NCBI GenBank assembly: GCA_030167145.1
Contig: CP126532.1
Span: 1,740,001 to 1,772,000 of the forward strand
Direction: 5' to 3'
Length of the DNA stretch: 32,000 nucleotides
Source: Ktedonobacterales bacterium
Lineage (GTDB): Bacteria > Chloroflexota > Ktedonobacteria > Ktedonobacterales > JADMIN01
Shown here: positions 1-32,000 of the stretch, one piece after another
Layout: every line of letters begins with the position of its first letter
Position numbering within the stretch: position 1 is the stretch's first letter
Made by a program: the position numbers and the translations under genes
The notes under the pieces: model-generated
What the model saw: only the letters and a program-made list of their open reading frames with translations
Databases searched by the model: none
What the model was told of the DNA's origin: nothing

Positions 1-19
1 CAATACGATAGGCGGAGGC

Positions 20-490
20 GTGAACTTCGAGCCGTTCCTGGTCGCGTCGTTGCGGATCTTCCTTATCGCCTATGTCAGCGCCTTCATCGCGCTGCTCATC
101 ATCGTCTGCATCGCTGGCTACGCGGGCTACATCGCCGCCCTGCTCACCGGCAATCGCAGCGCTGGCTCCGCCGCTGGGCGCGGCGTCATCAACATCACCG
201 CTATCATCTGGCTGCTCGCGACGCTGCTGGGCTGCGTCGTGTTCCACGCCGACGCCTACATCTCCTGGGCAATCGCTACCATCGCTGTGATGATTTCCAC
301 CCCACAGAATCACGCGCCGTCTGGCATCTACGTCACCCAACCCGGCTCAGTCTTCATCATCACCCAAATCGTCGTGTTGCTGCTTCAGGCGCTCGTCGGT
401 TACGGCCTCGCCATCGGTTTCGGCTCGCTCGCCGGGAACATCGGCGCGAACCGCGTCCGCCCCGCCACCACGTATGCCGCCCCCGTGTAA
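20..490 (+). CDS. hypothetical polytopic membrane protein (about 4 hydrophobic helices); possibly 5'-partial
   Basis: 156-aa ORF starting at a GTG. It has long hydrophobic segments (FLIAYVSAFIALLIIVCIAGYAGYIAALL, ITAIIWLLATLLGCVVF, WAIATIAVMI, IITQIVVLLLQALVGYGLAIGFG). The frame has no stop back to nt 2, so the true start may lie outside the window. No recognisable family motif. Confidence 0.5.
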   Translation: MNFEPFLVASLRIFLIAYVSAFIALLIIVCIAGYAGYIAALLTGNRSAGSAAGRGVINITAIIWLLATLLGCVVFHADAYISWAIATIAVMISTPQNHAPSGIYVTQPGSVFIITQIVVLLLQALVGYGLAIGFGSLAGNIGANRVRPATTYAAPV

Positions 491-527
491 GTTGGCGCGC
501 GCTGACATCGCTACACGATACAGCAAA

Positions 528-560
528 GCAAAGCCCGCTATCATTGGTAGCGGGCTTTGC
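528..560. terminator. bidirectional hairpin terminator between convergent genes
   Basis: Perfect 13-bp stem GCAAAGCCCGCTA / TAGCGGGCTTTGC with the 7-nt loop TCATTGG. It lies 38 nt after the + strand ORF stop and 67 nt after the rpoD stop. There is a T-rich tract on the minus-strand side (TTTGCTGT). Confidence 0.6.
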
Positions 561-626
561 GAAATGCGCGCGAATGAAGAATGATGCCGATGATATGTGT
601 CTCACTGGGAGCGTAAGGCTGCGCGC

Positions 627-2030
<1,404 letters not shown>

Positions 2031-2258
2031 CTCGCGAAAACCCTCCTGGAACGTTCCGTCGAGAAGCGGGAGCTACAGCCCCCACTGGATGGAGCCACGG
2101 GAGAAAGAAACACCCGTACCCCATCCGCTCCTCGCGGTCGCTCGTGGCCGCCAAGAATGGCGAGTCAGCCGATAAGTCCGCTCACCGTGCAGCACAACGT
2201 CACTGAACTGGTGAACATCGGTTTCCGGTACGCGAACGCCACCTTGGAACTACTGGTA

Positions 2259-4319
2259 TTATCCATGTAGTCCCGAAGCCGCGTCGAGCGCGCGCCGCTG
2301 GGATAATACTTGCTGCTTGCGCGCAAGCAGCCCCCGCAACGCATCGAGATCGCCAGAGCGTTCCGCGTCACGTTGCAGATAATCAAGTTCTGCCATCTCC
2401 TCTTTCAGGCGCGTGCGTTTCAAGCGGTATGCCGAGACGCCGGCCGCCTTCGCGAGATTCGGCCCCTCCTCTGGCGTGCCAACCGCCACACGCGCACGTG
2501 CGCGCACGGCTGCCTCTTGGAGCACTGCTGGCAGTTCGTCGAGGAAATGTTGCGCATCCAACGCGGGAGACACCTGAAGTGCCGAGGTGAATGCGACATA
2601 CAGCGCACGGATATCCGTGCTGGCAAAATCGCTCTCCGTCAGAATGCCGTAGACCTCCGCCCACACCTCAGGGTGTTCGAGCAGCAGCCCCAGGCAATCC
2701 TCCTCCTGCGCGCGCTCGGCGAGCAACCGGGCTGCGGTTCCACCTCCCCCGCGCACATGCGCGGTCGCACTATATGACGGGACAGGACCACTCTGCCCAC
2801 TGTCGGGGTACTTTTCTCCCAACCTATCGACAGGCGCGCCCGATTGGTCATGATCGCTCTCTTGTCCGTCGGCATCCCGCGACGCCTGCCGTGTACGCCC
2901 CTCGCGCGCCAGGCGCTGCCGCAGTTCCGCCAGATCGCGCGCCAACTCCACCTTGTCCAGCCGCACGCGCTCCGCCAGCCGCCCCACATACTCGTCCGCG
3001 ATGGTGCGCTCGCGTAGCTCGGCAATCACCGGCAAGAGCCGCCGCGTCGCCTCGATCTTGCCGTGCGGGGCCGCGAGATCCAGGTCTGCTGTCTGCGCTT
3101 CAATCAAAAAGTCAATCAGCGGCTGCGCCTGCGCCACCGCCTGCCGCCAGCCATCGGGGTCGCGCCGCGCGAATTCGTCGGGGTCTTCGTGTGGGGGCAG
3201 GCGCACCACCGTAATCTCCGCGTCCACTTGCTCCTCAAAGCGCACCATGCCCTTCGGCTCGCCCTTGCGGCTGCGCGGCGCGCCTTCAGTTGGCCCCGGC
3301 ACCGGCACCACCACCCGATCAAACGCCTCCTGCGCCACCGTGATTCCGCGCAGCGTCGCCGATTCACCCGCCGCATCGGGGTCCAGCGCCAGCGCCACCC
3401 GTCGCGTCAGCTTCTTGATCTGGCGGATGTGCTTCTCGGTGATGGCGCTGCCGATACAGGCCACCACATTGCGGAAGCCGTACTGATACGGCACCACCGC
3501 ATCCATGTAGCCCTCGACGATCACCACCTGATTCGCCTGCTTGATGCCCTGCCGCGCCAGATCGAGGCCATAGAGCGTCGCGCTCTTATCGAAAAGCAGC
3601 GTCTGCGGCGTGTTCAGATATTTCGGCTGCCCACCCCCCAACTCGCGCCCGCCAAACGCCACCGTCTGGCCGCGTGCGTCGCGAATGGGAAAGATAATAC
3701 GATTACGGAAGTAGTCGTAGAGGCCGCCGCCACGGCTCGCCTCGCGTTCGCGCGCCAGCCCCGCATCCACCAGTTCCTTCGCGGTGTAGGCTTGCTCCAG
3801 CAGATAGGCGCTCAGCCGGTCGCCATCGGGCGCGAAGCCCAGACGCCACAGCGCCAGCGAATCGCCGTTCACCCCGCGCGAGTCCAGGTACGTGCGCGCG
3901 TACTGCGCCTCAGCGGATTGCAGTAATTGATGGTGGAACCAAATCGCCGCAGCTTCGTTCAACGCCCGCAGCCGTTTGCGTGCGCTGGTTTCCGCTGATT
4001 CTTCCGCCGCACCGTCGCCGAATCCGCTCTCCAGCGCGATGCCAGCGCGCTCCGCCAACAATACCAGCGCGTCGCGGAAGTCCAGTCCTTGCTGCTTCTC
4101 GACAAAGGTAAAGATGTCGCCGCTCTCGTGGCAGCCATAGCAGCGCCATTGCGCCTTCTCCGGAAACACATAGAATGACGGCGTTCGCTCGCCATGAAAT
4201 GGGCACAGCCCCTTGAACGCTTTGCCCGACTTTTTCAGCGGGACAACCGCGCCTATCTCCTCAACGATATCCAGCTTGCGCTTGATGCGCTCGAAGATAT
4301 TGCCGCTGGTCTCGGCCAT
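2259..4319 (-). CDS. dnaG: DNA primase DnaG
   Basis: CHC2 zinc finger CPFHGERTPSFYVFPEKAQWRCYGCHESGDIFTFV. Toprim region VVIVEGYMDAV...ALDPDAAGESA. It sits directly upstream of rpoD, the classic dnaG-rpoD order. The ATG at 4319 is preferred over the GTG at 4346 because GAGGAA lies 4 nt upstream. Confidence 0.93.
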   Translation of the reverse strand: MAETSGNIFERIKRKLDIVEEIGAVVPLKKSGKAFKGLCPFHGERTPSFYVFPEKAQWRCYGCHESGDIFTFVEKQQGLDFRDALVLLAERAGIALESGFGDGAAEESAETSARKRLRALNEAAAIWFHHQLLQSAEAQYARTYLDSRGVNGDSLALWRLGFAPDGDRLSAYLLEQAYTAKELVDAGLAREREASRGGGLYDYFRNRIIFPIRDARGQTVAFGGRELGGGQPKYLNTPQTLLFDKSATLYGLDLARQGIKQANQVVIVEGYMDAVVPYQYGFRNVVACIGSAITEKHIRQIKKLTRRVALALDPDAAGESATLRGITVAQEAFDRVVVPVPGPTEGAPRSRKGEPKGMVRFEEQVDAEITVVRLPPHEDPDEFARRDPDGWRQAVAQAQPLIDFLIEAQTADLDLAAPHGKIEATRRLLPVIAELRERTIADEYVGRLAERVRLDKVELARDLAELRQRLAREGRTRQASRDADGQESDHDQSGAPVDRLGEKYPDSGQSGPVPSYSATAHVRGGGGTAARLLAERAQEEDCLGLLLEHPEVWAEVYGILTESDFASTDIRALYVAFTSALQVSPALDAQHFLDELPAVLQEAAVRARARVAVGTPEEGPNLAKAAGVSAYRLKRTRLKEEMAELDYLQRDAERSGDLDALRGLLARKQQVLSQRRALDAASGLHG

Positions 4320-4491
4320 CTGTTCCTCGCTCCGCCTCAGTGCCACCGTCAGAGCTTCAGGTCAGCAATAGCCCATATCCGCCGGAGTATCACGCTGTGC
4401 GGATGTCTCGTACAACGAACAATCTGGCCAATAGTCACGCCACATATGTCGAGTACGTCGCAAAGTGCCGCCACTGCCTCCACTAGCGCGC

Positions 4492-5166
4492 TCATGCGTC
4501 GTGGTCCGCTAGACGCCGTACCACCGCCAGCGCCAGCGCGATGGCGCTGATGCCCAGCAACATCCCCGCACCCATCCACAGCGCGCGTTGCGCCCAGTAC
4601 GCGGAAGGCGCGGGCAGGTCGCCCATATCCGCCAGCCGTGGCAGTGTCACGATGCGCCCACGTGGCGTCCGCACCTGCTGGGGCATGATGCGCGGTCCAG
4701 AACTCGCGGGCGCGGCCACAGGCGTCGTCACGGCCACCTCGTCTGGCGCGGTGCGTAACAGGTATTCGCCGAGCAGCTCGCATAGCTCACGCGCAATCTG
4801 CTGCCCCTGGCGCACCGCCAGATTGGGCGCATCAAGCTCCAGGGCATACGCGCCCAGGGTATGTTCCTCCTGCTCGACAAGATCAATCACGCCCCTGCCC
4901 GCAAAAGGTCCGGCGGGTAAGCGCCCGTGAAACGCCAGACGCACACTGGTGGGCCGCCGCGCGGGCGCGGCGCGCCACGTGATGCTGCCCGCACCGGCGT
5001 TCATCCGCAACCGGCACTCGAACGCCACGCCCTCCGGCCCCTCCGGTCCCATCTGCGTCAGCCGCTCGCACCCCGGAATCACCTGCGCCAGCGCCTCCGC
5101 ATCCAGCAACGCGGCATAGACACGGCTGAGTGTCGCCGGGAACATATACGTGCCGTCAATCCGCAT
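4492..5166 (-). CDS. SRPBCC / CoxG-like domain protein with C-terminal transmembrane anchor
   Basis: The N-terminus MRIDGTYMFPATLSRVYAALLDAEALAQVIPGCERL resembles carbon monoxide dehydrogenase subunit G-like (CoxG/SRPBCC) proteins. The C-terminal hydrophobic helix is LWMGAGMLLGISAIALALAVV. AGGAGA lies upstream of the ATG. Confidence 0.65.
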   Translation of the reverse strand: MRIDGTYMFPATLSRVYAALLDAEALAQVIPGCERLTQMGPEGPEGVAFECRLRMNAGAGSITWRAAPARRPTSVRLAFHGRLPAGPFAGRGVIDLVEQEEHTLGAYALELDAPNLAVRQGQQIARELCELLGEYLLRTAPDEVAVTTPVAAPASSGPRIMPQQVRTPRGRIVTLPRLADMGDLPAPSAYWAQRALWMGAGMLLGISAIALALAVVRRLADHDA

Positions 5167-5480
5167 ATCGCTTCATCTCTCCTGACCCACACAACGCCCA
5201 TGGGGGCACACCGGCACCCCAGTATACCGTATAGGGCGCGGCTGAGGCCACAATGGTCACAGAAATCGTGTTCCGCCATCGCGCATTCCCTCAATGTGGC
5301 GGCGCAAGCCAAGTCGAACCATGCAAACGGGCAGATATGATGTTTGTCATCTCAAAGTGATGAGAGACGGCACTACGCGCATCGCTCGCCTCACGGTACA
5401 GTGGAAACAGCGCCGGAACACCACATGGCATCCGAACCACATACGCGCCACCGGCGGTGCAACCACGAAGGAGATACGCA

Positions 5481-6440
5481 ATGAATCATCCGAACGCCGT
5501 CACTGAGATGCGCATGGAAAGCGAGAAGCACATGCGCGACGACACTGCGCTGGCCGTCCAGCTACGCGGCGTCACCAAGACCTATGGCGCACTTCGCGCC
5601 GTGGAGGGGCTAGATTTGGAGATCGGGCGCGGCGAGACCGTCGCCTTTCTGGGGCCGAACGGCGCGGGCAAAACCACGACGATTGAGATGCTGCTCGGCC
5701 TGCGCGTCCCCACGTCTGGCAGCGTCGCGGTGTTTGGCATGCCGCCCACCGAGGCCATCCGCCAGAGCCGCATCGGCGCGATGCTGCAAGAAGGCAAACT
5801 CATGCCCGGCGTCCGCGTCGGCGAATTTCTCGAATTCGTGCGCGGCCAGCATCCAAACCCGCTACCCACGACACAATTGTTGGAGCTTGCGGGCCTCGAA
5901 GGGCTGACGCAGCGCCGGGTGGACCGGCTCTCTGGCGGGCAGACACAGCGCGTGCGACTTGCAATAGCGATTGCCGGCAACCCCGACCTGCTGGTGCTGG
6001 ATGAGCCAACCGCCGCGATGGATGTGGAGGTTCGCCGCGAGTTCTGGGTGCGGATGCGCGCTTATGCCGCGCTCGGCCACACCCTGCTCTTCGCCACGCA
6101 CTACCTGGAAGAAGCCGAAACTTCCGCCTCGCGTCTGGTCATCATCGCACACGGCCAACTCCTCGCCGATGGACCGGTCGCCGACATCCAGGCGCGCTAC
6201 GGCGATCCGTGCGTCTCATTCACCCGCCTCGGCGGTACAGATATCGCATTCGAGCGGCTGCCAGGCGTGCAGCACTGCGAGACATTCGGCGACCGCGTGA
6301 CGCTGCATACCCGCGACGCCGACGCTACCGTGCGCGCCCTGGCTGGCGGCGCGATCCCCTGGAAAGACCTTGAAGTGAAGACCAGCACACTGGAAGACAC
6401 ATTCATCACCCTGGTACACAATGGAAAAGGAGTTGCCTGA
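5481..6440 (+). CDS. ABC transporter ATP-binding protein (ABC-2/DrrA-like exporter subunit)
   Basis: Walker A GPNGAGKTT, signature LSGGQTQRV, Walker B LLVLDEPTAAMD. The ATG at 5481 is preceded by AAGGAGA with a 6-nt spacer. The stop overlaps the start of the permease gene. Confidence 0.9.
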   Translation: MNHPNAVTEMRMESEKHMRDDTALAVQLRGVTKTYGALRAVEGLDLEIGRGETVAFLGPNGAGKTTTIEMLLGLRVPTSGSVAVFGMPPTEAIRQSRIGAMLQEGKLMPGVRVGEFLEFVRGQHPNPLPTTQLLELAGLEGLTQRRVDRLSGGQTQRVRLAIAIAGNPDLLVLDEPTAAMDVEVRREFWVRMRAYAALGHTLLFATHYLEEAETSASRLVIIAHGQLLADGPVADIQARYGDPCVSFTRLGGTDIAFERLPGVQHCETFGDRVTLHTRDADATVRALAGGAIPWKDLEVKTSTLEDTFITLVHNGKGVA

Positions 6441-7177
6441 TGAAAGGCTACATTCGTGTTGAGATGTTGCGGACCCTGCGCGATCCGTTCTATCTCTTTC
6501 TGGCGGTCGTCGTGCCAATTGGCTTCTATCTGCTCTTCGCCGGACTCTTCGGCTCGTCGCCGCACCCGGCAGGCACGCTCTCAGGCAATGTCGGGATCAT
6601 GGTTGCTATGGCGGTCTACGGTGGCATCTGGGCCTGCCTCGTCGCGACCGGCCCGCGCATCGCCAATGAGCGCGGCAGCGGATGGTTCCGGCAGTTGCAA
6701 TTGCTGCCCATTGCCCCCTGGAAGATCCTGGTAGGGCGGGCGCTGGTAGCCATTCTCTTCGCGCTGCCCACGATGCTGCTGGTCTATGGGACGGCTGTGC
6801 TGACGCATGATGTACGGCTCTCGGCGGGCGAGTGGATCGGGATCATCGTGCTGATGTGGATCGGCGTCTGGCCGTTCGCGCTGCTGGGCATCGCCCTGGG
6901 CTACGTCACCAATGAGACGACGAGTTTTGGCATCACCTATGGCCTCTACATGGCGCTGTCGGCGGCGGGTGGCCTCTGGGTGCCTCCAACGATCTTTCCA
7001 AGCGCGATGCGCTCGCTTGCCAAGATGCTGCCCACCTATCAGGCCGCTGACCTGGGCTGGCGTATCGCTGGCGGCCACGCCCCAGAGTTGGTAAGTCCGG
7101 TGGTGCTCGTCTTATGGGCGCTGGTATTCCTGCTGGTGGCCGCGCTCTTTGCCCGGCGCGCCGCAGTGGTGCGCTGA
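6440..7177 (+). CDS. ABC-2 family transporter permease
   Basis: 245 aa with six predicted hydrophobic helices. It is start/stop coupled (TGATG) to the preceding ATPase, the typical ABC-2 arrangement. Confidence 0.8.
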   Translation: MKGYIRVEMLRTLRDPFYLFLAVVVPIGFYLLFAGLFGSSPHPAGTLSGNVGIMVAMAVYGGIWACLVATGPRIANERGSGWFRQLQLLPIAPWKILVGRALVAILFALPTMLLVYGTAVLTHDVRLSAGEWIGIIVLMWIGVWPFALLGIALGYVTNETTSFGITYGLYMALSAAGGLWVPPTIFPSAMRSLAKMLPTYQAADLGWRIAGGHAPELVSPVVLVLWALVFLLVAALFARRAAVVR

Positions 7178-7330
7178 CGCTGAATCTCTCCAATGGGCTG
7201 TTCGCATACGCTACGTCACGTACACATGCGGGCCGCCCATCGCCGTGTCCGCGCCGCGGTGGCGTCCGCGCATTCGTCGCGCTACAATGAGGCCATTCAG
7301 GCAGGTTTCTACGAACAGGCAGGCAAGCAT

Positions 7331-7600
7331 ATGAGCTACACCATCACCATCTCCAACGAGCAGTACGAGCGGCTCGAAACCCTCGCCAGTGCGCTCGGCC
7401 AGACGCCCGAAGAGACGCTCGCCGCGCTGCCGCGCGACGCCCTCCCCCGCGACGGCCACGACTCCGAGGCCAGCGCCGAGACCAACGACCTGGAGCATAG
7501 CCCGCTCTTTCAGGTTATCGGTTCTCTCACCGATCCAGGGATAGAGCCAGAACCCGGCTGGACGGAGCGACACGACATCATCATCGCTGAGAAGGCGTAG
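7331..7600 (+). CDS. small acidic hypothetical protein (89 aa)
   Basis: Internal ATG of the 7193..7600 ORF. The upstream extension is Arg/Ala-rich and looks non-coding. The product MSYTITISNEQYERLETLASALGQTPEETLAAL... has no recognised motif. The Shine-Dalgarno sequence is weak. Confidence 0.4.
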   Translation: MSYTITISNEQYERLETLASALGQTPEETLAALPRDALPRDGHDSEASAETNDLEHSPLFQVIGSLTDPGIEPEPGWTERHDIIIAEKA

Positions 7601-7601
7601 A

Positions 7602-8381
7602 CTATTCCGGCGCGGCGAACGAGCCAAGCGTCATACCGCCATCCACCACCAGCACCTGCCCCGTCACGAAGTCTGCCGCTGGCGACGCCAGATAGAGGGC
7701 AGCGCCCGCAATCTCGTCCGGCTCGGCGATGCGCCGCAGAGGTGTCGCGCGCTCGATAGCCGTGCGAATCTGCGGCGTCTCGTGCAATACCTGGGCGAAC
7801 TTCGTCCGCACCAGCCCCGGCGCGATGGCGTTCACCTGTATGTTATCTGGTCCGGCCTCCTGCGCCAGCGAGCGCGTGAACTGGATCAGCGCCGCCTTCA
7901 ATGCGCCGTAGACGCCCTGGCCCACCCCTGGCTGGATGCCCGCCACCGACGCCACGTTGATGACCTTGCCCTGCCTGCGCGCCCGCATCCCCGGCACGAC
8001 CCGGCGACAGAGTCGCACCGCACTCAGCAGATTCGTCTCCACCATCTTCAGCCACATGCCGTCGTCGGCATCCAGAATTTGCCCGAAGTGGATGTTGGTC
8101 GCCGCATTGTTCACCAGGATATCCACCTGCCCAAACGCCGCTTCCGCCGCTTCCACCAGCGTTTCGCAGTCCTCGGCTTTGCTGACGTTGGCCGCCACCC
8201 CGATCACCTGCGCACCCGCCTCGCGCAGCCCTGCCGCCGCCGCCTCCACCTCGTCGCCGTGCCGTGCCGCCAGCACCACGCGCGCACCCGCGCCCGCCAG
8301 CGCTGTGCCAATCGCCAGCCCGATGCCGCGCGACCCACCCGTGACAATCGCCGCGCGCTCACGCAAATCGAATGCTGCCAT
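7602..8381 (-). CDS. SDR family oxidoreductase (FabG-like short-chain dehydrogenase)
   Basis: Cofactor motif TGGSRGIGLAI, NNAA motif LVNNAATN, catalytic Y-x3-K in YGALKAAL, and a PG motif IAPGLVRT. Confidence 0.9.
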   Translation of the reverse strand: MAAFDLRERAAIVTGGSRGIGLAIGTALAGAGARVVLAARHGDEVEAAAAGLREAGAQVIGVAANVSKAEDCETLVEAAEAAFGQVDILVNNAATNIHFGQILDADDGMWLKMVETNLLSAVRLCRRVVPGMRARRQGKVINVASVAGIQPGVGQGVYGALKAALIQFTRSLAQEAGPDNIQVNAIAPGLVRTKFAQVLHETPQIRTAIERATPLRRIAEPDEIAGAALYLASPAADFVTGQVLVVDGGMTLGSFAAPE

Positions 8382-8502
8382 CTGCTCCCTGCCGCTTCTC
8401 GCGCCTACTCATCCGGCGCGCTGTATACCGCCTGTTGTTGCCCGCATTCTGGGCACGCGCAGCCACGCTCTGTCAATAGCGTCGCAAGTGTGCCCACCTC
8501 GC

Positions 8503-9723
8503 TCAGAGCGCCATCACCCGCGTGTTCGTCAGATAGGGCGAGGTGAAGCGCGTCATATCGCCCACCTGCCCACCCGGCACGAGGAACAGCCGTGCCGAGA
8601 GCGGCTTGCGCAGCCGCGCCGCCAGCGCCGCCACATCCGCCAGCAGCGCCGCGATCCGCTCTTCGGGCGCATCCCCCGGCAGCGGCACCGTATCCAGTCC
8701 CGTCCCGCAGACCGCCGAATAGGCCAGCAGCGCCGCCACCGAGACGTGTCCCTCCGCGCAGCGTTCGCCCAGCACACGATCTTCCAGCACCGGCAGCATC
8801 AGCCCGCAATAGCCCACCGACTCCACCGGAACCGACTTGATTGCCGCCGTCAGCGCCGCCGAAACCGCCAGCGTCCCCGGCCCGCCGAACGGCCCCAGCC
8901 CCACCGCCTCGATAGCCGCCGCCATGCTCTCATTGCCCAGCGGCGCAGGCGAGAGGTCTACCCCCGCGAACCGATACCCCGCCCGCCCGCACACCTCGCT
9001 CGCCACCACCGACGCGGGCGCGACCGCCGCCAGCAGCGCCGCGCGCACCTCTGCCTCCACGCCGTCCAGCGTCGCCAGTCCCGGCCCCACACGCGCCGCC
9101 AGCCCGGCAATTGTCTCTCGCACCAGCCCCGCCGTCTGCATTCCCAGCGTCACGCTCCACTCCGCGCCGAGGTGATATGCCTGCGGAAAGAACGGTCCCC
9201 CTGGCTCACAGCACGCCAGCGCCGCGAAGCGAAAGTTCGCCTCACCATTCACGCCGCCCTCCGCCAGCGCGCGTATCACCCGTGCCGTGGGCAGCGCCGC
9301 CGCGTAGCGCACGCCGTGCGCCAGCGAAGCCAGTTGCACCGTCGCGCTCATCGCTTCGTGCGGCAAGAGCAATTCGGGCAGCAGCGCGATGCGTTCCGTC
9401 GCAAACACCGGGTCGTCGGCGGGGACCGGACCCAGCGAACAGAATGTGATGCCGTGTACGTCACAGTAACCTTGCAGCGCCGCCACATACGCTACGATCT
9501 CCGCGTCGGTGCGCTCACCCATATCCGCCAGCAGCGGGCGTGTGGCAATTCGCGTCGTCTGCACACTATAACCCGCTACCTCCGCCGCTGCCTGCGCCTC
9601 GCGCAGAAACGTCCCCGCCCGCGCCACCGTCCGCTCGTCCAGCGGGTGGCGCTCGGCGATGCCCAGCGTAATCGTGCGGATGGTCCTCGCCAGTGCTGTC
9701 GTTGCTTCCGCTGAAGTTACCAT
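8503..9723 (-). CDS. DUF711 / UPF0210 family protein
   Basis: N-terminal IRTITLGI. The C-terminal block VDLSPAPLGNESMAAAIE...GLMLPVLEDRVLG...AVCGTGLDTVPLPGDAPEERIAALLADVAAL parallels the UPF0210 family as I recall it (VDLSLAP...FIPVSED...SVGLDMIAIPEDTP). The ATG at 9723 has AAGGAGA upstream. Confidence 0.75.
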   Translation of the reverse strand: MVTSAEATTALARTIRTITLGIAERHPLDERTVARAGTFLREAQAAAEVAGYSVQTTRIATRPLLADMGERTDAEIVAYVAALQGYCDVHGITFCSLGPVPADDPVFATERIALLPELLLPHEAMSATVQLASLAHGVRYAAALPTARVIRALAEGGVNGEANFRFAALACCEPGGPFFPQAYHLGAEWSVTLGMQTAGLVRETIAGLAARVGPGLATLDGVEAEVRAALLAAVAPASVVASEVCGRAGYRFAGVDLSPAPLGNESMAAAIEAVGLGPFGGPGTLAVSAALTAAIKSVPVESVGYCGLMLPVLEDRVLGERCAEGHVSVAALLAYSAVCGTGLDTVPLPGDAPEERIAALLADVAALAARLRKPLSARLFLVPGGQVGDMTRFTSPYLTNTRVMAL

Positions 9724-9887
9724 CGTGCCTGCTCTCCTTCGTATCATCACTTACGCGCCGCCGCTATTCTACCGCACCGCGTCCATTGAAACGCCTGGTA
9801 CGCTACGCTGGCAGTGAGTCTCGCCTCGCATTCTAGTTTTTCAACCTGCACTGGTGTCCCTTGTCAGTGCGCTTTGTATCGTATGGG

Positions 9888-9933
9888 TTGCATATTGCAT
9901 GTAGTGATTGTATAATGTATGCAATGCATACAT
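9888..9933 (+). promoter_or_regulatory. sigma-70-type promoter (TTGCAT-N17-TATAAT) with overlapping 19-bp perfect palindrome
   Basis: The -35 TTGCAT is at 9888-9893, followed by a 17-nt spacer and a consensus -10 TATAAT at 9911-9916. The palindrome ATGTATGCA-A-TGCATACAT spans 9915-9933, with extra TGCAT half-sites (TTGCATATTGCAT) upstream. The line 9881-9940 is 22/60 GC against about 70% nearby. The element lies about 70-90 nt upstream of the TIR ORF. Confidence 0.6.
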
Positions 9934-10002
9934 GCTGTACGTACCGCAAGCGCACCGTGTTAGTATGGTCGCGTAACCGTGCGTGTGGAGGGAGTGGGCG
10001 CC

Positions 10003-10608
10003 ATGGGTGGCATGAGCGCATCGCGTATCTTCATCAGCCATAGCCATGCCGACAACAACTTCGCCCGCAAACTTGCCGATGAGCTACGTGCGGCTGGTGC
10101 GGATGTCTGGTACGACGAGCATAATCTCTCGTCGGGCGACTTCCTAAACAACATCTCGCGAGAACTGCGTGACCGCTCCGTGGTCGTCGTGGTGCTCTCC
10201 AAATCTGCGCTCGCCTCCCAGTGGGTGAATACGGACTTGGATTCCGCGCTTGCGCTTCACTTGCGCGAACCTGGGCGCATCATCGTGCCCATCGTCGCGG
10301 AGCCGCTCGCGCCCGAAACCCTTCCGCCGCTGCTGGCTTCATTCAAGCGCATCGCCGCGCCGGGCGACCAGCCCTACTCACCCGAAGAAGCCGCGCGCCA
10401 TCTGCTCGATACATTGGGGCTGAAGCCGCTGGCCAGCACAGCCAGTACCATAGCGGAGGAAGCGGAGGACGCCGAAATGGACGAGGAAGACCATAGCTGG
10501 CAGGTCGCTATGGCCAGCACCGCTACCCTGATGCTCGACCACCTGCTCGACCAAGCCAAAGAGCAGATTGAACACGGCGACGTCCGAGATCTGGCAGAGC
10601 TTCTGTGA
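10003..10608 (+). CDS. TIR-domain protein with acidic linker and short C-terminal helical tail
   Basis: RIFISHSHADNNFARKLADELRAAGADVWYDEHNLSSGDFLNNISRELRDRSVVVVVLSKSALASQWVNTDLDSA is a TIR_2-type (PF13676-like) domain. The ATG at 10003 is preceded by GGAGGGAG with an 8-nt spacer. The tail is EEAEDAEMDEEDHSWQ...LLDQAKEQIEHGDVRDLAELL. The stop overlaps the next start. Confidence 0.8.
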   Translation: MGGMSASRIFISHSHADNNFARKLADELRAAGADVWYDEHNLSSGDFLNNISRELRDRSVVVVVLSKSALASQWVNTDLDSALALHLREPGRIIVPIVAEPLAPETLPPLLASFKRIAAPGDQPYSPEEAARHLLDTLGLKPLASTASTIAEEAEDAEMDEEDHSWQVAMASTATLMLDHLLDQAKEQIEHGDVRDLAELL

Positions 10609-10877
10609 TTTCAAAGACCACACCAGCGTTTCGCAGATTGTTCAACGCGCTGCCGCCCGACATCCAGGCGCAAGCGCGCGACACTTTTGTGCTGTTCACG
10701 TCGAACCCCAATCATCCCAGCCTGCATTACCAGCGGATCAAGCGGCACAAGGACTGGCTGCGCTCGGTTCGCATTGGCCTCAACTACCGTGCCCTCGCCA
10801 TTGAGCGGGGCAATATTCTGTACTGGATTTGGATCGGCCCCAGAGCCGATTTCGACTATTTCATCAAACACTATTAG
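10605..10877 (+). CDS. RelE/ParE-superfamily toxin-like protein (90 aa)
   Basis: The pattern F-x-x-L...PPDIQAQARDTFVLFTSNPNHPSLHYQRIK...WLRSVRIGLNYRALAIERGNILYWIWIGPRADFDYF matches the RelE/ParE-type family (HPSL, SVRI..YRA, W.WIG...Y). The GTG start overlaps the upstream TGA (GTGA). Confidence 0.7.
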   Translation: MISKTTPAFRRLFNALPPDIQAQARDTFVLFTSNPNHPSLHYQRIKRHKDWLRSVRIGLNYRALAIERGNILYWIWIGPRADFDYFIKHY

Positions 10878-10958
10878 GTGACCTCAATTTTCCTCAGCGC
10901 ACGCCCGCACACACCAGCGTGGTATGGTATGCTGCATGCAGCAGCCTTCGTGGCTCGC

Positions 10959-11002
10959 CCGGACGAGATGCGCGCCGTACCCGGATGGCAAAGACGACGC
11001 GC
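10959..11002 (+). ncRNA. candidate guanidine-III (ykkC-III) riboswitch aptamer
   Basis: CCGGACGAGAUGCGCGCCGUACCCGGAUGGCAAAGACGACGCGC aligns almost position for position with the Thermobifida fusca guanidine-III 41-mer as I recall it (CCGGACGAGGUGCGCCGUACCCGGUCAGGACAAGACGGCGC). P1 is CCGG(10959-62):CCGG(10981-84). The pseudoknot pairs GCGCGCCG(10970-77) with CGACGCGC(10995-11002), with one C-A mismatch. It lies 45 nt upstream of the ATG of a small membrane protein. Possible extended -10 boxes TGGTATGGT/TGGTATGCT are at 10920-10933. Confidence 0.65.
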
Positions 11003-11047
11003 GACCCGGTGATCGTCCTGGCGAACAGACCACGGAGGCATATTGCT

Positions 11048-11314
11048 ATGCAAGGGTTTACGCAAGAGTTCTTGCAGATTTTCGGCGCGATCCTCATCCT
11101 TGGCGCGTTCATCCTCGCGCAGTTTCGCATCCTCAACCAGCACTCGTATCTTTATCTGCTGCTGAATATTATCGGCTCCGGCATCCTCGCCGTGCTCGCC
11201 GCCATCACCCAACAGTGGGGCTTTCTGCTGCTCGAAGGCGGCTGGGCGCTCGTCGCGCTGTGGAGCGTCGTCGCCCGCCTCACTGGTCGCACCCCCGCCC
11301 CCTCGCACGGCTAA
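11048..11314 (+). CDS. small 3-TM membrane protein (88 aa; resembles the CBU_0592-type small membrane protein family, function unknown)
   Basis: The ATG at 11048 has GGAGG 10 nt upstream. The product is MQGFTQEFLQIFGAILILGAFILAQF...YLYLLLNIIGSGILAVLAAI...WGFLLLEGGWALVALWSVV. It has three hydrophobic helices and a membrane-embedded Glu in LLLEGGW. It lacks the SMR signature and four-helix length. Confidence 0.7.
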   Translation: MQGFTQEFLQIFGAILILGAFILAQFRILNQHSYLYLLLNIIGSGILAVLAAITQQWGFLLLEGGWALVALWSVVARLTGRTPAPSHG

Positions 11315-11340
11315 CGCCCCCACGTCTATTCGCATCGCAC

Positions 11341-11381
11341 GCATAGCGCCTGCCCATCACCTATCATGGGGCGGGCGCTAT
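11341..11381. terminator. hairpin terminator between convergent genes
   Basis: 14-bp stem CATAGCGCCTGCCC / GGGCGGGCGCTATG with one mismatch and a 13-nt loop, followed by TCCCCGTTTG. It lies between the stop at 11314 (+) and the stop at 11395 (-). Confidence 0.5.
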
Positions 11382-11394
11382 GTCCCCGTTTGCC

Positions 11395-12150
11395 CTAACG
11401 TTGCTCCGCCGGGGGATGAGGCACGGGCAGATCCTCCGGCGCGCCCGGATACTGCGGCATGCCCGCGGCCGGACCAAGCGCCTCAGCGGGCGCCGTCAGC
11501 CGCGTTGCCTTGCGCTCCAGCGCGCGGCAAATCAGGTCCGCGCAGCTTTCCAGATCCAGCACCGCCGTATTCAGCACCAGATCGTACAGGTGCGCATCAT
11601 CTGGCTGGCAGCGAAACATATTTTGCATATATTGCCGCCGGTCCTGGTCTTTCAGTCGCACCCGCCGCTCCGCCGCCACATGGTCCAGCCCCTCGCGTTG
11701 CATCACATAGGCAATGCGCTGGGCGAACGGCGTGACGACGCGCACATGCAGCGCATCGCGCCGCTCCCGCAAAATCACCTGCCCCGCGCGCCCGACGATC
11801 ACCACCCGCCCCGCCTCCGCCGCCCCCGTCACCACCTCGCGCAGCGCCGTCGCATAGGCATAGGGATCCAGCGGCAGCGGGAGCGTCGGCACCGCCAGCG
11901 CGGGCGGCTCGATGCCGCGCATGCTATGCAAAAAGCGCACGACAAAGCTCTCGTCGCGCTCATCACGCGCCGCCGCATCGGACTCGCTAATGCCAAGTTG
12001 CTCTGCCACCCGCGCCACCACCTCGTGGTCAATCAGTTGCCAGCCGAGCCGCTGCGCCACCCCCGCCGCCACCTCGCCGCCTCCGCTGCCATACTCGCGC
12101 GACATCGTGACGGCGCGCATGCCGCCCGTGTGATACTGCTGATCACTCAT
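11395..12150 (-). CDS. cytidylate kinase-like family protein
   Basis: The N-terminal P-loop-like MSREYGSGGGEVAAGVAQRLGWQLIDHEVV and the overall layout are typical of the cytidylate-kinase-like (Cytidylate_kin2) family. The ATG at 12150 is preceded by GGGGAGG. Confidence 0.7.
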   Translation of the reverse strand: MSDQQYHTGGMRAVTMSREYGSGGGEVAAGVAQRLGWQLIDHEVVARVAEQLGISESDAAARDERDESFVVRFLHSMRGIEPPALAVPTLPLPLDPYAYATALREVVTGAAEAGRVVIVGRAGQVILRERRDALHVRVVTPFAQRIAYVMQREGLDHVAAERRVRLKDQDRRQYMQNMFRCQPDDAHLYDLVLNTAVLDLESCADLICRALERKATRLTAPAEALGPAAGMPQYPGAPEDLPVPHPPAEQR

Positions 12151-12218
12151 GGTGGGCCTCCCCTTCTCGGTCGCCCCAGCTACATGATTACAAAAGTGTC
12201 CGCACTTCAAGCTGGCCG

Positions 12219-12605
12219 TCAGAACGGCAGATAGATAAATTGATCGTGCCACTCCCTGTGCGCACTGCACGACCAAACGAACAACAGCGCATCAATCGCG
12301 GACCCAATTGGCAGCCGTTGCGCCACCGACATCACCCCTGGACTATGCTCCCCCGCAGGCAGATGCATGAGCAGGTCGTCAAGATATGTGGGTATTGTAC
12401 GACGATCATGGGTGAGCAAAATACGGTCCAGTGCTTTTGCGGCAACGAGAAGCTCTGGATCAGGAGTGGCAAGTAATCCCAACTGCTGGGCGGTCACAAT
12501 ATCTATCGCGGGCTGACGACGGCGCAGGCCAGCAACAATGTGCAGGTTAAAGTTGGCATCGGTGAGAAAGCGTGGTGGCCCATCACCCGCTTCTGCTCCG
12601 GTCAT
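12219..12605 (-). CDS. DUF5615-family PIN-like putative toxin
   Basis: FLTDANFNLHIVAGLRRRQPAIDIVTAQQLGLLATPDPELLVAAKALDRILLTHDRR is characteristic of DUF5615 (Mut7-C/PIN-like) proteins. The ATG overlaps the stop of the upstream DUF433 gene (ATGA). Confidence 0.7.
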   Translation of the reverse strand: MTGAEAGDGPPRFLTDANFNLHIVAGLRRRQPAIDIVTAQQLGLLATPDPELLVAAKALDRILLTHDRRTIPTYLDDLLMHLPAGEHSPGVMSVAQRLPIGSAIDALLFVWSCSAHREWHDQFIYLPF

Positions 12606-12940
12606 GAGGCGGCGCTCGGCTGATGCTCAGCCTGGTATCGCGCGATACGCTCGCGCATCATCGCGAAAAACTCTGGCCGCGCGGACTCGGCCTCCGCCCG
12701 CTGTTGTGCGGCTTGGGCATCGCCCTGGCGGAAGAATGCCTCCATCTCGCTCTGGTGCTCTAGATAGTGCAGGATGGTCCCGTATATCTCCGCCAGGGAG
12801 AGATGTGGGAATCCATTGCGTATCTCTTCCGGTGTGTATCCCTGCTGCCACGCCGCGACGACGCTATAGACCTCGACGCGCCCGCCGCCGACATACCAGT
12901 TGCCATCACGATATTGCACGTATTTCTCGGCTTCCGACAC
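12602..12940 (-). CDS. DUF433-domain putative antitoxin
   Basis: GGRVEVYSVVAAWQQGYTPEEIRNGFPHLSLAEIYGTILHYLEHQSEM is a typical DUF433 HTH-like domain. The GTG start is preceded by AGGAGG with an 8-nt spacer. It has a 4-nt overlap with the DUF5615 gene. Confidence 0.7.
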   Translation of the reverse strand: MSEAEKYVQYRDGNWYVGGGRVEVYSVVAAWQQGYTPEEIRNGFPHLSLAEIYGTILHYLEHQSEMEAFFRQGDAQAAQQRAEAESARPEFFAMMRERIARYQAEHQPSAAS

Positions 12941-13035
12941 TGGTCGTTCCTCCTGGCTAGCGCGTTGCTGGCGCTTGTCTGCCCATTACAGTATATCCTA
13001 CCCACAAGACTGCTGCGGCCGGGTTCGCCTCAGGG

Positions 13036-14337
13036 CTACATCTTGCGCAACTCCGATGCCCCCACCGCCAGCGCGGCCAGCGCCAGCCCCGCCGCCAGCA
13101 GCCCAAGCACGGCGCGCGGCCCCAGCGGCACGAGCAGCAGCCCGCCCACTGTCACACCCAGCGGCTCTGCGCCGAAGGTCAGCATGCGAAACGAGCTATT
13201 GATGCGCCCTTGCAGTTCGTCCGGCGCCAGTGAGAGGCGGTACGTCACCACCACCACCGCATACACCGGCCAGACGATGTTCATCAGCCCCAGTCCAAGT
13301 ATCAGCGGCCATGGCGATTGACTCACCGCCAGCAGCACGGTAGCCGCCGCCCAAACCGCCACGCTGCCGACGGCGATCTGCCCGAAGCGCAGCCGCTGGC
13401 TCAGCCGTGGCGCGATCAGCGCCCCCAGCAGCCCACCCGCGCCGCTCGCGCCGAAGACCAGCCCCAGCACCTGCACATCCAGGTGCAGCGCGCCCTGCGC
13501 CAGCAGGATCACCGCCAGCGTCACCGGCGCTTGCAGAAAGTTCACCACCATCGTCAGCAGCGCCAGCAACCGCAGCCGCCGGTGCCGCCAGAGGAAGCGC
13601 ACCCCCTCGGCCATCTCGGCCCACAGCGAGCGGCGCTGCCCATCCGCGAGTTGCGCGCGCCGCCCCTGGAACGGCACGCGAACGAAGCGCAGCGAGATCA
13701 CCGAAGCGAGATATGAGACGCTATCGGCCAGATATGCCAGCGCCGCGCCCGCTGCCGTCGTGCGCGCCAGCCCGATGATGAACCCCGCCAGCCCCGGCCC
13801 AAACAGACGCGCGGCAGAGTCTGAGGTCTCGTTCAACGCCCAGGCGCGAGGCAACTGCTCCGGCGCGACCACCTGGGGCAGCGCGCTGATCTGCGCCAGG
13901 CTGAAGAAGACATTGGCCGTCCCCGACGCCAGCGCCACGATATACAGTTGCGCCACCGTCAGATGCCCCAGCGCGAAGGCCAGCGGCACCGACCCCAGCG
14001 CCAGCCAGCGCACCGTGTCACTGCGAATCATCAGCTTCTTGCGGTCCCAGCGGTCCACCAGCGCGCCAGCGGGCAGCGCCAGCAGCAGATATGGCAGCAG
14101 GTCCGCCGCCGTCACCAGACCAGCCTGCGCGGGCGAATGGGTCAGCGCCAACACCAGCAGCGGCAGCGCCAACTGCGAGATGCTCGTGCCGAAGGTCGAG
14201 ACGGTCTGCCCGCTCCACAGCAGCAGAAAATCGCGGCTGCGCCAGAGCGAACGCGGCGCGGCGGCGGGAGCCGGCGCGGGATTGGCATCAGGTAGATCGG
14301 CGGGTAGCATTGGTTGCATAGGTGGATGATACTCCAT
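13036..14337 (-). CDS. MFS transporter
   Basis: About 12 hydrophobic helices. N-terminal LLWSGQTVSTFGTSISQLALPLLVL and the loop motif GALVDRWDRKKLM are typical of MFS. The start is uncertain: ATG at 14337 or GTG at 14361. Confidence 0.85.
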   Translation of the reverse strand: MEYHPPMQPMLPADLPDANPAPAPAAAPRSLWRSRDFLLLWSGQTVSTFGTSISQLALPLLVLALTHSPAQAGLVTAADLLPYLLLALPAGALVDRWDRKKLMIRSDTVRWLALGSVPLAFALGHLTVAQLYIVALASGTANVFFSLAQISALPQVVAPEQLPRAWALNETSDSAARLFGPGLAGFIIGLARTTAAGAALAYLADSVSYLASVISLRFVRVPFQGRRAQLADGQRRSLWAEMAEGVRFLWRHRRLRLLALLTMVVNFLQAPVTLAVILLAQGALHLDVQVLGLVFGASGAGGLLGALIAPRLSQRLRFGQIAVGSVAVWAAATVLLAVSQSPWPLILGLGLMNIVWPVYAVVVVTYRLSLAPDELQGRINSSFRMLTFGAEPLGVTVGGLLLVPLGPRAVLGLLAAGLALAALAVGASELRKM

Positions 14338-14396
14338 GCCTTGCGAAAAGTTCCGAGACACCTATCGAGGGCAGATAGCGCACATGACGTGGGCAG

Positions 14397-14416
14397 GGGC
14401 GTCCAGCGGACGCCCG
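14397..14416. repeat. GGGCGTCC-N3-GGACGCCC palindrome (8-bp arms)
   Basis: GGGGCGTCC AGC GGACGCCC lies in the divergent MFS/MBL intergenic region. The same arms occur at 21663-21681, heading the 18-bp tandem array. Confidence 0.6.
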
Positions 14417-14695
14417 AAGAGGTTGGGGGTAGCTGCGGTGGCGCGCGGGCGGGGTTGGAGACACGGAATAACGCCAGCTTCAGCGAAGGGAAGCAGGTGC
14501 GGCGGGGAGCAATGTCAGCAGCAGCGAGTCAGTGAATTCACCGGCGCATGTGGCGTGTGCTCGCTTTCGTGTGCGATACTCTATCAGCGCCAGCGTCGCA
14601 CAGCATGGCGCACACCGTCAAGTGACCCATTATCGCCCAGTGGGACGGACATTCCTGTCTGTCTGGCAATCGAAAGCCATTGAAGGGAAGCGGTC

Positions 14696-15706
14696 ATGGC
14701 GATTGAATATCAGGTGTTGGGCAGGGCGAGCGGCGACAACGCGCTCTTTGCGCGCGTCTCCACTGGGCAGACAACGCACCGGCTGCTCTTCGACTGCGGC
14801 GCGGGCTGCCTGAATATGCTGGCGATTGGCGATCTGCTGGCGGTGGATCACCTCTGCTTCTCGCACCTGCATATGGACCACATCGGCGGCTTCGACACCT
14901 TCATACGCGCCAACTATAACCGGACCAGCAAGCCGGTGCGGATCTGGGGTCCGCCGGAGACGGCGCGCATCCTGCATCATCGCCTGCAAGGATTCCTCTG
15001 GAATCTCTACGAGGACGACCCCGGCACGTGGTATGTGCATGACGTCTTCCCCGACCACATCACCGCACACTGCTTCGAGGCGCACGAAGCCTTCGCCACC
15101 GCGCACGACGCCGCTGAGCGCCCCAATACCGGCGCAGTGATCGAGACGCCCGCATACACGATTGAGGCGCTGACACTGGACCACCACACGCCGTCACTGG
15201 CGTACATCCTGCGCGAGCGGCCGCACGTGAACGTCGCCACGGAGCGACTCGCGGAGCTGGGCCTCGCGCCCGGCCCATGGCTGAAGCAGGTGAAGGAGCC
15301 GCAGCCAGACGAAGCGCCCGAAATCGAGATCGGCGGGGCGCGCTATGCGCTGGCGGCGCTGCGCGAGGCGCTGCTGATCGAGTCGCCCGGCGGCTCGCTG
15401 GCGTATCTCACCGACTTCCTGCTGGACGATGCGGCGGTGGCGCGGCTGGTTCCGGCGCTGCGCGGCTGCGACACGATGATCTGCGAAAGCCAGTACCGGA
15501 CGGCGGAAGCGGCGCTAGCCCAACGGCATCACCATCTGACGGCGATCCAGGCGGCGGAGCTGGCCCGCCGCGCGGAGGTCGGCGAACTCATCCTGTTCCA
15601 CCTCTCGGATCGCTACCGCCCATCCGAATGGCTGGCGCTGCTGGGCGAGGCGCGCGCAATCTTCGCCAATACGCGCTTTCCAGCGCACTGGCAGCTAGAA
15701 GACTGA
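14696..15706 (+). CDS. MBL-fold metallo-hydrolase (ribonuclease Z / BN-like)
   Basis: Metal-binding motif FSHLHMDHIGGFD and N-terminal LLFDCGAGCLNML, as in RNase Z-like proteins. AAGGGAAG lies upstream of the ATG. Confidence 0.8.
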   Translation: MAIEYQVLGRASGDNALFARVSTGQTTHRLLFDCGAGCLNMLAIGDLLAVDHLCFSHLHMDHIGGFDTFIRANYNRTSKPVRIWGPPETARILHHRLQGFLWNLYEDDPGTWYVHDVFPDHITAHCFEAHEAFATAHDAAERPNTGAVIETPAYTIEALTLDHHTPSLAYILRERPHVNVATERLAELGLAPGPWLKQVKEPQPDEAPEIEIGGARYALAALREALLIESPGGSLAYLTDFLLDDAAVARLVPALRGCDTMICESQYRTAEAALAQRHHHLTAIQAAELARRAEVGELILFHLSDRYRPSEWLALLGEARAIFANTRFPAHWQLED

Positions 15707-15739
15707 GGCGGCGTTGGGTTCGCCCGCGGGGTGTCGTAT

Positions 15740-15832
15740 TCAGGAACCACCAGCACGTACTACGGCCATCAGACTCAGCACGGTCGCATAGAAGTCGTCG
15801 AGGTCGAAGGGCTTGGGCAGAACCGCGCGCAC
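15740..15832 (-). pseudogene. 3' fragment of a receiver-domain-like gene split by the IS element
   Basis: Reading the minus strand across the IS insertion site after removing one TSD copy restores ...LPVLVASTNPDLAERAAQAHPGLVR|AVLPKPFDLDDFYATVLSLMAVVRAGGS*. The KPF motif and its context resemble the beta4-alpha5 part of CheY-like receivers. Confidence 0.45.
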
Positions 15833-17160
15833 TGTATAGACCGGGGACATGGTTTACACACGTTCGGAGACATGGTTTACATCCAAGCAGTGCTATTCCG
15901 CGAGTCAGGAACACTGTTTGGAGGTTGCCCATGCCGTGGCAGGAGTCATCAGCCATGTCCCTTCGTTTGGCCTTTGTGGCGCAGGCGTCGCAGCCTGACG
16001 TCAACCTGAGCGCGCTGTGCGCCCAGTTCGGGATCAGTCGTCCCACGGGCTACAAGTGGGTGGCCCGCGCTCAGCAGGCGGGGAGCGCGGGACTGGCTGA
16101 GCGGTCGCGCCGCCCGACGACCAGTCCCACCCGCACCGCCGCCGCCCTGGAGCAGCGCGTGCTGGCGTTGCGCGCCCAGCATCCCGCCTGGGGCGGACGG
16201 AAACTGCGGGCGCGGTTGCAGGTGCTGGCGCCCGACCAGCCCGTCCCCGCCGCCAGCACGATCACCGCGATCTTGCAGCGGCACGGCTTGCTGGCCCCAG
16301 CGGACCGCGCCCCGCACCGCCGTCCGCCGCCCCAGCGCTTTACCTATGCCGCTCCCAATGAACTGTGGCAAATGGATTTTCAGGGGCATCTGCCCTTGAC
16401 GGCCCACCCCGGCGGCGGCCAGCGGTGTCATCCCTTGACGGTGCTCGACGACCATTCGCGCTTTGCCGTGGGCGTGTTGGCCTGCGCCAATGAGCAGCAC
16501 GCGACCGTGCAAGCCGCCTTGACCACGCTCTTTCGCACCTATGGCCTGCCCCGCCGTATCCTGTGTGACCACGGCGCGCCCTGGGGGAGTGCGGGCGGAC
16601 CCACGCCCTGGACCCGCCTGAGTGTCTGGCTGGTGCGCCTGGGCGTCACGGTGCGGCATGGCCGTCCCCGTCATCCCCAAACCCAGGGCAAGGACGAGCG
16701 CTTCCACCGCACCCTGCGCGCCGAAGCCCTCGCCCAGCCGCTGCACGACCTGACACACGCCCAAGCCGTCTTCGACACCTGGCGTCAGGTCTATAACACG
16801 GAGCGGCCCCATGAAGCACTGGGTCTCACCGTGCCGGCCCGCCACTATACGCCCAGTCCGCGCCCCTTCCCCGAGACGTTGCCGCCCGTAGAGTACGCCG
16901 CCTCCGCGACCGTGCGCAAAGTCCAGCAGGAGGGCTGGATCAGTTGGCAGGGGCAGGCCTACCATGTCGGCGGCGCTTTTGTCGGCCAGCCCATCGCCTT
17001 GGCCCCCACCGATGTGGATGGGATGCTGGCCGTCTACTTTGCCGACCACTGGATCGCCTCCCTGGACACCCGTTCGCACGGCGTGTATCCTGTTTCTAAA
17101 CAGCGCTCTGTTGTCAACTATGTCCCCGAACACCTGTAAAGGATGTCTCCGGTCTATACA
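15833..17160 (+). mobile_element. IS481-family insertion sequence (1328 bp), apparently intact
   Basis: Terminal inverted repeats are TGTATAGACCGGGGACAT (15833-) and ATGTCTCCGGTCTATACA (-17160), matching at 17 of 18 positions, with TGT...ACA termini. It is flanked by the 5-bp direct repeat CGCAC (15828-32 and 17161-65). There is a single transposase ORF. The subterminal direct repeat GACATGGTTTACA occurs twice (15846-58 and 15869-81). Confidence 0.85.
15931..17139 (+). CDS. IS481-family DDE transposase (integrase core domain)
   Basis: N-terminal HTH LCAQFGISRPTGYKWVAR. DDE core: NELWQMDF..., VLDDHSRF, ILCDHGAPW, HPQTQGKDERFHRTLRAE, YNTERPHEALG. The ATG at 15931 is preceded by GGAGG with a 6-nt spacer. 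The longer 620-aa ORF overlaps the MBL gene and is rejected. Confidence 0.9.
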   Translation: MPWQESSAMSLRLAFVAQASQPDVNLSALCAQFGISRPTGYKWVARAQQAGSAGLAERSRRPTTSPTRTAAALEQRVLALRAQHPAWGGRKLRARLQVLAPDQPVPAASTITAILQRHGLLAPADRAPHRRPPPQRFTYAAPNELWQMDFQGHLPLTAHPGGGQRCHPLTVLDDHSRFAVGVLACANEQHATVQAALTTLFRTYGLPRRILCDHGAPWGSAGGPTPWTRLSVWLVRLGVTVRHGRPRHPQTQGKDERFHRTLRAEALAQPLHDLTHAQAVFDTWRQVYNTERPHEALGLTVPARHYTPSPRPFPETLPPVEYAASATVRKVQQEGWISWQGQAYHVGGAFVGQPIALAPTDVDGMLAVYFADHWIASLDTRSHGVYPVSKQRSVVNYVPEHL

Positions 17161-17293
17161 CGCACCAGCCCCGGATGTGCCTGCGCCGCGCGTTCGGCAA
17201 GGTCAGGGTTGGTGGAGGCCACCAGCACCGGGAGCCGCGCGAGATCGGGGGCGTCTTCCAGGGCGTCGAGCAGGGTCTCCGCTTTGCTGTCAC
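17161..17293 (-). pseudogene. 5'-side fragment of the IS-interrupted receiver-like gene
   Basis: The minus-strand frame gives DSKAETLLDALEDAPDLARLPVLVASTNPDLAERAAQAHPGLV, then runs into the IS end and stops (TAG). No start codon or N-terminal receiver half is detectable upstream. The gene was probably already truncated or frameshifted. Confidence 0.4.
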
Positions 17294-17410
17294 AATACGG
17301 CGCTCGGCCTCTATCGGCTTTTCCTGGATGATACTCTTCCCATGCCCAAGTGGTTGGTGATCCAGTTGCTCGACGAACTGTAGGAGCAGCTGGTGGCGGC
17401 TCGTAGCTTG

Positions 17411-18448
17411 TTACTCCACACGCGCACCCTCGACGATGCTGAACTGTGTGGTGGTTGGGAGGATGCGGAGCAGCCGGAGGCCAGCGGTGGCGTACAACTG
17501 GCGGTACTCCTCCTCTGTGCGCTGGCGGCCGCCTGTCATTACCAGCATCTGCATATCCAGGAGCTTCACTGGTGAAGGATCATTGCCTGACGGAATCAGC
17601 GCCTCAATGACGAGGATCTTGCCATCCTGCGCCATGGCCTGCGCGCAGTGGCGCAGGATGGCGCTGCTCCGCGCATCGTCCCAGTCATGGATGACCTGGC
17701 GCAGCAGGTAGAGATCGCCAGCGGGCAGCGGCGGCGTGAAGAAATCACCCCCCACCTGCACGCAGCGCTCTTCCACGCCCGCCGCCTCCAACGTTGGCGC
17801 TGAGCCCTCGACCACGTGCGGCTGGTCAAAGAGCACACCACGCAGCCCAGGATGCGCCTGTAACACTGCAGCGAGGAACGCGCCATGCCCGCCGCCAACG
17901 TCTACGACAACGCCACTCGTAGGAAACGCATAGGCGCTGACGAGGGCAGTGACCGACCGCGCCGTGTTCTCACTCATGGTCCGATTGAACACTGCGCTCG
18001 CTTCGGCATGGTGGGCGAGATAGTCGAAGTGGGGCATCCCATAGGCCTGATCGAAGGCTGGAGCCCCTGTCCGTAGCGAATAGAGCAGTTCACCCCATGC
18101 CCGATAGGCCTCTTCGCCCTGGACGAGAATCGCGGCACACAGCGAGTATGGGTGGTCTGTACGCAGCAACTCCGCTAGCGGTGTGAGCGCAAAGCGCCGG
18201 GGAGCGACTTCACGAAACACCCCGAAGCTCGCCAGGGCGCGCAGCGCGCGATAGAGCGCATCCGCCTGCGCGTCCGTCGTCGCGGCCAGCTCCTCCATCG
18301 TCTGTGGCCCATCTGCCAGCAGATCCGCGATGCCCAGCTTTACGGCTACATAGAGCAACTGCGTCACGCGGTAGCCATTGATCAAGGACTGCATGGCCGT
18401 ATGTTCCGGCGGAGGCGCGGCCGTCGTGCTATGGGTTGGGTCTGCCAT
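17411..18448 (-). CDS. class I SAM-dependent O-methyltransferase (Methyltransf_2 type with N-terminal dimerisation/winged-helix domain)
   Basis: N-terminal domain LINGYRVTQLLYVAVKLGIADLLADGPQTMEELA. SAM motif VVDVGGGHGAFLAAV, followed by GVLFDQPHVV and LLRQVIHDWDD. The ATG at 18448 has AAGGTGG upstream. Confidence 0.88.
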   Translation of the reverse strand: MADPTHSTTAAPPPEHTAMQSLINGYRVTQLLYVAVKLGIADLLADGPQTMEELAATTDAQADALYRALRALASFGVFREVAPRRFALTPLAELLRTDHPYSLCAAILVQGEEAYRAWGELLYSLRTGAPAFDQAYGMPHFDYLAHHAEASAVFNRTMSENTARSVTALVSAYAFPTSGVVVDVGGGHGAFLAAVLQAHPGLRGVLFDQPHVVEGSAPTLEAAGVEERCVQVGGDFFTPPLPAGDLYLLRQVIHDWDDARSSAILRHCAQAMAQDGKILVIEALIPSGNDPSPVKLLDMQMLVMTGGRQRTEEEYRQLYATAGLRLLRILPTTTQFSIVEGARVE

Positions 18449-18787
18449 TGGTGGCCCACCTTTACTGACGCGCATGGCCTGCGCCCCACGGATCCTGACG
18501 CCCCACGTAGGGCGCTCGGCGAGTTGGACACGACTTGTCCACGCCACGAGCGAGAGCGGTGACGCTCGACCGCCAGAGCCTGGCGGATGGCCGCGGTATA
18601 CGTGACGTGGTCGGCGTCTGGCCTGTTCGATGCACGTGCGGCGACAACAAAAGCGGTCAGTTTGCAGCGGACAATAGCACACCGACCGCCCCTAGTGCAA
18701 CTCGCTCGCGCAGTGGCTGAGACCGTCGACCCACACTACTCGTCGGCGCCTCAGTCGCTCTCTATCAAAAGCTAAACAGACTGAGTA

Positions 18788-19969
18788 CTAGGCGAGGCCG
18801 ATGGCGCGGGCGAAGCTGGAGCCGCTCTCCAGGGGGCCGACGCCAAAGGCTTCGGCGAGGGTAGCGCCCAGGTCGGCAAAGGATGCGCGCACGCCGAGAT
18901 TCACGTTCGGCGTGATGGGGCCGCCAGCGGCGAGCATGGGCACGGCTTCGCGGGTGTGGTCGGTGCCGGTGTAGGTGGGGTCGGTGCCGTGGTCGCCGGT
19001 GATGAAGAGCGCGTCGCGCGGGCCGAGCATATCGAGCACACGCGGCAGCCATGCGTCCACGTCTTCTAGGGCATGGGCGTAGCCCTGCGGGTTGCGGCGA
19101 TGGCCGTAGACCTGATCGCAGTCCACCAGATTGACAAAGAGCAGCCCACGGAAGGGCAGCGTCAGCTCATCCAGCGCGGCGGCCATGCCCGCCTCATTCG
19201 TGCCGGTGTGGTTGGATTTGGTCAGCCCACGGAAGGCGAAGAGATCTTCGATTTTGCCGATTCCGATCACCTGATAGCCCGCTTCTACGAGCAGATCGAG
19301 CAGCGTCGGCGCGGGGGGCAGCAGCGAGAAGTCGCGCCGGTGGGGGGTACGCGTGAACGCCCCTGGTTCGCCGATGAATGGCCGCGCGATGACGCGCCCG
19401 ACGGCGTGTTCGCCAGTGAGCATCCCCCGCGCAATTTCGCACATGTGATACAGGTCGTCGAGCGGGATAACCTGCTCATGCGCGGCAAGCTGGAAGACGC
19501 TATCGCCCGATGTATAGAGGATCGGCTTGCCGGTGCGGATATGTTCCGCACCCAACTCCTCGATGATGACCGTGCCGGAGGCTGGCTTGTTGCCAAGCGT
19601 GCCGCGCCCGATGGCCGCCTCGAAGCGTGCCACCAAGTCAGCCGGGAAGCCGTGGGGATAGGTGGGTAGCGGCTGATGCAGCGTGACGCCCATCAGTTCC
19701 CAGTGGCCGGTGGTGCTATCTTTACCGGCGGCGGCTTCGTCCAGGCGGGCATATGCGCCGATGGCGTTGGCGGTGGGTGGTGTGCCCGCGATGGGAGTGA
19801 GGTTGCCCAGCCCCATGCTGCCCATCACCGGCAGCCGCAACGCGCCCACAGCGTTGGCGGTGTTGGTGAGGCAGTTCGCGCCCGCGTCGCCATAGCGCGC
19901 GGCATCGGGAGCCTGCCCCACGCCGACGCCATCCAGCACCAACACGACCGCGCGTTCTATCGCTGCCAT
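18788..19969 (-). CDS. deoB: phosphopentomutase
   Basis: VVLVLDGVGVGQAPDAARYGDAGANCLTN and GDHGTDPTYTGTDHTREAVPML are hallmark DeoB motifs. The ATG at 19969 is preceded by GAGGAGGAGGA. Confidence 0.9.
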   Translation of the reverse strand: MAAIERAVVLVLDGVGVGQAPDAARYGDAGANCLTNTANAVGALRLPVMGSMGLGNLTPIAGTPPTANAIGAYARLDEAAAGKDSTTGHWELMGVTLHQPLPTYPHGFPADLVARFEAAIGRGTLGNKPASGTVIIEELGAEHIRTGKPILYTSGDSVFQLAAHEQVIPLDDLYHMCEIARGMLTGEHAVGRVIARPFIGEPGAFTRTPHRRDFSLLPPAPTLLDLLVEAGYQVIGIGKIEDLFAFRGLTKSNHTGTNEAGMAAALDELTLPFRGLLFVNLVDCDQVYGHRRNPQGYAHALEDVDAWLPRVLDMLGPRDALFITGDHGTDPTYTGTDHTREAVPMLAAGGPITPNVNLGVRASFADLGATLAEAFGVGPLESGSSFARAIGLA

Positions 19970-20126
19970 ATATTCCTCCTCCTCGCTATCGCTGCCATCA
20001 ATAGACAGCGCATACCTGTACCGCCGCCGTCCCGGCGGCAAGCCAGCGAGACGCTGGCGGTACATGTCCCTCTCCCACCGCCCGTGCTCCGGCCATTGAT
20101 GGCCGACGCCGAGAGCCGCGCGGCCT

Positions 20127-20205
20127 GCTCCCCTTCCCTCGTAGGGCAAGCGGAGCGCAGCCCCTCCGAGTCGTTCCGAGGAGGGAAGGGGTCGGGGGTT
20201 AGGTT
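20127..20205. repeat. 79-bp hairpin-forming intergenic repeat, copy 1
   Basis: GCTCCCCTTCCCTCGTAGGGCAAGCGGAGCGCAGCCCCTCCGAGTCGTTCCGAGGAGGGAAGGGGTCGGGGGTTAGGTT matches 22972-23050 at 75 of 79 positions in the same orientation. The arms are CCCCTTCCCTC / GAGGGAAGGGG. Its last bases overlap the stop codon of the aminotransferase gene. Confidence 0.8.
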
Positions 20206-21577
20206 ACGCGGTGGCGGCGGCGAGTGAATCGCGCAGGATGGCGACGATGCGGTCAAGCTCCTCGTCAGTCGTAATCAGCGGCGGGGCAAGGCAGATGATG
20301 TCGCCGATAGGAGCGTCGCCACGCGCGCCACCACGCAGCCGGGGAATCAGTCCGCGCGTCCGCGCCTCGGCGAGAACGCGACCACCCAGGCCAATCGCGG
20401 GCGCTTTGGTCGCCTTGTCCTCCACCAATTCGATGCCGCACATCATGCCCAGGCCGCGCACGTCACCGACATTGGGATGCTCCGCCAGCGTTTGCAGATT
20501 TTCGAGGAAGCGCGCGCCCTTGGTTGCGGCGGCATCGGCCAGTTGCTCGCGCTCCATGATGTCCAGATTCGCCAGTCCGACGGCGCAGCAGGTGGGATGC
20601 CCCGAATAGGTGGCGGCATGCATGTATTTCAGGTCGGCGGGAGCATCCAGGATGGCGGCGTGAACACGGTCGGAGAGCATGATGCCGCCGAGCGGCAAAT
20701 AGCCACTGGTGACGCCCTTGGCGAACGAGACGATGTCCGGCTGCACGCCCCAGTGGTCCAGCGCGAACCAGCGTCCGGTGCGGCAGAAGCCGGTGATGAT
20801 CTCGTCGGCGATCAGCAGCACGTCGTGGCGGTCGCAGATCTCGCGCAGGCGCGGAAAGTACGAATCCGGCGGCACGATGACGCCGCCCGCGCCCTGCACC
20901 GGCTCAGCGATGACGGCGGCGACGGTCTCCGGCCCTTCGCGCAGGATAATCTGCTCGATGGCGTCGGCAGCTTCGATGCCGGGATCGCCGCCCTGGCCAC
21001 CATATTCAGCCCAGCGATAGGGATAGGGCGGGGGCGCCTGGATGAAATTCGGCACCAGCGGGGCGAACATGCGGTGGTATGCGGCGAGTCCGGTGGCGCT
21101 GGCGGCGGCCATGGTGACGCCGTGATAGCCATGCACGCGCGAGATAAACTTCACCTTATCCGGCTTGCCGTTGACCTTCCAGAAGAAGCGGGCGGTCTTG
21201 AAGGCAGATTCGTTCGATTCCGCTCCGCTGGTGGTGAAGTAGACGGAGCGCATGTTGGGGTACGCCAGCGCCACCAGCCGCGCCGCCAGCTCCGCCGAGG
21301 GGATCGTCACCGAGCCAACGTAGTTGCTGGCGAAGGCAAGCTGCTCCATCTGGCGGGCGGCGGCCTGGGCCAGCTCAGTGCGTCCGTGGCCGACGTTGAC
21401 GTTCCACAGGCAGGAGAGGCCATCGAGATACTCGTTGCCTTCGATGTCGGTCAGCGTCGCGCCCTGGCCGCGCACAAAGACCAGCGGCCGCTGATGGTCG
21501 GCGGCAAATTGCAGCGGGTGGACGAGGTGCTCGCGGTCGTCTTCAAGCACGACGGATGCGGGTGGCTGCGGAAGCAT
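20204..21577 (-). CDS. class-III (omega) aminotransferase, aspartate aminotransferase superfamily
   Basis: LDGLSCLWNVNVGHG, TTSGAESNESAFK, the DEIITGF motif LLIADEIITGFCRTG, and the PLP-lysine region SFAKGVTSGY. The ATG at 21577 has AGGAGGG 9 nt upstream, while the annotated TTG at 21598 lacks an SD. Confidence 0.9.
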   Translation of the reverse strand: MLPQPPASVVLEDDREHLVHPLQFAADHQRPLVFVRGQGATLTDIEGNEYLDGLSCLWNVNVGHGRTELAQAAARQMEQLAFASNYVGSVTIPSAELAARLVALAYPNMRSVYFTTSGAESNESAFKTARFFWKVNGKPDKVKFISRVHGYHGVTMAAASATGLAAYHRMFAPLVPNFIQAPPPYPYRWAEYGGQGGDPGIEAADAIEQIILREGPETVAAVIAEPVQGAGGVIVPPDSYFPRLREICDRHDVLLIADEIITGFCRTGRWFALDHWGVQPDIVSFAKGVTSGYLPLGGIMLSDRVHAAILDAPADLKYMHAATYSGHPTCCAVGLANLDIMEREQLADAAATKGARFLENLQTLAEHPNVGDVRGLGMMCGIELVEDKATKAPAIGLGGRVLAEARTRGLIPRLRGGARGDAPIGDIICLAPPLITTDEELDRIVAILRDSLAAATA

Positions 21578-21661
21578 GAATCGAAACCCTCCTGTCAAAA
21601 AACGGCGTTGTTCTCATAGTATACTGCTGGCGCGGGCATTCGTGGCGGCACACCATCCGTA

Positions 21662-21822
21662 GGGGCGTCCGGTGGACGCCCGTGGGCCGGTGGACGCCCG
21701 TGGGCCGGTGGACGCCCGTGAGCCGGTGGACGCCCGTGAGCCGGTGGACGCCCGTGAGCCGGTGGACGCCCGTGGGCTGGTGGACGCCCGTGGGCTGGTG
21801 GACGCCCGTGGGCCGGTGGACC
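21662..21822. repeat. 18-bp tandem repeat array (8 full copies + 1 partial) in divergent intergenic region
   Basis: The unit is GGTGGACGCCCGTGGGCC, from 21671. The variant order is GGGCC x2, GAGCC x3, GGGCT x2, GGGCC x1, then a truncated GGTGGACC. The preceding GGGCGTCC (21663-70) forms an 8-bp palindrome with the first unit. All six frames are open across the array. Confidence 0.9.
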
Positions 21823-21869
21823 CCGCGCGACAATCGAAAAACATCCCAACAACCAACTGGAGGCGAGCG

Positions 21870-22652
21870 ATGGCACGATTGGCAGGCAAAATAGCGGTCA
21901 TTACCGGCGGTGGCTCTGGCCTGGGCCGCGCGATGGCGCAGCGGTTCGTCGCGGAGGGCGCGTCGGTCGTGGTAGCAGACATCAACGAGGAAGGCGCACG
22001 CGAGACAATTGCGGCGATGGGCGCGGATGTGGATGCGGACGGGCGCGCCGTTGCTTTGCGCGTGGATGTGACCCGCGAGGAAGACTGCGCCGCCGCCGTG
22101 CAGGAAGCCGTCACGCGCTGGGGCAGACTCGACATCATGGTGGCGAACGCCGGCATCGGCTTTCCGGGGAGAATCGCGACGCTGGCAAAGGAAGACTGGG
22201 AGCGCGTGCTGGCGGTGAACCTGACAGGCACATTTCTCTGCGCCAAGCATGCGTTTGGCGCGCTGCGGCAGGCTGGCGGCGGCGTGATCCTCGCTACCGC
22301 ATCCGTCGCGGGGATGCAGGGGACGCCGGGACTTGGCCCGTATGGCGCATCAAAGGCGGCGGTAATTCAACTGGTGCAGACGCTGGCGCTGGAAGGCGCG
22401 CGGCTGGGCATCCGGGCGAATGCGCTCTGCCCCGTGTGGGCGCAGACGCCGCTAGTAGACGCGATGGTCGCTGGCTCGCGCGGGACAGCGGACGAGGCGC
22501 GGGCGCGGCTGGTGGGGGTCGTGCCGATGGGACGCCTTGGCACGCCAGAAGATGTAGCGGCGGCGGCGGTCTATCTCGCCTCAGACGAAGCCGCATTCAT
22601 CACCGGCGTCGCGTTTCCAATTGACGGCGGCCACATGGCGCGGCATGGGTGA
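21870..22652 (+). CDS. SDR family oxidoreductase
   Basis: MARLAGKIAVITGGGSGLGRAMA (TGxxxGxG), NAGI, Y-x3-K in YGASKAAV. The ATG at 21870 is preceded by GGAGG with a 6-nt spacer. Confidence 0.9.
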   Translation: MARLAGKIAVITGGGSGLGRAMAQRFVAEGASVVVADINEEGARETIAAMGADVDADGRAVALRVDVTREEDCAAAVQEAVTRWGRLDIMVANAGIGFPGRIATLAKEDWERVLAVNLTGTFLCAKHAFGALRQAGGGVILATASVAGMQGTPGLGPYGASKAAVIQLVQTLALEGARLGIRANALCPVWAQTPLVDAMVAGSRGTADEARARLVGVVPMGRLGTPEDVAAAAVYLASDEAAFITGVAFPIDGGHMARHG

Positions 22653-22748
22653 TCGCGCTCCCATCCGTATGGGATTGCCTGCGGCATTCATGCTGCGAAC
22701 TCCCCCATAGCCCATCCCGCCCTCGCGCATGCCGGCATTCATGCCCCG

Positions 22749-22860
22749 TCATCGTGCCCCAGCCATTCATGGCTGAGGCGCTACGGTCGCCGCATCATCG
22801 TGCCACCGTCATTCATGGCTGAGGCGCTACGGTCACCTCGCCCACGTGCCCCGGCCATCA
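22749..22860. repeat. about 46-bp tandem repeats carrying the CATTCATG core
   Basis: TCATCGTGCC-N6-CATTCATGGCTGAGGCGCTACGGTC occurs at 22749 and 22795, with a 25-nt identical core, plus a truncated third copy (CGTGCCCCGGCCATCA at 22845). Two further GGCATTCATGC sites lie at 22683 and 22734. The cores are short palindromes (GCCAT-TC-ATGGC). Confidence 0.7.
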
Positions 22861-22971
22861 CAAACGTTTACCAATTTCTGCGTGCGTGTACCCACTCTCT
22901 CTCCAACCCGCGCAGGCGGGTTTCGCGGCGGCACGCCATACAGGCGCGGTTTCAACCGCCCGCTCGTTCTG

Positions 22972-23050
22972 GCTCCCCTTCCCTCGTAGGGCAAGCGGAG
23001 CGCAGCCCCGCCGAGCCGTTCCGAGGCGGGAAGGGGCCGGGGGTTAGGTT
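22972..23050. repeat. 79-bp hairpin-forming intergenic repeat, copy 2
   Basis: It has four substitutions relative to copy 1. Two of them are paired (CCCTCC/GGAGGG becomes CCCGCC/GGCGGG) and preserve an inner stem. The stop codon of the 23044..24192 gene lies inside the terminal GGGGGTTAGGTT. Confidence 0.8.
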
Positions 23051-24192
23051 CCCGTCTGCGGGCGCATCTTCACCCACAACCCTTGCAGCCAGTGCCACAG
23101 CCCCACAAACCACTGCGGCCTCCCCGCCAGGAACATCGCCACCGCCAGCAGCGCCCCCAGCACGATCAGCCACACCGCGATGGCTTCGAGTCCGCCGACC
23201 ACACTCGTCAGCATATCGCCCACCAACTCGCGCCCCGCCGGATTGGTAATCGCCGCCACCACCTGATTCTGCACGAACCCGATCAGCAGCCGCGCCGCCA
23301 GGAAGACCACCACGATACCGATACCCAGTTCCAGCGCCGTCCGCCGCCGCCTGCGCGAGAACCATAGCGTCAGCGCCAGCAGCGCCAGCGTCAGCAGCGG
23401 CAGCGCAATCTGCAGCGCATCCAGCACCGCCACCGCTCGCTGCGCCGTGGTCACGTAATCCGACTGGAACAGCGTAATCTGCCCGAAATCCGGCGGCAAC
23501 TGCTGCCCAATCGCCTGCGATAACTGGGCCCGCTGCTGCTGTATCGTGCCGGAAAGCTGCTGAGGCAGCGCCGCCACCGCCTGCGGAATCAGCCCCGGCA
23601 GACGCGCCTGGAGGTTAGTGAGCGCCTCTTTGATAATCGGCAGCAGATTCACCACCACCGCCCCATTCACAATCGTCACATTCGTCGTCTCGCCGCGTAA
23701 CAGCCTCACCACCTGCGTATGCACCGTGCGGTTGACCTGCACCCAGGCGTTTTGCAGTTTCTGATTCTGCAGCAGGTTCGCCACCTGTGTCTGCGTAAAA
23801 TCCTGTACGCGCTGCGTCAACGGCCCCGCCAAAAATTCCAGCCGTGGCGGCAGCGCCTGCTCGGCGCGCTGCTGTACACCGAGCGCCGTCACCACCTGAT
23901 CCGCCACGTACACACTCAACGTGTTCGCCAATTGCGGGTCACGGCTCAGCGGCGTCACCAACTGCACCCAGCGGTCGGTATTCAGTAGCGTCTGCTCCAC
24001 CCAGATCGCCATGATGCTGCTCAGCAGCGTGATGCATGTCAGCACTACGCCGATGCCCACCAACACGCTGCGTACCCGTGATGACGTGCGCGGTCGCGTG
24101 GCTGCGGCTGCGTGGTCCGGCTTGGTGGGAGTCTCACTCTTAGGAGTCTCGCTCTCGCCCTCTTGTGGCATATCCAGCGGCATATCAGCCAT
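23044..24192 (-). CDS. hypothetical integral membrane protein (N-terminal TM, long Gln-rich extracytoplasmic region, C-terminal TM bundle)
   Basis: The ATG at 24192 has AAGGGAG upstream. Predicted TM segments are VLVGIGVVLTCITLLSSIMAIWV, IALPLLTLALLALTLWF, LELGIGIVVVFLAARLLIGFV and AIAVWLIVLGALLAVAMFLAG. No family motif was recognised. Confidence 0.6.
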   Translation of the reverse strand: MADMPLDMPQEGESETPKSETPTKPDHAAAATRPRTSSRVRSVLVGIGVVLTCITLLSSIMAIWVEQTLLNTDRWVQLVTPLSRDPQLANTLSVYVADQVVTALGVQQRAEQALPPRLEFLAGPLTQRVQDFTQTQVANLLQNQKLQNAWVQVNRTVHTQVVRLLRGETTNVTIVNGAVVVNLLPIIKEALTNLQARLPGLIPQAVAALPQQLSGTIQQQRAQLSQAIGQQLPPDFGQITLFQSDYVTTAQRAVAVLDALQIALPLLTLALLALTLWFSRRRRRTALELGIGIVVVFLAARLLIGFVQNQVVAAITNPAGRELVGDMLTSVVGGLEAIAVWLIVLGALLAVAMFLAGRPQWFVGLWHWLQGLWVKMRPQTGT

Positions 24193-24360
24193 ATCCGCGC
24201 TCCCTTCTCTCCGCTCGTAATTGCGGCGCGAGCACACACACACGCCAAACAATAGGCGACGCGCTCCCGCTCGCCATGCCAGAGCGCAGAAAGTGTGCCT
24301 CAGCCGGAAGCCGATTTCGCCCACCAAATACAACTGCATGGTTTGTGATTGCCCCCGCCC

Positions 24361-24403
24361 TTGACATCCGCGCAACGCCGCATTATTCTAATAACAGAGA
24401 ATA
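24361..24403 (+). promoter_or_regulatory. sigma-70-type promoter TTGACA-N17-TATTCT with candidate ArsR-type operator
   Basis: Consensus -35 TTGACA at 24361-66, a 17-nt spacer, and -10 TATTCT at 24384-89. The inverted repeat TATTCT-N8-AGAATA (24384-24403) overlaps the -10. It lies directly upstream of the ArsR-like gene. Confidence 0.55.
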
Positions 24404-24426
24404 CTCCAAATACCTGGAGAAGTCCT

Positions 24427-25011
24427 GTGGCCACTTCCCGCACCAATCTGATCCTGCATCCCGTGCGCCTGCGCCTGCTCACCACACTCGCGCGCCGCCA
24501 GCTCACTGCGCATCAATTGAGCGAATTGTTGCCCGACATCCCCCAGGCCACGCTCTATCACCACCTCGGCACCCTCACACGCGCCGGGCTGCTGCGCGTC
24601 GTCTCCGAGCGCCAGGTACGCGGCGCTGTCGAGAAGCTCTATGCCCTCGCCGACGACAACGCGACCCTGAGCCAGGCCGATCTCGCCAGCGCCTCGCGCG
24701 AAGACCATCTCCGCTACTTCACCCTCTTCGTCGCCACGCTCCTTGGCGACTTCTCCCGCTACCTCCAGCAAGACGCGCCGATTGACCTGCTCGCCGACGG
24801 CGCTGGCTACCGTCAAGTGCCGTTCTACCTCAGCGACGACGAATTCGTTGAAATGGTGACGGCGCTCAACCGCGCGCTACTACCCTATCTTGGCAACCAG
24901 CCATCGCCCAACCGCCGTCGCCGTCTCTTCTCGACGATCATGTTCCCCGATGTCGCGTCTCCAGACGCGAGTCACGACATCGGGCCAGCCACCACCCCAC
25001 CGGAGGAATGA
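24427..25011 (+). CDS. ArsR-family / winged-HTH transcriptional regulator
   Basis: LILHPVRLRLLTTLARRQLTAHQLSELLPDIPQATLYHHLGTLTRAGLLRVV is an ArsR/SmtB-like HTH_20 domain. The GTG at 24427 is preceded by GGAGA with a 6-nt spacer. It is the first gene of a regulator / PLDc_N / ABC operon. Confidence 0.8.
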   Translation: MATSRTNLILHPVRLRLLTTLARRQLTAHQLSELLPDIPQATLYHHLGTLTRAGLLRVVSERQVRGAVEKLYALADDNATLSQADLASASREDHLRYFTLFVATLLGDFSRYLQQDAPIDLLADGAGYRQVPFYLSDDEFVEMVTALNRALLPYLGNQPSPNRRRRLFSTIMFPDVASPDASHDIGPATTPPEE

Positions 25012-25086
25012 CGTTCGCCGTCCACCAACATCCCGCAACGTCCTGCTTGCTATGGCGCATCGCCGCGAAAACGATGGAGGAACAGA

Positions 25087-25284
25087 ATGCTCAACACGAC
25101 ACTCCTGCTCGCGCTCCTGCCACTGGTGCTCATTGACCTGGGCATGGTCATCTACTGCATCATTGATCTCTACAAGCCCGAACGGCGCGTGTCCGGCGGC
25201 AACAAAACCGTCTGGCTAATTATCATCCTGCTCATCAGCACCCTTGGCTGGCTGGTCTATTTGCTCGCCGGCAGGAAGGACTAA
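25087..25284 (+). CDS. PLD nuclease N-terminal (PLDc_N) domain small membrane protein
   Basis: 65 aa with two TM helices and the typical LIDLGMVIYCIIDLYKPE...NKTVWLIIILLISTLGWLVYLLAGRK pattern. GGAGGA lies 5 nt upstream of the ATG. Confidence 0.8.
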   Translation: MLNTTLLLALLPLVLIDLGMVIYCIIDLYKPERRVSGGNKTVWLIIILLISTLGWLVYLLAGRKD

Positions 25285-25288
25285 CGCC

Positions 25289-26248
25289 GTGGATACCGCC
25301 GTTTCCTGCCGTGGCCTCACCAAGCGCTACGGCGACGTACTCGCGCTGGATGCCCTCACGCTCGACGTGCCCGTCGGCGCGGTCTACGGCATCCTCGGCC
25401 CCAACGGCGCAGGCAAGACAACGCTGCTGCGCCTGCTCACCGGCCTCGCGCACCCCACCGCTGGCGAGGCGACCGTCGCCGGGCTGAGCGTCACCGCGCA
25501 GGCGCCCGCCGTCCACCAGCGCATCAGCTTCCTCGATCAATCGCCGCAATATTACTCCTGGATGCGCGGGCGCGAACTCATCACCTTTGTCGGCGAACTC
25601 TTCGGGTTGCGCGGCGCGGAACTGCGCACCCGCGTAGACGAAGCGCTGACCCTCACCGGCCTCGCCAGCGCGGCCAACCGCCGTATTAGCGGCTACTCCG
25701 GCGGCATGCGCCAGCGACTCGGCCTCGCCCAGGCGCTCGTCAACCGCCCCGAAGTGCTCTTCCTCGATGAACCCGCCAGCTCGCTCGATCCAGCCGGTCG
25801 CCACGAAATACTGGCGGCCATTGCCAGCATGCGCGGCGCGGCCACAGTCTGCATGTCCACGCACATCCTGGCCGATGTCGAGCGCATCTGCGACACCGTT
25901 GCCATCCTGAATCACGGGCGCCTCCTCGTCTCCGCGTCTGTGGCCGAGCTACAAGAACGCTACGCACAGCCCGCCTTCGAGCTAGAGCTTGACCCCGGCC
26001 AGGGCGACGCCGCCGAGCAGTTCATCGCCGCCGTGCGTGCGTCGCGCTGGGCAGCCGACGTGGTCCGCACCGCGGACATCGTGCGCGTCGTCGCCAGCGA
26101 TGCCGCCGCTGCCGGTCGCGAAATCCTTCCGCTCGTCGCCGCGCACGGCATCCAGGTGCAGCGCTTCGAGCGCCTCCGCCCCAGCCTCGAAGACATCTTC
26201 CTCCGTCTCACCGCCGCGTCAACATCCGAGAAAGTGCAGGCATCCTGA
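25289..26248 (+). CDS. ABC transporter ATP-binding protein
   Basis: Walker A GPNGAGKTT, signature YSGGMRQRL, Walker B VLFLDEPASSLD. The GTG at 25289 is preceded by AGGAAGGA. The longer ATG start would overlap the PLDc_N gene. Confidence 0.9.
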   Translation: MDTAVSCRGLTKRYGDVLALDALTLDVPVGAVYGILGPNGAGKTTLLRLLTGLAHPTAGEATVAGLSVTAQAPAVHQRISFLDQSPQYYSWMRGRELITFVGELFGLRGAELRTRVDEALTLTGLASAANRRISGYSGGMRQRLGLAQALVNRPEVLFLDEPASSLDPAGRHEILAAIASMRGAATVCMSTHILADVERICDTVAILNHGRLLVSASVAELQERYAQPAFELELDPGQGDAAEQFIAAVRASRWAADVVRTADIVRVVASDAAAAGREILPLVAAHGIQVQRFERLRPSLEDIFLRLTAASTSEKVQAS

Positions 26249-27027
26249 TGGACGGCTTCTCGATATTCCTGCGGAAAGAACTGCGCGAAAGCCTGCGCAC
26301 CAACCGCCTGCTGGTCGTCGTGGCGATCTTCGCCATCCTGGGGATCATCTCGCCGCTCGCCGCAAAGTACACCCCAGAGCTACTCAAGACACTTGGCACC
26401 GGTAGCGGCGGCGTCACCATCATTCTGCCCACACCCACCGCGAAAGACGCCATCGCCCAGTTCATCAAGAATGTCGCCGGCACCGGCATCTTCGTGGCCA
26501 TTCTGCTGCCCATGGGGCTGGTCGCCCGCGAAAAGGAGCGCGGCACCGCCGCCTTCGTGCTCACCAAGCCCCTGACGCGCCCCGCCTTCCTCACGGCCAA
26601 ACTCCTCGCGCTGGGGCTGACCCTCACCGTCGGCGTAGCAGTTGCCGCCTTCGCCACGTACTGGTACACCGCGCTGCTCTTCACGCCGATCCCGTTTGGT
26701 GGCTTCCTCGCCGCGACCCTGCTGGTGCTGCTCTCGCTGCTAGTCTACGCCTCGTTCACCTTCCTCGGCAGCACGCTGATGAGCGCGCAACTGCCAGCGG
26801 CGGGCATCGGCCTGGCGGCGTGGCTCGTCATCTCGCTGCTCGCCATCTTCCCAGACATCGCGCAATTCACACCCGCCGGTCTGCTCACTCCCGCCACGCA
26901 GGTGGCCCTTGGCCTCGCCCCACAGCACCTCTGGGTCTCGATTGCCGCCAGCGTCGCCGTGCTCGTCGTCGTGCTGCTCCTCGCCTGGCTCAGCTTCCGC
27001 GGCCAAGAACTCGCCACCAATGCATAA
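26248..27027 (+). CDS. ABC-2 family transporter permease
   Basis: 259 aa with six hydrophobic helices. The start overlaps the ATPase stop (TGATG). Confidence 0.8.
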   Translation: MDGFSIFLRKELRESLRTNRLLVVVAIFAILGIISPLAAKYTPELLKTLGTGSGGVTIILPTPTAKDAIAQFIKNVAGTGIFVAILLPMGLVAREKERGTAAFVLTKPLTRPAFLTAKLLALGLTLTVGVAVAAFATYWYTALLFTPIPFGGFLAATLLVLLSLLVYASFTFLGSTLMSAQLPAAGIGLAAWLVISLLAIFPDIAQFTPAGLLTPATQVALGLAPQHLWVSIAASVAVLVVVLLLAWLSFRGQELATNA

Positions 27028-27093
27028 CCATCGCGTAGGCCAACACCGCCAGCGTGCCCCATCGGCCATCTGTGGACACGTGTGGACGCCGAT

Positions 27094-28146
27094 TTACCCG
27101 GCGCTCGCCACCGGCCGTATCTCCTGCGGACGCTCATCCGTCCGCGCGGCGATAGGGCGCGGCGCCAGCTCGCGCAGATACCACGCCGACGCCAGCCGCA
27201 CCCCCTCCGTCAGCGCCACCTGCGGCGCGTAGCCCAGTTCTTCGCGCGCCCGCGCAATCGAGTGGCGATTGTCAGTGCCGAAGAGCTTGACGCCCAGCCG
27301 TGTCAGGACCGGCTGGCGCCGCGCGTGCGTCAGTTGCGCGGTCCGCTCTGCCGCCGCGCCAGCGGCGTAGAGCGCGGCATACGGCGCATGCAGGCGCGGC
27401 GGCGGAGCATGGATCTCCTGCGCGATGGCCCGCAAGAACAACTCCTGCGTCAGCGGCTCATCGTTGGTGATGTTGTAGGCCCGCCCCACCGCGTTCGGAT
27501 GTTCCGCCGCCAACAGCAGCCCCTGCACCACATCGGTCACATACACGAACGGCAAAGCGTTGCGCCCAGAGCCGACGATCAGCCCCGTGCCGCCGCGCAC
27601 CCGGTCGGCCATCCGCGCGAAGTGCAGCCGGTCGCCCGGACCGAAGAACGTGCCAGGGCGGATGATGACGGCGGGCAGCCGGTCACGCGCGATCAGCCGC
27701 TGCACCACCTTATCGCCCTCCGCCTTGGTCAGCGCATATGGCTCATGAAACGGATCGAAGGGGAAATCCTCACGCGCCGGCAAACCCAGATCCATGCCAT
27801 AGACCGTCCACGAGCTGATATGCACGATACGCCGCACGCCCTCATCCAGCGCCGCCTCGCACACATTGCGCGTCCCCGTCACATTAACCGCATAATACTC
27901 GCGTAGCGGACGCCACAGCCCCATCATCCCCGCCAGATGAAAGACCGTATCCACCTTCCGCATCGCCGCAACCAGCGTCTCCGGCTGCCGCACATCCCCG
28001 CGCACAATCGCCACACGCCGCGCTTCCAGGCGGCTGGCATCCTCCTCCGGCAGCACCAGCGCGCGAATCGTGTGCCCGCGCTCTTGCAGCGCGGCGATCA
28101 GATGGCTGCCCAGCAACCCCGACGCCCCAGTAATCAAGACCTGCAT
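27094..28146 (-). CDS. NAD-dependent epimerase/dehydratase family protein (extended SDR)
   Basis: MQVLITGASGLLGSHL Rossmann motif, Y-x3-K in YALTKAEGDK, and IRPGTFFGPGD. The ATG at 28146 has AAGGGAG upstream. Confidence 0.88.
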   Translation of the reverse strand: MQVLITGASGLLGSHLIAALQERGHTIRALVLPEEDASRLEARRVAIVRGDVRQPETLVAAMRKVDTVFHLAGMMGLWRPLREYYAVNVTGTRNVCEAALDEGVRRIVHISSWTVYGMDLGLPAREDFPFDPFHEPYALTKAEGDKVVQRLIARDRLPAVIIRPGTFFGPGDRLHFARMADRVRGGTGLIVGSGRNALPFVYVTDVVQGLLLAAEHPNAVGRAYNITNDEPLTQELFLRAIAQEIHAPPPRLHAPYAALYAAGAAAERTAQLTHARRQPVLTRLGVKLFGTDNRHSIARAREELGYAPQVALTEGVRLASAWYLRELAPRPIAARTDERPQEIRPVASAG

Positions 28147-28175
28147 GACGTATACTCCCTTCTTCACGTGCTCCA

Positions 28176-29204
28176 CTAAACGGCGGGCCGCACAGCCGAC
28201 GCGCTGGCGGGAAGGACGGTGGGTTGCGTGGCGCGATACCAGGCGACGCTGCGCTGAACGCCCTCCGCCAGATCCACCTCTGGCACGAAGCCCAGCTCGC
28301 GCCGCGCCTTGGCGATGATGAAGCGATTCTCCCCGCCCGCCAGTTGCAGGCCATAGCGCATCAGCGGTGGCGGCTGCTTCCGCCCCGTCACATGCCCCAC
28401 GAACTCAGCCGCCGCCCCCAGCGCCAGCGCGGGCCGGTAGGGGATGTGCCGCGTCGGCGGCGCGACACCCAACTCCGCCGCAATCGTCTCGTAATACACC
28501 CGCTGCGTCACCGGCTCATCGTTCACCAGCAGATACGCCTGCCCCACCACTCCTGGCGTCTCGCTCGCCAGCACCACGCCCCGCGCCACATCGCTCACAT
28601 AGATCAGCGGCACAGAATTCTCGCCAGAGCCGATAATCACCATCTTGCCCTCTTCGATCAGCGCCGCGAAGCGCGCAAAGCTGGCGCGGTCGCGTGGACC
28701 ATAGATCCAGCCAGGCCGCACGATCACCACCGGCGCGCGTTGCTCGCGAATCATCCCTTGCAGCAGCCGCTCCCCCGCCACCTTCGACCGGCTATACGGA
28801 TTCGGCTCGTCATGAAACGGGCTGTATTCATCCGCCGGGCCGCGCACATCGTTGCCATGCACGGTAATCGAACTCACATGCACGATCCGCGCGACGCCCG
28901 CAGCCTGAGCCAGCTCCACCAGCGCCCGCGTGCCGCGCACATTGGCGATCTCGTATTCCGCCGCTGGCCCCCACGGCCCCGTCCGCGCCGCGCAATGCAA
29001 CATGCGCCCAACCCCGCGCACCGCCTCCGCCAGCGAAGCATGGTCGCCCATATCGCCCCGACACACCTCCACGTCACGCCAGCCGAAGCGCGTCAGGTCA
29101 TCTCCCGGCCGCACCAGCGCACGCACCGGCTCGCCGCGCGCCACCAGCAGATCCACCACGGCGCTGCCGAGCAATCCGCTCGCCCCCGTGACCAGTGTCA
29201 TCAT
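28176..29204 (-). CDS. NAD-dependent epimerase/dehydratase family protein (extended SDR), tandem paralogue
   Basis: MMTLVTGASGLLGSAV, Y-x3-K in YSRSKVAGER, and VRPGWIYGPRD. It is collinear with the downstream paralogue along its length. GGAGG lies 7 nt upstream of the ATG at 29204. Confidence 0.88.
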   Translation of the reverse strand: MMTLVTGASGLLGSAVVDLLVARGEPVRALVRPGDDLTRFGWRDVEVCRGDMGDHASLAEAVRGVGRMLHCAARTGPWGPAAEYEIANVRGTRALVELAQAAGVARIVHVSSITVHGNDVRGPADEYSPFHDEPNPYSRSKVAGERLLQGMIREQRAPVVIVRPGWIYGPRDRASFARFAALIEEGKMVIIGSGENSVPLIYVSDVARGVVLASETPGVVGQAYLLVNDEPVTQRVYYETIAAELGVAPPTRHIPYRPALALGAAAEFVGHVTGRKQPPPLMRYGLQLAGGENRFIIAKARRELGFVPEVDLAEGVQRSVAWYRATQPTVLPASASAVRPAV

Positions 29205-29625
29205 ACGATTGCCTCCATACGCATCCATCATACGCCTCCATTGCGCGTCAACCATGCATCAGCCGCGCACCTGCCTTCCGTGCATCCATCCTACGCACAG
29301 CGCGGCCCGCCCCCCGCGCGCAAAGGTATCGCTCCCGCCCGCCAATCGTATCGTCTCCGGGGGGTGCGCAGCCTTGCGCGCAGCGCGTGCGGCGCTCAGA
29401 ATGATGGAGTGCGATCACGACGCGCGAGGAGTGATGAGGAGTGATAACGATGGCCGACCCGAAGAGCCACGCGGGCTATGTGGATACAGACTATCTGGCG
29501 CTGGCGGCGGAATTGGCCCAACGGGATAAGCACGCACCTACGCGGCAATGCGCGTGGAGCCGGAGATGCGCATGCAGGTGGCGGGGCGGAAAGTGTCGTA
29601 ACCCTCCACCCCACCGTGCATGCTG

Positions 29626-31095
29626 TCATACCAGCGCCGCGCAGACGATATACATCGTCACAGATTGGCTGCTCGTGGTGTAATTGGTTCCTTGCGTTCT
29701 CCAATGGTCTGCCTGGACTTCCGAGAGGTCGAGCGGTTCATCTTCGAAGAAGCTGGCGCCAAAACCACCCACCAGACTCGTGAATGCGTAACCGCCACCC
29801 GTGACCAGCGGCAACGCAGCGGGGCATTGCAGATCCCCACCCCCAACACCTTTGCTACTCGTACTGGAGTCGTACGCAGTAAGATTGTAGACGCTGCTGA
29901 GAGCTGGTTCCGGTGCATTCAGGTGTTGTGTCGCGCAGAGCGCGTAGCTGGTGATCGTCAACTCCGCGCCTGACGAGGGCGCCATCCTCGTGGCTGCTCT
30001 GGGCATGCCCGGCGGGGGCGGTGGGGGTGGATTATAGACTGATGCGACCCACTTGCCCTGTCCAGGCGCCGAGGATTGCATGATCGGGCTGACCGTCGGA
30101 TCAGCCGGTGCGCCAGTCAGCACATAGCCGCCACCAGTAACGACCCCGCCAGCCGGGCAAATTGCATCCGCCTCACCAACCTGGCTGGTATCAACGGCTA
30201 TATCTTGGCTTGTGGCAAGCGTCTCGCCAACAGATGTGTTGGTAGAAGATTGCAGGCACGTCGCATTTGCGAACACAAACACTGACGGCGGTGTCACTGA
30301 GCCAAACCCAAGCGACTGATTTTCCACGATGACAGTCCACACAGGCTGGCCACTACTATCCTGAACGCTAGGATAATTGGCAGTGAGCTGATAGTTGGCT
30401 CCCTCATCATTGTTGATGTAATATCCACCACCAAGCATCTGCTCTCCCGGCTGGCAACTGATCTGTGAATTGCCGGTTTCGCCGCCATTGATCATCGTGC
30501 CTGTAGCGACAGCGCGCCGTATCACTTTGCCAGTTGGGATAGGCGTCGGCGTCGGCGTGATCGTCGGGCTGGGTGTTGCGGTGAAAGTTGCGGTAGCTTC
30601 CCCACGCGTAGTACGAGGAGGCCCAAACGATAGATGTGGCCCGAACGCCAGAACCGTCACCGTTGTCAGCAGCAAGAGGAAAGCCGCAATGCCAATCGCT
30701 GTCGTCGCGCGGCGGGCTGGCGAACGCGGACGGACTGGAATACGGCGCGCATGGCGGTTGGTCACGGTGAAGGTCGCGCCGTCTATGCGCTCCTCAATCG
30801 CGACTTTGAAATCCTGATCCACGTCGCGAGTCAGATAGCTGGGCTGGCCTGTCTCCGAGAAACGCCACTCCAGTGTAAGCTGCTTCCTCGGCTGACTCGT
30901 TTGTCCCGTGCCAACGCTCACGTTCTCGCCTTCCGGCGCCACACCATAGGTGACGGTGCCGGTGTCGTCGGCTTGCCAGAAGACCAGGGAGTTCGGCTGA
31001 ATGGTTTCGGGTGGCTCGATAGTGTAGGCAACACCCGTATGAATGACACGCTGTAATGGGTCGCGCAGTTGGTTGTCAAGCTGGATTCTCGCCAT
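29626..31095 (-). CDS. single-pass membrane protein: beta-rich cytoplasmic N-domain, TM, Thr/Pro linker, three Cys-bracketed GGGY repeats
   Basis: GAGGAGG lies upstream of tandem ATGs (31098/31095). The TM helix is AIGIAAFLLLLTTVTVLAF. The linker is TATPSPTITPTPTPIPTG. The three roughly 100-aa repeats each have C-x-x-G-x(3-5)-GGGY ... C: SCQPGEQMLGGGYY...ANATC, ICPAGGVVTGGGYV...YALC and QCPAALPLVTGGGYA...YIVC. No family was recognised. GC is low (32/60 in line 30301-30360). Confidence 0.7.
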   Translation of the reverse strand: MARIQLDNQLRDPLQRVIHTGVAYTIEPPETIQPNSLVFWQADDTGTVTYGVAPEGENVSVGTGQTSQPRKQLTLEWRFSETGQPSYLTRDVDQDFKVAIEERIDGATFTVTNRHARRIPVRPRSPARRATTAIGIAAFLLLLTTVTVLAFGPHLSFGPPRTTRGEATATFTATPSPTITPTPTPIPTGKVIRRAVATGTMINGGETGNSQISCQPGEQMLGGGYYINNDEGANYQLTANYPSVQDSSGQPVWTVIVENQSLGFGSVTPPSVFVFANATCLQSSTNTSVGETLATSQDIAVDTSQVGEADAICPAGGVVTGGGYVLTGAPADPTVSPIMQSSAPGQGKWVASVYNPPPPPPPGMPRAATRMAPSSGAELTITSYALCATQHLNAPEPALSSVYNLTAYDSSTSSKGVGGGDLQCPAALPLVTGGGYAFTSLVGGFGASFFEDEPLDLSEVQADHWRTQGTNYTTSSQSVTMYIVCAALV

Positions 31096-31278
31096 CATCG
31101 CCTCCTCTTGCTGGCCGCACGCGCTAGCGGCAGCCTCGGCTCAGCGGAATACACGATACAGGCCGGTAGAATACCTGGGGCGCGGGGAAAAGTCCTGTGG
31201 CAGGCCACGCTGTATCTGGCTGCGTATCTGGCTACGGCATCCCCACCAGCAGGCTATACCTGGATAAGAACCAGGAAG

Positions 31279-31905
31279 CTAGCGATTCAGCAGGTGCTTG
31301 ACGAAATCGGAGATGATTGGGATGTTCACCCAGGTCGAGGCGGCGAAAAGCGCCGCTACCAGGGCAATCACGCCGGTCACGAACCCCACCACCCGGCGCG
31401 TGGCGTTCCGCATAGAACCCCATGCGCTACGCCGGCTGGGAATGGGCACGTAGCGCGAAACATCCTGCATCACCACCTGCATATCCCTGTTGAAATCAGG
31501 GTCCGGGCGCACAGGGCGGGCATTCTGAAAGACGATCTGGCGCAGGCTGGGAGGAAGTTCACCCACTTTCGGAATCAGCGCGCCCTGCACCATCACCGGA
31601 AGGATGGGAATGCGTTTGGCGATAGCAGTTTCCACTTCCAGCCGTACCATGTCGTTGGGGTCGTCCAGACGTCTGCGCCCTTGATAGTCGGTGATTGTCA
31701 CCCACTGTGGACCAATCACCACCAGCAGAACACTGCACTGCTTCAACGCACCCTCAATAGAGGTGCGAAAATCCGCTGCGCCTGGAATTGTGTCAAGGTC
31801 GCGAAAGACTTGCCGCACGCCAAAAACAGACTTCAGGTACTCATAGATGCGGTCGCAGGTTAGCTGGGAATCGTCGCGCCGGTAGGAAATGAAGATCCTG
31901 CTCAT
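31279..31905 (-). CDS. TIR-domain protein with C-terminal transmembrane anchor
   Basis: MSRIFISYRRDDSQLTCDRIYEYL...CSVLLVVIGPQWVTITDYQGRRRLDDPNDMVRLEVETAIAKRIPILPVMVQGALIP is a classic TIR_2 domain with the conserved Glu (RLEVE). The C-terminal helix is VVGFVTGVIALVAALFAASTWV. The ATG at 31905 is preceded by GGGGAGGTGG. Confidence 0.85.
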   Translation of the reverse strand: MSRIFISYRRDDSQLTCDRIYEYLKSVFGVRQVFRDLDTIPGAADFRTSIEGALKQCSVLLVVIGPQWVTITDYQGRRRLDDPNDMVRLEVETAIAKRIPILPVMVQGALIPKVGELPPSLRQIVFQNARPVRPDPDFNRDMQVVMQDVSRYVPIPSRRSAWGSMRNATRRVVGFVTGVIALVAALFAASTWVNIPIISDFVKHLLNR

Positions 31906-32000
31906 TGGCCACCTCCCCGAGCACGTGTCTCGTAGAGTGATATAACCAACTACTCGCTGCATTCGACTTCCCGTGAATATATGTCGAGATAAGGCTCTGC

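Follow-up and report, generated by a model that had tools for sequence, protein, structure and literature searches.

At positions 10003 to 10877 of the window (the whole 32-kb stretch of DNA that was analysed), two overlapping genes lie on the forward strand. Gene A (10003..10608, + strand) runs from an ATG at 10003, with a GGAGGG about 9 nt 5' of it, to a TGA at 10606-10608, and encodes a 201-residue protein identical in sequence to the deposited OJF49_001631, a "hypothetical protein" of a Ktedonobacterales bacterium. Gene B (10605..10877, + strand) encodes a 90-residue protein, and its GTG start is found inside the GTGA at the stop of gene A, giving a 4-nt overlap (10605-10608). A preliminary description of this DNA had read the pair as a TIR protein in the antitoxin position of a RelE/ParE-type module with no separate antitoxin ORF, and the ORF list indeed contains no such ORF at the pair.

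We asked in what genomic setting the pair is found. The module is lower in GC than its surroundings, as had been claimed, with values of 0.53-0.60 across the module compared to 0.65-0.75 in the flanks. It is flanked by a DUF711 gene on one side and a riboswitch-controlled gene for a membrane protein on the other, outside any defence island. The neighbours are DUF711, SDR, CBU_0592-family, cytidylate-kinase-like and MFS genes together with a DUF433/DUF5615 pair, and the rest of the window consists of housekeeping genes. No flanking direct or inverted repeats that would hint at a mobile cassette were found. The annotated genes of the window (spanning ~10 kb upstream of the module and ~14 kb downstream of it) include no ThsA/SIR2/SLOG/Macro gene and no CD-NTase or cyclase of the CBASS/Pycsar kind. 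Likewise, there is no pAgo gene nearby and no APAZ on gene A: PADLOC matches the TIR region only, and the protein stops at residue 201. The earlier observation that no partner of a described TIR system (ThsA, cyclase, pAgo) is adjacent is upheld.

Domain content of the two proteins

Profile searches of both proteins, which the preliminary description had proposed, assign gene A to TIR_2 and gene B to Pfam ParE_like. In gene A, residues 9-133 match TIR_2 (PF13676) with an E-value of 2.3e-23, and the protein also scores 29.2 bits against PF08937, a ThsB_TIR-type model with a cut-off of 21.2. Several ThsB models of PADLOC match the same domain; across the gene pair, NCBIfam and PADLOC returned generic TIR matches only, and none for the toxin. 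AlphaFold2 (AF2) predicts a TIR fold at residues 8-138 (10024..10416, + strand) with pLDDT >90. When this domain was compared to known structures with Foldseek, the best matches were SPARTA TIR-APAZ, AbTir (TMt 0.81, 32% identity), SARM1 and BtpA. The closest relatives by sequence are TIR-TPR proteins from Chloroflexi and cyanobacteria, which are 40-53% identical to gene A up to residue ~140, including a helix ...EAxxRxLxxLxL, and divergent beyond it.

The TIR domain of gene A keeps 25 of 26 invariant or near-invariant columns. The sole exception is Asp78 (codon 10234-10236, + strand), which occupies the W-x3-E position at the start of helix alphaC where NADase TIRs carry the catalytic Glu. 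Of 28 close homologues, 27 have Glu at this position, as do 202 of 210 related TIR domains, with Asp unique to gene A of the window. An Asp for the catalytic Glu had been pointed out previously; we find that the change is specific to the window copy, as an 88% identical orthologue (P0002) has Glu.

Gene B matches PF24732 (ParE_like), its score of 27.4 bits exceeding the cut-off of 24.4. Its AF2 model (pLDDT 91.6) resembles RelE (1wmi), Mtb RelE1, YafQ, YoeB and HigB in Foldseek, with TM values of 0.65-0.71 and probability 1.00. The ORF, the TGA/GTG overlap and the RelE-type fold that had been ascribed to gene B are therefore all found. By sequence profile the resemblance does not extend to known structures: the toxin-family profile gave no match below an E-value of 0.26 against PDB sequences, and when the family was compared by hhalign to approximate sequences of RelE and YoeB from E. 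coli, the alignment was not significant and does not serve to map the catalytic residues of gene B. Gene B keeps R56, Y61 and R62. Two near-invariant residues of the family, H80 and Y83, are replaced by R80 and F83 both in gene B and in its orthologue at locus L001, which suggests from the alignment that gene B may be inactive as a toxin. Comparison of gene B to the orthologue gives a dN/dS of 0.18, indicating purifying selection.

The TIR domain makes up only part of gene A. It is followed by an acidic linker at residues 143-159 (10429..10479, + strand), in a region of low AF2 confidence (~140-160, with pLDDT <50 at residues 152-157), and by C-terminal helices at residues 162-190 and 195-200. 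The TIR_2 domain, acidic linker and helical tail described earlier in this 201-residue protein are thus all seen. The tail (residues 160-201; 10480..10605, + strand) has as landmarks W166, LDHLL at 178-182 and RDLAELL at 195-201.

We asked if this tail is related to the antitoxins that accompany relatives of gene B elsewhere. A profile hidden Markov model built from 75 canonical antitoxins matched, with its positions 29-68 (of 71), residues 160-198 of gene A (17.5 bits; conditional E-value 4.5e-7), and the match runs to the C-terminus in gene A and canonical antitoxins alike. The three columns that are at least 90% conserved in the antitoxin family (W, L and L) are all present in the gene A tail, and the W and LxxL that are invariant in the family line up with it in register. 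Antitoxins of the nearest toxin relatives end in ...LDELLAEARREIAEGGARDLDELL and ...RRWEAAMDDPHDLVIDRLITEAKAQVARGEARDLDESL, with motifs near-identical to those of the gene A tail. Because its final ~40 residues share homology with the C-terminal end of cognate antitoxins, gene A is a true TIR::antitoxin chimera. The fusion proposed in the preliminary description now has a firmer footing than gene position alone. By analogy, residues 160-201 would represent the toxin-binding segment. The chimera offers a clean natural case of antitoxin modularity, in which the presumed toxin-binding half is retained and the other half is exchanged for an unrelated domain.

The toxin-antitoxin family and the distribution of the fusion

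To place the chimera among its relatives, we examined the loci of the toxin family. A small antitoxin of 65-80 residues is encoded upstream of the toxin in 75 of 78 other loci, and the two genes overlap by exactly 4 nt in 50 of the 78. The family is found at no fewer than 574 genome loci, and its antitoxins, which belong to no curated family, form at least 831 clusters; members are annotated as "hypothetical". It is a widespread, uncharacterised type II toxin-antitoxin (TA) family that pairs a RelE-fold toxin (ParE_like) with a 65-80-residue helical antitoxin, and the present locus draws attention to this large family.

The fusion itself is very rare and confined to a single Ktedonobacterales lineage. 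An exhaustive phmmer search of 1.84 billion representative sequences found one other copy that aligns over the full length (residues 1-201), the orthologue P0002, which is encoded at the same locus with the pair and synteny conserved. A word-indexed search gave 28 TIR matches, with P0002 alone full length. None of sixteen TIR proteins inspected, mostly shorter than ~235 residues, carries an antitoxin tail, and no toxin-like gene neighbours P0183, a short TIR homologue. From the side of the toxin, the closest relatives all have plain antitoxins, and a metagenome scan with the toxin gave three loci, both of the two inspected encoding plain antitoxins. The best 120 matches of the antitoxin profile were all small proteins. 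The proposed tabulation of genes upstream of toxin homologues therefore has a divided outcome: the TIR-toxin pairing is kept in the orthologue, whereas 75 of 78 other loci have a plain antitoxin. In a scan of 90 loci with a TIR profile, a TIR gene was found only in the orthologues and in locus L021, where a canonical pair is followed, 146 nt downstream, by a TIR-FGE-like gene. We rejected a wider association of TIR genes with this TA family, L021 being one case in ~80 loci. Full-text literature searches returned no description of a TIR::antitoxin paired with a RelE-fold toxin; the architecture, which had been put forward as new, appears to be undescribed.

We also compared the region upstream of the module to that of canonical loci. 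A promoter-like element (9888..9916, + strand) consists of TTGCAT (9888-9893), a 17-nt spacer and TATAAT (9911-9916). To call this near-consensus, as had been done, overstates the match, since the -35 element agrees with TTGACA at only 3 of 6 positions; a scan for sigma-70 consensus sites reported none here, and the -10 reads TATGAT in orthologous loci L001-L003. Overlapping the -10 is a perfect 9+1+9 palindrome (ATGTATGCA-A-TGCATACAT; 9915..9933), confirmed exactly as first described. It forms part of a larger imperfect dyad (9881-9894 / 9918-9931) and has a single mismatch, a T for a C, in the orthologous loci; the window contains just one other perfect 9+1+9 palindrome. When the 252-bp intergenic region was simulated with a Markov model, ~0.9% of the simulations held such a palindrome. 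The further suggestion that the palindrome is an autoregulated TA operator was not supported: neither the chimera nor any of six canonical antitoxins showed a recognisable DNA-binding family (RHH, HTH or Phd-type), there is no excess of palindromes upstream of 76 canonical loci (mean best inverted-repeat arm 5.8 nt, compared to 5.4 nt simulated), and the -35 is weak. The leader RNA folds no better than shuffled sequences do (z = +0.8).

Interpretation of the chimeric module

We read the locus as a type II TA module with a TIR::antitoxin chimera, on the grounds of the observed domains, the tail homology, the 4-nt overlap and the RelE-type fold of the toxin. As in RelBE/ParDE modules, the antitoxin gene comes first and is co-oriented with a 4-nt start/stop overlap, the toxin is a ~90-residue RelE-fold protein, and the antitoxin has a conserved, presumably toxin-binding, helical C-terminal segment. 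Unlike in those modules, the antitoxin here lacks an RHH, HTH or Phd-type DNA-binding domain and begins with a 140-residue TIR domain, and the PF24732 toxins and their antitoxins are uncharacterised. An antitoxin DNA-binding domain and operator autoregulation are typical of type II TA systems, but not universal. In PaaA2-ParE2 of E. coli O157:H7, the antitoxin is small and helical and has no DNA-binding domain. The canonical antitoxins of the present family resemble PaaA2 in size (~65-75 residues), helicity, the lack of a detectable DNA-binding domain and pairing with a RelE/ParE-superfamily toxin; in contrast, there is no PaaR2-like third regulator gene here, and the first half of the chimeric antitoxin is a TIR domain.

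The TIR half invites comparison to other systems. With Thoeris ThsB and stand-alone bacterial TIR proteins, gene A shares a TIR_2/ThsB_TIR-type domain, but it differs from Thoeris in having no ThsA gene among the annotated window genes and in ending with an antitoxin tail. The same tail stands where TIR-TPR proteins have their TPR repeats after the linker. Antitoxin polypeptides with a second function, either NAD/ADP-ribose-related or in sensing, include the DarG macrodomain and the fused antitoxin of CapRel SJ46. These provide a precedent for gene A, although their domains and toxins are unrelated and neither contains a TIR.

In our judgement, the module is probably a type II TA system in which the N-terminal helix of the antitoxin was swapped for a TIR domain by gene fusion in one Ktedonobacterales lineage. 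The incoming TIR would be of the type present in the abundant TIR-TPR proteins of this group. The retained tail (helix 162-190 and RDLAELL) would bind and neutralise the toxin, as it presumably does in canonical antitoxins, and translation of the toxin would be coupled to that of the chimera. The TIR domain would then hang from the TA complex by the ~20-residue acidic disordered linker, as a tethered, oligomerisation-prone NADase-type module brought under the control of that complex. Because only half of a canonical antitoxin is retained, neutralisation by the tail alone is an assumption. In the window copy, the TIR domain is probably attenuated by the change of Glu78 to Asp and evolving under either relaxed or diversifying selection. 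As the neutralising tail is translated through the TIR, the frame of gene A must stay open, and an intact ORF alone is therefore no proof of a functional TIR. A functional chimera would mean that a TIR NADase-type domain can come under the control of a type II TA complex, linking NAD+ depletion with translation-targeting toxins in ~290 easily tested residues.

Alternatively, the TIR domain could be a passenger of an evolutionary accident, a reading we consider rather unlikely though worth taking seriously. Here, a deletion or rearrangement would have fused the TIR of a TIR-TPR paralogue to the 3' half of an antitoxin gene. The tail would still neutralise the toxin, a frameshift or stop in the TIR would lethally free it, and the ORF would stay open while the TIR drifts without function. 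Consistent with such drift, dN/dS is 0.76 for the chimera, compared to 0.18 for the toxin, 0.26 for the CBU_0592-family gene and 0.06 for the kinase-like gene (chimera vs toxin and neighbours, Fisher p = 9e-4), and these substitution patterns show signs of relaxed selection; the values come from two sequences, however, in which relaxed and diversifying selection are indistinguishable, and the latter is the alternative reading. The loss of the catalytic Glu in the window copy only, the restriction of the fusion to one lineage among 1.84 billion representatives and the plain antitoxins of all close toxin relatives also favour a passenger. Retention of the Glu in the orthologue, the intactness of 25 of 26 conserved columns and the confidently predicted TIR fold argue against it. 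Single-lineage occurrence fits a recent accident and a new function equally well. Were the TIR a passenger, addiction would preserve a reading frame without preserving its function, which calls for caution in predicting defence systems from domain architecture.

A quite improbable explanation is that the pair is a two-protein immune effector resembling SPARTA, with the RelE-fold protein sensing or regulating instead of killing and the TIR as the NAD+-depleting effector. The tail would be the adaptor, in the way that APAZ holds a TIR to a short Argonaute, and a trigger acting on the RelE-fold partner would cause the TIR to oligomerise and fire. In both systems an N-terminal TIR is joined to a segment that binds the protein encoded next door (by extrapolation in the case of gene A), and the top structural matches of the gene A TIR are TIR-APAZ chains and NADases of the AbTir/SARM1 type. 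Moreover, all close paralogues carry, C-terminal to the TIR, a module for binding a ligand or partner, such as TPR; H80 and Y83 are lost in both orthologues while the toxin is under purifying selection, and immune sensors likewise show high dN/dS. Against this, the pair lacks APAZ and Argonaute, the TIR is partnered by a 90-residue RelE-fold protein, the window copy has no catalytic Glu, and a RelE-like active site could still be formed by Arg80 and Tyr85. The location outside any defence island and the single-lineage distribution speak against a successful defence system, and oligomerisation, trigger and phage defence are purely hypothetical. We give still less credence to the specific version in which a minimal module of this kind uses a RelE-fold protein without the His/Tyr pair to sense, e.g., the state of ribosomes or mRNA, and a tethered TIR to consume NAD+. 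If true, this would be a previously unknown wiring of a TIR effector to a TA scaffold. Given a single-lineage distribution and a TIR gene with high dN/dS, we likewise temper the idea, raised in the preliminary description, of a TIR-gated RNase acting in abortive infection.

There is also an outside chance that the two halves of gene A are expressed separately. Within the linker, a GGAGGA lies 7 nt upstream of an in-frame ATG at 10477 (Met159), just before the antitoxin-homologous segment, and the arrangement is kept in L001. Initiation at Met159 would yield a free 43-residue antitoxin peptide able to neutralise the toxin, leaving the full-length TIR protein a separate role or none; a tail supplied in this manner would also weaken the argument that the passenger's ORF is kept open by force. 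However, a purine-rich motif follows automatically from Glu, Asp and Ala codons, conservation is uninformative between loci that are 92% identical (window vs L001), and canonical antitoxins have an N-terminal helix that the peptide would be missing. The linker additionally holds a 9-nt tandem duplication (GCGGAGGAA GCGGAGGAC) and differs from that of the orthologue by a 3-residue indel.

Domains and predicted folds of the two proteins

The window derives from a Ktedonobacterales MAG. Gene A (plus strand, ATG at 10003 to TGA at 10606-10608) encodes a 201-aa protein identical to OJF49_001631, a deposited hypothetical protein on a 5.07-Mb contig. The N-terminal TIR_2-type domain attributed to it in the preliminary description was recovered by Pfam (residues 9-133, E 2.3e-23), and the protein also scored above the cut-offs of the TIR and ThsB_TIR models; NCBIfam and PADLOC gave generic matches to the TIR region and nothing more specific. 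In an AlphaFold2 model built with 28 homologues as input (mean pLDDT 83.8), residues 8-138 adopt a TIR fold (pLDDT >90), after which come an acidic stretch of low confidence (pLDDT <50 at 152-157) and two helices, one long (162-190) and one short (195-200). The top Foldseek matches in the PDB were SPARTA TIR-APAZ chains, AbTir (32% identity, TMt 0.81), SARM1 and BtpA, and by these structural matches the modelled TIR falls in the NADase-type group.

Gene B (plus strand, GTG at 10605 to TAG at 10875-10877) overlaps gene A by GTGA and encodes a 90-aa protein whose suspected RelE/ParE character is borne out by PF24732 (ParE_like, 27.4 bits against a cut-off of 24.4) and by its model (pLDDT 91.6, topology beta-alpha-alpha-beta4-alpha). 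The best structural matches (TM 0.65-0.71) were RelE (1wmi), M. tuberculosis RelE1/RelE2, YafQ, YoeB and HigB, with the first ParE complex at rank 50; a sequence-only search of the PDB with the toxin gave no match. Despite the ParE in the Pfam name, the predicted fold favours the RelE-type RNase branch. At the two positions where the family has near-invariant H80 and Y83 (IGxHxxY), the window and the orthologous locus L001 both carry Arg and Phe; R56, Y61 and R62 are unchanged in gene B. Mapping the family residues onto the catalytic residues of RelE and YoeB was without significance.

An antitoxin-like tail and the family it comes from

We fetched 80 genome loci with toxin homologues and tabulated the upstream gene in the 78 that were usable. 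It was a 60-100-aa ORF in 75 of the 78, typically of 65-80 aa (a handful of longer calls result from 5' ORF extension in GC-rich DNA). By our own start calls, the overlap between upstream gene and toxin is exactly 4 nt at 50 of the 78 loci. The TIR-toxin pairing, whose conservation the preliminary description had left to be traced, was present among the fetched loci only in the orthologues. The canonical antitoxins have two features in common: an LPxxEQ motif in an N-terminal helix, and W-D-x-Q-I-E...G-K-L-D-x-L-x-x-E-A...G-x-x-R-x-L as a C-terminal segment. They have no match in Pfam or NCBIfam. Searching 5.8 billion proteins with their profile returned 831 matches, the best 120 of which are all small and unannotated.

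A canonical-antitoxin HMM matched gene A at residues 160-198, equivalent to profile positions 29-68 of 71 (17.5 bits, conditional E 4.5e-7), and the match reaches the C-terminus of both gene A and the antitoxins. MAFFT placed the tail in register with three columns reported as at least 90% conserved (W, L and L). The most telling evidence for homology is the comparison with antitoxins of the nearest toxin relatives (toxins 51-54% identical): up to the stop codon, relative 1 reads ...TDLDELLAEARREIAEGGARDLDELL, relative 2 ...RRWEAAMDDPHDLVIDRLITEAKAQVARGEARDLDESL and gene A ...HSWQVAMASTATLMLDHLLDQAKEQIEHGDVRDLAELL. The canonical N-terminal helix is absent from gene A. Because the tail matches the C-termini of canonical antitoxins, gene A is a genuine chimera, in which a TIR module (1 to ~142) precedes the cognate antitoxin's C-terminal half (~150-201). 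What the preliminary description observed is thus confirmed, and its core interpretation, a TIR-antitoxin fusion within a TA module, supported and sharpened.

Together, the PF24732 toxin and the two-helix antitoxin paired with it make up a large TA family that spans many phyla and numbers at least 574 genome loci and at least 831 antitoxin clusters. Plasmid-borne toxin members are annotated "hypothetical protein", and we found no experimental study or description of PF24732 in the openly accessible full-text literature. At L088 (11-3273), the locus of the closest metagenomic relative (toxin 53% identical), a plain antitoxin and the toxin lie directly downstream of an 898-aa ORF of SNF2/helicase type by eye, a setting that may be a defence island.

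Origin, constraint and possible roles of the chimera

The closest TIR relatives of gene A are 40-53% identical, nearly all of them TIR-linker-TPR proteins, and align with it up to a helix ending ...LLDTLGLKP (~residue 140), beyond which they diverge. The simplest history is that a TIR module of this TIR-TPR type was joined to the 3' half of an antitoxin gene. The sole other full-length match, P0002 (198 aa, 88% identity), was found on three short SRA-derived contigs; downstream of its gene come a 90-aa ParE_like gene and then a gene of the CBU_0592 family, so that P0002 marks this very locus in a closely related genome. An exhaustive phmmer search of 1.84 billion cluster representatives gave 22,241 TIR matches, among which only P0002 spans residues 1-201; alignments of the other best 150 end at ~140-180. 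Inspection by eye of 16 TIR homologues, mostly short, revealed no antitoxin tail in any. Over all 90 fetched loci, a TIR HMM found one TIR gene beyond the orthologues, at L021 (2795-4363) of Candidatus Villigracilis vicinus (Anaerolineae), where a canonical antitoxin-toxin pair is followed 146 nt downstream by a gene for a 317-aa protein comprising a TIR and a region FGE-sulfatase-like by eye. We rejected this as a TIR-toxin association, as the TIR-FGE-like gene is a separate one and the pair upstream of it is canonical. The openly accessible full-text literature yielded no description of a TIR-antitoxin fusion. The architecture is new, easy to test and restricted to one lineage, with marks of relaxed constraint.

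Against L001 (92.5% DNA identity across 2.2 kb), dN/dS was 0.76 for the chimera (24 nonsynonymous, 10 synonymous), 0.18 for the toxin (6, 9), 0.26 for the CBU_0592-family gene (9, 11) and 0.06 for the cytidylate-kinase-like gene (3, 17); tested against the remaining three genes pooled, the chimera stands apart (Fisher p = 9e-4). The Asp already noticed in place of the catalytic Glu is real and singular: 27 of 28 close homologues and 202 of 210 related TIR domains have Glu at position 78, the window protein alone has Asp, and this Asp is its TIR's sole departure among 26 invariant or near-invariant columns. The orthologue keeps the Glu (WVNIEL). Gene A thus carries apparent signs of drift or rapid change.

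In the best-supported model, which we consider probable, this is a type II TA module whose antitoxin is chimeric: the tail it has kept would neutralise the RelE-fold toxin, and the TIR would hang from the TA complex via the disordered acidic linker. A TIR that is a mere passenger, kept solely through the need to translate the tail, is somewhat unlikely; the dN/dS and Asp78 speak for it and the other 25 conserved columns, all intact, against it. An intact ORF is expected even for a functionless TIR, as a stop or frameshift there would end tail translation. A possible escape from this constraint is an in-frame GGAGGA-N7-ATG at Met159 (10477), conserved in L001, from which translation might begin internally to give a peptide of 43 aa made up of the tail alone; such a motif is also what Glu/Asp codons yield unaided, and we regard split expression from Met159 as improbable. 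We give equally little credence to a SPARTA-like arrangement with the TIR as effector and the RelE-fold protein as sensor, the TIR-APAZ matches speaking for it, the missing catalytic Glu and the single-lineage distribution against it. At 10451-10479 the acidic linker also holds a tandem 9-nt duplication, GCGGAGGAA GCGGAGGAC, giving a 3-aa insertion relative to the orthologue.

Putative promoter region and neighbouring genes

The near-consensus promoter proposed for the module stands in part: the -10-like TATAAT (9911-9916) is read directly in the sequence, while the -35 TTGCAT agrees with consensus at 3 of 6 positions and a consensus scan reported no promoter. The perfect 19-bp palindrome is likewise present (9+1+9, 9915-9933); such a palindrome arises in ~0.9% of simulations of the 252-bp intergenic region, with about two expected in the whole window. 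Orthologues have TATGAT as the -10 and one mismatch in the palindrome. The role proposed for the palindrome, that of an autoregulated TA operator, is unsupported, as neither the chimera nor the canonical antitoxins have a recognisable DNA-binding domain and canonical loci of the toxin family show no excess of upstream palindromes. The gene A leader RNA folds no better than shuffles. An imperfect 14-nt inverted repeat (9881-9894 and 9918-9931, 86% complementary, 23 nt apart) flanks the -35 to -10 region and encloses the perfect palindrome.

As had been noted, GC is lower across the module (0.53-0.60) than in its flanks (0.65-0.75); no cassette-marking repeats were found flanking it. Its neighbours are a divergent DUF711 gene, an SDR, the CBU_0592-family membrane protein, the cytidylate-kinase-like gene, a DUF433/DUF5615 pair and an MFS transporter, with rpoD and dnaG at the left end of the window. 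In agreement with the preliminary description, which saw no partner of described TIR systems adjacent, no ThsA, cyclase or Argonaute gene is among the annotated window genes.

A guanidine-III (ykkC-III) riboswitch (RF01763, plus strand, 10938-11003; 42.7 bits against a gathering score of 36, E ~6e-8, full model covered) lies between the toxin stop and an 88-aa membrane protein gene (11048-11314) whose orthologue carries PF26604 (CBU_0592), and which may thus be a guanidine-controlled gene of an unusual, non-SMR kind. Between toxin and riboswitch no terminator is predicted. At the riboswitch 5' edge is a perfect 14-nt palindrome, TGCTGCATGCAGCA (10930-10943), whose TGCAT core is shared with the TGCAT/TGTAT motifs that recur around the putative promoter of gene A (9875-9933). 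A second TA-like pair on the minus strand (12219-12940), 1.3 kb downstream in a lower-GC patch (0.57-0.62), comprises DUF433 (12602-12940) and its DUF5615/PIN_10 partner (12219-12605), overlapping by 4 nt. An 89-aa ORF at 7331-7597 (plus strand; MSYTITISNEQYERLETLASALGQTPEETL...), with a weak sub-threshold Pfam match to Rnk_N and no obvious partner, resembles a small helical antitoxin-type protein.

Follow-up and report, generated by a model that had tools for sequence, protein, structure and literature searches.

The window analysed here, a stretch of 32,000 nucleotides from a Ktedonobacterales bacterium, carries on its forward strand a gene for an 88-amino-acid membrane protein, which forms a monocistronic unit behind a match to the guanidine-III riboswitch. 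The features of the locus, numbered from the first letter of the window, are the following.

10925–10933, + strand: candidate extended −10 element TGgTATGCT, read from the sequence and conserved in the closest relative (L081)
10938–11003, + strand: guanidine-III riboswitch aptamer, full-length match to RF01763 above the gathering score
10943–10955, + strand: 5' hairpin of the Rfam model (AGCC / UUCGU / GGCU), from the Rfam alignment and the minimum free energy (MFE) fold
10959–10967, + strand: CCGGACGAG, made up of the 5' pseudoknot strand (10959–10962) and the conserved ACGAG pocket strand
10970–10977, + strand: GCGCGCCG, 5' strand of the GC-rich helix, pairing with 10995–11002, with compensatory changes in relatives
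10981–10984, + strand: CCGG, 3' pseudoknot strand inside the conserved CGUACCCGG, paired with 10959–10962
10995–11002, + strand: CGACGCGC, 3' strand of the GC-rich helix, with the conserved AAAGA linker just before it, from the Rfam alignment and the comparison of leaders
11013–11024, + strand: predicted anti-aptamer segment, from the MFE fold of 10925–11065
11030–11039, + strand: CCACGGAGGC with the Shine-Dalgarno (SD) sequence GGAGG at 11034–11038, pairing with 10944–10953 in the predicted OFF state
11048–11314, + strand: gene for the 88-aa CBU_0592-family membrane protein, stop included (NF047864; homologues with PF26604; AF2 model)
11395–12276, − strand: cytidylate-kinase-like gene, convergent and downstream of the 88-aa gene

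A scan of the whole window with Rfam cmscan gave a single match, RF01763 (Guanidine-III) at 10938–11003 on the + strand, which covered the model end to end (positions 1–67) and scored 42.7 bits (E = 7.5e-6); to count as a member of this family, a sequence has to reach the curated gathering threshold of 36 bits with the covariance model. The earlier note had likened the element to guanidine-III on the basis of 10959–11002, a segment that reads exactly as quoted there, and had drawn a CCGG:CCGG pseudoknot together with a GC-rich helix containing one C-A mismatch; the covariance model bears out the identity and a comparison of 17 orthologous leaders the structure. The pseudoknot helix (CCGG 10959–10962 with CCGG 10981–10984) was 100% paired across 16 distinct leaders, and the GC-rich helix is formed by GCGCGCCG and CGACGCGC with C10975 facing A10997 as its one mismatch. 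A C·A mismatch was present in 16/23 CBU_0592-linked and in 19/75 SMR-linked examples and can be considered normal for the class; A-C mismatches are also mentioned in the supplement of the 2010 discovery paper. Over the 17 leaders 86.8% of the pair cells were paired, compared with 26–38% when the partners were slid, and double changes were present at three pairs, the variation among such close relatives being limited; an example of a compensatory change is L001, which has U-A in place of C·A. The nucleotides required in the core (ACGAG with its C-G dimer and flanking As, plus the G ahead of UACCC) were all intact in CCGGACGAG (10959–10967) and CGUACCCGG (10976–10984), and both stretches were invariant over the 17 leaders, apart from one C-to-U change in CCGGACGAG. 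Two positions named as part of the ligand pocket in PMC7736828 are C6, which is the C in the ACGAG strand, and G17, which corresponds to G10977 of the window. In L081 the aptamer was identical and also passed the gathering score, with flanks that had diverged. As far as comparison of sequences can settle the matter, the assignment of the window aptamer to the guanidine-III class is solid and its H-type pseudoknot is comparatively supported, its response to the ligand being inferred.

Similarity to L081 starts at about 10916, and the sequence further upstream was not conserved. Among the possible extended −10 boxes mentioned in the earlier note, TGgTATGCT at 10925–10933 is the better candidate and is kept in L081, and the transcript start was predicted near 10940; as a strict scan for sigma-70 −35/−10 elements revealed no full promoter, this box remains a lead only. 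On the 3' side, the SD lies 31 nt and the ATG 45 nt past the aptamer, most family leaders having 10–25 nt between aptamer and start; the start codon is at 11048–11050 and not at 11049. Translational control has been described for the guanidine-III class (PMC12186494), and the position of the SD, together with the lack of any terminator-like site in a terminator scan, fits this mode of regulation. The MFE fold of 10925–11065 (−60.1 kcal/mol, z = −2.5) predicted an anti-aptamer pairing of UCGUCC with GGACGA at 10961–10966 and of GGCGA with UCGCC at 10955–10959, involving the segment 11013–11024, which is conserved only partly in L081. In addition, GCCUUCGUGG (10944–10953), comprising the 5' half and loop of the 5' hairpin, is complementary to the SD region, and the resulting duplex was calculated at −22.4 kcal/mol, against −12.3 kcal/mol for shuffled sequences (z = −4). 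This duplex was strong in the window (z = −4.0) and in L003 (z = −2.1), with a z of only −0.96 in L081, and a general anti-SD role of the 5' hairpin was not supported (mean z = −0.4 over 36 leaders).

From these pairings a switching mechanism can be proposed. At low guanidine, 11013–11024 and 11030–11039 would pair with the 5' strand of the aptamer (CCGGACGA) and with the 5' hairpin, and the long irregular helix so formed would bury the SD and block formation of the pseudoknot. Binding of guanidinium would lock the H-type pseudoknot, displace the anti-aptamer segment and weaken the sequestering helix, which may lead to increased translation of the 88-aa protein and probably also to increased mRNA stability, as reported for the class. 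The ligand response, the ON polarity and the details of SD release are all inferred, no experiment on binding or regulation being available. Moreover, ViennaRNA showed no gain in SD accessibility in the window when the aptamer was locked (unpaired fraction 0.31 with and without locking), since the 10 bp formed between 10944–10953 and 11030–11039 persist; the simple model in which a locked aptamer frees the SD was therefore not reproduced here and is incomplete for the window, although it held in several short-spacer relatives (e.g., L021, L052 and L071). This leaves room for a possible but less probable reading, in which mRNA stability and not SD occlusion is the main level of control, the locked pseudoknot blocking 5'-end-dependent scanning by RNase E. 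Formation of the guanidine-III pseudoknot is reported to shield transcripts from such scanning (review PMC12186494), and the failure of the thermodynamic model to free the SD of the window points in the same direction. Against it, other segments of the leader show far more complementarity to the SD and to the pocket strand than chance would give (z = −4), which is the signature of a translational expression platform, and Chloroflexota have not been studied for RNase E-type scanning. Control through mRNA stability is compatible with translational switching, and both can act together.

The gene following the riboswitch encodes, as previously read, an 88-aa protein with three helices and a buried Glu within LLLEGGW (residues 60–66): the AF2 model (pLDDT 84.8) placed helices at residues 2–25, 34–53 and 57–78, and E63 in helix 3 is the sole membrane-embedded acidic residue. 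The uncharacterised small-membrane-protein family invoked in the earlier note proved to be CBU_0592 (NF047864 / PF26604). The protein matched NCBIfam NF047864 with 33.9 bits (cutoff 25, E 2.1e-8, profile positions 5–71 of 72), PF26604 was carried by 330 homologues and by all 120 homologues listed, two of which are named CBU_0592 family by NCBI/UniRef, and the gene called in L081 is likewise PF26604. The family is widespread, with about 2,000 clusters at 50% identity (2,011 at E ≤ 1e-3), and has members in soil Actinomycetota, Chloroflexota, Acidobacteriota and further groups. Residues E63, N40, Y36, Q25 and Q56-W57-G58-F59 were invariant in 121/121 sequences, in which loop 1 plus the C-terminus contained on average 4.0 K+R versus 0.6 in the N-terminus plus loop 2, a strong bias that implies a fixed topology. 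A Pfam scan of 27 members at E ≤ 10, with a release lacking PF26604, returned only scattered sub-threshold matches to CRCB, DUF4231, 7TMR-DISM and, for one member (E 0.006), PF04973 NMN_transporter, which we treated as noise or leads; the CRCB matches (4/27 members, best E 0.024) were below any threshold and were taken as noise. A profile search of PDB sequences at E ≤ 10 found nothing.

The functional hypothesis drawn from the riboswitch context depended on homologues of the protein being linked to guanidine riboswitches, and such linkage was found in both directions. Among the 80 closest genomic homologues, 15 had a guanidine-III element directly upstream at or above the gathering score and 2 more just below it (15–17/80), the linked homologues belonging to Ktedonobacteria, Kitasatospora, Microbispora, Mycobacteriales and other Actinomycetota; a copy from Streptomyces nigrescens (41% identical) also has guanidine-III upstream. 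Conversely, when 120 metagenome contigs were selected by the aptamer core alone, the next gene belonged to the CBU_0592 family (profile E ≤ 1e-11) in 23 and to SMR in about 75, and no contig carried both. On rechecking with Rfam, 20/20 CBU_0592-linked aptamers passed the gathering score. In longer contigs the CBU_0592 gene stood alone, as SMR genes do, with no operon partners downstream. In the protein tree, the riboswitch-linked members are distributed among several clades, and the only guanidine elements upstream of homologues were of class III, with none of classes I, II or IV. About 80% of close family members lack the riboswitch and have upstream neighbours unrelated to guanidine, and homologues on Rhodococcus plasmids showed no riboswitch and uninformative neighbours. 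The linkage between the riboswitch and the CBU_0592 gene is thus recurrent and reciprocal.

Taken together, we consider it probable, though by no means certain, that a single-gene unit for a new, structurally distinct guanidinium/H+ exporter is under the control of a translational ON switch induced by guanidine, both transport and switching being inferred. The 88-aa protein would be an inner-membrane protein of three helices with a fixed N-out/C-in topology, its most likely assembly being a parallel oligomer, in which protons and guanidinium would most likely be exchanged via Glu63 together with Trp66, Asn40, Ser33, Tyr36 and Gln56-Trp57. It would thereby be a functional counterpart of the SMR exporter Gdx built on an unrelated architecture. 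The oligomeric state and the transport activity are inferred, as no transport experiment exists, and guanidinium export or tolerance as the function is likewise an inference.

A doubtful yet still admissible explanation is that the riboswitch is real and responds to guanidine, with the export of guanidinium not being the task of the small protein. It might instead act on another cation or on a derivative of guanidine, as an accessory or regulatory subunit of another transporter, or in membrane protection under chaotropic stress. In line with this, most close relatives are riboswitch-free and lie near genes for a multi-TM protein, a SnoaL-like protein or Lrp/AsnC regulators, and some guanidine-III elements precede enzyme genes (for MBL-fold and arginase-family proteins, for example), which means that the genes regulated by this class are not all exporters. 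Comparisons of structure and sequence likewise gave no significant match with a characterised transporter: Foldseek searches of the PDB with two models (pLDDT 68 and 85) yielded no significant transporter match, with all E-values > 1. Chains of SemiSWEET, SWEET and cystinosin recurred among the best matches (TM about 0.5), and soluble three-helix bundles scored equally. The triple-helix bundles of SemiSWEET, SWEET, PQ-loop and PnuC proteins resemble the CBU_0592 proteins in having a three-helix unit of about 85 aa and a topology that fits parallel oligomers, a relationship that is unproven. PnuC-family genes have been reported behind guanidine-IV riboswitches. PnuC and MATE have been proposed as guanidine-related transporters (PMC7736828). 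Several observations nevertheless oppose a non-exporter role: the gene occupies the exact SMR position, single and directly past the aptamer, and never shares an aptamer with SMR; the invariant membrane-embedded Glu and the adjacent Trp echo the motif of the SMR substrate/proton site; and 83–88 aa in three helices leave no room for an enzymatic domain. Export of guanidinium by the 88-aa protein remains the reading that we prefer.

Guanidine-III elements are typically associated with SMR (SugE/Gdx) guanidinium exporters, which have four transmembrane helices, about 105 aa, an essential Glu in helix 1 and a weak K/R bias; SMRs encoded by one gene, such as EmrE, adopt a dual topology and form antiparallel dimers. 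The RNA of the window agrees with SMR-linked guanidine-III elements (emrE/sugE/gdx) in its Rfam family, its core (CCGGACGAG, CGUACCCGG and AAGACG), its H-type pseudoknot, its placement shortly before the SD of a small membrane-protein gene that stands alone and its expected ON response to guanidinium. It departs from the class in the 45 nt between aptamer and start and in the extra anti-aptamer/anti-SD pairing via the 5' hairpin, and the host is a Ktedonobacteria-like member of the Chloroflexota, whereas the class has mainly been described from Actinobacteria. The regulated gene differs as well, encoding a three-helix CBU_0592 protein that falls into neither of the gene classes described for guanidine-III (emrE/sugE SMR and speB-like), being neither SMR nor arginase family; as this is a property of the regulon and not of the RNA, membership of the RNA class is not weakened. 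Like Gdx/SugE, the protein is small, is encoded by a single gene right behind a guanidine riboswitch, has one invariant membrane-embedded Glu near a Trp in a local LLE-x-WA motif and is presumed to export its substrate in a proton-coupled manner, but there is no detectable homology, CBU_0592 has three helices instead of four with the Glu in helix 3, and its positive-inside bias suggests a parallel assembly in place of the antiparallel dual-topology dimer of SMR.

The description of the downstream protein as non-SMR in the earlier note was upheld by its CBU_0592 membership and by profile searches: PF00893 at E ≤ 10 matched neither the window protein nor 26 relatives, and SMR ORFs of the metagenome set, taken as controls, scored 92–98 bits with PF00893; no SMR gene is present elsewhere in the window. 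That profile methods overlooked a diverged or truncated SMR (Gdx-like) exporter in the 88-aa protein is highly improbable, the local match of LLEGxWAL (61–68) to lEavWA of SMR TM1 with its essential Glu being confined to 8 aligned columns in a comparison with a 41-sequence SMR profile that ruled this option out (hhalign probability 3.6%), and PF00893 being absent in all 27 members, the helix number, the position of the Glu and the fixed topology implied by the K/R bias all being at odds with SMR and no SMR structure appearing among the Foldseek matches. Hardly any weight can be given to the Rfam match being due to chance or to a decayed element without regulatory role, since, despite a score only 6.7 bits over the threshold and degenerate copies with changed conserved positions upstream of L078 (32.7 bits) and L041 (32.0 bits), the window match has an E-value of 7.5e-6 with each conserved core nucleotide intact, the aptamer is identical in L081 in spite of diverged flanks, and the same element occupies the same position at >35 independent loci.

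Riboswitch context has repeatedly provided the substrates of orphan membrane proteins, as in the cases of fluoride and CrcB/Fluc or guanidine-I and SugE/Gdx. The fluoride riboswitch with CrcB/Fluc parallels the present locus in that a riboswitch for a toxic small ion lies ahead of a very small orphan membrane protein whose substrate was suggested by this context (PMC12623156), with a different RNA class, ligand and protein family. No report of a link between guanidine-III and CBU_0592 was found in the searchable literature, a mention in the Sherlock & Breaker 2017 validation paper not being excluded; the supplement of PMC7736828 holds no guanidine-III gene table, and for the CBU_0592 family there is neither literature nor a solved relative. 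Whether CBU_0592/PF26604 constitutes an unrecognised, distinct class of guanidinium exporter with a Glu site, second only to SMR/Gdx as the commonest guanidine-III effector, is in our view evenly balanced; the LLE-x-WA cation site would then be convergent on a non-SMR scaffold. A well-understood sensor points to a widespread orphan family of membrane proteins of about 85 aa. If this reading is true, the family would represent a second minimal architecture for guanidinium export, useful for comparing transport mechanisms with those of Gdx/EmrE, it would close what looks like a gap in the detoxification of guanidine where a genome has no riboswitch-linked SMR, and the annotation of about a fifth of guanidine-III regulons would change.

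A cmscan of the entire 32-kb window against Rfam 15 returned a single match, the Guanidine-III aptamer (RF01763), scoring 42.7 bits where the gathering threshold is 36, which bears out the guanidine-III-like riboswitch read from the sequence in the earlier note. The locus contains the following features, the helices having been read from the sequence:

10938-11003, + strand: Guanidine-III riboswitch aptamer RF01763 (E = 7.5e-6, full model aligned)
10959-10962 with 10981-10984, + strand: pseudoknot helix, CCGG with CCGG
10970-10977 with 10995-11002, + strand: second, GC-rich helix, GCGCGCCG with CGACGCGC, with one C.A mismatch
11048-11314, + strand: 88-aa ORF (stop 11312-11314), preceded by the SD sequence GGAGG at 11034-11038

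The sequence quoted in that note for 10959-11002 was found in the window, as were both helices of its pseudoknot, and the C-A mismatch it reported (C10975/A10997, in the GC-rich helix) is normal for the class; its start codon at 11049 was off by one, the ATG being at 11048. When the window core was aligned with 16 orthologous leaders, the pseudoknot helix was paired in every leader, and over the entire structure 86.8% of cells were paired, versus 26-38% after sliding the 3' partners; compensatory changes were present, e.g. a U-A pair in Ktedonospora replacing the C.A of the window.

The 88-aa protein matched NCBIfam NF047864 ('CBU_0592 family membrane protein', 33.9 bits, cutoff 25), and all 120 homologues listed in a search of 5.8 billion proteins carried Pfam PF26604. 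By exhaustive profile search (E <= 1e-3) the family comprised 2,011 clusters at 50% identity, nearly all of them stand-alone proteins of 80-110 residues. No publication on the family was found in the searchable literature, and a PDB profile search detected no solved structure by sequence.

Scanning a single genome from each GTDB species yielded 558 loci encoding relatives; the 80 best of these, with flanks of 700 nt, were analysed further. In 15 of these 80 a Guanidine-III element scoring at or above the gathering threshold (37.9-63.8 bits) lay immediately upstream, so some of the homologue leaders asked about in the earlier note do carry the motif, and a regex for the aptamer core agreed with the Rfam result. 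No other riboswitch class was found by Rfam upstream of these best 80 of 558 loci, a sample that leaves out distant members, including the Coxiella namesake. The carriers (three Ktedonobacteria, seven Kitasatospora, one Microbispora, one Mycobacteriales MAG and several other Actinomycetota) were spread over several clades of a neighbour-joining protein tree, interleaved with riboswitch-free members, and the aptamer (45 bits) was likewise present before a copy of only 41% identity on SNP1, a linear plasmid of Streptomyces nigrescens. Two further loci fell just under the threshold (L078 609-677, 32.7 bits; L041 607-672, 32.0 bits). These deviate at positions that are invariant elsewhere (L078: ACGCG for ACGAG, CGCACCCGG for CGUACCCGG, and GACUACGC; L041: CUGGACGAG) and could be decaying switches or have altered specificity. 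In one riboswitch-free actinomycete clade (L008, L016, L022, L024 and L058, positions 3-700) a conserved multi-pass membrane protein with the motif ...PWVDAFSVWRGPT... is encoded immediately upstream of the family gene, possibly in one operon with it.

The reverse test started from metagenome contigs (at least 120, a soil-heavy sample) selected by the aptamer core alone (CCGGACGAG...CGTACCCGG...AGACG). Among the 120 contigs listed (L082-L201), the first gene after the aptamer was a CBU_0592 gene in 23 (profile E 1e-11 to 1e-41) and a small multidrug resistance (SMR) gene in about 75, about seven contigs being too short to judge; thus roughly one in five guanidine-III elements of this sample controls the CBU_0592 family. 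All 20 of the CBU_0592-linked aptamers rechecked were above the Rfam threshold. In no case among the 120 contigs listed did SMR and CBU_0592 genes stand together behind one aptamer. On long contigs the small gene forms a unit of its own, and so it does in the window, whose next gene is convergent. Other first genes in the same 120 coded for EamA (three: L098, L121, L189), an arginase-family protein of 387-391 aa (two: L091, L128), PF06695 Sm_multidrug_ex (one: L109) and an MBL-fold protein (PF00753, ~290 aa; about five: L108, L117, L123, L141, L175), the last of which may also belong to the guanidine regulon, as a part not yet explored. Judged from these sequences, the C.A mismatch is an ordinary trait of the guanidine-III class; A-C mismatches were already noted in the supplement of the paper first describing ykkC-III. 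Among the matches listed it occurred in 16 of 23 aptamers before CBU_0592 genes versus 19 of 75 before SMR genes, a difference that could reflect lineage or tuning of ligand sensitivity.

The closest relative found, a Logan contig (L081), encodes a protein 94% identical to the window protein behind an aptamer that is the same base for base and above the Rfam threshold. The similarity starts abruptly at ~10916, sequence farther upstream being unrelated, and at its 5' edge lies one promoter-like feature:

10925-10933, + strand: extended -10-like element TGgTATGCT

Directly upstream of the riboswitch, a TIR-domain protein gene (9979-10608, +; PF13676, 83 bits, with a weaker ThsB_TIR match) and a ParE-like toxin ORF (10605-10877, +; PF24732), whose start overlaps the TIR gene's stop, may form a defence or toxin module; L081 has two unidentified ORFs of similar size in this position, one of 147 aa that the contig end truncates and one of 92 aa. 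The window looks chromosomal (other genes include RpoD, DnaG, an ABC exporter, DUF711, an MFS transporter and an aminotransferase). Its GC content is 59-67%, and the closest named relatives of its protein, among the homologues listed and the best 80 of 558 loci, are Ktedonobacteria. Neither an SMR nor a guanidine-degradation gene was found within the 32 kb. Overlapping genes for DUF5615/PIN-like and DUF433 proteins (12219-12605 and 12602-12940, both -) look like a toxin-antitoxin arrangement, and an IS481-type transposase (15277-17139, +; rve, HTH_32, LZ_Tnp_IS481) lies ~4 kb downstream of the riboswitch locus.

AlphaFold2 (121-sequence alignment, mean pLDDT 84.8) predicted three helices (2-25, 34-53, 57-78). 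Invariant in 121/121 sequences were Q25, Y36, N40, G43, Q56-W57-G58-F59-L60-L61 and E63, the sole acidic residue within the membrane helices; W66, S33, Q10 and G13 were nearly so. Each helix has one conserved face of polar or small residues:

Helix 1: Q10, G13/A14, L18, Q25
Helix 2: S33, Y36, N40, G43/S44, A48, A51
Helix 3: W57, E63, W66/A67, S70

Under the positive-inside rule, the distribution of Lys and Arg indicates membrane topology; their mean number over the 121 sequences was 4.0 in loop 1 plus the C-terminal tail versus 0.6 in the N-terminus plus loop 2, implying a fixed N-out/C-in topology. This bias predicts parallel subunits, unlike SMR.

The protein is not an SMR: it and 26 relatives gave no PF00893 match at E <= 10, whereas control SMR ORFs downstream of other guanidine-III elements scored 92-98 bits, and profile-profile comparison (hhalign) with a 41-sequence SMR alignment reached only 3.6% probability, in keeping with the earlier 'non-SMR' reading. 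Only eight residues were aligned, LLEGxWAL (residues 61-68, nt 11228-11251, around E63) with the SMR helix-1 motif lEavWA, which carries the essential Glu. In both families the motif surrounds the one Glu embedded in the membrane, wider homology is absent, and the likeness, as far as the sequences go, possibly reflects a convergent guanidinium (cation)/proton site rather than homology. Foldseek found nothing significant in the PDB for the model of the window protein; among the weak matches, SemiSWEET, SWEET and cystinosin chains recurred (TM ~0.5, E > 1.9) beside soluble three-helix bundles. This modelled resemblance is no more than a lead.

Guanidine-III riboswitches are described as ON switches acting on translation (PMC12186494), and no intrinsic terminator was found in the window leader. 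The predicted minimum free energy fold of 10925-11065 (-60.1 kcal/mol, z = -2.5) is one long interrupted helix that includes:

10944-10953 with 11030-11039, + strand: the latter including the SD
10955-10959 with 11020-11024, + strand: further segment
10961-10966 with 11013-11018, + strand: GGACGA (pocket and pseudoknot strand) with UCGUCC

At 10959-10966 this helix and the pseudoknot are mutually exclusive, which would be the logic expected of an ON switch, no wet-lab data being available. The duplex between the 5' hairpin and SD regions had -22.4 kcal/mol versus -12.3 for shuffled controls (z = -4). When the aptamer was made unavailable in ViennaRNA, the 10-bp SD helix of the window stayed and SD accessibility was unchanged; the hairpin:SD pairing was not general in family leaders (mean z = -0.4), and the exact path of SD release in the long-spacer window variant thus remains unresolved. 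In most relatives only 10-25 nt separate aptamer and start codon, and several of these short-spacer leaders do release the SD in the same calculation. Kinetic folding, coaxial stabilisation of the 5' hairpin or RNase E shielding, an effect reported for the class (PMC12186494), may contribute.

We infer, without wet-lab evidence, that the 88-aa protein exports guanidinium, its lone gene lying in the slot usually held by Gdx, the SMR-family guanidinium exporter, behind an ON switch whose ligand is a toxic cation. A passive channel for cations would let them accumulate in the cell, the membrane potential being negative inside. The invariant buried carboxylate would, by analogy, fit proton-coupled antiport as in Gdx, which exchanges two protons for one guanidinium (PMC12186494), and the conserved helix faces may indicate a pathway formed by an oligomer. 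The ykkC-III discovery paper names emrE and speB as regulated genes, and the guanidine-IV paper (PMC7736828) added PnuC and MATE as candidate exporters; the CBU_0592 family is not mentioned in the searchable guanidine-riboswitch literature, which did not cover the 2017 validation paper. Earlier riboswitch surveys relied on conserved-domain annotation, and PF26604 is probably a recent model, since it is absent from a Pfam-A copy with newest models of 2025; together these would explain the family's omission. As an RNA, the element is an unremarkable addition to a known class, and what is new appears to be its regulon.

Follow-up and report, generated by a model that had tools for sequence, protein, structure and literature searches.

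We show here that two adjacent genes within a 32,000-nucleotide stretch of DNA (the window) constitute a conserved two-gene membrane module that is confined to the Ktedonobacterales as far as sampled. The first gene encodes a TIR domain with a C-terminal membrane anchor, and the second encodes a single-pass membrane protein with a rare β-domain on the cytoplasmic side and three cysteine-bracketed domains on the outside. Our leading, still tentative, reading is that the two proteins may form a split transmembrane sensor coupled to a predicted TIR NADase, acting in defense or cell death. The pair is apparently undescribed so far; in the literature, no paper was found that ties a TIR protein to an aegerolysin-like partner or reports a pair with a tail-anchored TIR protein from Ktedonobacteria. 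Kaur et al. 2020 describe a "membrane-associated two-gene system", but it consists of EACC1 and a caspase and is distinct from this pair.

The source genome is that of a soil member of the Ktedonobacterales. The features of the two genes are collected in Table 1. Both open reading frames are found on the minus strand, where the sequence-only reading had placed them in a block of low GC content. The block does lie below its flanks (0.58–0.59 in both genes of the pair and 0.68 in the epimerase genes), at 58–59% rather than the ~52% indicated earlier. The GC3 values are 0.70 and 0.62 for the TIR and partner genes, compared with 0.80–0.82 for the epimerase genes and 0.76–0.87 for neighboring genes, and this atypical composition is expected of an acquired accessory module. 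The TIR frame can be extended to an ATG at 31962 (31279..31962, 227 aa); the probable true start was placed at M20 because a GGAGG lies 6 nt upstream of this codon and the protein is 208 aa long in NCBI OJF49_001655 and in all orthologues. The partner frame (29626..31098, 490 aa) probably starts at M2, with an AGGAGG upstream. A start after the N-domain would leave a plain signal-anchored protein, as in P0002 and P0003; it was rejected because the N-domain is conserved as a family, its GC pattern is that of coding sequence, and an AGGAGG precedes M2. The N-terminal 117 aa are coding, with GC1/2/3 of 0.64/0.48/0.69, and resemble the TIR gene. A scan for promoters and terminators found none, and the spacer contains no terminator-like site.

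Table 1. Coordinates of the gene pair and its features in the window
Feature	Position	Strand	Remarks
TIR-TM gene	31279..31905	−	208 aa + stop; start backed by orthologues and GGAGG
Cytoplasmic TIR domain, SARM1-like	31456..31905	−	residues 1–150; Pfam TIR_2; SARM1 profile match
Glu90 codon (RLEVE)	31636..31638	−	predicted catalytic Glu; SARM1 alignment and orthologues
TIR C-terminal TM helix (tail anchor)	31330..31404	−	hydropathy; Arg residues precede the helix
Extracytoplasmic 16-aa TIR tail, VNIPIISDFVKHLLNR	31282..31329	−	kept among orthologues; invariant Pro
Intergenic spacer	31096..31278	−	183 bp; AGGAGG before downstream start
Partner gene	29626..31095	−	489 aa + stop: N-domain, TM helix, linker, three Cys-GGG domains
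Cytoplasmic N-domain	30745..31095	−	residues 1–117; eight-stranded β-sandwich in the model, aegerolysin/actinoporin-like fold; rare family
Arg/Pro-rich juxtamembrane stretch, RIPVRPRSPARRATT	30700..30744	−	positive-inside signal; in all full-length family members
Partner single TM helix, AIGIAAFLLLLTTVTVLAFGP	30637..30699	−	hydropathy and family comparison
Thr/Pro-rich extracytoplasmic linker	30529..30618	−	
Cys-GGG domain 1	30244..30528	−	Cys215–Cys281 (490-aa numbering); i-E 5.8e-15; AF2 pLDDT 93.5, six strands
Cys-GGG domain 2	29923..30231	−	PPPPPPP insertion at 30010–30030
Cys-GGG domain 3	29629..29898	−	reaches the C-terminus

The TIR protein matches Pfam TIR_2 (PF13676) over residues 23–144 of the 227-aa frame with a score of 42.7 bits (cut-off, 28; E = 9.1e-11), and it has a single hydrophobic helix at the C-terminus, as the sequence-only reading had described. 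When the family profile was searched against solved structures, the TIR domain of SARM1 was the best relative, with a weak match (E = 2e-4) that spans most of the domain (profile positions 3–124) and includes the catalytic Glu motif. The single TIR sequence matched nothing in the PDB, and SARM1 was seen only with the family profile. Residue Glu90 of the 208-aa protein is aligned opposite the Glu of the HKEIV segment of SARM1, which we take to be the catalytic E642. This residue is invariant across 12 orthologues of a highly conserved TIR protein. By the position of this Glu, the TIR domain resembles the NADase type represented by SARM1, and such an activity is predicted. The conservation of the short extracytoplasmic tail suggests a specific membrane partner.

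No match for the partner protein, the N-domain, or the repeats was found in Pfam, NCBIfam, PADLOC, or PHROGs. For the N-domain, the Pfam search was extended to an E-value of 10, PF06355 included, and the N-domain profile matched no PDB sequence. Only 21 relatives of this domain were found among 1.84 billion (1.84e9) representative proteins. All of them carry the domain at the N-terminus, and after it come a basic stretch, a TM helix, and ectodomains that differ from protein to protein. The AF2 model of the N-domain is all-β with a pLDDT of 86.6, and Foldseek provided a fold for what the sequence-only reading had left unassigned. The match to Cry34Ab1 (4jox) has an E-value of 1.3e-4, with TMq of 0.63 and TMt of 0.69; the other matches are to proteins such as ostreolysin A, FraC, and RahU, and the entries matched include 6myi/6myj and 6zc1, with E-values ranging from 1.3e-4 to 6e-3 and a probability of 1.00. 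As modeled, the N-domain is an aegerolysin/actinoporin-like β-sandwich, the likeness being at the level of the fold only. The single-pass topology, with the N-domain inside and the repeats outside, holds because the partner has no signal peptide, a basic stretch precedes the TM helix in every family member, and paired cysteines occur only on the outer side. The architecture first read from the sequence (a β-rich cytoplasmic domain, a TM helix, a Thr/Pro linker, and three repeats of ~100 aa) stands, except that the folded repeat is ~80 aa in length and recurs with a period of 99–111 aa.

A TIR-TM orthologue is located just upstream of the N-domain gene in 9 of the 10 distinct loci (the window and 8 others), and the pairing is reached from either gene. 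The loci found from the N-domain relatives are the window, L003, L004, L005, L006-8, and L009, all with a co-oriented TIR-TM gene directly upstream, and L010, where no TIR gene was found. The loci found from three TIR-TM orthologues are L011/12, L013-16, and L017/18, each with an N-domain gene downstream. The genes are always co-oriented with the TIR gene first, the spacers are 26–191 bp in length, and one locus has an inserted gene. This order is kept even where identity has fallen to 42% between TIR proteins and to 27–34% between N-domains, and the flanking genes are otherwise unrelated and not conserved between loci. The divergence of the TIR domain is correlated with that of the N-domain (r = 0.875, 45 locus pairs), a correlation that linked inheritance alone could produce. 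The GTDB scan with a close N-domain sub-alignment returned one locus, and none was found with it in the JGI metagenome contigs. The plasmid collection contained no N-domain, no pair, and only distant TIR proteins, and the pair had no PHROG match.

The sequence-only reading had proposed a repeat-bearing sensor working with a TIR protein and had made this depend on co-conservation of the two genes. The pairing and the topology bear the proposal out; the repeats as the link to the TIR protein do not. Proteins P0002 and P0003, which have the repeats and no N-domain, have no TIR neighbor, whereas N-domain proteins with unrelated ectodomains do, so the conserved element of the partner is the cytoplasmic N-domain and the TIR partner is defined by it. 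The ectodomains of the N-domain family are Cys-GGG ×3, Ig-like arrays, BACON-like, or propeller-like. Between L003 and L017, the TIR domains are 89% identical and the N-domains 56%, with Cys-GGG ×3 in one ectodomain and Ig-like arrays in the other, and both N-domain clades hold both of these types. Several paralogous pairs occur per sample. Variable ectodomains beside a conserved TIR domain and N-domain are what would be expected if a diversifying recognition module were attached to a constant signaling module.

In the favored reading, an external ligand (for example a phage or a surface structure, whether foreign or self) would be bound by the ectodomain, and the resulting clustering or conformational change would reach the N-domain by way of the TM helix. 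That domain would then touch the co-embedded TIR-TM protein, with contacts between TM helix and tail and between N-domain and TIR domain, and would thereby release or nucleate TIR oligomerization. The active TIR domain would cleave NAD+, and either its depletion or an ADPR-derived signal would lead to cell arrest or death. The constant part of the partner is held against the inner face of the membrane by the Arg/Pro-rich tether and the outer part is exchangeable, and the whole would amount to a Toll-like receptor split over two polypeptides. Proteins with the aegerolysin/actinoporin fold are typically toxins that damage membranes, not adaptors, which counts against the sensor reading and fits the alternative in which the second gene encodes the effector. 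The window locus does not lie in an obvious defense island, which also counts against it; the neighbors are YkuD (L,D-transpeptidase-type), glyoxalase, and sugar epimerase genes, and an RHS gene lies at a distance of 4 kb. The N-domain locus L010, where no TIR gene was found, and the intracellular cues to which the bacterial TIR systems known to us respond count against it as well. Further partner genes had been thought possible beyond position 32000. None is conserved there; the two YkuD genes found were not seen at other loci.

The arrangement with reversed roles would be Thoeris-like and seems unlikely: the membrane TIR protein would be the sensor and signal generator, and the sandwich of the second protein would bind the TIR product or the inner leaflet, oligomerize, and damage the membrane, with the ectodomain serving only as a wall anchor. 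The matches of the N-domain to lipid-binding and pore-forming proteins (Cry34Ab1, ostreolysin A, FraC, and RahU) speak for this, although at fold level only, and many Thoeris effectors are TM proteins (10.64898/2025.12.03.692087), although the partner has just one TM helix. The TIR domain gives weak and partial matches to ThsB models, namely PADLOC ThsB1 (1.4e-9, residues 22–88) and NCBIfam ThcB4, but the latter, at 37.1 bits, is far below the cut-off of 220. The partner contains no known signal-binding domain (SLOG, Macro, SAVED, or similar) and, without a match in Pfam, NCBIfam, or PADLOC, none of the Thoeris effector types (SIR2-SLOG, Macro-TM, and others) was recognized. Large ectodomains that are repeatedly swapped would be left unexplained.

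We regard it as quite unlikely that the pair has no role in conflict and instead serves the envelope or development of the filamentous, spore-forming Ktedonobacteria as a module particular to this lineage, with a wall- or glycan-binding surface protein whose placement or turnover is coupled to the membrane TIR protein as a scaffold or local NAD+/ADPR enzyme. Some Cys-GGG homologues are labeled PF27479 "YjdH", and the listing of YjdH as a spore-coat protein of B. subtilis (PMC8005191) was counted in favor of this explanation; the label is weak where its strength is given. The wall-related genes near the pair in the window (YkuD and sugar epimerase genes) point the same way, but neighbors differ between loci. 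The absence of the pair from plasmids and PHROGs would also fit, whereas the rapid replacement of ectodomains and the multiple paralogous pairs are typical of conflict or recognition genes, and the catalytic Glu is strictly kept. That the two genes are mere neighbors with no functional link is most improbable and was already disfavored. The 183-bp spacer, the lack of operon evidence from the promoter and terminator scan, and the lone N-domain gene at L010 would allow it, but adjacency and order persist at the other nine loci despite unrelated flanks and the sequence divergence given above.

Thoeris and other two-gene TIR systems (ThsB with a variable effector, types I–XI) also place a small TIR protein with a conserved catalytic Glu beside an often membrane-spanning partner; here, however, the TIR protein is tail-anchored and the partner has a large variable ectodomain and no known nucleotide-sensing domain. 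The TIR domain of SARM1/TIR-1, an NAD+ hydrolase, is similar in its aligned Glu motif, but the window protein has no ARM or SAM domains and is anchored in the membrane by its tail where SARM1 relies on SAM-driven octamerization. Toll-like and IL-1 receptors share the variable extracellular recognition domain, the single TM helix, and a cytoplasmic TIR domain at the membrane. In those receptors all three are on one polypeptide, whereas here two separate genes are involved, the ectodomain chain bears an aegerolysin-like sandwich in place of the TIR domain, LRR and Ig-IL1R domains are lacking, and the TIR domain appears from its sequence to be of the enzyme type and not the adaptor type. The N-domain has the fold of the aegerolysins (Cry34Ab1, ostreolysin A, and RahU; PF06355) and actinoporins (FraC and equinatoxin II), with TM scores up to 0.69, but lacks sequence similarity to PF06355 or any PDB chain. 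Those proteins are soluble and secreted and attack membranes from outside; the N-domain stays in the cytoplasm as part of a TM protein. A gene for a MACPF partner, with which aegerolysins act, was seen at none of the loci examined. RsgI-type anti-sigma factors combine a constant cytoplasmic domain, a TM helix, and interchangeable extracellular sensor modules. The likeness is in the constant inner domain with a cytoplasmic partner and the swappable outer binding modules; there is no homology, and the partner here is a TIR protein and not a sigma factor.

To our knowledge, the bacterial TIR systems characterized so far, such as Thoeris, CBASS-TIR, SPARTA, and SpbK, all respond to events within the cell. 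It is possible, if somewhat doubtful, that the pair is an outside-in TIR receptor in which a diversifying ectodomain responds at the cell surface to phages, foreign cells, or self/non-self cues and a cytoplasmic aegerolysin-like adaptor activates a membrane-tethered SARM1-like TIR NADase. Such a receptor would give a multicellular bacterium a functional counterpart of Toll-like receptors built from two chains and would be the first TIR system in bacteria to respond to an extracellular trigger. In the pair, a predicted TIR enzyme is joined to a protein in which only the extracellular part changes rapidly. Should the pair signal, the Toll-like principle of coupling surface recognition to a TIR domain would exist in bacteria too and would be tied to filamentous, multicellular lineages, in which programmed cell death systems are enriched. 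As a mere envelope module, the pair would be of modest interest. The cytoplasmic, membrane-tethered aegerolysin-like domain is an uncharacterized module and an unexpected setting for the fold of secreted pore-forming toxins.

A second uncharacterized module is defined by the Cys-GGG repeat, which is a widespread secreted β-domain of ~80 aa that folds as a small β-sandwich. The partner contains exactly six cysteines (215/281, 314/388, and 425/486) that bracket GGGY motifs at 223, 322, and 434, with the proline run in the second repeat, in agreement with the earlier description. A Foldseek search with the model of a single repeat, which had been suggested as a means of assigning it, gave no significant match in the PDB (best E = 0.076 for a phage tailspike and R-pyocin fiber, TM below 0.5) or BFVD (best E = 1.3e-3, TM 0.52). 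Searched against PDB sequences, the repeat profile found only the APC-β domain of TgPLP1 (motif CPxGxvvxGG) at a non-significant E-value of 0.27, and a β-prism reading considered beside this match was not adopted. Each repeat separately matches a profile built from other proteins only (i-E of 6e-15, 2e-14, and 9e-14), which links the repeats to small secreted Cys-GGG proteins, some of them labeled PF27479 "YjdH"; those proteins have no N-domain. The precomputed "YjdH" label is found on homologues P0003 (marked weak), P0004, P0005, P0008, and P0016. Relatives fused to collagen do have PHROG matches, but these are confined to the collagen repeat. Wherever it occurs, the Cys-GGG domain is present as three copies or is carried on a collagen-like (trimeric) stalk.

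Co-conservation supports the cytoplasmic N-domain of the 489-aa partner protein as the element linked to the TIR protein, with the Cys-GGG repeats as one of several interchangeable outer modules. Starting from the partner, a co-oriented TIR_2 gene for a product of 209-213 aa was found immediately upstream in five further loci, L003 (partner P0084), L004 (a GTDB Ktedonobacterales MAG; partner without an identifier), L005 (P0102), L006-8 (P0098) and L009 (P0099), and not in L010 (P0085). Starting from the TIR protein, an N-domain HMM located an N-domain gene after P0120, P0110 and P0114 (L011/12, L013-16 and L017/18). In total the pair is present in nine distinct loci, which supports the pairing proposed by the sequence-only reading, and an N-domain gene lacks the TIR gene in one. 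That reading had made the repeat protein the TIR partner; the pairing holds, but it is the N-domain rather than the repeats that accompanies the TIR gene. The pairwise identities of the TIR proteins and N-domains are correlated (r = 0.875). Between L003 and L017 the TIRs are 89% identical, the N-domains are 56% identical, and the ectodomains are unrelated, which indicates that ectodomains were exchanged on a constant TIR/N-domain chassis. L011 and L012, both from sample ERZ25039557, share 100% identical TIR and N-domains and the same upstream rhodanese gene, and their downstream sequence differs or is truncated; strain variation, duplication in the assembly or a variable ectodomain region could account for this.

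The N-domain comprises 117 residues with a GC pattern of the coding type. Searched exhaustively with phmmer, 1.84 billion representatives contained only 21 relatives. The domain lies at the extreme N-terminus in 21 of 21, and in every full-length member a basic segment and then a TM helix come next. Beyond the helix the ectodomains differ: three Cys-GGG repeats (P0001, P0084, P0086, P0102, P0104), arrays of Cys-containing Ig-like repeats (P0087-92, P0099, P0100, P0103; Ig-like arrays also in L004), BACON-like repeats (P0098, P0101 and probably P0093) or a propeller-like region (P0085). The AF2 model of the N-domain (pLDDT 86.6, eight strands) matches aegerolysins and actinoporins, including Cry34Ab1 (4jox; E 1.3e-4, TM 0.63/0.69), ostreolysin A, RahU, FraC and equinatoxin, all at probability 1.00; no sequence-level match to these families was found. 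The N-domain shares the fold of the aegerolysins, from which it differs in sequence and in not being a soluble protein.

In the window partner, the N-domain is followed by an Arg/Pro-rich stretch, a single TM helix, a Thr/Pro linker and three C-terminal Cys-GGG domains bracketed by the only six cysteines of the protein. Each domain contains C-x-x-G/A-x(3-4)-GGGY and was matched at i-E ~1e-14 by a profile made from other proteins only, and a PPPPPPP insertion sits in domain 2. Three sequence features point to an N-in, C-out topology: no signal peptide, a positive-inside stretch and Cys pairs confined to the outside.

The TIR protein scores above the Pfam TIR_2 threshold and is a member of that family. 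The best solved relative of a 12-orthologue profile was found to be the SARM1 TIR domain (E 2e-4). Glu90 (RLEVE) is invariant in the orthologues and aligns with the Glu of HKEIV in SARM1, taken here to be the catalytic E642; the TIR protein has the Glu of the NADase type. Beyond the TIR domain lie a hydrophobic helix flanked by Arg and a conserved tail of 16 residues, VNIPIISDFVKHLLNR, so this is a tail-anchored protein with a cytoplasmic TIR domain. The features first read from these two proteins (a TIR_2 domain with its conserved Glu and one C-terminal TM helix; a TM helix, Thr/Pro linker and three Cys-bracketed GGGY repeats with PPPPPPP in the second) were all recovered. In a 5.8-billion-protein collection, the full TIR-TM architecture occurs in ~20 clusters at 53-62% identity (42% for P0126), and the TIR domain alone, with other C-termini, in >1000 further proteins. 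Close TIR-domain relatives (P0133, P0136, P0142 and others; ~50% identity over 150 aa) belong to other lineages and carry various C-terminal fusions, among them YeaQ/YmgE-type TM domains (PF04226), TPR and SUMF1, so membrane tethering in this clade arose more than once.

Searching with a profile of nine repeat units yielded 80 small proteins that carry the ~80-aa domain of the repeat (consensus A-x-C-P-x-G-x-x-V-T-GGGY ... W ... N ... YAxC). In the relatives inspected, a hydrophobic, signal-like segment is typical of the N-terminus, and some proteins have collagen-like stalks. The precomputed label PF27479 'YjdH' on some relatives is a lead only; YjdH is listed among the B. subtilis spore-coat proteins (PMC8005191). 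Searches of PDB and BFVD with the confident AF2 model of repeat 1 (pLDDT 93.5, six strands) gave no significant structural match; tail-fibre tip domains were the best of the weak ones. Window repeat 1 is 30% and 36% identical to repeat 1 of P0002 and P0003, versus 16% and 21% to repeats 2 and 3 of the window protein itself. No TIR neighbour was found beside P0002 or P0003, the two three-repeat proteins without an N-domain whose neighbourhoods were examined. The copy number is exactly three in every multi-copy full-length protein seen, and the triple repeats of N-domain proteins occupy the C-terminus. A lone Cys-GGG domain ends the short collagen-like (Gly-X-Y) proteins P0020, P0032, P0040, P0043 and P0058. 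These fusions imply trimeric display, parallel to the three tandem copies of the window partner, and with the constant copy number suggest that the domains may form a threefold assembly.

We tentatively favor a split transmembrane receptor, in which the variable ectodomain would control a membrane-tethered SARM1-like TIR via the N-domain, leading to defence or programmed death. The sequences show the architecture, the conservation, the swapping of ectodomains and the topology on which this reading builds; an interaction of the two proteins, a ligand, NADase activity and a phenotype are inferred. The main rival reverses the roles in the manner of Thoeris, with the aegerolysin/actinoporin-like domain as a membrane-damaging effector. 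It makes good use of the N-domain fold but leaves the variable ectodomains unexplained, and we consider it unlikely. The TIR protein falls below the curated Thoeris thresholds and hence is not a member, and the partner carries no Thoeris effector domain. An envelope or developmental module is less probable still, and chance adjacency of the two genes is very improbable. In our assessment the pair is a variant within the TIR-based conflict systems whose partner represents a new family; a literature search found no published description of a TIR/N-domain pair, which is no proof of novelty.

The window derives from a Ktedonobacterales (Chloroflexota) metagenome-assembled genome, and both genes (OJF49_001654, partner; OJF49_001655, TIR protein) are co-oriented on a 5.07-Mb contig. 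Shine-Dalgarno-like sites, orthologue lengths and NCBI calls place the likely starts at 31905 (TIR, 208 aa) and 31095 (partner, 489 aa). The low-GC island of the sequence-only reading was borne out as lower GC (0.58-0.59 versus 0.63-0.69 in neighbouring genes), but its 31-32 of 60 was overstated. GC3 is 0.70 and 0.62 versus 0.76-0.87 in neighbouring genes. The composition of the pair at related loci is that of the host; in the window genome the pair seems to have been acquired relatively recently.

Coordinates of the pair and of surrounding features
Feature	Location	Strand	Basis
TIR ORF, longest form	window 31279-31962	-	ORF call
Partner ORF, longest form	window 29626-31098	-	ORF call
~206-aa secreted-protein gene	L004 6460-7092; L003 204-821; L006 3497-4117; L013 3304-3912; L017 396-1028		
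XRE-HTH + AAA_16 (STAND) + TPR gene	L004 2870-5983; L006 144-3089; L008 3194-5776; L013 1-2964	-	
Two YkuD genes	L001 6235-7793		
RHS-repeat protein gene	L001 1488-4130		
215-aa protein gene	L017 3506-4153		
154-aa hydrophobic protein gene	L013 4160-4624		
Two epimerase/dehydratase genes	window 27094-29255	-	
ABC-2 transporter pair	window 25244-27027	+	
Guanidine-III riboswitch (RF01763)	window 10938-11003	+	42.7 bits (Rfam gathering score 36), E 7.5e-6

Five distinct related loci encode a conserved ~206-aa secreted protein (QEIDPSYANG...CDPCFHPGLP...HDHVLTG; no Pfam match) upstream of the TIR gene. A divergently transcribed STAND gene of ~1000 aa, 48-63% identical between loci, lies beside the pair in three distinct loci and may be a regulator or third component. 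Further partners had been suspected beyond base 32000; YkuD (two), glyoxalase, AHSA1, HTH and RHS genes lie there, but the 206-aa and STAND genes are absent from the window and from 8 kb past its end. The paralogous YkuD (L,D-transpeptidase-type) genes are directly upstream of the TIR gene, just past base 32000, with the gene for the 880-aa RHS-repeat protein further upstream; neither is conserved at other loci. In L017/18 a 215-aa gene without a family separates the TIR and partner genes; L013-16 encode a 154-aa hydrophobic protein, likewise without a family, upstream of the TIR gene. Immediately downstream of the window pair are two NAD-dependent epimerase/dehydratase paralogues in tandem; GC3 in these and in the ABC-2 genes is typical of the host, and they are not conserved beside the pair elsewhere. 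The riboswitch is within or just upstream of + strand ORFs beginning near 10829 and 11380.
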